Shown one piece after another: positions 1 through 64,000 of a stretch of DNA of 64,000 nucleotides (its first letter is position 1; each line of letters begins with the position of its first letter). The notes beneath the pieces were generated by a model. It was not told where the DNA came from. It did not search any database and worked only from the letters and a program-made list of their open reading frames with translations. Made by a program: the position numbers and the translations under genes. Source of the DNA: Tubiluchus corallicola (taxonomy: Eukaryota > Animalia > Priapulida). The stretch spans positions 62,001 to 126,000 of the forward strand of contig JAQGDQ010000088.1 in assembly GCA_030141605.1 (NCBI GenBank). The letters are read 5' to 3'.

Positions 1-95
1 CAGATACCGAATCATTTTCTTGAACCTTCGCCTGGGAGTAACGGCTATCTTCATTCTGAATCATACTGACACGCGGTTTCCAAATACACTGTATC

Positions 96-905
<810 letters not shown>

Positions 906-989
906 ATGATGTATGTATTCTATGAACAAAGCCTCTATATACTACTACTGGGTTGTATTTCTACCCATAAGTCTTCAATCTGAATAATA

Positions 990-2290
990 CTAGTTGGTGT
1001 CGGCAATAAATTAGAATTATCTTTATAGCAGTTAATCTTATATTCGTTGGTAATTTTAAATGATAAACTTTGGTGGGTATACAGGCTCAAACCAACAGCA
1101 GCAGATTTGAGTCAACATTTATAAATGAGTAGCCTGGGAGATCGCACTAGAAATAAGAATTTTCTTTAATACGAGTTTCACTCACAGCGATTATATGTGG
1201 GTGAAATGTCTGAATATTAATTAATATATCTAGTAGGTCAGTAAAGAATTTTTGAAGGCTGTTAGTATTTAGGTGTACAATAAAAAGATCTTTAGAACCA
1301 AGCTTTAAGTTAATGTCTTCTTGTAAAGTGGCTACCTTGAAATATTTTGAATCACAAAGATGTCTGTAATTATCAATATCATAGCATCTTTACTTACTTG
1401 ACTTAGAGAAGAAACATGTGAGAGCGTGTTATTGAAAGACTGGCTTCCAGGAAAAGTAAGTAGCTCAGAAAGGTCACTGTTGTCAATGCCCTGAAATAGA
1501 AGAGTAGAATTAATGCATGTCAGACAAAAGTAAGGATCATCTGATAATGCGAGAGACTGAAATTGTGTTTTCGTAAGAATTGTACAACGCCAGCTGTAAT
1601 ACAAGTCACAACAGATACATTTATATAGCCATGAACATGTCTTTAAACAAACTTTGCATAGTGAAGAAGAGTTAGAAGAGTTAAAAGTTTTAGCACTAAC
1701 AATATGCTAACAATAGATTAATTTTAGAATTTGCACTACTGGGTAGATTTAGTCGTCTGGGTTTTAATTTGTATTCATCATTTTTAGTGCCAGCTCTGGA
1801 TAGCGTCGAAGTCACCAGATCATGTCCATAAGTATTTGAAACTGTTCCGTTACTTAAATGCCAGGCAGCTTTTATATAGTGTTGGTCTTCTATCTGTCAT
1901 CCATTCGTTGATGGAGATTTTTTTATTCATGGTAAAACCTAATTGGTCTGCTGTTAGTGCTCTGCTTCTATGATTGTATAAACGTTCACGGACATCTGCA
2001 GAATTTAATAGTAATCGGCAGTGTCTCCTCCTCGTGTCTTTGTCTGAGTCGATGTGCATGAAATGCTAATATCATGTGAGTCAATCGCTTGGCGTCCCAA
2101 ATCAGAAATGAGAGCATTGGTGTCCTCCTGAATCACAGGAATACTGGAGATAAATGACGTGTCCCTTCGCTGGCAAGAATAAGTTAAGGTTTTACAGAAA
2201 CGTAAAAAGCAGCTATAGTTTAGAGTCAGAAAATTAATAGTAAGGAACAAACAACATAGACGAAACATAACGAAATTCAGGGTGAGTGAT
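990..2290 (-). mobile_element. Decayed 5' part of a CR1/L2-like LINE (ORF1 remnant, PHD-like finger, start of the APE endonuclease)
   Basis: Minus-strand remnants: ISINEWMT..R..LYK (ORF1 C-terminus-like), CICCDLY...QF..L..SDDPYFCLTC (PHD-like) and HLNTNSLQK...HIIAVSETRIK (endonuclease N-terminal motifs); stops and frameshifts present. Confidence 0.7.
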
Positions 2291-2616
2291 CATGAACTAC
2301 AAATTGAAAAAGGCAGATGCACAAACCAATCAGAAAATGAAAGATTCTGCATACCTTGTAAGAACAATGAAAGCGGCAAACAAAAGACAATTGAATATGA
2401 ATTACAGTTCATATTTAGTTGAAGCAATGAACCTATGAAGCCAATAAGAGAAAAATATGAAGACAGACTCTATAATTTTACCTTTCTAAATCACCTTTGT
2501 CCCTACTCTGGATATTCAATTCTGAGAACAAAATTGATCTAAATACCTTTGGAAAATTCATCTCTGAGTGTATCCAAAGATACTGTAATTAGAATATATT
2601 AAAATTTGAGCATTAT

Positions 2617-2870
<254 letters not shown>

Positions 2871-4062
2871 CGTGTATATTGTAACTAGATTAGGTTCCAA
2901 ATTTTGTGATCGACTTTTGTACAAAGTGTATCCAGTAACTCTAATATCATTTTCTGGCATGTGATCGTAAAAGCAAAATCTCATTATGCTGTATAATGAA
3001 CTAGTCAATGTGTACCCCCGTTAATATAGACATAATTATACTAACTAATATAAAGCAATCTATTGCAATCTATAGATATTAATTATAGTAACTACTATAA
3101 CTAGCAAGTATCATTGGGCAGCCAAAATCTCAATCAGTTTAATTGATAATATAATTGTACTAGTCGATCTGTATCTCATAATAGCTAGTATAGCTAAGTA
3201 CAAGTACGTCAGTTTTTTTTTGTATGTATGACAGTAATTTGTAGATCTACCTGTATATAATTTTCTTTTATACCCAATGTATGTAATGTTAATGGCGCGT
3301 TTGTGCAATAAATTGAATTGAACTGAATTGATATACTGGTTGAAAGTTTCTTGTATTGGCTTACGATTTGGCTTATAAAATGGCGTAAATTACAGATTTT
3401 ATCGATTTTGGCCGGCATGTTATCGAAAATGTACGTTAGGAAAGTGGTACATTAGGGTGAGTAAATTAATTCTGCATAATGTTTAGAGTTACCTTATTAT
3501 CTGGGTAGCTTGTGTGTGCTACAGTAGGTGGGACTTTTGTTTTTCAGCAGTTTCACATCGACCTCTCTTCTAGGCTGGAAGGCAGTTATCTCTAAGTGCA
3601 GGCCTAGTTTAATCTTGTAACGCTGTCTTCTTTTTTATATTTCAAAATCTGCTCCCAATAATTTCTTACTTTTAGGGCTTGGTTAACTCTGCCATTTACT
3701 TCCTTCAATTTGTCTGTATTATCAACATACAAATCATCTATTGCAACACTACTTGTACCCATTCTTCATTCAATTTAATTCGATACGTTTATTTGTCTCA
3801 GTGACCACTTTACATTACAGTACATGAAGTTATAATAAAATATATTCACAGAGACGGGGTGGTGAAAAATCAAATTATTGCCAATACGAGCCTCTTACAT
3901 AACTCAATATTGAGACTAATAAATTGTAGTGGCAAAAAAAAGCAAAGACGTGTAATTAAATTAATTTAATTTATATTCATTACGAAAAACGTAAGCTCAA
4001 ATTAATCAATGAATTAAAAAAAGTCCAAAATTTACAGTTAAAAAGTAACAATATGTAACTAA

Positions 4063-4496
4063 TAGGGTTACCAGATTAGAAAATTAGAAATACAGGCCAC
4101 TTAAAATCTCTCTATATTACTGTATATATAGATTTATACATGCCTACATACCCAGACCAATATATTATATAAAAGTAGAGACACAAGTTAAAAACATAAA
4201 GCAAGTTGCAAATAGGAAGCAAACACGTCAGTTTTGTGTAAACTTCTAGTATCACCGGTTTCCTCGTTACATTTGGGTTATTTTCATCAAGAGAAACTGA
4301 GAAAAGAAAGTATAATTACTTATAAAGTTTCAACTAAGAACTGTAAGAAGGTAGTAAAAATATCTTTTTATTATAAAATTTGAAAATGAACCAAATACAT
4401 GTCATATGCGTGAGCCTGAAAGGTCAGTACATGACAGGGGATAAAATTATCAAATATGGGACATGTCCCATATATAAGGGACATCTGGCAACCCTA
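4063..4496. mobile_element. Non-autonomous hAT-type element (MITE)
   Basis: Terminal inverted repeats TAGGGTTACCAGAT (4063) / ATCTGGCAACCCTA (ends 4496), 13/14 match; 8-bp flanks GTAACTAA / GTAATTAC (6/8) fit a decayed hAT target-site duplication. Confidence 0.75.
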
Positions 4497-4539
4497 GTAA
4501 TTACATAATTACTAGTCATGTTATATGCTACCTAGTTTG

Positions 4540-5250
4540 TGGGTGTAAGACTAAAACCATTCAATTTTGCGCATGTTAATAAATGTTTTGTAGTGTCTTC
4601 ACTATTTCCACATAATGAACATTTAACATTTGTTTAAACTTATTTTTATAATTTGCTTTAACTCTGACCATATTTAATTTCCACTCTGTAATTTTGTTAA
4701 CTGTTTTTTCTTCACATTGTACAACATATTTCATTGGTTTGCCCCAATGTTTAAAAATTGCAGCTTTGTTTTACTTCTAATTTTTAACACACTTTGCTTC
4801 TAATAAATACTGGCTTATTGCGCCTTTAATTTCTTTTTCCCACAATGATTTCTTTTTTTAATCTATTGGCTGGTTTCTTATATCTTTTATACCAACCGCC
4901 CTTAATAGTTGTTTGTGCAACGTTTTTTAAAAATTTACGTGTACCTCTGTCCTCATCAGAATTCACTAATGTTCTTAACCACATTTTGTAATTTTGTTGT
5001 AATGAGTCCTTTGTTCAAGGGGCCAAATTCCAAGTACTAACAATAAACCCCAATGACTAGTACTCATTCTTTGATTTACTATTTCACATAGTATATCTTT
5101 CTGTCGCTCGAACTACTCCAGTTCATTAATTCCCTTTTCATATACCCAATTTTTTCATTCCTTTTTTCATTACCCATTCCATGTCCACCATTTTCAGTTA
5201 TATAATCGCCCAGATATTTATAATGACTCACCCTTTTCACACCTTTTTGT
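4540..5250 (-). mobile_element. Decayed LINE ORF2 fragment (RT thumb / C-terminal region)
   Basis: Minus strand reads YKYLGDYITENG (RT thumb YKYLG motif) followed by broken Lys/Glu-rich frames; T-rich plus strand like the LINE remnant in the POLR3K intron. Confidence 0.5.
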
Positions 5251-7109
5251 TCTTGCTTCTTGACATCCCAGCGGCTATCGTCCTATCAGGCGGTTCACAC
5301 AGGCCTCTCTAAAACAATTGTGTTAGTAGGCTAAAAGGGCTGAGAAAAGTAGAAATCTTAATAGCAAGCCAAACATTCTACACTGTACCTGCTTCCCAAT
5401 GTAGACAGTCTGCGATTACTCTAACATACATGTACATGTATGCATTGCAATACTAAATTTTTATTTCCAGTCCCATTTTCTGTCTCACATTCATTACTTT
5501 CTGTATCCTAGTATTAATTGTTACCAACTTTTCTGTTTCACTTACTTTTAGATCTTCTAACTCTATATCTGATTCACGCAGTCTATTTAAAGCTTTCTCA
5601 CACCTTTAATAAATGTTCAGTTGTGTTATCCTGATTTTTACACAAGGAAGTGAATATTGTTCCGATGATCGGAATCGTGTTTCCGAAGGATAAAGTTCTG
5701 ATAATCAGGAAAAATTAGTCGAAGTTTTACAGACTTTACGGGTCTTAGCGGTAAAGAGAGTAGGAGAGGAGCTGAACTACTGTTCCGAGAACCGTTTAAG
5801 CGTAGCGCATATCTAAGAGAATAATTAAAAAAAATGAAAAATGAAACTTTTTAACACGGAAAAATCACAGACGTAAACACGAAACACTCTCAAACACAAT
5901 TCTCGCTTTGGTCCACCTTCAGTGATTCAGTTTAGCTTTGGCATGCAGTTGTATTGTAGGCGACATAGCAACACTAGCTCTGCTGTTTGCAATAAAAATC
6001 GAATCTGACTGGACTGCGAGTCAGCAGGTTACTGCCTGTGGGTGGCCTGACATCTGACAAACAAACAACTATGACGCAATATAAAATAATGCTGCTGGCT
6101 AATTACGGGAAATAGGTTTTAAGCAAGTGTTTGTAATAGAGCGAAAAATTCTCTTTCAGGCACAATAAAACTTTTTAATGTAGTTAACTTCAAAACTTTG
6201 TGGCAACTAAATTTCAGGACTTTGTAAAAAATGTGACTCCGCCTCAGTATTCTTTGATTATAAAACAGTAAGAAGTAATAATGTTTCCAAATTTGATGTC
6301 AGTTGAAAGAGCATTTTCTGATCTATGAGTACATGTACATTTTGTCTGAAAGCAGAATTTTTTACTTTGTCAAAGCTATCGATAAAACCGAAAAAGAAAA
6401 ACAAACTTTTCAGTAAATCGTACATTTATTTTGTAATTGCATCTAGAGTGTGTCTAGGGTGTTTACTATCAATATTGATGAGTTAAGAGTGCAATCATCT
6501 TGCAAAATGGACTACAATTTGAATTTAAATTACATTTTCCTCTCTTATGCACTGCATAAACCTTTGTCGTTGTCATTGTGTTTCATCATGTCATTTCTCT
6601 TCTAGCTGTGTTTTGTAAAATGTATATTTAAAATAAAATGGCATAACCCTAAGGTTCCCACCCATTTCTCAATGTTCTGTTCCCAGATGATTTTTTTCCT
6701 AGCAATACTGCACTGTCTGTAACAGCAAACTGAGACTTCTATTTTCAGGAGAGGTGTGCGTGGGTTTAAAAAGCACTTTACTACGCTTTTTAGAATAAGC
6801 AAAGCTGGTATAACTACACAAATTTCAAATACTTTCACACCAGACATTTTTCTATTTCAATTTTAAAAAATCTATACCTAGTGGCTTTTTAGTACAAAAA
6901 TATCCTCATGATTAGTGCGTGCACATGTTCATTGCCCATGATAGGGATGTTGCGCTACGGCATTTTCTGTTGGCTGCTTTTCCAGATAAAAGTGTGTTCA
7001 GAGCACCTTGGGACTTCGGTGCTGGTGCCAGGTTAGGTGGGAGTTGATTCAAGCACAGCACATATTAGTGTAGCTGTGATCCCGATTATTGGAAGAACAT
7101 TAGAAAATT

Positions 7110-7490
7110 AATTTGTGTACAGCAGAGTTCGCAGTCCTACTGATCGGAACTCGAACACCATAAAGTTGCGGTTTTAATGTTTGGAACTTGAACACGGTTA
7201 AGTCGCGATTCTTACGGGAACTTACGGGAACTTGAACACAGTAAAGTCGTGGTTCTAATGATAGGAACTTGAACACAGTAAAGTCGCGGTTCTAATGATA
7301 GGAACTTGAACACAGTAAAGTCGCGGTTCTAATGATAGGAACTTGAACACAGTGAAGTCGCGGTTCCGATGATAGGAACTTGAACACAGTAAAGTCACGG
7401 TTCTAATGATAGGAACTTGAACACTGTAAAGTCGCGGTTCCAATGAATGGTTCCGATGAATGGAACTTGAACACTGTAAAGTTGCGCGAT
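7110..7490. repeat. 37-bp minisatellite, about 9-10 copies
   Basis: Unit GGAACTTGAACACAGTAAAGTCGCGGTTCTAATGATA; unit starts at 7146, 7183, 7227, 7264, 7301, 7338, 7375, 7412 and ~7462; central copies near-identical, edge copies degenerate. Confidence 0.95.
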
Positions 7491-10400
7491 CTACAATTTG
7501 AAAATGCTGGACACAATTTTACCTTTCGTAGACCTAGAGCCGGGTGCGGTTCCTTCTTAAGCGCGATAAAAACTATTGACAGATGGTGCATCAACTTGCC
7601 GTTGGCATATTGTTCCATAGATTCCGTTCGAGGGGACCGCTTTGACCGATCCATTGGTCAGGAACCTTGATGTTCAGGAAATTTCTCGCTAACCTGGCAA
7701 AATCGGAAGGGGCTCCGTCTTGTTAAAAAAAGGCATTAGCAAGGTCACTCCTCACCTGAAGTTGTGGCACAGCAAACTATTGCAGCATCTCCAGGTAAAC
7801 TTCCTGTAAGAGTGGGTGTATAACTGAGTGCATTGCGGAAGAAAAATAGTCCAATCAACCAGTGCTAGACATGGCACACCAAACCACCAGCTTTAGAGAG
7901 TATCGTTCATGCTCGAGAATTTTTGCTGGCTGCACGTTGAAGCAGTGAAACAGACACAAATCTTCTCAAACTCGCGCTGAACTGCAGTCGGGGAGTGAAA
8001 AACTTCTTGCCAGGTGGCAATTTTGCAATGATGCTCCAACATCAATTGGCGAGCCATGGGCAAGGGAATGATATTCTTGCAAAAACTGCAAAGCCTAAGC
8101 TGTCAAATGCTAATTTTCCTCACATCTCTCTGAATGATACATGAAATGAAATAGAAAAAAGGAGCTATATAGTGGCTTTTTGGACACCCGATGTATATGT
8201 CAGCTTTCTATGCACTGTAAGCCTTTGATGTAACTAGTCAAATTAATTTGTTTGTGTAAAATGAATTACTTGACTAACTGAAGGTTTGGCATAGTAAATC
8301 TGTAAGTTTAACTTGAAAATCTTTATTTTGTGTGATGTGTTATAAAATTGTAAAATTTGTACATTACTAAATAAATCATTTGTACAATGCTAGCTATAAG
8401 CAGTTGTGCTTTTAAAGTAATTACTCTAAAAATTTTACTTAAATTCAACTTGGGTTCGTTCCCAAATGTAGGAGAAAGTAGTGCCATCATCCAGATTTTA
8501 GTACATCTGCCCATAAAAACTGCGAAACCAGTTCTGCTATGGATCTAAAGTACATGTACTAAAAATTGGCCTAGTTTTGGTCCTTATAAAATTGAATCAG
8601 AGACAAAGTGTGATGCATTCGCCTTAAAATTCGTGTTTGGATGTAGCTGTACATATATTTTTAATAAAAATTAAATGCTAAGTATTGTAAAATAACTGTG
8701 TAGTTGTTAGTTCTTAATTACAGCTGCAAAAAAATAGAAACAGAACTAACACACTGTCATACGTAACTTCAATTATTTGCAGGAGAGCTTAACTCATCAG
8801 GACTTTGTCATGGCATTCTGGACCAGATCATTAAAGTACAATTAATTGAGAACAAAATCATTTTCTGTCAAAATCAAGAACAAGTTTAAAAAAACTCTGC
8901 AATTACGACATGTCTTATCGCAGTCTTGCCTTTTCTTACCACCTATAATGTTCGTGCAAAGATTTGTGAAACATGTATTAGATCTAGTTGAGTAGTATAT
9001 CCCAAACAGCCAACAGTCTGGTTTGTTTGATTTGTATTTAAATAGCCTTTGAATCGTATCTTTTAAACATCAGCAATCTAGTATTTAATTTACAAGTGCG
9101 CCATATTATGGGTACATGTATTCGTTAGTGTGACTTAGACTTAAAATCAAAACGAGTTAAATGGCATAAAACCTGCTGATCAGTCTGCGATCACTGTACT
9201 AAGAGTAGGAATTAAATGTCAAAAAACATATAGTTGAATTTAGTTGATTTTTTAATTAGTAATCGGTAAAGAATTATTGCTACATCTCGGGAATTTAGTT
9301 GGGACACCTTTATTTGATTAATATGAACTTCAGTGAACAGGCGTACAAACATTTATAATGGCAAAATTTCCTTAAAATGGCAAATAAACGTTTCATTTAG
9401 GTCCTGTAGCCCTAAGTTAATTTCTATACATTCTTAAACCTTCATTTGCATCTGTGTTGGTGTGCTGCTACACATTTAATTGTGATTTTACTATGCACTA
9501 TGAATTTATTTTCACACATCAAAAATACATCACCAGACACATCAGTAAATTTAAAATAAAATCATTTGAGTACCATTCGGTCATTAACACACTCACCTTA
9601 CTTAAATGAAGAAATTATAATTATGCATGCTTTTGTAGGTGATTTACCTGCATGCAGTGCTTTAGTAGTGGGCTATTAGGATTCGTATCTCACAAACTCA
9701 AAATTGGCTTCATAAAGATTTTGTCATGTATGACATGGCATCACACAACGTTTCATAAGCAACGTATTTCCTCTTGTTGGTTTAGGTAACGAGCGCCAAA
9801 TATATTGGGCATTATTTAGAGAATCGCCGGTTTGTTATTTGAAAATAATAATACAATTGTAATTTTAAATATAAATTATTAATTAATTAATACAAATAAT
9901 AAACCACCGAGTATTAGTCGGTCACCTTACTCATTTGTATCGTTCTATCACATTAGTTGGGCCAGTACTTTTGTTTCCTATTACATGCGGTTTTCAATTT
10001 TTTCAAGTTTATTAGTAATTTGCGTAATCTACATCAGACTGCTTTTACTGCGACTTTGACGATATATACATCAGTACATTGATTTGGGCTAAACTCGTAC
10101 AGTAAAGTGGAGGTCTGTGCTAATTTATACGGCTTATTTTTAGTTTTAATTTAAAGTTATTCTAGCTTCTCTTAAATGTAACAGCGACTTGAATAGATGG
10201 CGACACAGTACAGGTCAGTCGTACATCTGTGGATGTGCAAGGCATAAAGCGCCGTCATTGACGTAAACTGGAAGTTGTGGCCTTTCTAATAATTTTGTTC
10301 TATGGGTATTACCAGATTATTTCACGGTTTTTTTCTTGGTAGTTGTTGCTATGATGATACTTTACTGCTTTCTAAATCGTTTCTTTTATTTTGCTAATTA

Positions 10401-13400
10401 TTGCACTATGGTGATCTTAAAACTTCTTAACTATTTTCCAAATTTCATTCCGTAATGGCAACGTTGTACACTTTAGCTTTCATGGCATGTGCACTTGTTC
10501 CCAAAAGCTCGAACCCATTATGTGTTGAACTCACATTAAACTTCATTAATTTTAGCGTTGCTGGCACTTTTGCGCAAGTTAGAAAAGATGGTCGATTGTT
10601 AAAAATTAATGCCTTGATAATCAATGACGTAACCTTTATATATCTCGCAAGCTTACCAATAATGTCTGTAAAATGAAATGGCATTGAAGAGGTACCTTTT
10701 CCCTGCATATTCATTTTGAAAATTATTGTAAGCTGTTTACATTGTTTTCTCTACGCAGTATACATAGTTAAATTGTGTTCTTCATCTACTTAAATGCGAG
10801 TCGCTTCCTTTGCTTTTATTTTTTTACAATAATTTTGCGAAGTTCACCATTTCCTACGTGTTAGTTAGTACGAATGCAAGACAGCCATTTTCATCGCAGC
10901 AGCACTCTGCCAAGGACAACTTAACAGTAGTTAACTTGGCTCATATCTAAATACAGTCTGATACAACCGCAGTAGCAACCACAGTTGGTGTGTGAATCGC
11001 TAAAGCATATCTCTGAGCTGAGCTGCTACTGTCTTGTATGGTTAACTGCATAACATCGCTTCCATTTATCTAGTGAGCATGTCAGTCCTCCGCCTTCTAC
11101 AGTAGCTGCAGGTACCTGTTGGACCTGTTAAACCAGTAGCAGCGGCCACGAACTGTACGCTGCTCTCTGTTTCGGAATTCTCAGCCATTATTGTGTGTTT
11201 GTGGCAATACAAGTAGAATACGTGTTCGCAGTGCTTGTTTTTACCTGCATGTACGAAATGTGCGCTCATTATTGATGCTTATTGTGAGATGAAATTTCAT
11301 GAACGTGATGCGGCTGATCTGAGTTGCCGTGTTATTATAACTGGCAATACATCATGAATTTTAGATGGAGCTGAGCGTGCCAGCCTTGTATGAATACGAT
11401 AATATGGGATAACTTAGTATGACACGACGTAATGAGGTATGATGAAGATATAGCTTTATTACTGCAACATTCAACTTTGTTTCGGTAAACATTGACGGCT
11501 GCCATTGCCTGATGTCATTATGATATGCGTTGCTTTGCCTGTTTTGTGTTTTTAATTCTACATGTTTTGTAATGTTTTTTCACCTGTATTAATTAGATTA
11601 CTATACTCAGTTCAGCATATGTGATAATCAACTAAGGTAATTTGCTCCTATAAAGTTAAGAAACGTGTTTATTTTTTTCGAGTTCATTATATAAAAAAAT
11701 TAAAACAGCACAACTCATGAATACAAAGCCAAAAAAGCCTGTCTGAGACAGCCTGTCAGTCTGGGAGATTATGGAGTATTTTGTTTTGAGTACATGAAAC
11801 ATAGCCCCAGAACGTGATATTTTAAATATTCAGTTATTCTTTACATTAATAAGTATTTATATTTTAACGTGGAAGAACAATTTATTGTGGGTAAAAGATG
11901 TCCTTAATGCTATGTAGGAGAAAAATACTATTATATACTATACTGCATAATCAAATGATTGACACAGTATGTTATGAATTTATAAATGGCACTAAATAGG
12001 GGTGGCTGGTTCAGTTACGTATTTTTTTCGTCACCCTTCCCATTTGATTGATTATACGTTAAACCAATATCATGTAAATGTTATATATCCGGATAAACAA
12101 TAAATGATTTGATTTAAAATGTACAGCACTAACGCATTAGTACTTGGTGCTTCCGCTGTATGTCAGAAACCATTTTATTTAAGTTTAATTCCCTTTGGTT
12201 TTGATGATGCATTAAATTTAATCGACATCTCATGTTTTTAAGCGAATTGGTGTGGAAGCAGAATCTGCGTTTCGTGCTCTCACTGAGAGGTTTATACAAA
12301 GCAGGCCATTGCATTTGTTTGAGAATTTTCTTCAGAAAACTATTGCTTTCTAATTTGTTGCCTTTGTAACTTGTCACTTTTTGCAAACGTAATAGCCTCA
12401 TTAGCATGATCAAAACAATATTTAAGTAACGTACATCAAGGAGAGAAAGCTTATGAAAGATTCTGAATTTAATTCTGAAATTTGTTAAGATTCTTCTGTA
12501 TCCCCGGTTTTTATTATTTATTTATTATTATTTGTGGCGTTTTGTTTAATTTGTTTTCAAAGAGTGATTTGTCTTCATTTTCGTTGAGTTCTGATCGTCT
12601 GATGCTTTGGCATTACTTACTGAATTAATTGACTGTTGCTTTGTCATAACAAATATTTATCTCAAATATGTTGCGTCTTTCTAATTTTCTGGAATATATT
12701 GCTTTTTTTGTTCGTAGAGATTCTCAGGAACTTTACTCGTTTGAGCCTATGCTATTACTTACTGAATTATTTGACGCAAAAAATATCAGATACGCTGCAT
12801 CTTTCAAACTTCTGAATATATATTACATTTTTGTCAAATTTTTATGATTCAATAAATTCATAATTGTGTTGATTCCATACTAGGTGTAGCGTTTTGTAGC
12901 CGTTTGGAAACCTAGGTGTTCAACGTTGTTTTTGCTGTATCTTCAAATGAATAAGGGTTTGGGGTTTAACATTGCTTCATAGAAACGCACATTAGTAATA
13001 CAGAACATCCCGACGAGATAATTCTAATCATTTTTTTCGTAACTTTCAGGTTTCTTGCTCTTTTTTATACAAAAATATTGGCAAATTGGTACTGTATGTA
13101 TATAGGTTATCTACGTATTAAAATGTTAAATACTGTGACATTGGTCAGTGCTATGGAATGGAAGAACGTTATCATTACACCTTTAAGTTAGACTAACCTT
13201 TTAAATTTTAATGTTATGTTTCTGTTTTAATATCTTGATGTGATCGCATTATGCGGATCCATAAGGTGTTAATTAGGCCACGGCATTAACACGGTGCTGC
13301 TGTTAGAGGTGCACCGTTCAGCAAAATAAAGAAGATCATTCACATTTCAAATTTACCACCGATACCTTTATCATGTACTGAAAACCAGATTTTACCATTA

Positions 13401-16400
13401 GATGAAATTTTTCCTGCCAGTATTTTAGCGCAGCTGTTGGGCCGTTCAGGTTATGTGAACTTGTTCTTGACAAAAACTTGCTTTGCCTGCAGACAAAAGT
13501 ACCCCTACTCTATCCCAGCGTTAACCTGGCACATAATTGCTAGCTTAAGTCATTTCAAAAACAAGTTTCCTGTGTAAAGATGATATGTTATACGCATTTA
13601 CTGACTTTACTGTAACTAGCTTGTCTCGCAGTGAGTTACGACCAATTTACAAATCCATAATTTATGGAAAAACAATTTAATTATTAAATGCAAAGCAATT
13701 TTTTCAAGGCCTAACTGCATTTTTCAATGTTTACTACAAAATTTCAGAATTTAAATGAAAACGGGCGATTTTCAACTAACACAAGAATTATATTTAACTG
13801 TGTTGTGATCTGGATCTGTGGTTGTGCGTTGGAGTCGTGGGTACCAAAGTAGCGAGTTGTGAGTTTCTGGTGTGCAAACGCCGAAAAAAATCAATCATGA
13901 GCATGTATTCGTAGCATTTCCCTTTTTAATCTTGTGTAAACATTAAACTTGTGTGATACATTCTTGTGATTTTTTTTTGGATTTCGTAATGCTTTTAATC
14001 TGTATAATTAATGATAAACGTTTCTCACTTTAACCTTACTAATCGCCGCATTTTATGTGAAGTTCCTAGTCTTTGAAATTGACAGTGTTTTAATAAGGAA
14101 GATGTATTAAACTACCTACCTTATAGCCAAGTTTCTATAGTCGTGTAACTATATATATATAGTTATAAAAGTGTTTTCTAACCTTCATTTCAATTTTTGA
14201 AAATTAGTGGTCAAAACTAGATTGAGACTGGCCAAAACTATTCGTTGACGAAACTTGAGCATCTTTGGCACAGAAATGAGAAAAACAAACGTCTAGTTTA
14301 TTTTTGGTGTTAACATGTTGTGGTTGTGTTTTGAGGAGCCTTACGTTTTGGTAAGAATAAGACTGTTTTTGGCAGTTCAAGGAATCATGGTAGTTGACGA
14401 AACATTTGGCCCATAATTTTTTTCTAAGCTATCCTGAGTGCGACGTGCGTCGAACAATGTACGTTTTTTCGTATGTCTTTAAATCCGTTTATTGTTAAGG
14501 CGTACAAGTATCTCTCCATACTCTAATTACATTCTCAGAATGAATAAAAAACCCATAAAGTGTAAGTCATTGGATAAAAATGGAGACTTTGCGCTGAAAC
14601 CGCTAGCACATGGAAATCGCATTCTAATGTTTTCCAGGAATTGGCGGGAAACCAGGGAGAGACATTGATTTTTCCCTTTTATTGGTCTGCGCTTGCTTAT
14701 GTTTATGACCGGGCAGACCTATAAAAATGTGTAGAATAATGCAAAATGATTGTGAAACTGCCGCTTGTTTTTTGCTAATCCACAAGGAATGCACGCATGC
14801 GAGATGCAATTTAATTTAAGGTATTGTATGTAGGTCAGACTTCGAGTCTCTCCAGGATATTGCAAATTTGATGCCGGGTGAACTTTTGTCAGCTTAATAA
14901 GATAATGAAATGTATTTAAGCAGTCAGTTGTACAATGCAAGGAAAAAATAATGAAGCATTTTGGTAAATTTAATATTTAAAGAAAACGTACATATAATTT
15001 TATATTCAGGTGATAAGCAGGGCTGAGAAAAATATGTTTTTTTTTTCATTATAAACAAACGTGTTTTTCTTCATTTCAATATGTCTATGTTAGAGATGTT
15101 GTTTCTGGCACCTTATCGCTTGAGCATAATTTCAACGTACGTCGAATACAAACCTTATTTCCTAGACTATTACTGTGGTTTTTCAATTGAGAGATGTCAC
15201 TCATTAGAAAAATAGATCAAAATGCTACATTTGACGTAGGTAAATTATATTTACTCTCTATTTCATAATAAAAACGGCGTTTTCCATAAGTCAAACCGAG
15301 AGTGGAAAACTCAAATTCAAGGCCTGCAGATGAAACCGTAATTTTTAAAGTATAATTTTCTAGTGTGTGATGCTTTGAATGAAAAGTAATAATAAAAAAA
15401 CAAAAATTTATTTCAAATACGGAGGAAAATAACAGTTCCAAACAAAGTTTTTATTTTCAACAAACGTGTCAAACAAACATTGCCTATTGATAACTTTGCG
15501 AATTTTTTTCTGACTACTACACTTATTAGAGTAAGAAATGTTCGGTTTGTTTGCCAAACTGATAGACGATTTATAATGTATTTTACGTAGCGTAATTAAT
15601 TATTCTTTAACATTTTAGATTTTTTAGGTACGTAAGCAAATCAGGGTAATTATTTTTCCGCGAGTGAAAGTGACCCAAACGAAGACAAACTGAGGGTAGA
15701 AATTTTAGCCATGCTTTGCGTGTTTTCTCGTGGTGGATTTTGTGATAATCGTATTAGGAACTGCAGTATACGTTTCTCCAACCTTAGGTTATCCCTGTTG
15801 AGTTATGACCTTACAAAAATTATTTGCTTTGAACTGTAAATTTCATAACTACGCTATCACGAATTTGTTTCAGGTACCTAGCTACAGCCTCAATATTTGG
15901 TTATTGATTGCTCGCTCGTTGTTCTCTATTTATGAGCAGTGTATTCATAACAAATACTTTGTAGGGTTAGTACTAGGAGAAACGTCCGTCCTGTCTCTGA
16001 TTACTTTGCGAGGTGTGGGTGTTTTCCTTTATCGATTTCTCCATGTTTGTGTTTTTCTGTCCCTGTCTGCTGACCTAGATGTTTTATCGCACATTTCTTG
16101 ACTTAACTCTTGTGGTTATTGCTGTGAGGTAATGTTTGGTTTTATGCATGTTCACGACCGTGTGTGTCGCTACGTGCAGTGGGCTATGCGCCTTCGACAC
16201 TGCCTATTTTTAGAGCCAGCCTTAGCTCCATGCCAACACTGTCCTTGTAAGACTTTCAGCTAGAATGTAGGTCAGTGTTATAAGGAGCATGGCGGGTTAC
16301 TGCTGCTTGCTTGCGTTCTATGTGCACATCATGTGTGTTTGGTAGTGCATGCCTCGCAAATATATAAGTAACTCATATTCTCTCGCTTTTGCTACTGAAG

Positions 16401-19400
16401 TAAAGGATTTGCTTATTTCAGTTACTAGTACTGATTGATGCATTTACTCGAACAAGAAAAAATGAAAATAATAAAAAATAACAGCATTTAAAGTAAACTG
16501 CTCTTACATTAGGTACAGTTTTTAACTTTTTACGAATACACGTGCCTTTTATGAATATATTTCGGCACAAGTGCTGCAAGTCTGTTTCCAGCACTTACTG
16601 GCGGGCGCCAGTACAATGCTGAATAGTTATGGCAGCACTGGGATCTTCAATTATTGAAGATGAACCTCTTAACATGAGACAGTGAATGTACTCAAGTGAC
16701 TTTGTCATTTTGGATCTATGTACGCCTTGATTAACCCCACCAAATGTCATTTCCACTATTCTGCCAATTTTTTTTTCAGTTTTGAATTTATTACTCAAAG
16801 AGGTTTTGGACAACCAATATTCGTTCTTGTGCTTAAAATTCACCCGTATCTCCTTGAAGTAGACCTTTGGATGATACAGTGCTACACTTAGTCATTTTAC
16901 AAAGGACTATTTTTTCATTCACTACTGCTTGATTGTATTTCAATTTATTGTTACCCGTTTGCGTAGCACTATGTGAGAACCATGTAACCATTAGATATTA
17001 TTGCAAACTATGCGGGTGTTTTTAATTAACTTTCACTTTCGGTTTTAGCTGGTTTGGAGCAAACAGTGGATGTTCAACATTACTGTCAAGAAATGCTACA
17101 TAGATTGCACAATTATAGCCTTTGGTTGTTGTATTGTATTTTTGTGTAGAAGTTACAACGGTAGCATTTATATGGTGCATTGTGCACAGTGTATTGTATT
17201 AGATGTATGTTTATGAAATGTATAGTTGCACTAACGAAAGCTTTAGAATAAATTCGATAATTCACTGGTGTGTTATTCATTTAAATTAAATTACAGTTTT
17301 ATATGCCAAATAATAATTTATGGGTAGGCCTACTGTATTTTTTGAATACTTCTGAAAAGTGCATAACTGATAAAGTTTTTACACTTTTTTTTAGCTTGTC
17401 AAGTGTTAAACGTTATGGCAAAATAAAACTTCAGCGATTCGCGATTCATCTAAGATTCACTTTGTCTAATTCATGTTTATCATAAGCTAAGAGGTTAGTA
17501 TCCAGCCCCTGGGGTTGGTCAACAAACTTGGTAATATTGATTTAGAGTTCAAGTGTGCTAATGGTTAGCAATCTGTGAATAGTCACTCTAAGTTTACTTT
17601 GGAATGTTCTGTTTATTTCAATGTGTATTCATAAATGCACAGAAATGGATTTGTGCATCAAATAAGCAAAGTTTTATGATTTAAAAAACTTATTATTTTA
17701 CATTGGTTTAAAATAATAAAGGGATTTTATATACTGATATTTTGCCGAAAGATTCAAGCGCTTTTGTGATTTCATTTATTTGTTTTTCTTTTGTGGCGAG
17801 ATTTTAACTTTTCTAAGGTAGAATAAAAATTGTTTAAAAAAACTGTCGTAAAAGTTGGCATCTTTTCTGAGTTGCTGATCCCTTTCCTGCACATGAATAC
17901 GATGATAATTATGACTGAAATGGGTTTTTCAAGTATTTAAAACCAAACAACGATATCAGCGTTGCGGCTTTTCTTACTCGTCTAGCTATTTTGAATAACG
18001 TTTTTGACTTGAATATAAACTGTAATAGTGATGCTGTGTGTTCAGAGTATTAAAAATTAAGAAATCGAATGAATGTTTGAGCTGAAAATACTGATTTAAT
18101 GACAACTTTTGTTTCAGCTAACAAGTGACGAAACAGCACAAAGTAAAAATATTACATACAAGCATGCATTATAGCAATTGTACAGTATATACGCAGTGAT
18201 AGTGATGTCTTACAATATGGATGTACCTTATATGCAGTAATACAAATACACGCTGACAGTATGTCAGCAATCGCATGGTGATATTATACTGATCTGCGCA
18301 TGCTCCGTTAGAAAGTAAAAGCTAAATGAAAGAAAAAACCAGCGTGGGCCAAAGCTGCGGCTGCAAATGCGGGAAAACTGGTTTTACAAGGCACTGACCC
18401 ATTTTGAATCTTTAATATCGATGTCTCTGAGATAGATATGCAGTTGCTATTACACAATACACGTGGACACTATGAGCCTTTAATAATGCTCAGCTAAACC
18501 AAGAACAGCAAGTAGAAAAAAACTAGGCTAAATTAGTTGGGATGTGTCCAAAAAAATTTAGTGGTCTTATCTTGTTACCGGATTTTAAAAAGTCACCGGC
18601 TGTTTTCATGAAGTCAACTCATTCTGATAGCCATAAATGGCTAAATGCCTCTAGCCTATTCTGAATTCACTGAAGCTTACTTTAATGCATTGATCACATT
18701 ATTAATGGAAAATTTGTAAATTCCCATTCGCTTGTTGTAGTCGCTAAAAAGTAGACAGTCACTTGAAACAGATGGCCTTGCAATAAACGGTCTCTAATTG
18801 ATGGTTAGAGAGTTAATTTTTTTTACCAATTTTTTTTGTTGAATTCGCTGGTCTGTTTATCTACATTAGTCTGTAGTGTAGGTAACTCTTCTATAATGTG
18901 TCAGTTAATATAATTATATATATGTATAAATTTTAACCATATATAATTGTATATGTATGGTACATGTAGAAGCATTTACAATCAAAAAAGCCTTTAAACA
19001 AGACAAATTCTAGTAAGCAGACTGGGGGAGGTAAGAAGCACAAATTGACTTATAATAGTATAGCCTTTACTCAGCCATTGCCATCCATTACAACTCTTCT
19101 TACTCGGCCTTGGAAATTAGTTCTAGACAAAATAAAATATGCAGTTTAGCTAATCTGTAAACGACTTAAATTACACACCATACACACATGAATATAATCA
19201 ATATATACCTTTCAACTGTTTAGATCATGCATATGTTTGATGTATGATTTATGGCGTTTACAAAACAAGTGTATAATTATGTAGTATACAGTATTAACTA
19301 CATGTACTTGTTTAAAAAAACGAGATGTGCATATGCACTAATTCAAATTTGGACACAACTTTAACAATGAAGCAACGTTCTAATTATTGTGGCGTTTGGA

Positions 19401-19575
19401 AGTTCATTCTTACAATCCAGAACACTGACTAGTTGTATCTAGAATTCACTTTTGTGCAGTTATTGGAAACAAAGACAGAAATGTGCCTCAAAAGACGTTT
19501 AAAATTAAAACTTATGAAAAATATTTTCTTCTTTTTTCAGTATTTAGAATGTGATTAGTGGCAGCTTGTTTAAAG

Positions 19576-20356
19576 ATGAGCAAGGAAGGATTTACAAAGA
19601 TGAACAATATAGAAGATAAACCACCAGGTTTGAACAGTCACCTGGATAATGGAGGAGGGGTGAAAGTGAGCACTGCAAATGACATTTCTTCATCTGTAGG
19701 ACCGGATAGCTCGTTGATAAACAGTCGAAACCCAGACTCCTCCCCTGCATTACCCACAATGGGGGAGAAGGTGGTTTATTCATGTTGGCACTTTCGTCCA
19801 CCGTTACTGCGTCATTGTGCCAATATCCATTTTTTTCTGACATGTCATTGCTTGCTGTTGTTACTGTATGGACTTATTTACTCGTACATTGCGTCCATAC
19901 AAACTACGTTAGAGAAACAGTTTGATATAAACGCCAAACGAGCGTCAGTGTTGGCAAGTGCGAACATGGTTGGGTATTTGCCTGCCTTAATTGTTGTTAG
20001 TTATTATGGTGGACGTGGTCATAGACCAAGATTTATCGCATTTGGCATGTTACTAGTAGCATTGGGAAGCTTCTGTGCATCCATGCCATATTTCTTGAAG
20101 AGGCACAATGGTGTAGAATTAGTGCATGGTAATGTATCACTGACATCTGTGGATATATGTACTGTAAACCGTGTAGCTATCAGTGACATTGACCCAATCT
20201 GTCGAACTGATGAAGCTTATGTAAGTCATAAAAGTGAATATGCACTGGTGTTTACTGGAATGGTTTTGGTGGGAATTGGTGGCGCTTCGGTACTCACATT
20301 AGGATTTCCCTATATAGATAACAATGTCAGTGCTGAATCTTCACCACTGTATATAG
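19576..20356 (+). CDS. Organic anion transporting polypeptide (SLCO/OATP family), coding exon 1 of 9
   Basis: Acceptor ttttttcAG at 19540, ATG 19576. OATP motifs SYIASIQTTLEKQF, VSYYGGRGHRPRFIAFG, LGFPYIDNNV..ESSPLYIG; phase-1 donor G|GTAGGT. Confidence 0.95.
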
Positions 20357-21539
20357 GTAGGTGTGATTACATGATTACATTTTGTGCGTTTGTGACCTAG
20401 GTACAGTGCTAGCCATACTATGTTGTCATCCATGCTTGGCACTTAGAAGGCTTATAGTCTAAGTCATTTAACACTATTAGTAATTGGTAATTAGAACAAG
20501 TAAGAGCAAGTAATTTTGTAAGAAATATAAGAAATAGCAATAGAATGATTCATAGGGGCTTCTGTAAAGCCACGATTTTTAACATATTTATTTGAAGTTA
20601 GAATTAAATGTGGTAGATGGGCTGCCTTTTCAGATTTTGTCTCATTGCCCGGCATGTAAGTTGAATTTACTTTCTATAATTACCTTGATTGGATAATGAC
20701 GTATAGTATAGTCTTTTAATTATTCATTGTCAACTGAGTACTCTGTGCTCATGCTTCTTACAGACTGAGTGAGAAAATATGCTAACATTTCATGTACTTA
20801 AGTATGCTTGTTTTTAGAGAAGGAATGGCTGGCCGAGTGCTAGGCCTCGGTAGGATGTACCAAGTTTTTTCCTCGAATATCTGTATAAAAATCTGGTCTA
20901 CTAAACTTTCTGTTTCTCTATGATAACTCGAAGAGTGCGATGCACCGTAGGTACACAAATCATGTTCAGTGCACAATAGTGTGGCAGTGCTGTTTTCGCT
21001 TGTGCACAGCAAAGTAAATTAATGAGAACTAGAGCTACTAGGCAATTGTAATATACTCAGCATGCTCACAGAAAGAAAGTGTTCATCTTTCCGTGCAATC
21101 GATGAAGTCCGAAAGGGATGAAAAATAAAGAATTTTTCAGATTTCTGGGCATTTTGACTTCTTTTACTATACTTAATTCATTACTACATAACATTAACTA
21201 TTAAATACAAGCAGCAATTTAGTAATCATAACATTTTACACAACTCACCAGTCACCACTAAATTAAAAGGATGAAATCTTTTAATTCTTTTCAATTGGAA
21301 TTACAAGAAAATTCAGTTCGGCTTTGGTCCAGTATTCCAATTTAACTGTATATTTTATTCGGAGTTCGGTTCAGTGGCATCCAAGCATAAAAAAATCCGT
21401 TTCCATTCGGTTGATGAAAGCTACCTTACACTGCACCCCTAGGCCCGGCTCTTGACATAAATCTCTGTATCGTCTTAACTGAACATTATTTAAGTTTTAG
21501 TTTGTATTCCCTGTTTAGTGTTTACTTTATCCAGGAGGT

Positions 21540-21810
21540 CTTGTATAATTAAAGAAAAATGGCTTGATTTGTAGGGACAGGTGTTGACAGAAGGACGATG
21601 TAAAATCATCAGTGTTTGTAAGGGAATGCTAGTCTATTTGATGCTGGTCCACTTTATCCGATGGTATTTGAGGATATGGCGGCAGGATATAGGCGCGAGT
21701 TTAATGGAATTTTTATTATAGCTTGGTAAAATGTAAGTGGGAGAGCGGAGCTTGATTCCAGACCTACTTTCACTGTCAGTATCAGAGGTTACTTTGTTTT
21801 CCGCTACAGT
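21540..21810 (-). mobile_element. Possible short decayed LINE fragment in SLCO intron 1
   Basis: Weak resemblance on the minus strand to the post-RT region of LINE ORF2; heavily broken. Confidence 0.25.
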
Positions 21811-22299
21811 CCTAGCTTTGCTATGTAAAAGAAATTATAAATATCGAATTAACATGTAATTAGACTTTATTTTACGTATGACATGGTGAAACACAAGCAC
21901 ATGACGACAATGATGAGAGGAAAAGTTTGAAGTACCACGCCATTAGTAAATTCACATATTTCTACTCAAAACCAAATTACGGTAGCAAAAGCTAAAATGT
22001 CAAATTTTACATATATATATATATATATGTCTATGTACTAGATTACTAGAAGAACTAGCTAAACAAATATCAATGTTAACATATCTTCGATTAGAGTTTT
22101 CTGACGTACCAACAGGCAGACAACTAACAACAAATATCAAAACCAGAGCTCCTTGATACAAAATAAGGACTCAAAAAGATTAGAAAAAAGTTAGTGCAAC
22201 CAAGATGAATCAAGTGAATCATGAAGTATCATAAGATACATAGCAAGAACTGACAACAACAAATTAACAGAACCTAACACCAAATCAAACAACTAATTG

Positions 22300-22660
22300 A
22301 GACTAGAAGCCAATAGCAAGAAAAATTAAAATCACAAAGAAGCAGCTCCTCTGCCTATGCACAGTGCGGCCCACTAAGCTGCTCTTGGTGAAGTGAAAAG
22401 ACGATGGGTAGTTTTGAAACTGCACGGGTGTAGCATCGTTGGCCATCGTCACTCCAGGATATGTGCTGCACACCGTAGTAAAGGGTATTTCTGTTCGAAA
22501 AAAATGACACACTTTTTGCTAGGTGGCAAAGTTGCTTGTCTACCTCTTGTCTTCTGCTTTATATTTCCAGTCCAGACCAATCCGTTAATGTACAGGACTT
22601 TAAACCTGAATTGATACTATCTATTTTGGGTCGTCACGCATTAAAGCAAGCCTTAATGGA
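22300..22660 (-). mobile_element. Possible decayed CR1-like 3' end
   Basis: Minus-strand remnants (..HFFRTE..F...V..ANDATPVQFQ) resemble the CR1 ORF2 C-terminal region; frames are broken. Confidence 0.35.
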
Positions 22661-24984
22661 CATCTTATAAAAACTTTAGGGTAAACCTAATGCAGAATTT
22701 TATCAAAATTTATGACACATTTGCTCATATGTGTTTGAATAATATGTTTATGTGGTGGTGCGACTGACAAGAGTCATTATTGGAAAAGATGTTGTCAAAA
22801 TTAAAGGTATACTAAGGAGGGAATTCTTAATTGACAACAACTGGAGCAGTTGATGAAAATCCTGCAATAAAAAATGTGCGACGTTTCAGTCCACTAAGTT
22901 GCCGTGCCTGTAAGTGTGCTGTAATTTACTTGAATGTTAAGTTTTTGTTACTAAGCACTCAGACTTACTGGGCATCTGATCATTGAACACTACTGGTTTG
23001 TCACTTCCTGATTTACACTTTCTCAGGCACAGATTGTGAAATTTTTCATATTTTCTTTCTAATCGACTTTTTAAACAGCTTTTCAGACTTTGGGCCTGCC
23101 CCACAAAGCGGCTGTAATATATGAATTCTCAGATGAGAGGCACTTGGCATTCATTAGGGCAATTTCAAATCTAGGAAAAGAATTTTTGCCAGGAAAGGAA
23201 TTTTAGTAAACACTCTTAGGAACACTCGAATCAGGGAAGAATGTAATCTGTACATTGTATATATATTGAATAAAGTGACCAATGGTCGTTTACTCATGTT
23301 AGTTACTCTGCATGCAGGGCAAAGTGGGTATTGAAACTCAATTTAAAGTTTCATATTCAGAGGTTTCGTTGTGTTGCAACTTTTATGATCTTGTGAAATA
23401 AGGATATCTTTTTTATTTGACTGTATTAAAAGAAATTTATTTTCAAGAACAGTTTTAGGAACTTAAAATAAAATGGTGAAAAAATTATGAGGTGACGATT
23501 CAAAATGATGGAGAAATTGAAGAAATCAGGGATCGTACGGGGAAGAATTCTGAGGATAACTGACTGATTAGATTTTTGTCACAGTCTTAATCAATCATCC
23601 AGTGAGTTTAATGGTAGCTCAGCAATCTACAATTCAGATTTTGAGTGCAAAACTCCAATTTAGAAAAACTCTATCCGTAAGCAATATCGTAAATAGGATG
23701 GTGTGCTTAATAGATCTAAACGCGCGGACACTGAGTGGCAGGCTTCAGCTATGAAGTATAAATCTGTGTCACGATGGCGGCAGATGTGGACTGATTTAGA
23801 CTGACTCATATGTACTTAACTACGTTTCAATCGAACTTTAGGAAGCATTCACAATGACCAAAGTGCTATGGTTGCGTTTTTCTATGATGAATTGGTCACA
23901 GGCCTCGCACGAAATTTAGTACTTTTACTTATTAATTTTTACCATTCATTAGCTAGACCATTAGGAATGTTATTAACGATACCAAAGTAAACAAAGTACA
24001 TGAAAGAAGCAATTTATGTATTTGTGGATGAAACACTGTAGTTACGAACTTCGTTTACTTTCATTCAGTTTTGTGTTTTGCACTGCACTGCATCGAGCAA
24101 ATCACCATGTCAATTAGGTACTTAGCAAATCACTGATCAACCACAGTTAAATGTTAGGAAGTGTTAGTTAGTCCGTCTGTAAGTGGCAACTCTGTTATTC
24201 ACTGTCTCAATTATTCAGTGCAGGTAGTTGCCCCCAACTACTATTTGCTATTTTAAGTCACTAACTGAATTAATCTTACAGACAGTTAATTTTGAACGAT
24301 CAACCAGTTAGTTCTTCGATCTCTCAGTTGTTCTCTAGTTAGCAAGGTAGTTAATCAGCTAGTTTGTTATTCATTGAAAAAACATTGAATTGGTCGGATA
24401 GTTAGTCAGTGGTCAGTTGGTCAAACATGCTAATTGTGTATTTCAATTTCAAATTTTAAACGTACCACTTAGTACTGCATATAATTTAGTATTAACATGT
24501 ACTAGACTAGATTGTATTCTTTCTTTTAGGTGTACAACAACTTATATTAGGTCTATTTTTTAAGCCATTCATTTTATGCAGAATACATGCACATGATAAA
24601 CTAAATAAGTAAACAGTAATGTTATGTACATTCTAACATAAATTTGTTCAAGATTGACATTTTTCAGTAAAAATTGTTGGAATCAGCATGTGCACTCATA
24701 TATTCGTAATTTTGCAGCTTTTGTTGGTCTCTTTGCCCTGTTATTAAAATGTAATACTTATGCCTATGTTCATGTTGCCTTTTAAAATGTATCATTTGAA
24801 AAAAAGTTAAATTTTACCATAAGAAAATAATTATGGCATTTCCAATAATTTCAAGAGAAAAGATTTTAAGCAACCAATATCTAACCTATATGTAAATTTT
24901 AGTTTTTTTATTAGAAAATTTAATGCATGAACTTTTACGGCAGATGGTTATGCAGTTAGAGTAATTAAATATTTAAGCAAGTGA

Positions 24985-24992
24985 TACACACA

Positions 24993-25024
<32 letters not shown>

Positions 25025-25075
25025 CACACTTGCACAAACACACACACGCATGCACATGCACACACACACACACCA
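24985..25075. repeat. Imperfect (CA)n/(CGCA)n microsatellite
   Basis: Directly visible. Confidence 0.9.
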
Positions 25076-26047
25076 CACCCTTACACATAACTTATTATAA
25101 CTGATTAACTGGCTTAAACAGCTGAAATGTAGATAGGAGAAAAATGCAACACCAATGTATTAAAAGAAAGTAAATGAAGAGAGTGAGGAAGCAAAGGCAA
25201 TAACAGGATGACAAAAAGTAACTTAAAGGCAAACAAATCAAACGTAAACGCGAGGATAAACAGATTAAAGCAATAATAACATAGACTTCAAAATTTCATT
25301 GCATAACTTGCATTGTTCTGCAAAATTAAAAGCAAGATAAAATACCACCATAAATAGTTTCTTTACTAGCACCCAATGTACATTGTTAAAAGAACCTTGG
25401 TACATCACATTTGTTAGCTGATGGGCCAAAATTATGAAAACGGTTCAAATGCATAGCCCAGCAAGTACACGTGACAATTAACGCCTACTGTTTTGTGGTC
25501 AGTTAAGAGTTCGTTTTCATATTCAAAATGGTGAAATATAATGCAACATAGGATTTAACTGAAAGTGTGGTCAATATCTGTATTTCGAAAAAGATAGTTT
25601 TTAAATTGTGAAATTTTTTTCTCATTGTGTAAAGATAAATTTTCTAATTCATACAATTCTATTTACAAGTTAATAAGTTAGTGTAAGGTACGGAGATTCA
25701 AAGCTTATAGTATAAGACGAGAACGTCTTTATAGGTTTTTGAAGTTCAGCTGGCCTTGGAACCATGTTCGTATTAGTTCCGTAATTAAAATGGTGTAGTT
25801 GTAGATGTAGTTATCTGTTTGTAATTGTCTTACGCATCAGATTTGTTTTCCACAATGTCAAATTTTCGAATTAATGGTGAATATGGAAGACAATGTACAT
25901 ACACATCTGCTTTTTTTAATAGTCATTGTCCGCATTTTACTGTGCGAGAAATAATAAGTAGCCTGTATACCTTCACTGAAAAGTTATTTGGTTTGTAAGT
26001 TTGTAATGCAGAACTATTCCATTTTCAGTATTCACTTTTATTTTCAG

Positions 26048-26134
26048 GAATAGCTTTTAGCGCTAGAGTATTTGGGCCAGTATTAGGCTACCTCATGGGC
26101 ACTCTTTGTACAGGAATATATGTCACCTTATCAG
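26048..26134 (+). CDS. SLCO/OATP coding exon 2
   Basis: ttttcAG|GA...TCA G|GTAAGT; encodes (G)IAFSARVFGPVLGYLMGTLCTGIYVTLS, with the conserved GP..GY motif. Not in the ORF track. Confidence 0.93.
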
Positions 26135-26442
26135 GTAAGTTTCATGTATTGTATTTGTCAGAGTTTGTGTAAAGCTGGAAGTTTTATCACACAGTTCCTT
26201 TTCATATTACTTGTTTACAATTCTTTTCAAATTTACTACTGGGACAGTCAAAAAAAGATTTTGCTCACAAACTCGAGTTTATTTTAGTTTAGATTCATGG
26301 AAATTTTCTTTCATCTTTGTATATGGAATACAAATTCTTTAGTGGGTTTAGTAAATTTAGTTGCTTAGCATTCTCAATTATATAAATATGTAAATTATTT
26401 TTTAGCATCTTAATGGTGTTGATCGAAGTTTTTTCTTTGTAG

Positions 26443-26721
26443 ATCCAGGGTTTCTACCAAGTGATCCAAACTGGTTAGGTGCATGGTGGCTTGGATTTGT
26501 GATCATCTCACTCGCTATCATTCCACCAGCAGTACTTATGCTAGGATTTCCTAAGTATCTTACTTCATCTAAGACAATGTTGACTGAGGTTAGCGCTAGC
26601 AGTACAACAAGATGTCTTGATGATGAAGATGAAGATCATAGATTAGCAATTGAGTCACCGTCTATCCAGACTCCGATGCCCAGTAGCACTCATCAAGAAA
26701 CTTTGTTAAAAAGTGTAAAAG
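26443..26721 (+). CDS. SLCO/OATP coding exon 3 (family signature)
   Basis: tttgtAG|AT; encodes DPNWLGAWWLGF, matching the OATP signature D-x-RW-(I/V)-GAWW-x-G-(F/L), then FPK; donor G|GTAATC; phases consistent. Confidence 0.95.
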
Positions 26722-27161
26722 GTAATCTGTCAAGTGCCTACGCTTTGCTTAGCTATAAAAATAATTCGTTAATCAGTTTTACTATTTCATATGACTGAAA
26801 CTAGGTTTATATAGTGGATATAATTTTGTTGCTTGTTAACTTTTCTTGAAGAATTTTTTTAATGGGATTTGTCTTTTGCCATACATGCGAACCAAAATAC
26901 TTTTCAAAATTTATCTGAAAGGTGATAACTCACTTACGAAAGACAAAAAAGCGTTTTTGTGAGGTATTTATTTTACAAGTGTTTTTTTTTAATTTTTGGC
27001 ATTGACCCTTTATAGCACCACTATTATCAATAACTGCCTATCTGGAATTATTTTCAATGGTGAAAACAAAGGTAATGATGCAAAAGTGCAGTGCCTATGG
27101 CCAAACTTGGACAAATATAGTGTTTCGAAATTGAAAAGTGTGTGTATAATTGACTTTCCAC

Positions 27162-28302
27162 CAGGGATGGCCGTTCATACAATTGGCGATCTTCAGTACT
27201 GCAGAATATTGTCTAACATAGAGATCGGGAAACGTAAAAAAAATCAGGACATAGCTGACGAACTTTGTTCAAAAAGATTCAATACACCTAATGCTAAATT
27301 TCACTTTTAGTTATATGTATTCCTGAATTACCTTCAAGTGCATTTAAAGTCAAAATTCTCTGCTTTCTATTGCAATAGCAGGACAGATTTCGAATTCATA
27401 AAACATGAAAAATACCATGTTTAATGTTTACATCAGAGCAGTCCCACAGGCCACAGCGACTGGTTGCGTCAGAAAAATTAACTATGGTGTACAGTTTGAT
27501 CATCATAACCATGCCTATAATAATGTTTACAGACCATATTCATGTAAATCAGACGTAAAAGACTTTCGATGAACTACATGTATTTGAAAATGAATTAAGA
27601 GAACTGGTCTTTTTGTGATTTAATTTAGTTAAGAGGAAACCTGAAAAAAGCTTGTAATTTCTGTTTTTTCCTACAATTCGTTTTGTTTTGGACTCAGTAA
27701 AGCAGCTTCTTGTAACTAGTAGCAACCACGTAGCTGATTCGGTTTTGTTTGTAATTCACATGCTCTAATGCTCTAGAAATTCTTGCTGTAACGTTTTTCT
27801 TTGTTTTTGAAAACTGTCTAGCTTGCCTTATATTTTTTAGAAACGGAAATGGTAGTATATATTTCCATATTCAGCATATTCCATATTCAAATTAAATAAG
27901 ATTTAGTTTATTTATCTCCTGCAATAACATACACAATAAATTTCAAGTACTTAAACAAAAAAGAGTATAGAGAAAGGGTAACCAAAAACACGATGGTTAG
28001 CGAATCAGCTACTTATCTAGTTAAATTAACTTGAAGTTAACTGATGAACTTCTAGTGACAAATTAACTGAGGACAAACACACAAACGACTGTCAAACTGA
28101 AAAGATATAAATGCAAAATCATAACAAGCAAACAAATGAAACTGTAGTTTTAAGTAAGGCATGCGGTATCATCATGCTATAGTAACTTATTAAAGGATTG
28201 TAATCGGGAATAATCGTAATCGGACATGATCGGACACGGGTCGGGTAGAGAGCAATAATCGGGATCGGATCAGGATTTTCTATGCCGGCCCGGCCATCTC
28301 TG
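27162..28302. mobile_element. Non-autonomous hAT-type element in SLCO intron 3
   Basis: TIRs CAGGGATGGCCG (27162) / CGGCCATCTCTG (ends 28302), 11/12 match; 8-bp flanks CTTTCCAC / CATTCCAC (7/8); subterminal ATCGG repeats at 28200-28270. Confidence 0.8.
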
Positions 28303-28503
28303 CATTCCACATACAATGTTATTAGCTGAGCAGTCTGAAAGGTGCCAAAAACGTTTTGTTCATCTTGTTCAGCTGCTAATGATATTTTTGAAAGCATTTA
28401 AGAAAATTTATTGGCGTTTTAGCTCTATTATTCTCAACTTACCTTTGTACTCCTTATATTCATGTTCACTTTGCCAGAATGATTTATCAATTGTGTTTTG
28501 CAG

Positions 28504-28668
28504 GTTTATGGGTAACGGTGTGGAAGCTGGCTCGGAACAGTGTATTCCGTTCTATTATTATTGGCACATGTGCAGACATTTTTATTATTACTGGTTTCTT
28601 TGTCTACTTGCCAAAATATCTGGAATTGCAGTTTCATGAAACCACACCAAGGGCAAACACATATTCTG
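28504..28668 (+). CDS. SLCO/OATP coding exon 4
   Basis: ttttgcAG|GT; encodes KLARN...GFFVYLPKYLELQF (conserved FLPKYLE.QF motif); donor G|GTAAGT. Confidence 0.95.
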
Positions 28669-30335
28669 GTAAGTTATCATCCAATAAGTTTGAACGCTGA
28701 GGTTTTATTTCTTGTAATTCACACTGTGGCATCTGTTGCTATATCTAGTCCCTTTTTAATTTTTATGTTAAACCTATATAAATACGGACTTTCAAGTATT
28801 AAGTTTTTTATTTTTAATCATAATTGCATAATTGTTTTTAAGCAGTAAGGCATTTTTTGGATGCAAGAACGGTCTAATGTTACTAGCATATGAAGCAAAA
28901 GTAGATTTAGATTATAATTTACATGTATCTGCCTAATTACATCAGGCCGATACAAACACGAGGTCTTTGTTTATTGTTGATTTCAATGCAGTGAAAGTTC
29001 ATGAAAAATATTTTCAAACATACGTATAATAAAAGCATTTCACACAGCTGAGAGAAAGTCCAAAGGCTAAACTGACTTGGATGCAGAAGAGGTTAATATA
29101 TCGTTTATAACTCTTATATCAAATCAAACAGGTATTTAAATCTTACCAGTTGTTGGCCTATGTCTTCTTGGTCACCAGCATAAATAATATTTTTGTACCA
29201 AGTTCCTTAAACACATTTGGGTACTAAAAGCCAGAGTGAGTACTGCGAGTTATTAAGTGATTTTCCTGCACTGGTTTTGGTTTTCATTATAAATATTGGA
29301 ATGAAGTGCACAAAAAGCCTGAACCTGCCTTCACATTTGTAATTTAAATTTCTAATTAACAGGTACTTTAGTTAATTAGCCTTCTTTCAGCTAAACTATT
29401 GACTCATATATAAAACATCATCCATCACATGAAAATTTTTCAGAAATTCGTTAAATGTAGACTAGGTTTCTGGACGCAACGGGCAACAAATCTACAAATG
29501 TTTTAAATCGCAAAATTAAGTCATTAGTATATACATAGCCCGTACTTCACTTTTTTACAATAATGTACAAGGGTGCACACATATATATATATATATATAT
29601 ACGTAATTCCAATAAGCACTTCACCAACAAAATCCCTTTCCCTTTTTAGCCTTCAAGAAAGTCTTCCTCATTAGTGACCTAGTCGGAATGAAATGGCTAG
29701 AAATTATTCTATTCCTCCATATTTTCCTTTGATGCGATCATGAAGAAAATCGATTTTCTTGAATGTATCGCATTATAGGCCTGTGTGAAACATAGTTATC
29801 CTGATCACCTTAATATGATTATTGTTGAGACATTTGCTGAGTTCTGACTGTGACCTAGTTCATATGTCTAGACGCTTACGTGCAAGGATCTGTGTCGCAT
29901 TACTAAACATCTGCTGTCATTTGCTAGGTAGAGACCTTTTGAGATTTTCATTGACTACCGGTGATGAAGCCAAATATGTAATCCGCTGCTTATCGAGGCT
30001 TAGTTGCTTGCTCGAAATAACATTATTAGCAGCAGCTGAATTAAAACAGTGAACGTTTTGACATCTATCTTATATAAAAACAGACCAAAATGGTGTAAAT
30101 ATGAACAATATGGTGCAATTTCCATTATAACTAGTATTAATCATGAAAAAGCAAATTTTGTTAAAAACCTGAGATGTGCATCCAACGGAAATTAAACTTG
30201 AACAAACTAAAACACAAGAATAAAGATAACAAATTGTAAATTTACTAATACTGAAAATGCTAGCTTAAAAAATTCTGAATGCCACATATGTAGACTATTT
30301 ATTTCGTTGAGCTAAAATACAGACATATTCAAACG

Positions 30336-30630
30336 TCGCCTACCTATTATCTACATTAGTTGGCAATTTAAGTTTAAGATGGGACTTTATCTTATTTGAA
30401 AATAGTTCATATCTTTACAACAGAAGCTGAGGTGTTGAAATTTATAATGGTTTTTGTTTTATTTTGTATTATGGCTCGTCTACCCATTATGTACATTAGT
30501 TATGAATAGGGGCTAAGCTTGGAGAAATATGGGACTTTATCTTATTTGAAAATAGTTCAAATCATTTTGACAACAGAAGCTGAGTTGTTGAGATTTATAA
30601 TGGTTTTGTTTTTATTTCGTATTATGGCTT
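30336..30630. repeat. Diverged tandem duplication, two units of about 140-150 bp
   Basis: ATGGGACTTTATCTTATTTGAAAATAGTTCA...ACAACAGAAGCTGAG...TTTATAATGGTTTT...GTATTATGGCT occurs twice. Confidence 0.85.
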
Positions 30631-32838
30631 AACATGTTAGCATTTATTGCAGACTAGTAGCTTTATAAAGTCGTCAATATAGGCAGGCGCGAACTGCTAT
30701 TACTGGATACAACCAAACTACATTAGTCTGTAATTTCCCAAAAACAATTGCTGGTCGTATTAGATTTCACAGCATACTCGCTTGGCAATGTGAAAATTCC
30801 TTCAGCAGATCGATACAAATACGGGTAATGACAACTTTCACAGAAAAGCAAAATGCAGAAAGCAGTGTTTGTTTGTTCGTTTTTCGTTTGCCAACACCAC
30901 CTCTCTTACGTGTTTATTTATTCATGCATGTGTTTTTTTGTGTGTTTAGTCATTTTTTCATTTATCTGACTTTCACTCATTTATTCATTTGCTGTTTACT
31001 GTTTTTTCATTTACGAACAAAGACACTTTTCCATCTTTCAAGCCCAACAAGTGTTTCATGGACATAACTTTCTGAACTAACAATAAAAACAATTTTGTTT
31101 GAATACCTGTTTGTTTTATATCTTCATTTTTAGCATTAATTTAAAATTACAATTAAAATTGTGCAGCTGAGTTACATGAAAAGAGAACTAAACTTTTGTA
31201 GTGAGACGAAAAGTTCTTTCACGATTGTATTCACGAGTTTTATTTTATAATGATAAATCTCGATACAGCAGGGAGACTTGAACATTTTCACACGCAGCTA
31301 GCTCGCGTAGCCGTAACACTATTTAACAGCTTGGTCGTTTAACCTGTTGTTTAAAAATCTCATTGATTAAGTTTGTCCTAAATTTCCCAATAATTTCAAC
31401 GCAAGGCTATTATGATTTTTCGTTGGACTTCATTTTTTTATACCAGCCTTGTACTTATTTTCCACCTACATGTGGGTTTGAGTGTAAACACCATTAAATA
31501 TGCATTACTGTTGTTTTAGAATAATGAAGCGCGTGTTGTAATGCTGATCCGGTAATAATAACAAAGATTAGGTCAAAAAGAAAACAGAAACTGTTGCTTT
31601 AGATGTCTGTTATCGGCTTTTACACTCTTAATGAAAAGCTGTCATATTAGCAACTTTAGCAACTTCCACGTGTCTGATGCCTGTGAAACGAAAGTGTTTT
31701 TCTTCATGGAGGGAAAGTAAAAAATTCCGTGTGTGGGTTGTAATTTTAGTATATCTTGAACCAAGCTGTAACATCATGTTTAAAAAAACCCGACGAAATT
31801 GTAAAATTTAAAATGCACTTTGATATAGGCGGCCTCTTTTAAAACGGTGAAAAGTGCAAATTTAGATTAGTTTCTCGTCTTCAAAGAATGTGTTCGTTCA
31901 TTTTTTTAAATGTTACATCTTTATAACAGAGTTTCCTTTGTGTTTTGTGGAAATTTTGTTTTTGTAATTGGTTTCTGCAACAGAATACGATTTCAAGCAG
32001 TCCTGTAAATTTGTAAAATTTCATATTAATTTTTTCCTTTATTATGTGCTTATGCGTTGTTTTTCCATCTTTTCAATCCAGTAGGCGCCTCATATATTAG
32101 TGAGATTATGAGACATCAAAGAAATTTGTGAGAGTAACACACTATCACATATACAAAAAAATCCTGCTCTTCTGTGTAACTTTAATTAAAAGCATTGTTA
32201 TTTGTTAGCCAGTTTTCTTTTCACTTGTGTTAGAACTGTTGTTAAATTTCTTTACATTGTCACCGTTTTATACTGTTCCTCTAGTTTTATTGACATTTGG
32301 GATAATTATCAATTTTCAATTCTCAGTAAAATGATCGTCCATATTTGCCAGCAGTGAGATTATTTTATGTCGGGGGGTTTTCCTCATTTTACCTTTTGTA
32401 TTGAAATTGTCATAAGTTTGCAGATTTAAAGCCTACCTATTTTCATTTTCCGTACAGAAAATTATCAATTTCTACCATCTACTAAACATAAAATGCAAGC
32501 AGTTTCATGCTAGATGTCCAGGATATTGAAGTGTCTGTTTCTTTCTTTCGTTTGTTTGTCTCTTGAACAAATTTAACAATTTTTTCAAACTTGTTCACCC
32601 TTAAAATGTTTTCTCCTAGATTGTTTTCTAGTCAAGAAATTAACAACTATGATCGAAGGCTCATGGAGAATTCTGTACTGCTTTTTCAGCGTGACAGTGA
32701 CGTAGTATATTATTTATAATTTGCTTGTTGAGAGCTAGGGTGCTTAGTGACACATAATGTTCATTCAAACGTTGCTTATGCAATTTAAAGTTTATTTCTT
32801 TACAGTGCTGTGCATTTATATTGCTCTTTTACTTTCAG

Positions 32839-33031
32839 GTATAGTAGCAGTTTTAGCGATGGCATTGGCAACATTGGCAGGAGGGTGGGTGGTAAAGCGC
32901 TTTCGGTTAGAACCGCGTGGGGTGATGTTTTTAGTTCTCAGCTGCTCTATTGTTTGGACACTAGGAAACCTGATTCTGATGGCTGTCGGTTGCCCCACTC
33001 AGTCTTGGGTTGGTACCTGGGAGAATAACAT
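32839..33031 (+). CDS. SLCO/OATP coding exon 5
   Basis: ctttcAG|GT; encodes (G)IVAVLAMALATLAGGWVVKRFRL...AVGCP; donor AT|GTAAGT. Confidence 0.93.
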
Positions 33032-34675
33032 GTAAGTGCAGCTGTTCTTGTGAAAAAACAACTGTTTCTTTTTAAATTAGTGACTGTATGAAGGTGATTG
33101 CTCAGATTCACACATAGAATAAAGCATTTTGTAGTATAATTACTCTTAACAGGATAGAAAATACCTTCTGGAGTCAGGGAGTATTCTTAAAGTTTTTTCC
33201 TGGCTTTCTTTCTTGATATTCAGTAGTAAATGAATAATTATGCATTTTACCCTATTTACCAGTGTTAATGTCGTGATAATTTTTATAGAGATTCTTAGAA
33301 ATCCTTCAATGTAAATGAGATAGACAAAGTTTTTGTAATCGACAATCAGTGGTCGAGGGTATGTGTAGTGCAATTATCAGGTGGAGTGATCGGTTCTTAA
33401 AGTTCAGCACAATTTTATTATAAAATTCATTCACATAAAATATACTATGTAGCCAAGCCGTTAACCAAGATTAAGTGGTGATATCTTTTTGTGTCATCAC
33501 CACTTTTTTTCTGTTACTTTTCATACTATCAGGCTGTTTTAGCTGGTTTAAGGTGTTTACAGTGTTTTAGCTGCTACCCTAGCGTGGCAATACAGAGATC
33601 GTTGGCATGGCATTGCTCTGCTTGAATAACTTGTGCGAAGTAAGACAGGTTTTTAATGGTCTTTTGCTCATTTGTTAGAAATTTCATTTGTGGAAGGCAA
33701 GCTTCTTAGCTTGGTATATACTTTTTAACCAGATAAAGCATGGTTTTAGTTGATGAGTGCGAAAAATCACAACTGTTCATGTCAATTTTAACAATTTTAT
33801 AGCATGCTTATCAAATAATATAAGTTAAATACTGTAACATAATAGCCTTTTTTTCAAAACGAGTTTATTTTATGATTTTTTTCAAACTAGTTTATTTTAC
33901 AGCTGGTACCCCCGTGAGCCATTCATTATCTTTTCAATTTTTTGCCCTTGGTGCTTTTAGTTCAGAGGTTTTGAACATCAGCAGTAGGAGTACATTGACC
34001 TGTTGTATGAAACTGATAAATGATATAGCAGTATCGTGTTGTACGTTTGTTGATGTTATTATCATTGTCACAAAATGTTACTTGAAGTCGGGCTTGTAAT
34101 AGTCAGATTTATTATAAATCATCATGTGCTCCTAAACATCAGTTTCCTGGGCTTAATAAATCAGCAAGTTATTTATCACTTTTTATAACACATTAATAAA
34201 TAAAACATGACAAAGTCTGCTTGTCTGTCTTTATATTATTCTTCATCAGATGGTGCTAAATTTTTACATTATTAAATGGACATTCCAACAATTTATAGCT
34301 TGTGTTTTTCTTAAAAATGCAACAATGTCTAAATTTTTAATATTTTAACTTTTATTGACATTGCCACTTAAGTTTGGATGCAGAAAGCTTGTGTACTCAA
34401 TAAACTGTCTTATAGTGAGCCTACTAAAAATCTTGTTCTGTTACAATTCAGCAGCAAAAGCATACCTCTGATGGCTGCATTTTATTAATGAAAACCACCA
34501 CTTTTGTTCTTTCTTAAACTGGATGATACAAGATATCGTATGAGAGTGCTTTGGCACATAATATTTATACTAGCATCCCTGTGCACTAGACTTTTTGTTG
34601 AACTTGGCTAACACAATAATGAAAATAGTTGCATGTAAAGGTAGTTCATTCTGTTTCGATTGTTTGTCATTTCAG

Positions 34676-34802
34676 GTTAAATGTATCAACTCCATGTTCA
34701 GAGAAGTGCGGATGCTCGTCATCGAGGTTTAATCCAATTTGTGGTGACAATAAAATTTACTTTTCCGCTTGCTATGCAGGCTGCCATAATCTCACAGATA
34801 AG
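34676..34802 (+). CDS. SLCO/OATP coding exon 6 (Kazal-like extracellular domain)
   Basis: tttcAG|G; encodes CSEKCGCSSSRFNPICGDNKIYFSACYAGC; donor AAG|GTATGT. Confidence 0.95.
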
Positions 34803-37800
34803 GTATGTTTTTCATTGTTTAATTGACTTTATTTGGTTTATAATGCTCACTGATTTTTTACTAGCATTTAGATTTGTACAGTTTAATGTACAATGTACAG
34901 TTTTCTGAGACAAAATGTTGTGAATACTTTGGAGGAGTTTCATTAATAGAGTTTTTTAGAACTTAGGATTTTCTCGGCATTTAAATTGTTGTTTATAAAA
35001 TATCAGTACAAAAAATGTTGTGCTGGTACAGCTTAACCACTCATTAATACCACTAATTTGTTTAGGTGTGATTTAGTTTTAATTTGAAATTCATCTGTAA
35101 GGGCTTATGAACAATTTTCTTCATAAATTTGTGCGCACGAACGTATTTAGTCTTACCTATGGCCCGGTATTGATAAATTAAACTAGTTTTCATAAAAATA
35201 AACTATTGTCTGCATAACAGACCATATAAGATTTGCAACTCTCTCTCACCCAATTTGGTCACCTGTTTACCTGTCTGTTCTATTCTGTCTGCCTATCTGT
35301 CTTACTATTTTTTGCAATAGACTAAAATTAAACGTTTCAGGTAAAACTGCTTCTCTTTTGTCTCTCTCTCCCATCTCTGTCTATCTGTCTATTTATGTTT
35401 TTCCGTTGTTTTCCTCTTGCTGGTTTCACTGATCATTTTAGAGAAATTTAATAAATATTCACCAGAAAACATAAAAACATAAAAATAGACGTGTTCCAAC
35501 TTAGTTAGGCGGTCGAAAGAGTGAGAGGGAATGTTATTAGTTTACAATCTGTGCAACAAAGGTGTTGACAAAGTTAATAAACACATCCCGTAGCCACAGA
35601 GATTATGACCGAGACTAAACTTTATCAGCCAAGAGTCTATGTATGAACAAAATAGATCAGAATTTTCTACGAAGTTTTTGTGAATCCAATTTACGAAAGT
35701 GCGTACGAAATTTCTCGCGGACGTTTTAATGAATCCCAAACCCAGTGATCACAAAATATAGCATCATATATCTACATATGTTAGATGGGATTTAAATTTT
35801 ATACAACTCTGTTTACTACTGTTGCCTAGTGGGTACTCACTCTCATCTAGGGGTGTGGTAGCATATTATCGTGGTTTGTTGTTTGCACCAGAATAGACAT
35901 GTTACAAAGTTTAATATCTAAGTTTGTTTAAAATAAGTATTTGAACTTAATAGTTTATAGAGATTATTTTTCATAGCAATAGCTTATTTTAACGTAGGCG
36001 TTAAAATTTTTGTTTTCAGAGGCGCACAATAGCTTTTTCTTGCTATTGTATTTCCTTTCATGGTCATGTTTCGTATTGTTTACATACACGGCTCTTTTGT
36101 GATATTTTCTTTAATATATTCATCAGGCGAAATACACGTGTAGCAGGTTGCGCAAAACCAGCGGTTTGTGAAACTATCGCCTACTGTTAGTGAAATCACT
36201 TGACATTTTCATCAATTTAATAAAAGGTTTATATAAGGAAAGCCCATAGTAAATAAGTTATACGACGTACAGTAGTTTGCAATGTAATTTGGTTTATGTG
36301 ATTACATACGTGTTTATAAAAACTAATGCATCGTAATTTATTGCTAATTGGTAAAATGTTAAAAATGGACACTTGAACTAGTTAAGACTGGTGAGGTGTA
36401 AATATTATGAGTTATTTTGTCCATTGAAGTTAATCAGTTAAATCAATTTTTTATTTGAACATGATAATTTTAGAATCGTTACAAAGGAAACTGTAGGTTT
36501 TGTATTGAAGTCCTTCAGCAAACCCTGTATTTATATCTGCTGTAATACTTGTGTGATCTGTTAACGTTTTCAATGTGGCGGATTGGAGGTGGAAAAGAGA
36601 AACGCGTTGGGGAAGTGCAATACATAACTTGGCGGCTGTTAGTACCAGGGGCATGGAACTCAGCACACGGGGCGATGTCATGTAAACTGGTTTTTGTCGT
36701 CGTAATGACGGTAGCCTGCTATATGGATGGCGGAATGCTATTATAGCTTCACTTTTGTATAATCGGTTAAAACGCGTCTATTTTTTAATCTCATGCCGTC
36801 ACGGCCACTTTTGTTTTTATGTTGTAATCAACTGAACCAATACATGAAATAAGCTTCCACTTCCAGCCGATTTGCAAAATAATTGTTTTTGGTTGTGGGG
36901 TCTTGATTTTACTTTATGAAACTTAGTACATTCTGAGCTGGACTCCAGCATTCAACAGCAGTATCTTATGTTATCTGTGGCAAGATCGGAGCCTAGCAGA
37001 TTCAGTATGTTGAATGAAAGCAGCCAAGCGAGTAATGTCTCTCTTGCCTTTGAACATACGAAAATCATTTATGTCTGCGATGTGTTTTTCTATATTAACT
37101 GATCATGTGCTCGTCTGCAAGATTTATTCAGTTTTTGTATTGTTCCGTTTGTTAGGTTAAGGAAATGGAATAAATTTGATTGTTCCATTCCACAGACGAC
37201 CCTTATATTGAATGCCCGAGTTACATAAGTCCCAATGGCAATGGCATCTTTTAACCATGATTATAACCAGAAAAATAGCGTAAACTTAACTAATATTACA
37301 TTGATGTATAATATAGGTTGACCACATTTGAATTAATTTTGACTGTGAAGATCTTATTGAGGTTTTTAAAAACTGGCCAGAAATGAACACAGTTTGTTTT
37401 GTCCTAATTTAAAGTTAATCAAATAGTTGTTTTTATCTAACTTGCTAAGCCATAAACTAAACTAAACTGCGTATTTTCTTGATTGCAGCATGATTTAATC
37501 AGCAACTCATAGACGTTAAACGTTGTGCATTTCTCTCTATAAACGAAACTGGTCTATATATTTCCACTAATTCACTTGCAATTTCAATTGACAATAATAA
37601 AATCTAGAACCAGGCCTGACCAATGAAAAGCTGAGTATTTTTCATAACAGTGTTAGACCGAGCTGTAGCTAAATGTCCCGAACGTACTGGCGTTAATTGA
37701 GCTCTGCAGGTGTGTGAAATAACTTGCACGCTGCTTGGCCAGTCAACGAAAATGATTGACATTATGTTAGACGTGAATTCTTAAACTTGTATTATTTTTT

Positions 37801-39042
37801 GACCACGGATTTTATATGAAAGCTATTACTAGTAGTAATATAAAATCATTACTGTTATTATAATTATTTGTCATTTTTTGTATCCTAGTTTCTTTGTGAA
37901 TTGAAAAACGTTTGAAACAGTCGGTTTAAAAAAAATTTGAATCCCATTAGAGATATAAACAATATCTTTCTTTTGGCTTTTTATTTTGAAACTTAGGGAT
38001 TTGCTACTAGTAATTTGCTATGAAATTTACTAAATTTGTGTTTAATAAATAATATAATTATTCTTGCAAAAAATCGAATGAAACATATCGATTAAGCAAA
38101 TCGGATAAGCTTTGACAATGATAATGTCATAATGCAACAAATCACAAATGTGTGAATAGATGTAACTAAATCTTTGCCAAGCAATCTTATACCGAGTTTT
38201 ATTATTCCAGTTACTGCGCAGACAATGTCAGCAAACGCGTATTTGAAAACGTAGAAAAAATTCATTGTGCCTGCCCATTCCCCGCAATGTTTTCGACTTC
38301 GAACCGCACGTCAAAGCTTAACGTAACGTCCTATTTTTAATTCTCTTAAAGACTTGGCTCATGATAGTTTTGTAGATTTATGAGCTGGTCAAGCAGGTCT
38401 AGGCTAGAATACCATTCTCTCAGCTCTGTATTTCCCCCTAAGGCAGAGAGGTCTCACCGGTTTAGCAGCAAACTCAACTGGTATTTGAGAGCTGCGTGTA
38501 CAGTTCCACCAACGCCATAAAAATGACGTGATACATATAAATGTTCACTGTAGAGTTATTTGTAAAAATGAATAGAATTTGTGTGTAGACGTAGTGTTCT
38601 TTAAGTGCATAGCCAACGAAAGACTGAAAGGAATAACTTTTACACTCGAGCACTAGCTTGTTCACCAAATAATTTGACCATGTATGGTCGTTTCGAGTAG
38701 TTCACGAAACAGGCTGTTAGTACTTAATAGTACTATTATATGGTATTTTGAAAATATTCTCTTTTTTAAATGAATGGAAATTTTTTCAGTGTACATTAAG
38801 TTCTTCAAATTTTTTTGGTGTAGTAAGGCTGGATAGACTACCATCTGTTAGGTGCTTTGATAAATTAGGGTATTTTATTCAATACCTGGTAGTGTAGATT
38901 ATTTGATTTCAGATTTTATTGGATTTCTAGCAGGTTTTTCCTCGTGCTAAGAGCAGTATCTCCCATGAGAGCTCTTGAGTTTATTAGTTAAATAATGCTA
39001 ATTAACATTATTTAACTCAACATATATAATTACTGATTTCAG

Positions 39043-39197
39043 AATTACACTAAATGTGACTGTGTGGACTCTGGATGGGCAGTAAAAGAGGCCTGTAAAT
39101 CAGACTGTGATAATGAAGTGCCGTATCTCATCATATTGTTCTTTATCGTATTCTACGTTAGTCTACGGAATACCGGGCATATGATGATAACTATCCG
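39043..39197 (+). CDS. SLCO/OATP coding exon 7
   Basis: tttcAG|AAT; encodes NYTKCDCVDSGWAVKEACKSDCDNEVPYLIILFFIVFYVSLRNTGHMMITI(R); donor CG|GTAAGT. Not in the ORF track. Confidence 0.93.
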
Positions 39198-39308
39198 GTA
39201 AGTCAAACGGCTTGCATATTTACATGATATTGTCTATCTTCTGTTGATTGCTGATTGACTCATGGAATCTTGATGCGGAAATCCAACATGGTGCTGTTTA
39301 TTTTACAG

Positions 39309-39373
39309 ATGTGTTGCCAAAAGAGATAAAGATATGGCACTTGGGGTTGCTCAAGTTTGCACTGGTCTATTTG
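39309..39373 (+). CDS. SLCO/OATP coding exon 8
   Basis: ttttacAG|A; encodes (R)CVAKRDKDMALGVAQVCTGLF(G); donor G|GTGAGT. Confidence 0.92.
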
Positions 39374-41607
39374 GTGAGTACCTGGTTGATAAATACTTTG
39401 CAAAATCTATTGCTTTCATACCACATATAGTTGTGTAAATTTCTTACAGTAATTGTAGCATTTTGAGGTATATTTCTATTATTAACGTGAAAGGCTGTAG
39501 GGATTTCAGAGCGTTGGGAGATAATGTCATATGCACAATTCCAGCTTCTGCATTTACTGTATACAGATTTTTCATCAATGTTGTATATATAACATTATAT
39601 TATCTCTCATTGAATTCCTGTTGTTTCTTTAGACATTTCATTCTTTCAAACTGAGTTTTGAGCTAAATTTATTTAGTTTACAAAATCGGGTCGTTTGACA
39701 AAATCTGCACTTATAACTTTACAGTATGCAAAAAATTAACTGCCTGCCATTTCTCACCAGTACTACTCAGCCTTTCTAGAAAACTTGCTTCTCCTTTTTT
39801 CACTTTGATGGTATTGGCGTAATGTTTTGTTTGGTACCACATATTGCTCCGTACATTTATTTTGACATCGGACTAGTGAAGCTAGAAAAATTTAACTCAA
39901 ATGCCAATACAACATGCTGTTTGGCAGCATATATAATTTCTCGAGCATTTTGTTTAAAAACGTAACCCACCCTTTTTTATAGTGTCCAATTATTTTTATT
40001 GTGACATTTTGTCTTTTACAAAAAATGCATTGGTCAGTCTCAGGTTGTGCAAGTATTTTAAGCATGTTGTAATCAATCTAGTACATGTAGTAATAAATTT
40101 TACTTGCAAGTATTATGTTGTAAACATTGCACATAAAGATATTTTTTATATGTTCATTGTAAAGTGCCTTAAGAAAGAAGATGCTAGCACTAGCATTACA
40201 CAGATTAATTCCACAAACTACTCCAGACCCTTTTCAGCACTTTACTTTGTTATAGTAAACTTTCAAATATGGTAACCAGTTAAGAACTTTCAATTCAGAG
40301 AACTTCTGTGTCATGGTTTACTTACTAGAAAGCTGAAAGAATGATGTTTTTAATATGATTTAGCAATTGATTTAGCAAAACCTCTATTCTTGTAGTTCTT
40401 AAAAGGCCAAGAGTAGTTTGTGTGTAATAAAAACGCTTTTATTTTTGCAGGTGCTAGTGTGTTTTTCTTGATTAAACTTAAATTTCAATGTAAAGGCAAC
40501 TGTGGGAAGATATATAATTAATAACCTGATGTTCAGAGTTTTTTTAAAGGACAAAATGACCCTTTACTTACATAAAGCTAAAAAATTGTCTTGAAACTTT
40601 GTATCACATACATATGGGCCTTGTTGCACACAAAGCTTGTTTTAGAAGCAACGCTGCATTAAAGTTGAAAATTTAAACTCCCGTGATGACCACTAAGTGC
40701 AGCCATTTTGTTGGTAAGTTGTTTGGAACAAATTTAGATAACACTGCACAAAGCTTAAGAAGATAATCAGAGCATTCGCAGCACACACCTTCTCAAACTA
40801 AGCAGAATTATAAATTACTGTATCTTGTCAAAAACATTAAAAATTTACATGTTTTTTGATGATTCAATGGTACACACTGGGAAGGTGAGTCAGTGACATT
40901 TTACCAGTTGGTGCAAGCATTTTAAATTACTATGAATTTTCTTTTTTAGTTCTTTCAAGCAGGTAAGTGGAATCCTAAGTAATATGACTTTGTGTTTAAA
41001 ATTTTTTGTGATATATATTTTAATATTGCCCTTTTCCCCCTTTAAACATATGCCTTTTTTTCTGTAGAGTTGTCACATTTCAAGAATCAAACTATTGAAT
41101 GACAGTTTTCAGACTGTACTTTGTTATTGATAGAGGTTGTAATTGGAATATTTTGTTATTAAGGAGGCTTTGGTAATAAAATATTAAACACGGGAATTAG
41201 TGCATCAAAAATCTACAGCTGTTTTCAATTTTATATGTCCTAATTTTATATTATTATTATTATTTTGAATTAATTTTGTTATATGTCATGTCTATTGTTT
41301 ATTATAGAATTTAGTTTTTCAATTCCACTGTGTCTCATTTATATTTAGTGGTTTGAAAATCAAATAAAAATTTTGGAACCAAGATTGTTACTTCTGATAT
41401 TTTCATTAATTACACTGAATATCAGTTTATTAACGATTTACTCTGAGTTGTCTTTACATTGTATTAGTTGAAGCTTTCGGGTGATAGAGATTTCGAATTT
41501 AATTTCCCTAGTTGCAGAAGTGTTATGCAGTTTGAATTTTTGCCTTAGTGAATATCAGCTAATACTGCTAGTTTGAGGTTTCTGTTTATAAAGAAATTGT
41601 TTTTCAG

Positions 41608-41891
41608 GAGTGATACCAGGTCCGGTTTTATATGCTACGGCGATAGACACAGCATGCACATTATTCTCAGAAACTTGCGGTGAACAGGGTTATTGCTTAC
41701 TATACGACACAGACCGATTTCGTTATTTGTACCATGGTATTTCTGCCTGCTTTAACCTTATCCCTGTTGTAGCATATGCATATGTGTTTATAAAGTGTCG
41801 AGGTAAAACATTTGAACCCGATACACTAAGTCCAAGTGATAATGACGTTCGGAACGAGACAGTGATGTCACAGTACGAATCAGCGCTATGA
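41608..41891 (+). CDS. SLCO/OATP coding exon 9 (last)
   Basis: ttttcAG|GA; encodes VIPGPVLYATAIDTAC...CGEQGYCLLYD...ESAL then TGA. The nine exons sum to 2136 nt (711 aa + stop) with compatible phases. Confidence 0.95.
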
Positions 41892-44619
41892 CAGCAGTAA
41901 TTTTTGTGTTATATGTTTTAGTGTAGAATATGTTTTGTGTTTAATATAACATAGGTTTGGGTCATTCATATCTCATAGTGAAATGCAAAAATTGATAGAA
42001 TGCCACGTCTAAGTTTATGCGAGTTTTTCTGGATGGCACTATGGGACACCAGAACAGTAACTGTTGAAAACATTTGGGCCTCTTACACTTTGCTTTGTAA
42101 GCAACTTAGCAAAATAGTACATGTAAGTCAATTAGATTTGTTACCTGTGTGATGCTTACAATACATTACATTGTGACACCATTCTCTTAAATTTCTAGTT
42201 AATGGAGAATTTTTATATTGTTAACACTTTTAACAAAATTGATTTTAAAAAATATTTGTAACTTTATAATGATTTTTTAGTATATGTAAGTGTAAAAATA
42301 GTACTGCATTTCATCTGCAGATAACGGGAATTATTTTTGCATAATTTAGCTTGTGATATTTTAAAGATTTTGAGATGAAATTTTTAAAAGTAAACTTCTT
42401 ATTGATTATCTTTTCACTAATCATGATTGCATTATTGTATTTACCTGTAAAAAGTACATAATATAGTTTATCTGTACATAGCTTGTAAAAATGCAGTTTT
42501 ATGCGCTTGCAGTATTAAATGTGTATATTTTAATTATGGATTCTTGAAAGGTAGAACTTTATAATTGTGTAAATGAAATGACACTTTAAATTTTTTGTTG
42601 GTATTGATAGGCTAATGCAGACTTCTTGGGCATTTTAGTGTATTCCTATATGTAATAGGTTACTGAGTCAGTTATTGTTGTAAAACTAAATGGGGTGATA
42701 GGGATTATGAATCTCGGTAATCTAAGCTGCAATAGTGCATATTTTAAAGAAAGCAATACGCCTAGCATTCTTTTTAATAGATGCTCAGTGCATCATAATT
42801 CTAAGGATACAAGTTGGTTTCTAGTAATTTTTCCTTTTTCTCATAACTTTCTTATTTATTACCATTGTCTGGTAAATGAAGCACTGTCTTCATCCACTAA
42901 TTGGCTTAAAAAGCTGTTGTTCAGAATTCCTGGAAGTATTCAATACATTCAGATTTTATAAAGACTAGGGTACGATTATTTCATAATTTTCAATTGCTGG
43001 ATTTGCTAGCAAGTTCACTTGGGAATTACACTGCTCTTGTTTTTGTTAACTGTTCACTTTGTAGTTCTGTGAAAGTCTTACGTGGACTCATAGGAAACTC
43101 TTTAGTGAAACTTCTGGAAAAAGGGTTACCGTCAAAATGTGGCCGTCGTTAATTTCGTACTTACATCCTTTAAGGATTGTTAAATGTATCAATAATGGTA
43201 ATTTTTTCTTCTCAATTTTAAATGATAAACTTCATTGTGAAGTTGACGTTTTTACATGCCCTGCCCTTGTTAAGCACTAAGTACACAGCATGTAGTTTTT
43301 TTGTTGTTAATAGACTGTTAGCTATTTTAATGTTGTGCATTTTGTGCTTGTAAATATTATGTGGTTGTGTATATGGTAGATGAATAACTTATACATTTTG
43401 CTATAGTGAGCAATCATGGAGCTAGACTGCATACTAATGCTTTTCTGCCGGGATGTATTTTTGGTGTAGTAAGTACTGTAAATAAGAAGGGTAGCGTTAT
43501 CCGTACAAAAAAACTACAGATCAGGGATTTGTGAATCTCTATCAAATTAATTTGGTTGTGAACTTTGAATTATAAGAAATAGTTTCAAAAAGTTTGTATA
43601 AATGATGATATTCTACATTGTTCTTATTCTTTCTTAATTAAATCCTTGTATATCAAAATTTATCAGGGTTGTACTTTTGCATACAACAGTTTGCTTTCGT
43701 CTACAATAAGAATAACAGGCGACTCAATTTCTGGGGTGTTTTTTAAATGGTTGACTGTAAAATTCTATTAGTTTTTTAACATCTAAACTCTACAAAAATA
43801 GGAAACATAGAATGCATGAGCATGTGTAGTACTTTTGCAGCTTTCAAATGCATTGAACATTTACGTGAATCATGTGGATATGTTTGTCAAAGAAAAGTAG
43901 TAAAACATTAAAACACATTGCTGTAGTGTTTCTTTTTTTGATAACTGTTGTCTTAGTTGCATCTAATATTGGTTCAATTTGCTACTGCAACTTGACCACT
44001 TTTTCCACTAGAAAACGAATATGTAAGCCAAATTATCACATTTTTCTTTCTTAGGCCAAGTGAACAATACATGAATAAATAAGTAGGGAAAACATATACA
44101 TTTACAATATTTTAAGAACGCTGTTCAGTGTTTAAAAAGTTATTTTCGACGTTTTGTAATAATTATAAAGTTGACAATCACTGTTTTTCCTTACCAAGAT
44201 GGTACAAGAGCTCATACCACTAAAAAAACTGACTATTTAAGAAACCCATTTAAGACGTGTTTAAAGTTGCTATGTGACAGCTTAAACCAGCTTGCGTACA
44301 TGAGTGATGTACATTTTTTCATGGAAAATAATGTTCTGACTCGAAAACCAATAATGGCACCAAGTTGAAAAACAATTCAAGTCCAACAATTTGTGCTCCC
44401 TTGAAAAGACAACTTGAACTTGGCCATAATACATTGCAACTGATTTAGAGTTTAGCTCACTGAACGACAGGCAAAACAGAGCAGGAATCATATTTGTTCA
44501 TTTTCTTGTATATTAACCAAAATTCTCACATGCATTACAGTTGATTTAGGATTTAACTCATGCAAAACAAAGCATGAATCATGTTTGTTCTGTTTCTTGC
44601 ATATTACCAAAAATTCTCA

Positions 44620-45113
44620 TTAGCATCTAAAAAGTTTGACTGAAACTATTGGTCAAGGGACACGCTGAACTTGAGCGAAAATCTGGTTCCATCAACAAAT
44701 GCGAAATTTGTTCGAGTATATTCGTTTACAGGTTAGATTTAGATTTGGGTTTTTAGAAAATATTAATGCTGCCATCTTGAATTCAAGATGGCAAAATAGA
44801 AAAAATGACATTAATGCCACTATCTGACACCATTGTTCATTCTAGTATGTTCCTATAAAGCTTCATGACAACCAATTGCATGCCTTTTTCGAAAATGTTA
44901 TGATGGTCATCTTGAACTCAAAATGGCAGACTGAAAATCTAACAATGGTCGATTCAGAATTCACTCTAGTATATTTTTGTAAAATTTAGTGACAATCCAT
45001 TGAAAATAAGCAAAGCCTTGGCCTTTTTTCAAAAAGGTCATCCCTCCAACAACGTTGTCCAGAAAAACAGGGATTTAGATCGAGTTCTCGACCCAAAAAA
45101 GTAACTTTGTTGG
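44620..45113. repeat. Probable small non-autonomous element with palindromic subunits
   Basis: Perfect 24-bp palindrome TGCCATCTTGAATTCAAGATGGCA at 44770-44793 and a degenerate copy at ~44905; short hairpin TTGAC...GTCAA near 44636-44656. Boundaries uncertain. Confidence 0.4.
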
Positions 45114-45152
45114 TCAACATGCAACTTCATCTTGTTCAGTTTAGCACGTAAT

Positions 45153-45194
45153 TTTATTTAAGACAGGTTTTATTGATCAATGTGAGTTTTTATT
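45153..45194 (-). terminator. Cluster of candidate polyadenylation signals for the POLR3K/PIGP unit
   Basis: Three AATAAA hexamers on the minus strand (45194-45189, 45174-45169, 45158-45153) about 400 nt after the PIG-P stop; an ATTAAA also lies at 45564-45559. The AT-rich background limits certainty. Confidence 0.45.
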
Positions 45195-45585
45195 TACTAC
45201 ATAATTAAAATACCCCTTGTGCATATCAGCACACCTGCTTTGAAAAGCAAAAACGAAACAATGGCAGAGGCATGAAATTACAACCATAGTAACTGAAAAG
45301 TATACGTGAACGTGACTTGTTTACTGGCGTTCATGCTCAATATGTACCTGCTCTAACTCATTGTAAGGCACTCATTTTTTTCTGGAAGCTTGATTAACAG
45401 CTTTACTACAATCCTTGATATTTTGGTTATTAGTACATAATCAAATTATAAAATCATCATAGAGCATCTAAGTTGTCTATCCAATATTTACATACCAGTA
45501 TATTAATTAGCTCATAGTTTCATTAAACAATGTCACTGCGCTTAGAATAAATATTGCTTTTAATCATTTTACATTAAATCACACT

Positions 45586-45972
45586 TCACAAGTAAAGTTC
45601 TTTGCACACTTTACTGATATGTATATCTGATAAAGGTGGTACAGCTCCCTCGGGTAATTTTTTAATATCACTTGTTGGCACAACAGCATGTTTATCTGTT
45701 ACAGTATTTATAGAGCACAATGACAAGGTTATGAGAAAGTTAATTGCAATGAATGTCACATAAGCGAACAGAATGGCTACAAAAGATAAAACTGGAATTG
45801 CCAATGCCCAATACTTGTGGGGCCAATATGTTAAGCCGATTGCATGTAGCCAGCTTTGCGGAATGTATGCCCATACTAAATATATAGCAAGGCTCAGGTA
45901 GGAAGCAAGATAAAGAGCGAAGCCATAGATGGCTCGTTCTGGTGCAGGCAAAGGAGCATTCTCATTTGACAT
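45586..45972 (-). CDS. PIGP: Phosphatidylinositol N-acetylglucosaminyltransferase subunit P (PIG-P), intronless, 128 aa
   Basis: MSNENAPLPAPERAIYGF...YLVWAYIPQSWLHAIGLTYWPHKYWALAIP...PPLSDIHISKV matches the PIG-P hallmark motifs. First ATG is at 45972-45970 (the ORF track start at 45984 is a TTG); stop TGA 45588-45586. Confidence 0.95.
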   Translation of the reverse strand: MSNENAPLPAPERAIYGFALYLASYLSLAIYLVWAYIPQSWLHAIGLTYWPHKYWALAIPVLSFVAILFAYVTFIAINFLITLSLCSINTVTDKHAVVPTSDIKKLPEGAVPPLSDIHISKVCKELYL

Positions 45973-46007
45973 TGCAGATTCCAATTGTATTTCACTTTAG
46001 ATCTTGT

Positions 46008-46223
46008 TTATTCTCTCCATCTATAACCACATTCTGAATTGCAACACTTGTAAAATGTTGTCATTGGTTCATCCGCAGATCTGGTTTGTATTTGCATAAA
46101 GTAAGCCCGTGGATTTTCACATTTGGGACATTTCTCTTCTGTTGAATCCACATTTTCCCATGCTGCTGATCCGCCAAGTACGTCATCCACCTCTTTTAGC
46201 TTGGGGTAACTTCTATTGGTAAT
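46008..46223 (-). CDS. POLR3K: RNA polymerase III subunit RPC10/C11, coding exon 2
   Basis: Acceptor tttccAG|ATT; encodes [28 protein letters not shown]...CPKC...[16 protein letters not shown]...WRE then TAA (TFIIS-like Zn ribbon with RSADEP). Confidence 0.97.
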
Positions 46224-46794
46224 CTGGAAAGCAACAATGCTGTTCTGACTTACTCTACACAGCAAGAAACAGGAAATAGACTTACTTTAATATTAGCATG
46301 ATTAAAATTTAAGTTAATTACATGTAATTAATTATAAACTAACTACATAAAAACAAGCCTTAAGTACTGGGTAAACTTGTTTCCCAAAAAGTTTTTGCCA
46401 GAAAAATTTCCTTCCCAGAAAAAAATTACCAGAAAAGATTTTTTCACGGAATTGTCATTTCCTAGAACCGTCATTGCATAGAAAATAAAACTCACTGAAA
46501 ATATAATAAATCCTTTTTAAAAAGCAGTTAGATAAAGGATATCTGATGGTAGAAGTATCTCGCAGATCATCTACTTGATCATCAAGAGGAGAGAGTCTAT
46601 AACATCAATGAAAACAGTGGATGGCCCCTCCCTTCAGGAAGGTGTTCACAGCTGATGGTTAATTAGTTAAATGCACAATTAATTAAATTTTGATACCAAA
46701 TTTGTAATCAGGACAGGAAATGTGAAAAGTTTGAACACAGTCTGGAGATGAGCAATCAACTGTGAGGGATCAACTTTGGACTGCTCTGATCACT

Positions 46795-47160
46795 GGAAAC
46801 ACAGTGGCCTAATGGTTGTGGCATCAGCCTTGTAAGCCGAAGCTCACTGCTTTGAACAGAGGTTATCGATTTTTACATTCTTATCAAATATAAGTTTGAC
46901 AATTACAGATTTCGATAATGGTATTATGAGAATGCAATTTTGTAATTAATTCAAAATTGATTTTACTTTGTATTAAAAAACTGTTCAAATATCTTTTTAC
47001 TTGATTAACTTCCCAACCATTATTCAAGTCACAATTCATGTAATTTCCAGAAGCGTTCTGTCTATCAGTGTGAAACGCATTCCTGAACAAATATGTCCGT
47101 GCCCATTGAGGCTACTATATATTGCTACATTTGAAGTTTTTTGAGGGTAGTGTATTATAA
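46795..47160 (+). mobile_element. Possible tRNA-derived SINE remnant
   Basis: Box A-like GTGGCCTAATGG (~46804) and degenerate box B-like GCTTTGAAC (~46849) at tRNA-like spacing; no clean cloverleaf; 3' extent is a guess. Confidence 0.35.
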
Positions 47161-48299
47161 CACAGTTTAGAAAAGTGCTATTGATATATAAGGGGAAATG
47201 GGTTATAAACACCATAGTATTGACTTGGAAATTGTCAAATAGATTTCACCACCCCAATCCAACTTGGAAAATAATAACAAAATTTAATACTAGAATAATC
47301 GGTTTAATATCCAATTCTGAATCTGAAATAACTGTTTATAATTCAAGCCTATGGCTATGATACATCCCAGTGTCTAGCATACGGCTGCTGGCTTCCAGCA
47401 TTCAGCCTTCACAACAAACCATACAAGAAAGCGCCTGATGTCCAATATCTTTGTTCAATGCAGAAAAACAAAATGGATGATATCAAATTGACTTTTTAAT
47501 ACCTTATCTTTTTCACATTATTTATTCATATAATAATTTGCAGAGCTAGTCATTATAGGCTACTTGAAGAACAGATGCTGAATGCCACATGCTTAAAAAT
47601 ACGGAAATCTTCCAGCGTCTGCTAACCATAATCTTTTGTTTCATCACCCACAGACAGTATATACGTTCTTTCTCGCTTTCAGATGCCGGACGCCTCGGTG
47701 TATGACATGTTTTACATGGCTGAAATGTCAACCTCGTTTAACGCCCAAATTTTTCATGACAAAAAATGTCTATATGTGGATAGACATGTAGGTTTTTATG
47801 CACCTCGTTATAATGCCAAACTCGCTTAATGCTGCAATTTTTTGCAGTACATATAAGTAGGCGGTATAAAAAGGTTTGACTGTATTGGCTTTAAAAATGA
47901 ACCTGAACAACGGGCTTACTGGAGTGATGCAGTATGGTTTAGCAGCACCATTGAAAGGTTTAGTCAAAACTCTTAAACAATAAATAAATACATAGGGGTA
48001 ATCCAAATGGCTACATGGTGCCTGAGAATGGCCGCTCAAGCTGACTCGTTATCCCTGTGAATTGCAGAACCGCATATCGTCTCGTCATCTATATACATGT
48101 GCAGTGAGGCAGCTAACTCTATGGGCAGCCTAACTCTAACTCTATGCTTATAATGCACCCGTTGTTTCATTGGCCACATTCCACAAATCAGCAACATGCT
48201 CCAGTAACTTGCACTTATTCTTTGTTTTAACATTCCACACATAATTTCCTTTTGCTAAGATTATATTTTTTGTCATTTATTTTCACTTAGTGTTCCCCA

Positions 48300-50140
48300 T
48301 ACTTCCATATTTGTTAATAAAGTAGAAGTCACTGTTTCACAAACTAATAATCTAATTTTCATAATTGATCTCCTACTTCATTCTATCACATCAACTCATA
48401 ATTTCCCTTTTCATGTAACCAATTTTCTTACTTCTTTTTCTTATACTCATATCATAGGTTCCTTTTTCTGTAATATAACCACCGAAGTTCTTGTAATGGT
48501 CTACATTTGCAGTTCTTACTCTTTTACACATAATTTTTCACATTCTTTTCTTCATTTTTTTCGTTTACTAGGATTTAAATGTATGTGTTGCTACTTGTCC
48601 ACCCAGAAAGTAAAAAACTAATAATGGTTTTCTACGTAAAAGTGTTCAATCACAAGAAAAAACCCGTTATTAAAACAGAACATGTGTGTTAAGTAAAAAA
48701 ATAGTGTCGTTAAACGAAGACTTACTATATTTGAAGGAAAGTATTATATTAGCAAAACACACTTGTAATATGTAGGGCTTATGGGGGTCATTAGTATTTG
48801 ATGAATGGCTAATAGGAAAAATGTGTTATTTTTTTTTAAACATGGCACATTTTTTTTAATTCTTCCATTCTTCTACAGCTCTTTATTGCTTTTGTTACTA
48901 TTTCCGCTGTTCTCATACTTAGTAATTATATTATTTACATAGATTCAAGCATCTATGCTTACATCACTGTCAAAATGTACAGCACTCCTTTCACTTATTC
49001 TGCTTATTTTATCAGTACTAGAGCAACACATAATTGGTCCACACTGTACCTTGTTTTCCTGTTTCCCCAACCTTAAACTGTTTCCAACTGCTGTGACAAT
49101 TTTCACTGTCGACTGTTCATTTAACTTATATATTAAATTTAAATCATTTTCTTGTAGTTCTATTTGCCATAACTCTATCAAACAGTCTCGTAAGCCATAG
49201 CTTATCAAAACACTTCATCACATCTACAACTACAAGTTTTGCTTGTTTTTTATAAAAATTGCAAATCTCTATAAACCAATATAATACAAATAGAATATTC
49301 ATTATTATTATTCCCTTTTTACCACCACATTGACTTTCACTTAGTCCTACGTTTATTTATTTCTTTGTAATATTATTTGTTCTAGCAATTTAGAAATTTT
49401 ACTAGTTAGAAAGATTCCTTTTAAATTTTTCAAACTCATTTTTTGCACCTTTTTCTTATATATTGATTTTATTATCATCTCATTCCATTCTTCTGGTATT
49501 CTTTCTTGGCTAATGACATCATTTGACAGAATACATAAGCTAGCTACCAGATCACTTCCTGCCATCTTTAACATTTCATTTTTCCACCCTTGACTATCTA
49601 ATACTTTCCAGTTTTTGTTTTTTATAGCATCATTCATCTCTTCTCGTATTACTTGTCTTATCTGTTTGCTTTTTATAATATTTACGACTTCTATTACTTT
49701 TAACGCTTCATTAATTTCTTCTTCTAAGTAACTTTGATTTGTGTTTTGCAGCAGTTCATTTTAAAATCTAATATATTCTTTTTTCAATATGTTCTTTATC
49801 AGTTATAAACTGATTTTGAGATTTTATTCCACATCTAACTTCTTTATTGGTATGTGACTCTCTTTTTATACTTCCAGAAGACCCCACCTTTTACTGTGCC
49901 TTCTTTTTTAATGTTCTACGCAGTCTTAATAGTTTTCCTAGCTTTAGCTTCCTGTTCGCATTTCAACAGATGCTCATTAATTAGCCTTATTCTAAAGTTT
50001 AAAAAACCTTTTTTATTTTATTTAACACTCTGGCTTCTTTTGAGATATTTTCTCTTCTTCTTTATGTTTCTTGTATTACACACACTTTTCATTGCAATTA
50101 CTTTTGCACTCCACATTGAATATTTTTCTTGAAAGTCTAT
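48300..50140 (-). mobile_element. Decayed LINE ORF2, RT-containing part (downstream of the Harbinger insertion)
   Basis: Remnants GWKNEMLKMAG...IPEEWNEMIIKSIYKKK...LKNLKGIFLTSKISKLLEQII and DCLIELW...LIYKLNE...QCGPIMCC are non-LTR RT motifs; many stops and frameshifts. Confidence 0.85.
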
Positions 50141-50455
50141 GGGCCGCATGAGTAAAAATGAAGTATCTACTGAGAAGCTTAGTGCGTACATTTACTTCGA
50201 GTATAAAGTTTTTGCTATGTAGCACAAACCAAAGTTATTACTAAAGACAGAAGCTTATACCAAGCTCTTTAGTAAATACTACAAATCCTATGTGAGCGAA
50301 AAAGTTTATACTTCATTTCATATGATGAACCTTTTGTTTTTACTAAACTGCTTGCATTCTTGTAAGTGTAATGCTACGATTGTCTTCAGCATCGTCATGT
50401 GGGTCTCATCGTTTTTTAACATACAACCTGCATTTTGCAGGAAATATGTACGAAA

Positions 50456-51200
50456 ATGTCTGAAGAGGAAGACGTGGAAATGATGACCGAAGAAGACATG
50501 CAAATAGTTTTTGTCGCTTTGCTAATAGGAAGAGAAATACTCTTATCCAAAAGTCAGTTGCGCGATGTGAGGGCCAAAAAACGAAGGCATTAAAAGAATT
50601 GGCTGATGTGATTAAGAAAAACATCAGAAAAACAGTAGACTTAAAAGCTTTGACGAAAAAGGTAAACAACATGAAAAGCAAGATACGAAGCAGGTAAGTT
50701 GCCTAGAAACAAAACAAGTAGGACATTTATTTTTAATATAGTGTTGTTATCTTCAAGTCAGTTTTCGTCATCATTACCATCATTGTTATTGCTATGTCAT
50801 ACAGCATGTAAGTCTGCATGATTCTTCATAAAGTTCTTTACATTATCTTTTTAGATGTGACCTGAACAAGAACTGGAAATACAGCAATTAAACTGTATTT
50901 ACAGTTTAATACAATTACATTGTATCCCAGGTGCTATGTCTTGTAGCCAAACAATCTGGAACCAATTTCCAAGCTTCAATCAATACCAGAAACTTCAACA
51001 ACCACTGCGATACCTTCTGAGGGCCAACTAGACATGCCAGTCAGTCAGTTTCTAAGCCAGTCAGTAAACTAGCCAAAAGAAAGTTTCCACCACTTGAAAC
51101 AACAGAGACGGCAAATCTAACCAACGCTGAACTAACCTAACTGACTTGTGTTGCTAGAGCAGTTGTACTTTTATCGAGAACAAAGAAAAGCACTGTGCAC
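50456..51200 (+). pseudogene. Harbinger Myb/SANT-like DNA-binding protein (frameshifted, one probable intron)
   Basis: MSEEEDVEM...ILLSKSQLRDVRAKK / KALKELADVI...KKVNNMKSKIRS, donor AG|GTAAGT at ~50693, acceptor ttttAG at ~50853, then CDLNK/TGNTAIKL; resembles Harbinger accessory proteins. Confidence 0.65.
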
Positions 51201-51479
51201 CACAGTACCAACCACTACATCATTTTTTATGGAAGCAGTAGAAAGCACAGCATATGAGCAGCCACTACGACTACCAACTACCACTACTTAAACGACTACC
51301 ACTACCAACAGCAGCAGCAACAGCAACAATTTGTCTTTTCTTATTCTTCCTCTAGCCCTTATTTCTTTCTCTTGTGATTCACTTCTTTTCTAAAAACGCT
51401 GTTGCTGTGCCAAGAGAAAAGCTGCAATGTCGTTGGGTTTTTTTTCCCCACTTCCCTTGTCTTAACTGCAGGGTTTTGA

Positions 51480-52812
51480 ACATCATCAACATGTTTGTGT
51501 GGATGCTCTGCTAAGTCAGCATCGTTAAACTTGTGGGCACGTTGCAAAATGTCAACATCATCATTCAGTAGTTTACCGATGTTGTACAGCATAAAGTAAC
51601 ACATTATATATTTTGTAACCCATACTAACTTCAGTCACACCTTATAATCTAGCATTGGAAATCATCGTTTTACCTGACCAAACATTCTTTCAACAATGAT
51701 CTTTCATGAGAGTGATGTCAGGTGAACACAGATCGAAGCTAGTTTTTGAGGTTTTTATATGGTGCCATCAGCCTTGGACTTATCCAGTAACGCTCATAAT
51801 AATATGGCTCCAAACCTTTGCTGTTGCAGCCAAATTCCAGCTAATGATCTTCACCAAATCCTGCTGTCATGCACTGATGCTGGCCAACAAGTATCTATAC
51901 TTGTCACAACATCATCTGTGTTGACAGTCACTTGGACATTTATACTCGTTACATCTTTCTTATTAACATGCTCATCTTTGTAAACAGATGGCGTAACAAT
52001 ACGCACATGAGTACAACCAACGGCTCCTATTACATTCGGAATCGAAAATCGTTCAAGCCATTTGGCTTTCGCGTTAGCGACATCTTTATTTATTGTTGGA
52101 AACTTTATTACATCATTGCACTTTTCACAAATTTTATTTATCATTTCGTTGACTATCTTGCAAACTAGTTTAATGTAAACCTAAATCTTCTCCGACACCT
52201 ACTTGAAATCCAGGGTCTGCAGTATATGTAATAATCTGGAAAATGTTATTTAACAGTGCCAAGTAATGATAATATCACTAATAAGGTGCACTGCAAAACA
52301 TAAGTGGTAAAATATTATCATAATTGTCATCCTTATCATTGATATCATCATCATCTTCATCATCATTGTTACAGTTGTTGTCATTGTTATCATCATCATC
52401 ACCATCATCATAATTTATTTTCATCTTCATTAATTGCAGCAACAATAAAACCAAAAACAGCAAGAGTCGATGGAGCCCAAGCCTCAGAACTTACATATTT
52501 TACACAAATATATATCAATATTATATATTTATATCCATAATTTTACACATATATACACAAATACACCAACAGAATTAAAATATTATAAGCTAGCTAAGGC
52601 ACTAATTTACAAAAATCGTAAATAACTTTCGTAATTAATTTCCTAAAGTAACAAGTCCCGAAAACACCTGCATCTTTTCAAAACTTGAAAGAGCACCCCT
52701 CTTCATTCTTTAAAAGCACCTGGGAAGAAATAATCAGCCATCCACTGCACATTCTCTGGTTCGAATCTAAATAAGCTCTTAAATCGTTTTATTGCTATTT
52801 TGCATCTGTCAT
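51480..52812 (-). pseudogene. Harbinger (HARBI1-like, DDE_Tnp_4) transposase pseudogene
   Basis: FKSLFRFEPENVQWMADYF..RGALS (N-terminal part), DPGFQVGVGEDLG, then IPNVIGAVGCTHVRI...SINVQ...WPASVHDSRIW; the first catalytic Asp (GAID) reads Gly; stops present. Confidence 0.85.
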
Positions 52813-53100
52813 AATATACTTTCTGCTTTCTTGTCACACTAGGTATAACTCCCGCCATATTCTTGCACAGCAAATCCATGTTCAGAGTAGCTTCGCAAAA
52901 TCATAGTATTTACTAAGGAATGCGACTTTTTATTCATACCAATCGTACTTTGTTGTGAAGTAAAAACTAAAGTATATACTCTGGCATTAAAGGGAAGTAT
53001 CTACTATAGTTTATACTACTAATCTTCATCATATGAAATGAAATAGCTACTACGACAATCGTAATAAAAAAGCATAATCCAAATTTTATTCACACAGGCC

Positions 53101-53900
53101 TATATCTTGCTTCCATATTTCTGCTAAGCCTGCATTCTGTGTCATGGTTTTAATTTTTTCTAATTCTGTTTGTGTAATTTTCATTGGGTATTGTTTTCTA
53201 GTTCCTTGTACACCCGTGTTTATTTCATACATACTATAACTGTATTGTGAACAGAATGTCTTTCTATCACCTTTCCATTTTCACTTTCAATGCTATCCAT
53301 TCCCCTTTTTTACTTTGTCTGTTTTCATATAATTGACTGCTTCTACTTCATTTTTACTCAGCACACAATAATCTGTTACTGATTTTTCGATCCCTTGTGT
53401 GTGCATCCATAATCTTTCACATTTATCTGTTGCATTTAATAAACAGAGAATATGTTCTTCCGTTATTTTTAGTAACATTTTCCTGCCTACACTCACTTCT
53501 TTGTTACCTGGTGTTGTACATCCAACTTTATAGTTGAATTCACCAGCTATTATTATTTTCTCATTCTTTCGTTTCGCTTCGTTTATATGTTTTTCTATAT
53601 TTGAGTACATATTTTTTAACTCTGATACTTTAGTTCGGCCTTCTTGTGAGCCATATATTACTCCAAGTCTAATTTTAACTTGTCCATTATCAATTATAGA
53701 CCAAACTCCTTCATAGTGTTCTTCGGTAAATTCTTTATATTTCTAAAAGTGCTCGATGCAATTCAACTTTAAGTAATACTAGTATTCCTCCTTTCTCATT
53801 CTTTCAATTCTTAAATATTGATATACATCAAATTTAATTTTATCATTTTACTTTAGAAATTTTCTACACAACAAAATATTTCTGACTTCCACTCTTCCTG
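53101..53900 (-). mobile_element. Decayed LINE ORF2, APE endonuclease part (upstream of the Harbinger insertion)
   Basis: LGVIYGSQEG...IIIAGEFNYKVG...LLNATDKC...EKSVTDYCVLS...HSVHNTV are degenerate GDFN, (I)DY and SDH endonuclease motifs. Confidence 0.85.
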
Positions 53901-54124
53901 TTTACCTATCTTCCTATCTATCTATTTATCTTCCTATAGATTGATTACACTACCTAGCTTCTTCTTTATTCCTCGGGCATTTCAAAAAATTAATGTGAAA
54001 TTTGTATATAACTATATTATTAGCTATAAAGCACAGTGGGGGTAGGTGTCGAGCAAAACGCGTCACGTAGTACAACACCGCATTTTGCTGGAATCAAATT
54101 ATTAGTCATAGTTATTAACATTAC

Positions 54125-54235
54125 CTTTTTTGATAAATTGTGAACGTAAGGACAAGTATTGCAAGCAAACCGATAACACTTTCTTCCTTCCTCAACGGTT
54201 AAAACATTCGCACACGCGGGACAAAATAGAAGCAT
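54125..54235 (-). CDS. POLR3K: RNA polymerase III subunit RPC10/C11, coding exon 1
   Basis: ATG 54235; MLLFCPACANVLTVEEGRKCYRFACNTCPYVHNLSKK (37 codons), phase-0 donor AAG|GTAATG; joined to exon 2 it gives 108 aa across a 7901-nt intron (46224-54124). Confidence 0.97.
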
Positions 54236-54349
54236 ATCTAATTCATATAAAATAATGCATTACAATAATTGAATTATTTCAAGCTAAATCGGCTAAACCT
54301 GCAACTAAGCATTATTTATTTTTAATTATCAATAATCAACGTAATGTAA

Positions 54350-54445
54350 TATTTAGCGCACTAGCCCATGTACCGCAGTTCGCTACTACGCATGTGCTAA
54401 ACAACTGACGGTATGTGAAATACCGCAATCGCTGACTCGTCTAAG
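54350..54445 (-). promoter_or_regulatory. Candidate POLR3K proximal promoter
   Basis: Local CpG-rich patch 120-200 nt upstream of the ATG with an NRF1-like ACGCATGTGC, in otherwise very AT-rich sequence; inference only. Confidence 0.35.
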
Positions 54446-55039
54446 TTTACATTTTTCCATATTTCCTGTAACGCTCTGAAATTTGGTACCAACTTTTAAT
54501 TAATTGTAATTTGTTTATGCATTAATTAATATGAAATTACATGTAAGTGAATTAAATTTGGTGAGACACAGAAATTTAATTTTAAAAATGTTTTAACAGT
54601 AGGAAATCCCAGTGCTTTTTAACCTTTGTCAAGGTTTGGTTTGTACCATCAAGTTCAAGCCATTTATATATCTTTTTTAGTTTATTGTGTTACTACTAGT
54701 TGTAATATATCTTTTGGGTTTCTTCTGCCTTAACTGTAGGCCTGATACAGTATCTATTTTACTTGTTTATTATTATTGTAATTCAGTGTGCTAACTAATT
54801 CCTTCTTATTTCTTTGCAATAATTCACATTATTGTAATACATTCTATAGAAGTGTATTGCTGATTCAGTTAAATACTTGGCAATGGAATTGAATCTTGTT
54901 AATCATATTGTTTTTATTTTATCGTATGGATAATTTACATTTAATCAATTATTTAATTTATACTGTTATTTTAAATCATTGAAATAAACAAAGAGAACGG
55001 ACGCTGCCATCAAGGTAAACTCAGCCCAGTTTCTGACTT

Positions 55040-55477
55040 AAAAAGCAAACACAATTTTCGGGATGACAAAAAGGCACATCGTTCCTAGAAATAAAGAAAT
55101 TATAATTGAAATTATACAGTTGGTTTGGCCTCATCTAGAATACTGTATACAGCTTTGGAATCCCCATTTTCAGAAAGACATAATTGCTTATGGAAGGTGT
55201 GCAAAGGTGTATTTTACTGGCTATAATATTCGGTTGTAAAAAGCTGACATATTTAGAAAGATTATCGTATTGCAGTTTGACCACGCTTGAATGAAGAAGA
55301 CACCACACGCGGGGATCTTACTGAGTTTATGAAATTTTAACTAGAAAAGAAAACATTTTGCATGAAAAATTCTTTAATATAGTTGTTGATTCTAAAACTA
55401 GAGGATACTATAGTTGAAATTTGTTTAAAGAGCAGTCACGTCTTCACATTCGTAATTATTCATTTTGAGATCGCAGT
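55040..55477 (+). mobile_element. Decayed CR1-like LINE 3' region (left part)
   Basis: Reads IIIEIIQLVWPHLEYCIQLWNPHFQKDI...EGVQR...RGDL...LHIRNYSF, the CR1 post-RT motifs (RPHLEY...W.P, RGDL). Confidence 0.75.
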
Positions 55478-58218
55478 TGAAAAAAGTGTCAAAGAACTAA
55501 AAGTAGAATAAAAGCACAAACAATGACACGAACAATACAGAATTTAAATGAACAAAGAAGCTGCAATCCTCGAGAATTTTGTAATAGAATAAATAACTTT
55601 GCGAAAACGATAAGAAATAAAAATTGGAAATCCCAATAGAAAAACTATTTAACTACTACAAAGTACTTTATCAAGATATAATACCACAGACTATCAACGG
55701 CTTGAAAAACATGGAAAATCCCATTATGAATAGATCACTACTAAAATTGTGTGATCTTCAGATGTGTAAAACAAGAATCTCTACAAGAAGTAAAAGCACA
55801 AATAAAAAATCGCAAATGTGAAAAAAGTACTGGATTTGACAACGTCTCAGACGAAATGATAAAATCAGCATCAGATGTCTTAATCAGTCCTCTCGTAAAA
55901 CTTATGAACGTAATACCCAGAGCATTGGCACAAAACTATCTTAACCCCAATTTTCAAAAGTGGTGAGGCCTCTGACCCAAAAAAACTACTGCGACATCTC
56001 AATAATTTCATGCTTAGGAAAACTATTTAACTTAATTGTAAATGACAGAATATTTAAATACCTGGAACTAAATGATATTCTATCTAAAACTCAATTTGGC
56101 TTGAGAAAAAATTCACAAACAACTGACCCCCTACAGCTACTAAATGCTTTGGTTACACAAACAACTTCTCAGGCTGGCACATATTTGTGCTCCTGCTTCA
56201 TTGACTTTCAAACTGCATTTAACCAAATAAACCATAATCTATTATCCAAAAAGCTGGAGCTGTATGGCATTGATATTGATGCAACACAAGCAATAACGAA
56301 TATGTACCAGAAGTCAAAATGTTCTATAAAAAAGAATCTGTCTTTTCTTTATTTTTTGATGGAAAAACAGGCATACGACAATGTGATAATCTACGTCCAA
56401 CACTCTTCAACTTGTATGTAAACGATCTCCCCCAATCTCTCTCCAATAATGATGCTCCAATACTAAATGCGGTAGTAATAAAGTGCTTGCCTTATGCAGA
56501 TGATCTAGTTCCACTTAGTAGATCTGGAGAGGGCATGGCCTCCAAAAATCTATTGATGAACTTTTGCAGTATGCCACACAAAACCACCTACAGAAAAACT
56601 AAAGTAGTGGTGTTTGGAAAAAGGCCATCATCAAATGCCACCTTGCAGATGAACTCATCAGATGAACGCAGACACTAAGGAATGGAAAACATATTAAATA
56701 TCTAGGGGTGTATTTCACCAAACACAGGAATACACAACAAACATGTAGAAACAATGAGAAACCACAGCGTAAGAGCTCTCTCTAAAATAAAAACTCAACG
56801 GAAATTTCCCATTGACTACACTAATTTTCGTATTTAACACACTAATAGTCCTTATTACAATACATGGTTGTGAAATTTCAGTAAATGCTTATGTAGAAAA
56901 ACTAAATAAAATTGACAGCAATGACACTGAGAAAGTTTTATGAATATGGAATCAATCCCCATTCGAACATGTCCAAAATAAGTTCACACAATGGATGATA
57001 GGGGTAAAGAAAACAGCATCCAACATTGCCAGCAAGGCTGAACTGGGTTTATATCCTCTCCTCTTTGCAGCAGCAAAAAGATCATACAAACTTGGCTTAA
57101 CTGCCGCCCGCAAACATAGAAACACTATATTTAACACCATATTCCCGTCTTTCGATCATACAGCTCTATTCTCGCCCACATGGAAATTTATGCCAAACAA
57201 TGTACAATATGAGAATGAATCAATGACAATAAATCAGAAAGTCAAAAACCTGAACAAAATTCCGACAGTGAGATATGGAAATCTATTATTAGCGAAATTT
57301 ATAATGATGATAGGAAAAAGGGAGGCCGCAACAAGCTTTGGAAATCAAGCGTGCTTGTTATACCAAAACACCAGAACAAGAACGAACAAGATACGCAATT
57401 ATTGCACAAACTCCTCCCCTAAAAAAACATGAAATTGAAGATGAAATGGACTTTATTTATGACTGCCCACTTTTTGCTGAAAATAGAACAAATTGTGAAA
57501 ATAAACTTCACAGTTAAATTTTTTCTCTAGGAATACCACCTTCTCTCATGTGGTTGTTTAACAGTAGTGTTCAACAAGATATAATTCATTTTACAAAATA
57601 TATATTTAAAAACTTCCAAATAAGAAAAACAAAAGGCTGACACTGGCTACACCTTGTTGAACCTTTTCAATGTTAACTCAACTACTCAAGAGTTGAAATA
57701 GTTTAATATCTAGTTATAATTGTGTATTGCATAATGTATAGTTGTTAATTACTTTTAATACTGTTCTTTGTTTTTTGCATGCATAATTTTTAATACAGTT
57801 TCTTTGTTTTTTTTGTACGCTTTCCTGTTACAATTTATACATCTATGGTATCAATGCAAGAAACTTCTGGCAACATCTCCAATCCCTAGGGAAGAAGAAA
57901 TCAGCACTTTGGCAGCAGATTCTAACCACAATTATTTTCAACTCTCATTATGTTATTTTTATAATCTTTCATTTAAAAAGCTGGTACAAATACCTACTAT
58001 TTATAAGCCATTTTTCTCTTTTCATTTCTAAATTATACAATTTTCTATAACTGTAATTTTTGTCTCAGTGTACCATACCTTTATCTTTGTCTATAAAAAA
58101 ACATTACAGACAACCTATTGTAATTTTTTTAGTTTTTCGTATTTAACTTGTAATATATTGCATTGCCAAATGTACATTGTATGTATTTGTGCAAATATAA
58201 AGCTGATAACGACTGTGA
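55478..58218 (+). mobile_element. Decayed 5'-truncated LINE (RT) of a different family, nested in the CR1-like element
   Basis: KSTGFDNVSDEMIK, NYCDISIISCLGKLFN, QFGLRK, CFIDFQTAFN, GIRQCDNLRPTLFNLYVND, LPYADDLV (RT core), AELGLYPL; long AT-rich 3' UTR ending GCAAATATAAAGCTGATAACGACTGTGA. Confidence 0.88.
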
Positions 58219-58310
58219 CAGTAGTGAATGAATGGAATAATCTGCCTGCTATGGTCATTGTCACACCCAACCATAGTTAAGTTTAATTCGACAATTAGAC
58301 GACACCCAAA
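58219..58310 (+). mobile_element. Decayed CR1-like LINE 3' end (right part)
   Basis: VVNEWNNLPAMVI...QLDDT matches the CR1 C-terminal RVVNEWN.LP...FK..LD motif and continues the fragment that ends at 55477. Confidence 0.7.
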
Positions 58311-58556
58311 CCTTAGTCGAAAATTATTTTGTGGAAAAAATTGGGCTTATACTCGCTTGACATTATAAAGTATAAAATAGTATAAAGTATATAATCACGA
58401 CAGTATAAAATAATACAGAACAATACAGTACAACAGTATAAAATCGGATGCGGTGTTTGGGCAGGCCGTATACCCCTCGTGCTGTAGGGACTAGTGCGGT
58501 AGACATGCCCATTTTCTCCCTTTATCTTGATTTGACGCAAAGAATAAGTACCACAA

Positions 58557-59462
58557 ACAACGTTTAGGAAAAGAAAGTGACGAACATCGCTTATTGCTAC
58601 ATATTTCGTTTTTGTGATTAGCGGCTACGCTGGCGGCATCAAACGCCGGATGATTAAAAACTTTTGAGCCCTGCTTTGACTGTAATAATAATATTCTTAA
58701 GTACACCAATAGTGTTGGTATTCGCGGAATTTTGATAAGCCAAAATCACTTTTGCGTTTTAGTAAAAGAAAAATAACTCAAATAAAAGCAATTATTAGTT
58801 AAAAAACTAAAAACTTTTCATGAAAACGAAAAACAGTTGTAGCAACAAGTTTGTACTATGTACTTGCAAATACTTCTTCAGTTTTCTTGTAAGTAAAATT
58901 TTACTGTTCTTCCTAAAGAAAGAGGCTAGCTGATTGCGTGATGGGCTGCCTACTATGCAAAAAAGTAATGCCTTTTAAATGATTTATTGATTTCTCTCCC
59001 TCCCTCTCTTAGTGAGAAAGAGATGGAGGGAGAAGAAAGAGAAAGAGAGAGAGGGAGAGACAGAGAGAGGGAGGGAGAGAGAAATAGAGAGACAGAAAGA
59101 GGTAGGGAGGGAGAGACAGATACACACACAGAGAGAGATCCGATCATTCTTTTCCTTTTGTTGAAGGTTCTGCCATTTGTTTGTTGGTCGTTTTACTCCA
59201 ATGCAAGGTGGCGGATTTGGCACATTAAAAATTACACCCATTTATGTGCCCTGCAATTAATCTATATAATTACACATATATTATATTGTTGGTTTGTATA
59301 TAAATAATGCGCACACGCACATACGCACACAACAAGTAATTGCATACGGTGCTTCATATATAAATAATCAATACAGCAGTAGAGATGAGTAGGACTGAAA
59401 TGCCAACCTAGGGCATCGTAACATCTTGATACACCCATGCACACACTCTCATATACATGTAT
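58557..59462 (+). mobile_element. Dispersed repeat, copy 2 of 3, with an imperfect (GA)n tract
   Basis: Collinear with 96-905 on both sides of the microsatellite; carries extra sequence at about 59160-59360. Confidence 0.8.
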
Positions 59463-60842
59463 TATTACATTATTATATACAGAAATTCCATGAAGCTGAG
59501 CCTATTATATTTAACAATATAAATTTATTGCCCTCAGCACCCAGGCCAGTATAAAATCTATTAATTTAAGCCCATCAATAAATAAATTATTTATCAAGAC
59601 TTGTCTGTGGATTTAGCCACAGTTGTTTTTATTAGTACGCTTATACAAGTACATTTTTTACGTGTAAACAAACTGTATTTAATGAGCATTTATTTGACAC
59701 AAGCCAAGCTGAATCTTAAAAAAAATTAAGCTAAATATAACTGATGTCTAATGATATATATCATGTTATGACTCGCCTGCAGATTCTAATTTATGCGCCA
59801 AGTTGGCTTCTCACCTAAATTCTATAACTTGATTTTGATCTAGTTAGTTGGTTGTTATAGAGGTGGAAGTAATGTCGGCTGCTTAGAATGACAGCTCTGA
59901 TGTTTCGTTTTGTTATTTTTTGTTCACCGACAATAAAAAAGAGGAGTAATGCCGTAAACACATCTCCGTTTGTTCAACGTGATTTTATAATCAACTCCAG
60001 CTCATGTGCTTTTTAAACATCGTTTAACTTGGAATTAACAAAACATGCAGATGCTTAGATTAAGTTGTATTCTGGAAAAATTATTTGCTCTTCTGAAAAA
60101 AATGATTTTTTTCTATGAAAGGTATTACACTCGAAAGTCGGGCCTAATATTTCCTCAAGCTATATTTCCTGAAGAAACACATTAAATAGGAATGTTTTTT
60201 TAGAAAAAATATTTCTCCACAAATAGAATTCTGCATGAGATAAGTATTTGCAAGCTTTCTTTATATTAACTTTCTTATTAATTACTACAGACTTATTAAC
60301 TTTCTTAACTTCTTTTGTGAATAAGCCTATTAATTTTCATGAGATATGAATATAATAGTTTTTATTTTAACTACTAATTATTCTTAATGCCTTATGCTTG
60401 CTTTAAATAATATTCAGAAATATAACAGCTGCTATAAATCGCCAAAGACAGATGTAGGCCTTGCAGTCTTTGCTTAGTGTAGAAAATATTTAACTTGTAA
60501 CAAAAAGTTACAAAGCTGTGTTATAACTAGCATTTTGGTATAATTACCTGGCTGCATCCTCAGGAAATTCAAAAAGATATTTCTATTTGTGTTTTTGCAA
60601 CTAACTGCTGAGCAGTTTATGAGCACCTATTGACTAGCCTGAATTTGGTGGTCTTATCAATTCATCTGCTACAGTACGCACCGGTATGCCGTACCTAACA
60701 ACAAGAGTCCATACTGCTGTGCCACTAGGGTGACACTAACTGCACGAACTGCTGCGCAGTAGGGCTTTCTCTACTTTCTCAGGTCCATATTCTTTGTTTC
60801 TACCCTTTGATTTGACCAAAGAATATGGACACTACTTTTTTA

Positions 60843-61224
60843 CACGCACATCAGCTAGCGTCTTTCCTCAGGAAGAACAGTAAATTTTACTTACAAGAAA
60901 GCTGAAGAAGTATTTGCAAGTACATAATACAAACTTATTGCTACATTTTTTTCCCTTTTCGTGAAATGTTTTCAGTTTTTTTTAAACAAATAATCGCTTG
61001 TAATTGAGATATTCTTCTTTTATTAAAAACGCAAGTGATTTTGGCTTATCGAAACTGCGCGTATGCCAACATTAATGGTGAACTTAATAATATTATTATT
61101 ACAGTCAATGCGCCGCTCAAAATTTTTTAATCGTCAACCGTTTGATGCCGGTAGCATAGCAGCTAATCGCAAAAACGAAATACGTAATAATATATTTCGT
61201 TTTTCCCTTTTTTACACTTTGATT
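60843..61224 (-). mobile_element. Dispersed repeat, copy 3 of 3 (partial, inverted)
   Basis: Reverse complement aligns to 96-480 and 58557-58940 (e.g. TTCTTCCTGAGGAAAGA.GCTAGCTGA and TTGACTGTAATAATAATATT). Confidence 0.8.
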
Positions 61225-61970
61225 TGACGTGTCGATTTCAAAGAATTCCGCTACTGCCAATCTTAACAGCATGCAGTTTTTGCCATGTCTACCTGTTTCA
61301 AAGTCCGATTTCTTTTATTTTAGAGTTCTGCCTACCTAATGTCTACATATACGTAACGGGCATATGATAATGATGATGAACATGCAAGAAATGTAAAACG
61401 TGAACAGCAGTACAAAAAAAATAAATTTTTGAACTAGAGTAGAGCTTAGTTTTTACTCTTGAGACTTAAGCAGCTGTGTAATTAGTATAAGCATGAAGTC
61501 TAAATTACAGAATTCGGAAAACTTTGCCAAACCAGGCCTGTCGAGTTCTAAGACAACGAGTTTGTTTCGTGCTGTTAACCCAGAATTGTTTGTAAGACCG
61601 GTAAGTATGTAGGTGTCACAATATGCAGCTGTTGGGAGCAGAGCAGGATACTATTACTAGCCGAAGTAAGACAAGTGGCGTACATGGTCTAACCCAAGTA
61701 GAACGCCTCGTATATGGGCTGCCCAAGTAGGACACTAGAGACGTCACGAATTGAATCGTTAACTGTACTGGCAGCATCCGTCCTTGTTTATTTAATAAAA
61801 GCAATTGAAAATGTCAATACATGTTAGAATAATCTATTACACATCTGATAAACTAAAAGAATCTTATTCTGAGCTAATAGAACGGCCAATATTAAATTTG
61901 GCTTCGATATTAATCTTTTTCAAGTAAAATAAGTCCGCTTTTTAGATGATTCCAACATTTGCTTAAAGTA

Positions 61971-62445
61971 CTGTATATACGTGTGTGCAAGTTGACCTTA
62001 TGTACAAGTCGTCGTGCATTTTAAGACCAAAAATTGCATCATTTTATATATTACCAGTGTACAACCATAAAATATTTAGATCTTCCAGAGTAAATGATGT
62101 CAACAATGGCCGAGTAATAAATCAATAGCTTACTGTAAGATACCTGCAAGCGCCTGGGTCGAGTATATTATATCTACCCGATGTATTCATGTTATCATGT
62201 TCAATGTATTCCATGATAATGCAGCATGAAGTAATGTCAAGATGCGAACATTCTTTCTCTGATGTGAAATATCACAGTATGAGTGTTCCTTCAGTCCAGC
62301 ATAAAGATTATTTCTTTACATATTCGTACTATTGGACGACTCTTTAGCGACATCTCCCAAAACATATCGTAAGTATAAGTCGACCCCAAAAATTTCACCT
62401 TAAAATCGCCTCCCAAAAATTCGACTTGTACATAAGTATATACAG
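61971..62445. mobile_element. Tc1/mariner-pogo-type MITE
   Basis: TIRs CTGTATATACGTGTGTGCAAGTTGA vs reverse complement CTGTATATACTTATGTACAAGTCGA (21/25), flanked by TA on both sides (61969-61970, 62446-62447). Confidence 0.75.
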
Positions 62446-63049
62446 TATATCATTTTTTATTTTGTCTTGCTTCACAGACAGGAGATCCGTTTCACTACTT
62501 CTTGGACAATTAATTGCTTTCAACTAAGTAAATGGGCTAGCAAGCTATGTGCAATACATAGTTTCTCTCTTTAAAGCATTAGATACTTAGTTTAATGTTA
62601 TGATGATATTAATGGAGCTAATAATAATGATGATATTGTTGTATAGAAATACGTTGGTAAATTCTCAAGGACTACCCATCATTATTATTATTATAAAGTG
62701 TCTTTTTTTCTAAAGCAAATTTAGTTTTATGTTTTATTATGCCATAATTCTGGACAGAAATCGCCAGTGCCCTAATTGTGCAGCCCATGTACGACACTGC
62801 TTTTCCGCGTGTACGACACATGCGCTTTTGCGGAAGTGTCCTACTTCGGCTAGTGGCGTACTCCGCACCCTACAGCAACAATTTTCATATTCATGATTGT
62901 ATTATTCTACTCCATGAGTTCTAGCAGTACATGCAGACGTTTGCGCATGCTCGACTTTCACATGTACCACCTCATCTTATAATTCATTGTTGTGTACTGC
63001 AACATAGTAAATGCAGCACACTTTGTATTCGTTCTAATTCTACAACATC

Positions 63050-63450
63050 TTATTACCTGACAGATAGTGTTATTGAAGAAAAGCAGTTGTATGTGATTTG
63101 GCAATATTAATTTCAAATAACCTGAAGTGGAACTCTTATATTGAACATTCTGCTTCTCTGGCTAATTGTACCTCTGTAAAAACCTATAATTAGATCAGTA
63201 CTTGAGTATGCATGCATTGTTTGGTCAGCTCAGAATATGACTGTAAAAACGTTTTAGAAAGAACTCAATTGAGGTGTATTAACCTGGCCTTAGATATTCA
63301 ATCAGACTGTGTATCTTTTTTTGAACAACACTGTGATTATTTGACAATTGGGCACCAGTAAATTTTTGTGATTATGTATTGAATTTTTAGTGACGCACTA
63401 TTTTCGTAATTTAGCTCCCACAATGTTTTTTCTAAGAATCATATCACTTA
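63050..63450 (+). mobile_element. Decayed CR1/L2-like LINE fragment
   Basis: KPIIRSVLEYACIVWS...LERTQLR resembles the post-RT motif of CR1/L2 ORF2. Confidence 0.6.
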
Positions 63451-64000
63451 ATTACACATATGCAGTAATGTGGCATACGCAAATGTTAAAAACACTAAAC
63501 TAAATCAATTAGCGCTAAATTAAAACCAATAATTACCTAACAACCACTATTCTGTACCGACAATGTAAACACACGTGCATCCACGGAAGCATAGAAGTTC
63601 AAATGTGAAAACAACTACACCAACATCCAATCAGGAGACAGCAGACGGAGCGTGTGATTCAGTATATCACCTATTAAGATCTGTGCACGTGATTTGCCCT
63701 TGCTAGCGAAACAATGAATCAATCAGTAGTGTGTAGGCGAGTCATGTGGTCTGTTTTGAATAGTATTGAAGAAGGACATAACGAGCCTCTAGTTATTACT
63801 AGCAATTTTACAGTCTCATCGAATCTCAGGCTTAACTAATATATTTAAACCTTGCTTACAGTGAGGCCCGATATTATAAGATCTTCCTCATCATGTCGGA
63901 ATTTTACTGACCCGTGATTGTTCTTCCCCTGCATATAACGAGCACCAGTTCTAAAACAATGGGCAAATAGGCACCATTCACCAAGGATGAAAATATCACT

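Follow-up and report, generated by a model that had tools for sequence, protein, structure and literature searches.

The human PYURF-PIGY mRNA is bicistronic, with PIGY as its second ORF. The Drosophila gene CG33785 we take to be POLR3K. Dicistronic housekeeping mRNAs have been catalogued in flies and algae. CG33785 is a 108-aa ORF assigned to transcription that lies before CG33786, a pair conserved to Bombyx, and CG14550 is PIG-P behind a 111-aa Pcc1-like ORF, CG42498 (PMC2276209). CG33786 is Tcs2 (YRDC) (PMC5372737). The CG14550 and CG33785 loci are annotated only as dicistronic; their ORFs overlap by 34 and 1 nt, respectively (PMC4528330 File S1), and stop-to-start distances at FlyBase dicistronic loci range from -34 to 319 nt (PMC4528330 section 6). 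In the bicistrons known to use leaky scanning (green algae, Drosophila stoned, and Snapin), short spacers join small housekeeping proteins, and the first ORF is free of internal AUGs (PMC11892635). Spliced-leader operons carry closely packed head-to-tail genes on a single primary transcript, and spliced-leader trans-splicing also occurs in calanoid copepods (leader sequence in PMC4664967 Table 1).

We present here a computational analysis of a POLR3K-PIG-P pair from the priapulid Tubiluchus corallicola, located within 64,000 nucleotides of contig JAQGDQ010000088.1 (the whole stretch analyzed, hereafter the window; Table 1). The dicistronic arrangement is known, and each of the two genes is known in it; the pairing of POLR3K with PIG-P is new. 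The pair was not found in the literature searched, most subscription papers and bioRxiv supplements lying outside that search, and the terms used gave no mention of these genes in the supplements of PMC7896298. As at FlyBase dicistronic loci, two independent conserved ORFs lie on the same strand, and their 35-nt separation falls within the FlyBase range. Like CG42498-CG14550, the pair has PIG-P second, after a first housekeeping ORF of only some 110 codons; the fly locus differs in its Pcc1 partner, its 34-nt overlap, and its cDNA support, whereas the window pair has POLR3K as partner, a gap, and no bridging RNA seen. CG33785-CG33786 shares the 108-aa ORF as first cistron but has YRDC downstream and a stop/start overlap of 1 nt. 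PYURF-PIGY likewise carries a small GPI-GlcNAc transferase subunit as second ORF, but the subunit and the partner are different, and homology is not implied. The short spacer and small housekeeping proteins recall the leaky-scanning bicistrons (PMC11892635), whose first ORFs, unlike POLR3K with its 11 undepleted internal AUGs, contain none. Close head-to-tail order is shared with spliced-leader operons (PMC4664967), and one copepod PIG-P (locus L025, below) receives a leader, but the window spacer has no good acceptor, and no leader has been seen for Tubiluchus.

Table 1. Features of the POLR3K-PIG-P locus, in window positions
Feature	Position	Strand	Description
CpG-rich promoter-like region round POLR3K exon 1	53950..54500	(-)	CpG o/e 1.41; predicted shared promoter
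POLR3K (RPC10/C11) coding exon 1	54235-54125	(-)	111 nt, 37 codons; GTAATG after; PF02150
POLR3K intron	46224..54124	(-)	7.9 kb, phase 0, GT-AG; transposon remnants inside
POLR3K coding exon 2	46223-46008	(-)	216 nt; TTTCCAG before; TAA stop 46010-46008; PF01096
7-codon ORF, PIG-P frame	45997..46020	(-)	Spans POLR3K stop, ends in spacer
AATAAA on POLR3K stop	46012-46007	(-)	Possible upstream polyadenylation signal
Spacer	46007-45973	(-)	35 nt, AUG-free, A-rich, without good splice acceptor
PIG-P	45972-45586	(-)	128 aa, intronless; covered by contigs of run X2 (presumed RNA)
Three AATAAA hexamers	45153..45194	(-)	About 390-430 nt past PIG-P stop; predicted common 3' end

The two coding exons of POLR3K encode 108 aa. 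Pfam detects a Zn_ribbon_RPB9 domain in exon 1 and a Zn_ribbon_TFIIS domain in exon 2, which identifies the gene as POLR3K/RPC10 (C11), and 91 of the 108 residues are identical in a named RPC10 (P0147). PIG-P matches positions 2-121 of the 121-position PF08510 model with 128 bits, which assigns it to that family; its full-length frame is intact and keeps 20 of 20 invariant columns. Eleven ATGs lie between the two start codons, 10 of them in exon 2. Relative to POLR3K, the PIG-P frame is +2. The original prediction, made from the letters of this stretch, described the genes correctly: every coordinate, the 35-nt gap, and the intact ORFs of 108 and 128 aa agree with our results, as do the differing frames and the TAA that the spacer contains in the PIG-P frame. 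It overlooked the AATAAA on the POLR3K stop and the 7-codon ORF straddling that stop, a form not retained in a relative (P0017, below) whose spacer shifts the frame. A stronger-looking acceptor (46256-46248, minus strand; pyrimidine fraction, 0.76) lies 31 nt before that of exon 2 and is followed by one base and then GTAAGT; its use would truncate POLR3K to about 50 codons.

Among named proteins, the nearest PIG-P comes from Priapulus caudatus (62%). In a tree of one gene, built from 41 chosen proteins and 134 columns with Priapulus as its one other scalidophoran, the window PIG-P (end branch, 0.028) forms a clade with P0017 and P0018 (100/99), which joins Priapulus (99/94). P0017 is 89% identical to the window protein, is encoded on a 1008-nt contig, and has a 13-residue N-terminal extension. 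Its residues 2-10 fit the +1 frame of the POLR3K end at 8 of 9 positions (5 of 9 at the next best place in the window), and one 19-nt spacer indel accounts for 12 of its first 14 residues. We infer from this fit that the relative has POLR3K directly upstream, with a 16-nt spacer and with PIG-P in frame +1 rather than +2. Since the gene order is kept and the frame changes, a conserved fusion is ruled out; a fusion made by readthrough or frameshifting was rejected because PIG-P lies in frame +2 with a stop in the window and in +1 in P0017. No POLR3K-PIG-P fusion occurred among 279 PIG-P proteins, and none of the 16 matches to longer PIG-P forms had a TFIIS domain. The shifted-frame POLR3K signature was found in 1 of the 279 (P0017), a signature that proteins without an N-terminal extension, including P. 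caudatus P0019, cannot display. P0018, which is 76% identical and comes from a 1967-nt contig, agrees at 9 of 14 positions, in register, with the +1 frame of the long spacer if TGA is read as Trp (best by chance, 8), a weak match to the POLR3K-end/spacer frame. P0018 also shows an apparent one-base loss near codon 6, which may be a mark of a pseudogene, an error, or an odd allele.

Farther afield, the pairing is not a general one. POLR3K was upstream of PIG-P in 0 of 54 metagenome PIG-P loci; of the 51 that include a start codon, 39 extend 300 nt or more beyond it on the upstream side. A search pattern running from the POLR3K end to the PIG-P start, which requires exact motifs and no intron, matched once in the window and in no metagenome or viral contig. 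POLR3K and PIG-P occupy separate records, unequal in length, in Paralvinella, Patiria, Callorhinchus, and Narcine; for Umbra, the longest record of each gene has the same length. No Priapulus POLR3K was among the members listed for 15 POLR3K clusters. As to the conservation of the order and of the short spacer, which the original prediction raised as a check, P0017 keeps the order, the spacer length would have changed (16 versus 35 nt), and the 54 metagenome loci lack the pair.

Elsewhere PIG-P follows other genes. The upstream partner in the 54 loci was Pcc1 in 11, Sedlin/TRAPPC2 in 11, and a zinc-finger ORF in 1; the search used four query families plus visual inspection and may have overlooked others. 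The Pcc1/LAGE3-PIG-P loci (L003-L010, L012, L013, and L034) fall into 5 groups at 90%, with spacers of -14 to 89 nt. The Sedlin-PIG-P loci (L016, L017, L019, L020, L022, L024, and L026-L030), which probably belong to copepods, form 9 groups with spacers of 3-112 nt; the Sedlin ORF has 140 codons with 5-7 internal Met and is followed by an intron-free PIG-P. No description of this pairing was found in the literature searched. At the zinc-finger locus, L023, a C2H2 ORF lies 22 nt upstream, and the spacer contains a TTGCAG acceptor scoring 0.59. All 23 partnered PIG-P ORFs are intron-free, and none of the 20 interrupted ones, 12 of which have at least 300 nt upstream, has a detected partner, an association confounded by kinship and by RNA contigs. 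The remaining loci comprise 6 that are intron-free with no detected partner, 2 that are cut, and 3 that lack a start. Contig L017 begins with the calanoid copepod spliced leader (1-25) and carries both Sedlin and PIG-P; further leader matches occur at L022:1-5 and L025:1-16. L025 is a PIG-P-only contig related to L023, with the leader 2 nt before the PIG-P ATG, and together they suggest a possible copepod operon of the zinc-finger ORF and PIG-P. Copepods thus appear, at the level of contigs rather than molecules, to have both a two-ORF PIG-P message and a trans-spliced one. Two gene models (P0366 and P0369) weld Pcc1 sequence to PIG-P. The original prediction proposed that the linkage couples Pol III with GPI-anchor biogenesis; we rejected a specific coupling, because the upstream partner of PIG-P changes between animals. 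That it has four different partners points away from a special Pol III-GPI link and towards a borrowed housekeeping promoter.

In animals with gene-body methylation, unmethylated promoters retain CpG. The bin at 54001-54500 has the highest observed/expected CpG (o/e) of 128 bins in the window (1.47), and the POLR3K exon 1 region exceeds 99.4% of sliding windows. The ratio falls to 0.19 over the last 577 nt of the intron and is 0.48 in exon 2 and 0.40 in PIG-P. This profile, though indirect, points to a single promoter at POLR3K exon 1, and we consider it probable that POLR3K and PIG-P share a promoter and primary transcript. The shared transcript originally proposed is thus made likely by the order in P0017, the CpG peak, and the dicistronic families of Drosophila, though no contig bridges the two genes. 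In run X2, presumably RNA of a relative about 94% alike, contigs cover exon 2 (46224-46041), PIG-P (45865-45669 and 45652-45538), and the PIG-P 3' UTR; 46040-45866 and exon 1 are uncovered, and such a hole proves nothing either way. With no X2 contig across the spacer, a shared POLR3K-PIG-P mRNA is something we infer rather than observe. The start of a single X2 contig coincides with the exon 2 acceptor (46224), as would be expected at a splice fork. One X2 contig extends to 45409 and is followed by 89 unlike letters. All 8 listed X2 differences in POLR3K exon 2 are synonymous, as are 4 of the 9 in PIG-P. A contig of a second run, X1, starts at 46005, 2 nt into the spacer, and may mark a variant there. 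Five of the six letters of the AATAAA on the POLR3K stop are dictated by Glu and TAA; a count of the downstream element (U content) did not rank this hexamer below 2 of the 3 distal signals, and it could terminate POLR3K mRNAs within the spacer.

The best explanation of the whole, to which we assign a probability of about 0.5, is a common promoter, a two-protein mRNA, and synthesis of PIG-P by reinitiation. One promoter at POLR3K exon 1 would give rise to a spliced mRNA carrying POLR3K and PIG-P, and ribosomes that finish POLR3K would restart across the short, AUG-free, unstructured spacer to make PIG-P, for which a low yield may suffice. The arrangement probably originated when a small housekeeping gene acquired an intron-free PIG-P copy within its 3' UTR; PIG-P would borrow a ubiquitous promoter, and no functional connection of Pol III with GPI synthesis is implied. 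Translation of the mature mRNA into both POLR3K and PIG-P is somewhat favored, and post-termination reinitiation as the route to PIG-P is overall a plausible candidate at rather less than even odds.

The original prediction held that the AUGs within POLR3K argue against plain leaky scanning, and the counts support it: 2 of the 11 internal ATGs are in frame and 9 are out of frame, compared with 9.4 expected from synonymous shuffles (P = 0.51). Five intron-free Sedlin ORFs and one Pcc1 ORF likewise show no purge of AUGs. Plain leaky scanning was rejected because AUGs between the two starts are not depleted, which sets POLR3K apart from leaky-scanning loci. With G at -3 and C at +4, the POLR3K start codon sits in a context of middling strength. 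In the TURBS of caliciviruses, UGGGA is placed some 40-80 nt before the stop-restart site. Reinitiation of that type was also rejected, as the sole UGGGA lies 150 nt before the POLR3K stop and encodes Trp-Glu. The 201 nt round the spacer fold no better than shuffled sequence (z, +1.64; 194 of 200 shuffles as good). Reinitiation declines with upstream ORF length (PMC2276209), so the 108 codons of POLR3K are a cost for the reinitiation reading.

Operon-style processing, in which the primary transcript is cleaved at the AATAAA on the stop and PIG-P is freed by spliced-leader trans-splicing or by a late acceptor in exon 2, is unlikely. That AATAAA is followed by CA about 19 nt further, a fair CAG acceptor is present at 46035-46034 (pyrimidine fraction, 0.53), and the copepod loci offer parallels in the leader before PIG-P at L025 (a sign that trans-splicing can cope with closely spaced genes), the TTGCAG in the 22-nt spacer of its relative L023, and an AATAAA in the spacer of L017. 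However, the spacer AGs, correctly described in the original prediction as lacking a pyrimidine tract, have pyrimidine fractions of just 0.18 and 0.29, compared with 0.65 at the true acceptor, and rank lowest and joint second lowest of the 27 AGs listed; the spacer thus has no pyrimidine-rich acceptor between the poly(A) site and the AUG, as a spliced-leader operon would. The 19 nt absent from P0017 would include the CA as well as one AG, and on the most parsimonious reading of P0017 the second AG would be gone too. The X2 contig ends give no pointer to the 46034 acceptor, and no paper on priapulid spliced leaders was found in the portions of the literature searched. Slightly more doubtful is a pair of head-to-tail transcription units, with a weak promoter for PIG-P located within exon 2 of POLR3K or late in the intron. 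Separate units would remove the problem of 11 upstream AUGs and would accord with the AATAAA on the POLR3K stop, and 114 of 159 FlyBase dicistronic loci have alternative monocistronic transcripts (PMC4528330 section 6), often arising from a downstream promoter or an upstream poly(A) site (PMC4528330). Against them, the DNA preceding exon 2 is within the CpG-poorest 1.5% of the window, and a start within exon 2 must fall in its last 45 nt, or else the internal AUGs at 46032 and 46020 remain upstream.

Slightly less likely again is a dicistronic mRNA whose ribosomes arrive at PIG-P either stepwise, by leaky scanning plus restarts behind short out-of-frame ORFs, or by entering internally at the A-rich spacer. 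The ORFs opened by most internal AUGs run for 1-41 codons and all close before the PIG-P AUG, and the middling POLR3K context and the unstructured region would suit these routes. Against them stand the undepleted AUGs, the sharp loss of downstream output caused by one added AUG in algae (PMC11892635), and an Rfam scan of 44000-56000 that matched no element. It is very improbable that the POLR3K 3' UTR harbors an untranslated PIG-P retrocopy, with a conventional PIG-P elsewhere. The window gene lacks the intron found near codon 27 in many animals, 5 of the 9 listed X2 differences in it alter a residue, and P0018 looks frameshifted, but the frame is intact in both the window and P0017 with all 20 invariant columns present, its end branch is the 0.028 given above, and run X1 shows just one contig's depth (13) on PIG-P, at 85% likeness. 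A shared POLR3K-PIG-P mRNA would add a scalidophoran branch to the dicistronic housekeeping mRNAs.

More broadly, the cistrons of dicistronic housekeeping messages change partners, and PIG-P may be a roving, intron-free second cistron of moulting animals, its upstream neighbor being Pcc1, Sedlin, a zinc-finger gene, or POLR3K depending on the lineage; it would be made by reinitiation after long AUG-rich ORFs and could have been paired with POLR3K by a reciprocal exchange of cistrons. We regard this extended scheme as speculative and doubtful. If true, it would entail reinitiation after long AUG-rich ORFs, which was not found demonstrated for cellular animal mRNAs in the literature consulted. 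Flies pair POLR3K with YRDC and Pcc1 with PIG-P, so POLR3K-PIG-P could be the product of such an exchange, which would in turn predict a Pcc1-YRDC message, of two t6A genes, in the same genome. Because POLR3K retains 11 AUGs, this locus, with the Sedlin-PIG-P loci, offers a naturally occurring case for testing how the second protein arises without leaky scanning; the route taken when leaky scanning is closed is a question left open by FlyBase. For annotation, the locus is a warning that PIG-P can hide in 3' UTRs.

The window is gene-sparse, with only an OATP gene and transposon remnants besides the pair (70 of 155 long frames scanned). Given this sparseness and the 7.9-kb POLR3K intron, the 35-nt spacing does not reflect chance crowding. 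The intron contains broken pieces of a DDE_Tnp_4 transposase and a LINE endonuclease (51854-52180 and 53296-53742, minus strand), and a broken reverse transcriptase piece lies upstream of POLR3K (55945-56675, plus strand). Two other bins are CpG-rich, 61001-61500 (o/e, 1.40) and 1-500 (1.24), with no gene found near either; the former may be another promoter. The OATP/SLCO transporter gene (19576-41888, plus strand) is multi-exon and converges on PIG-P from about 3.7 kb away.
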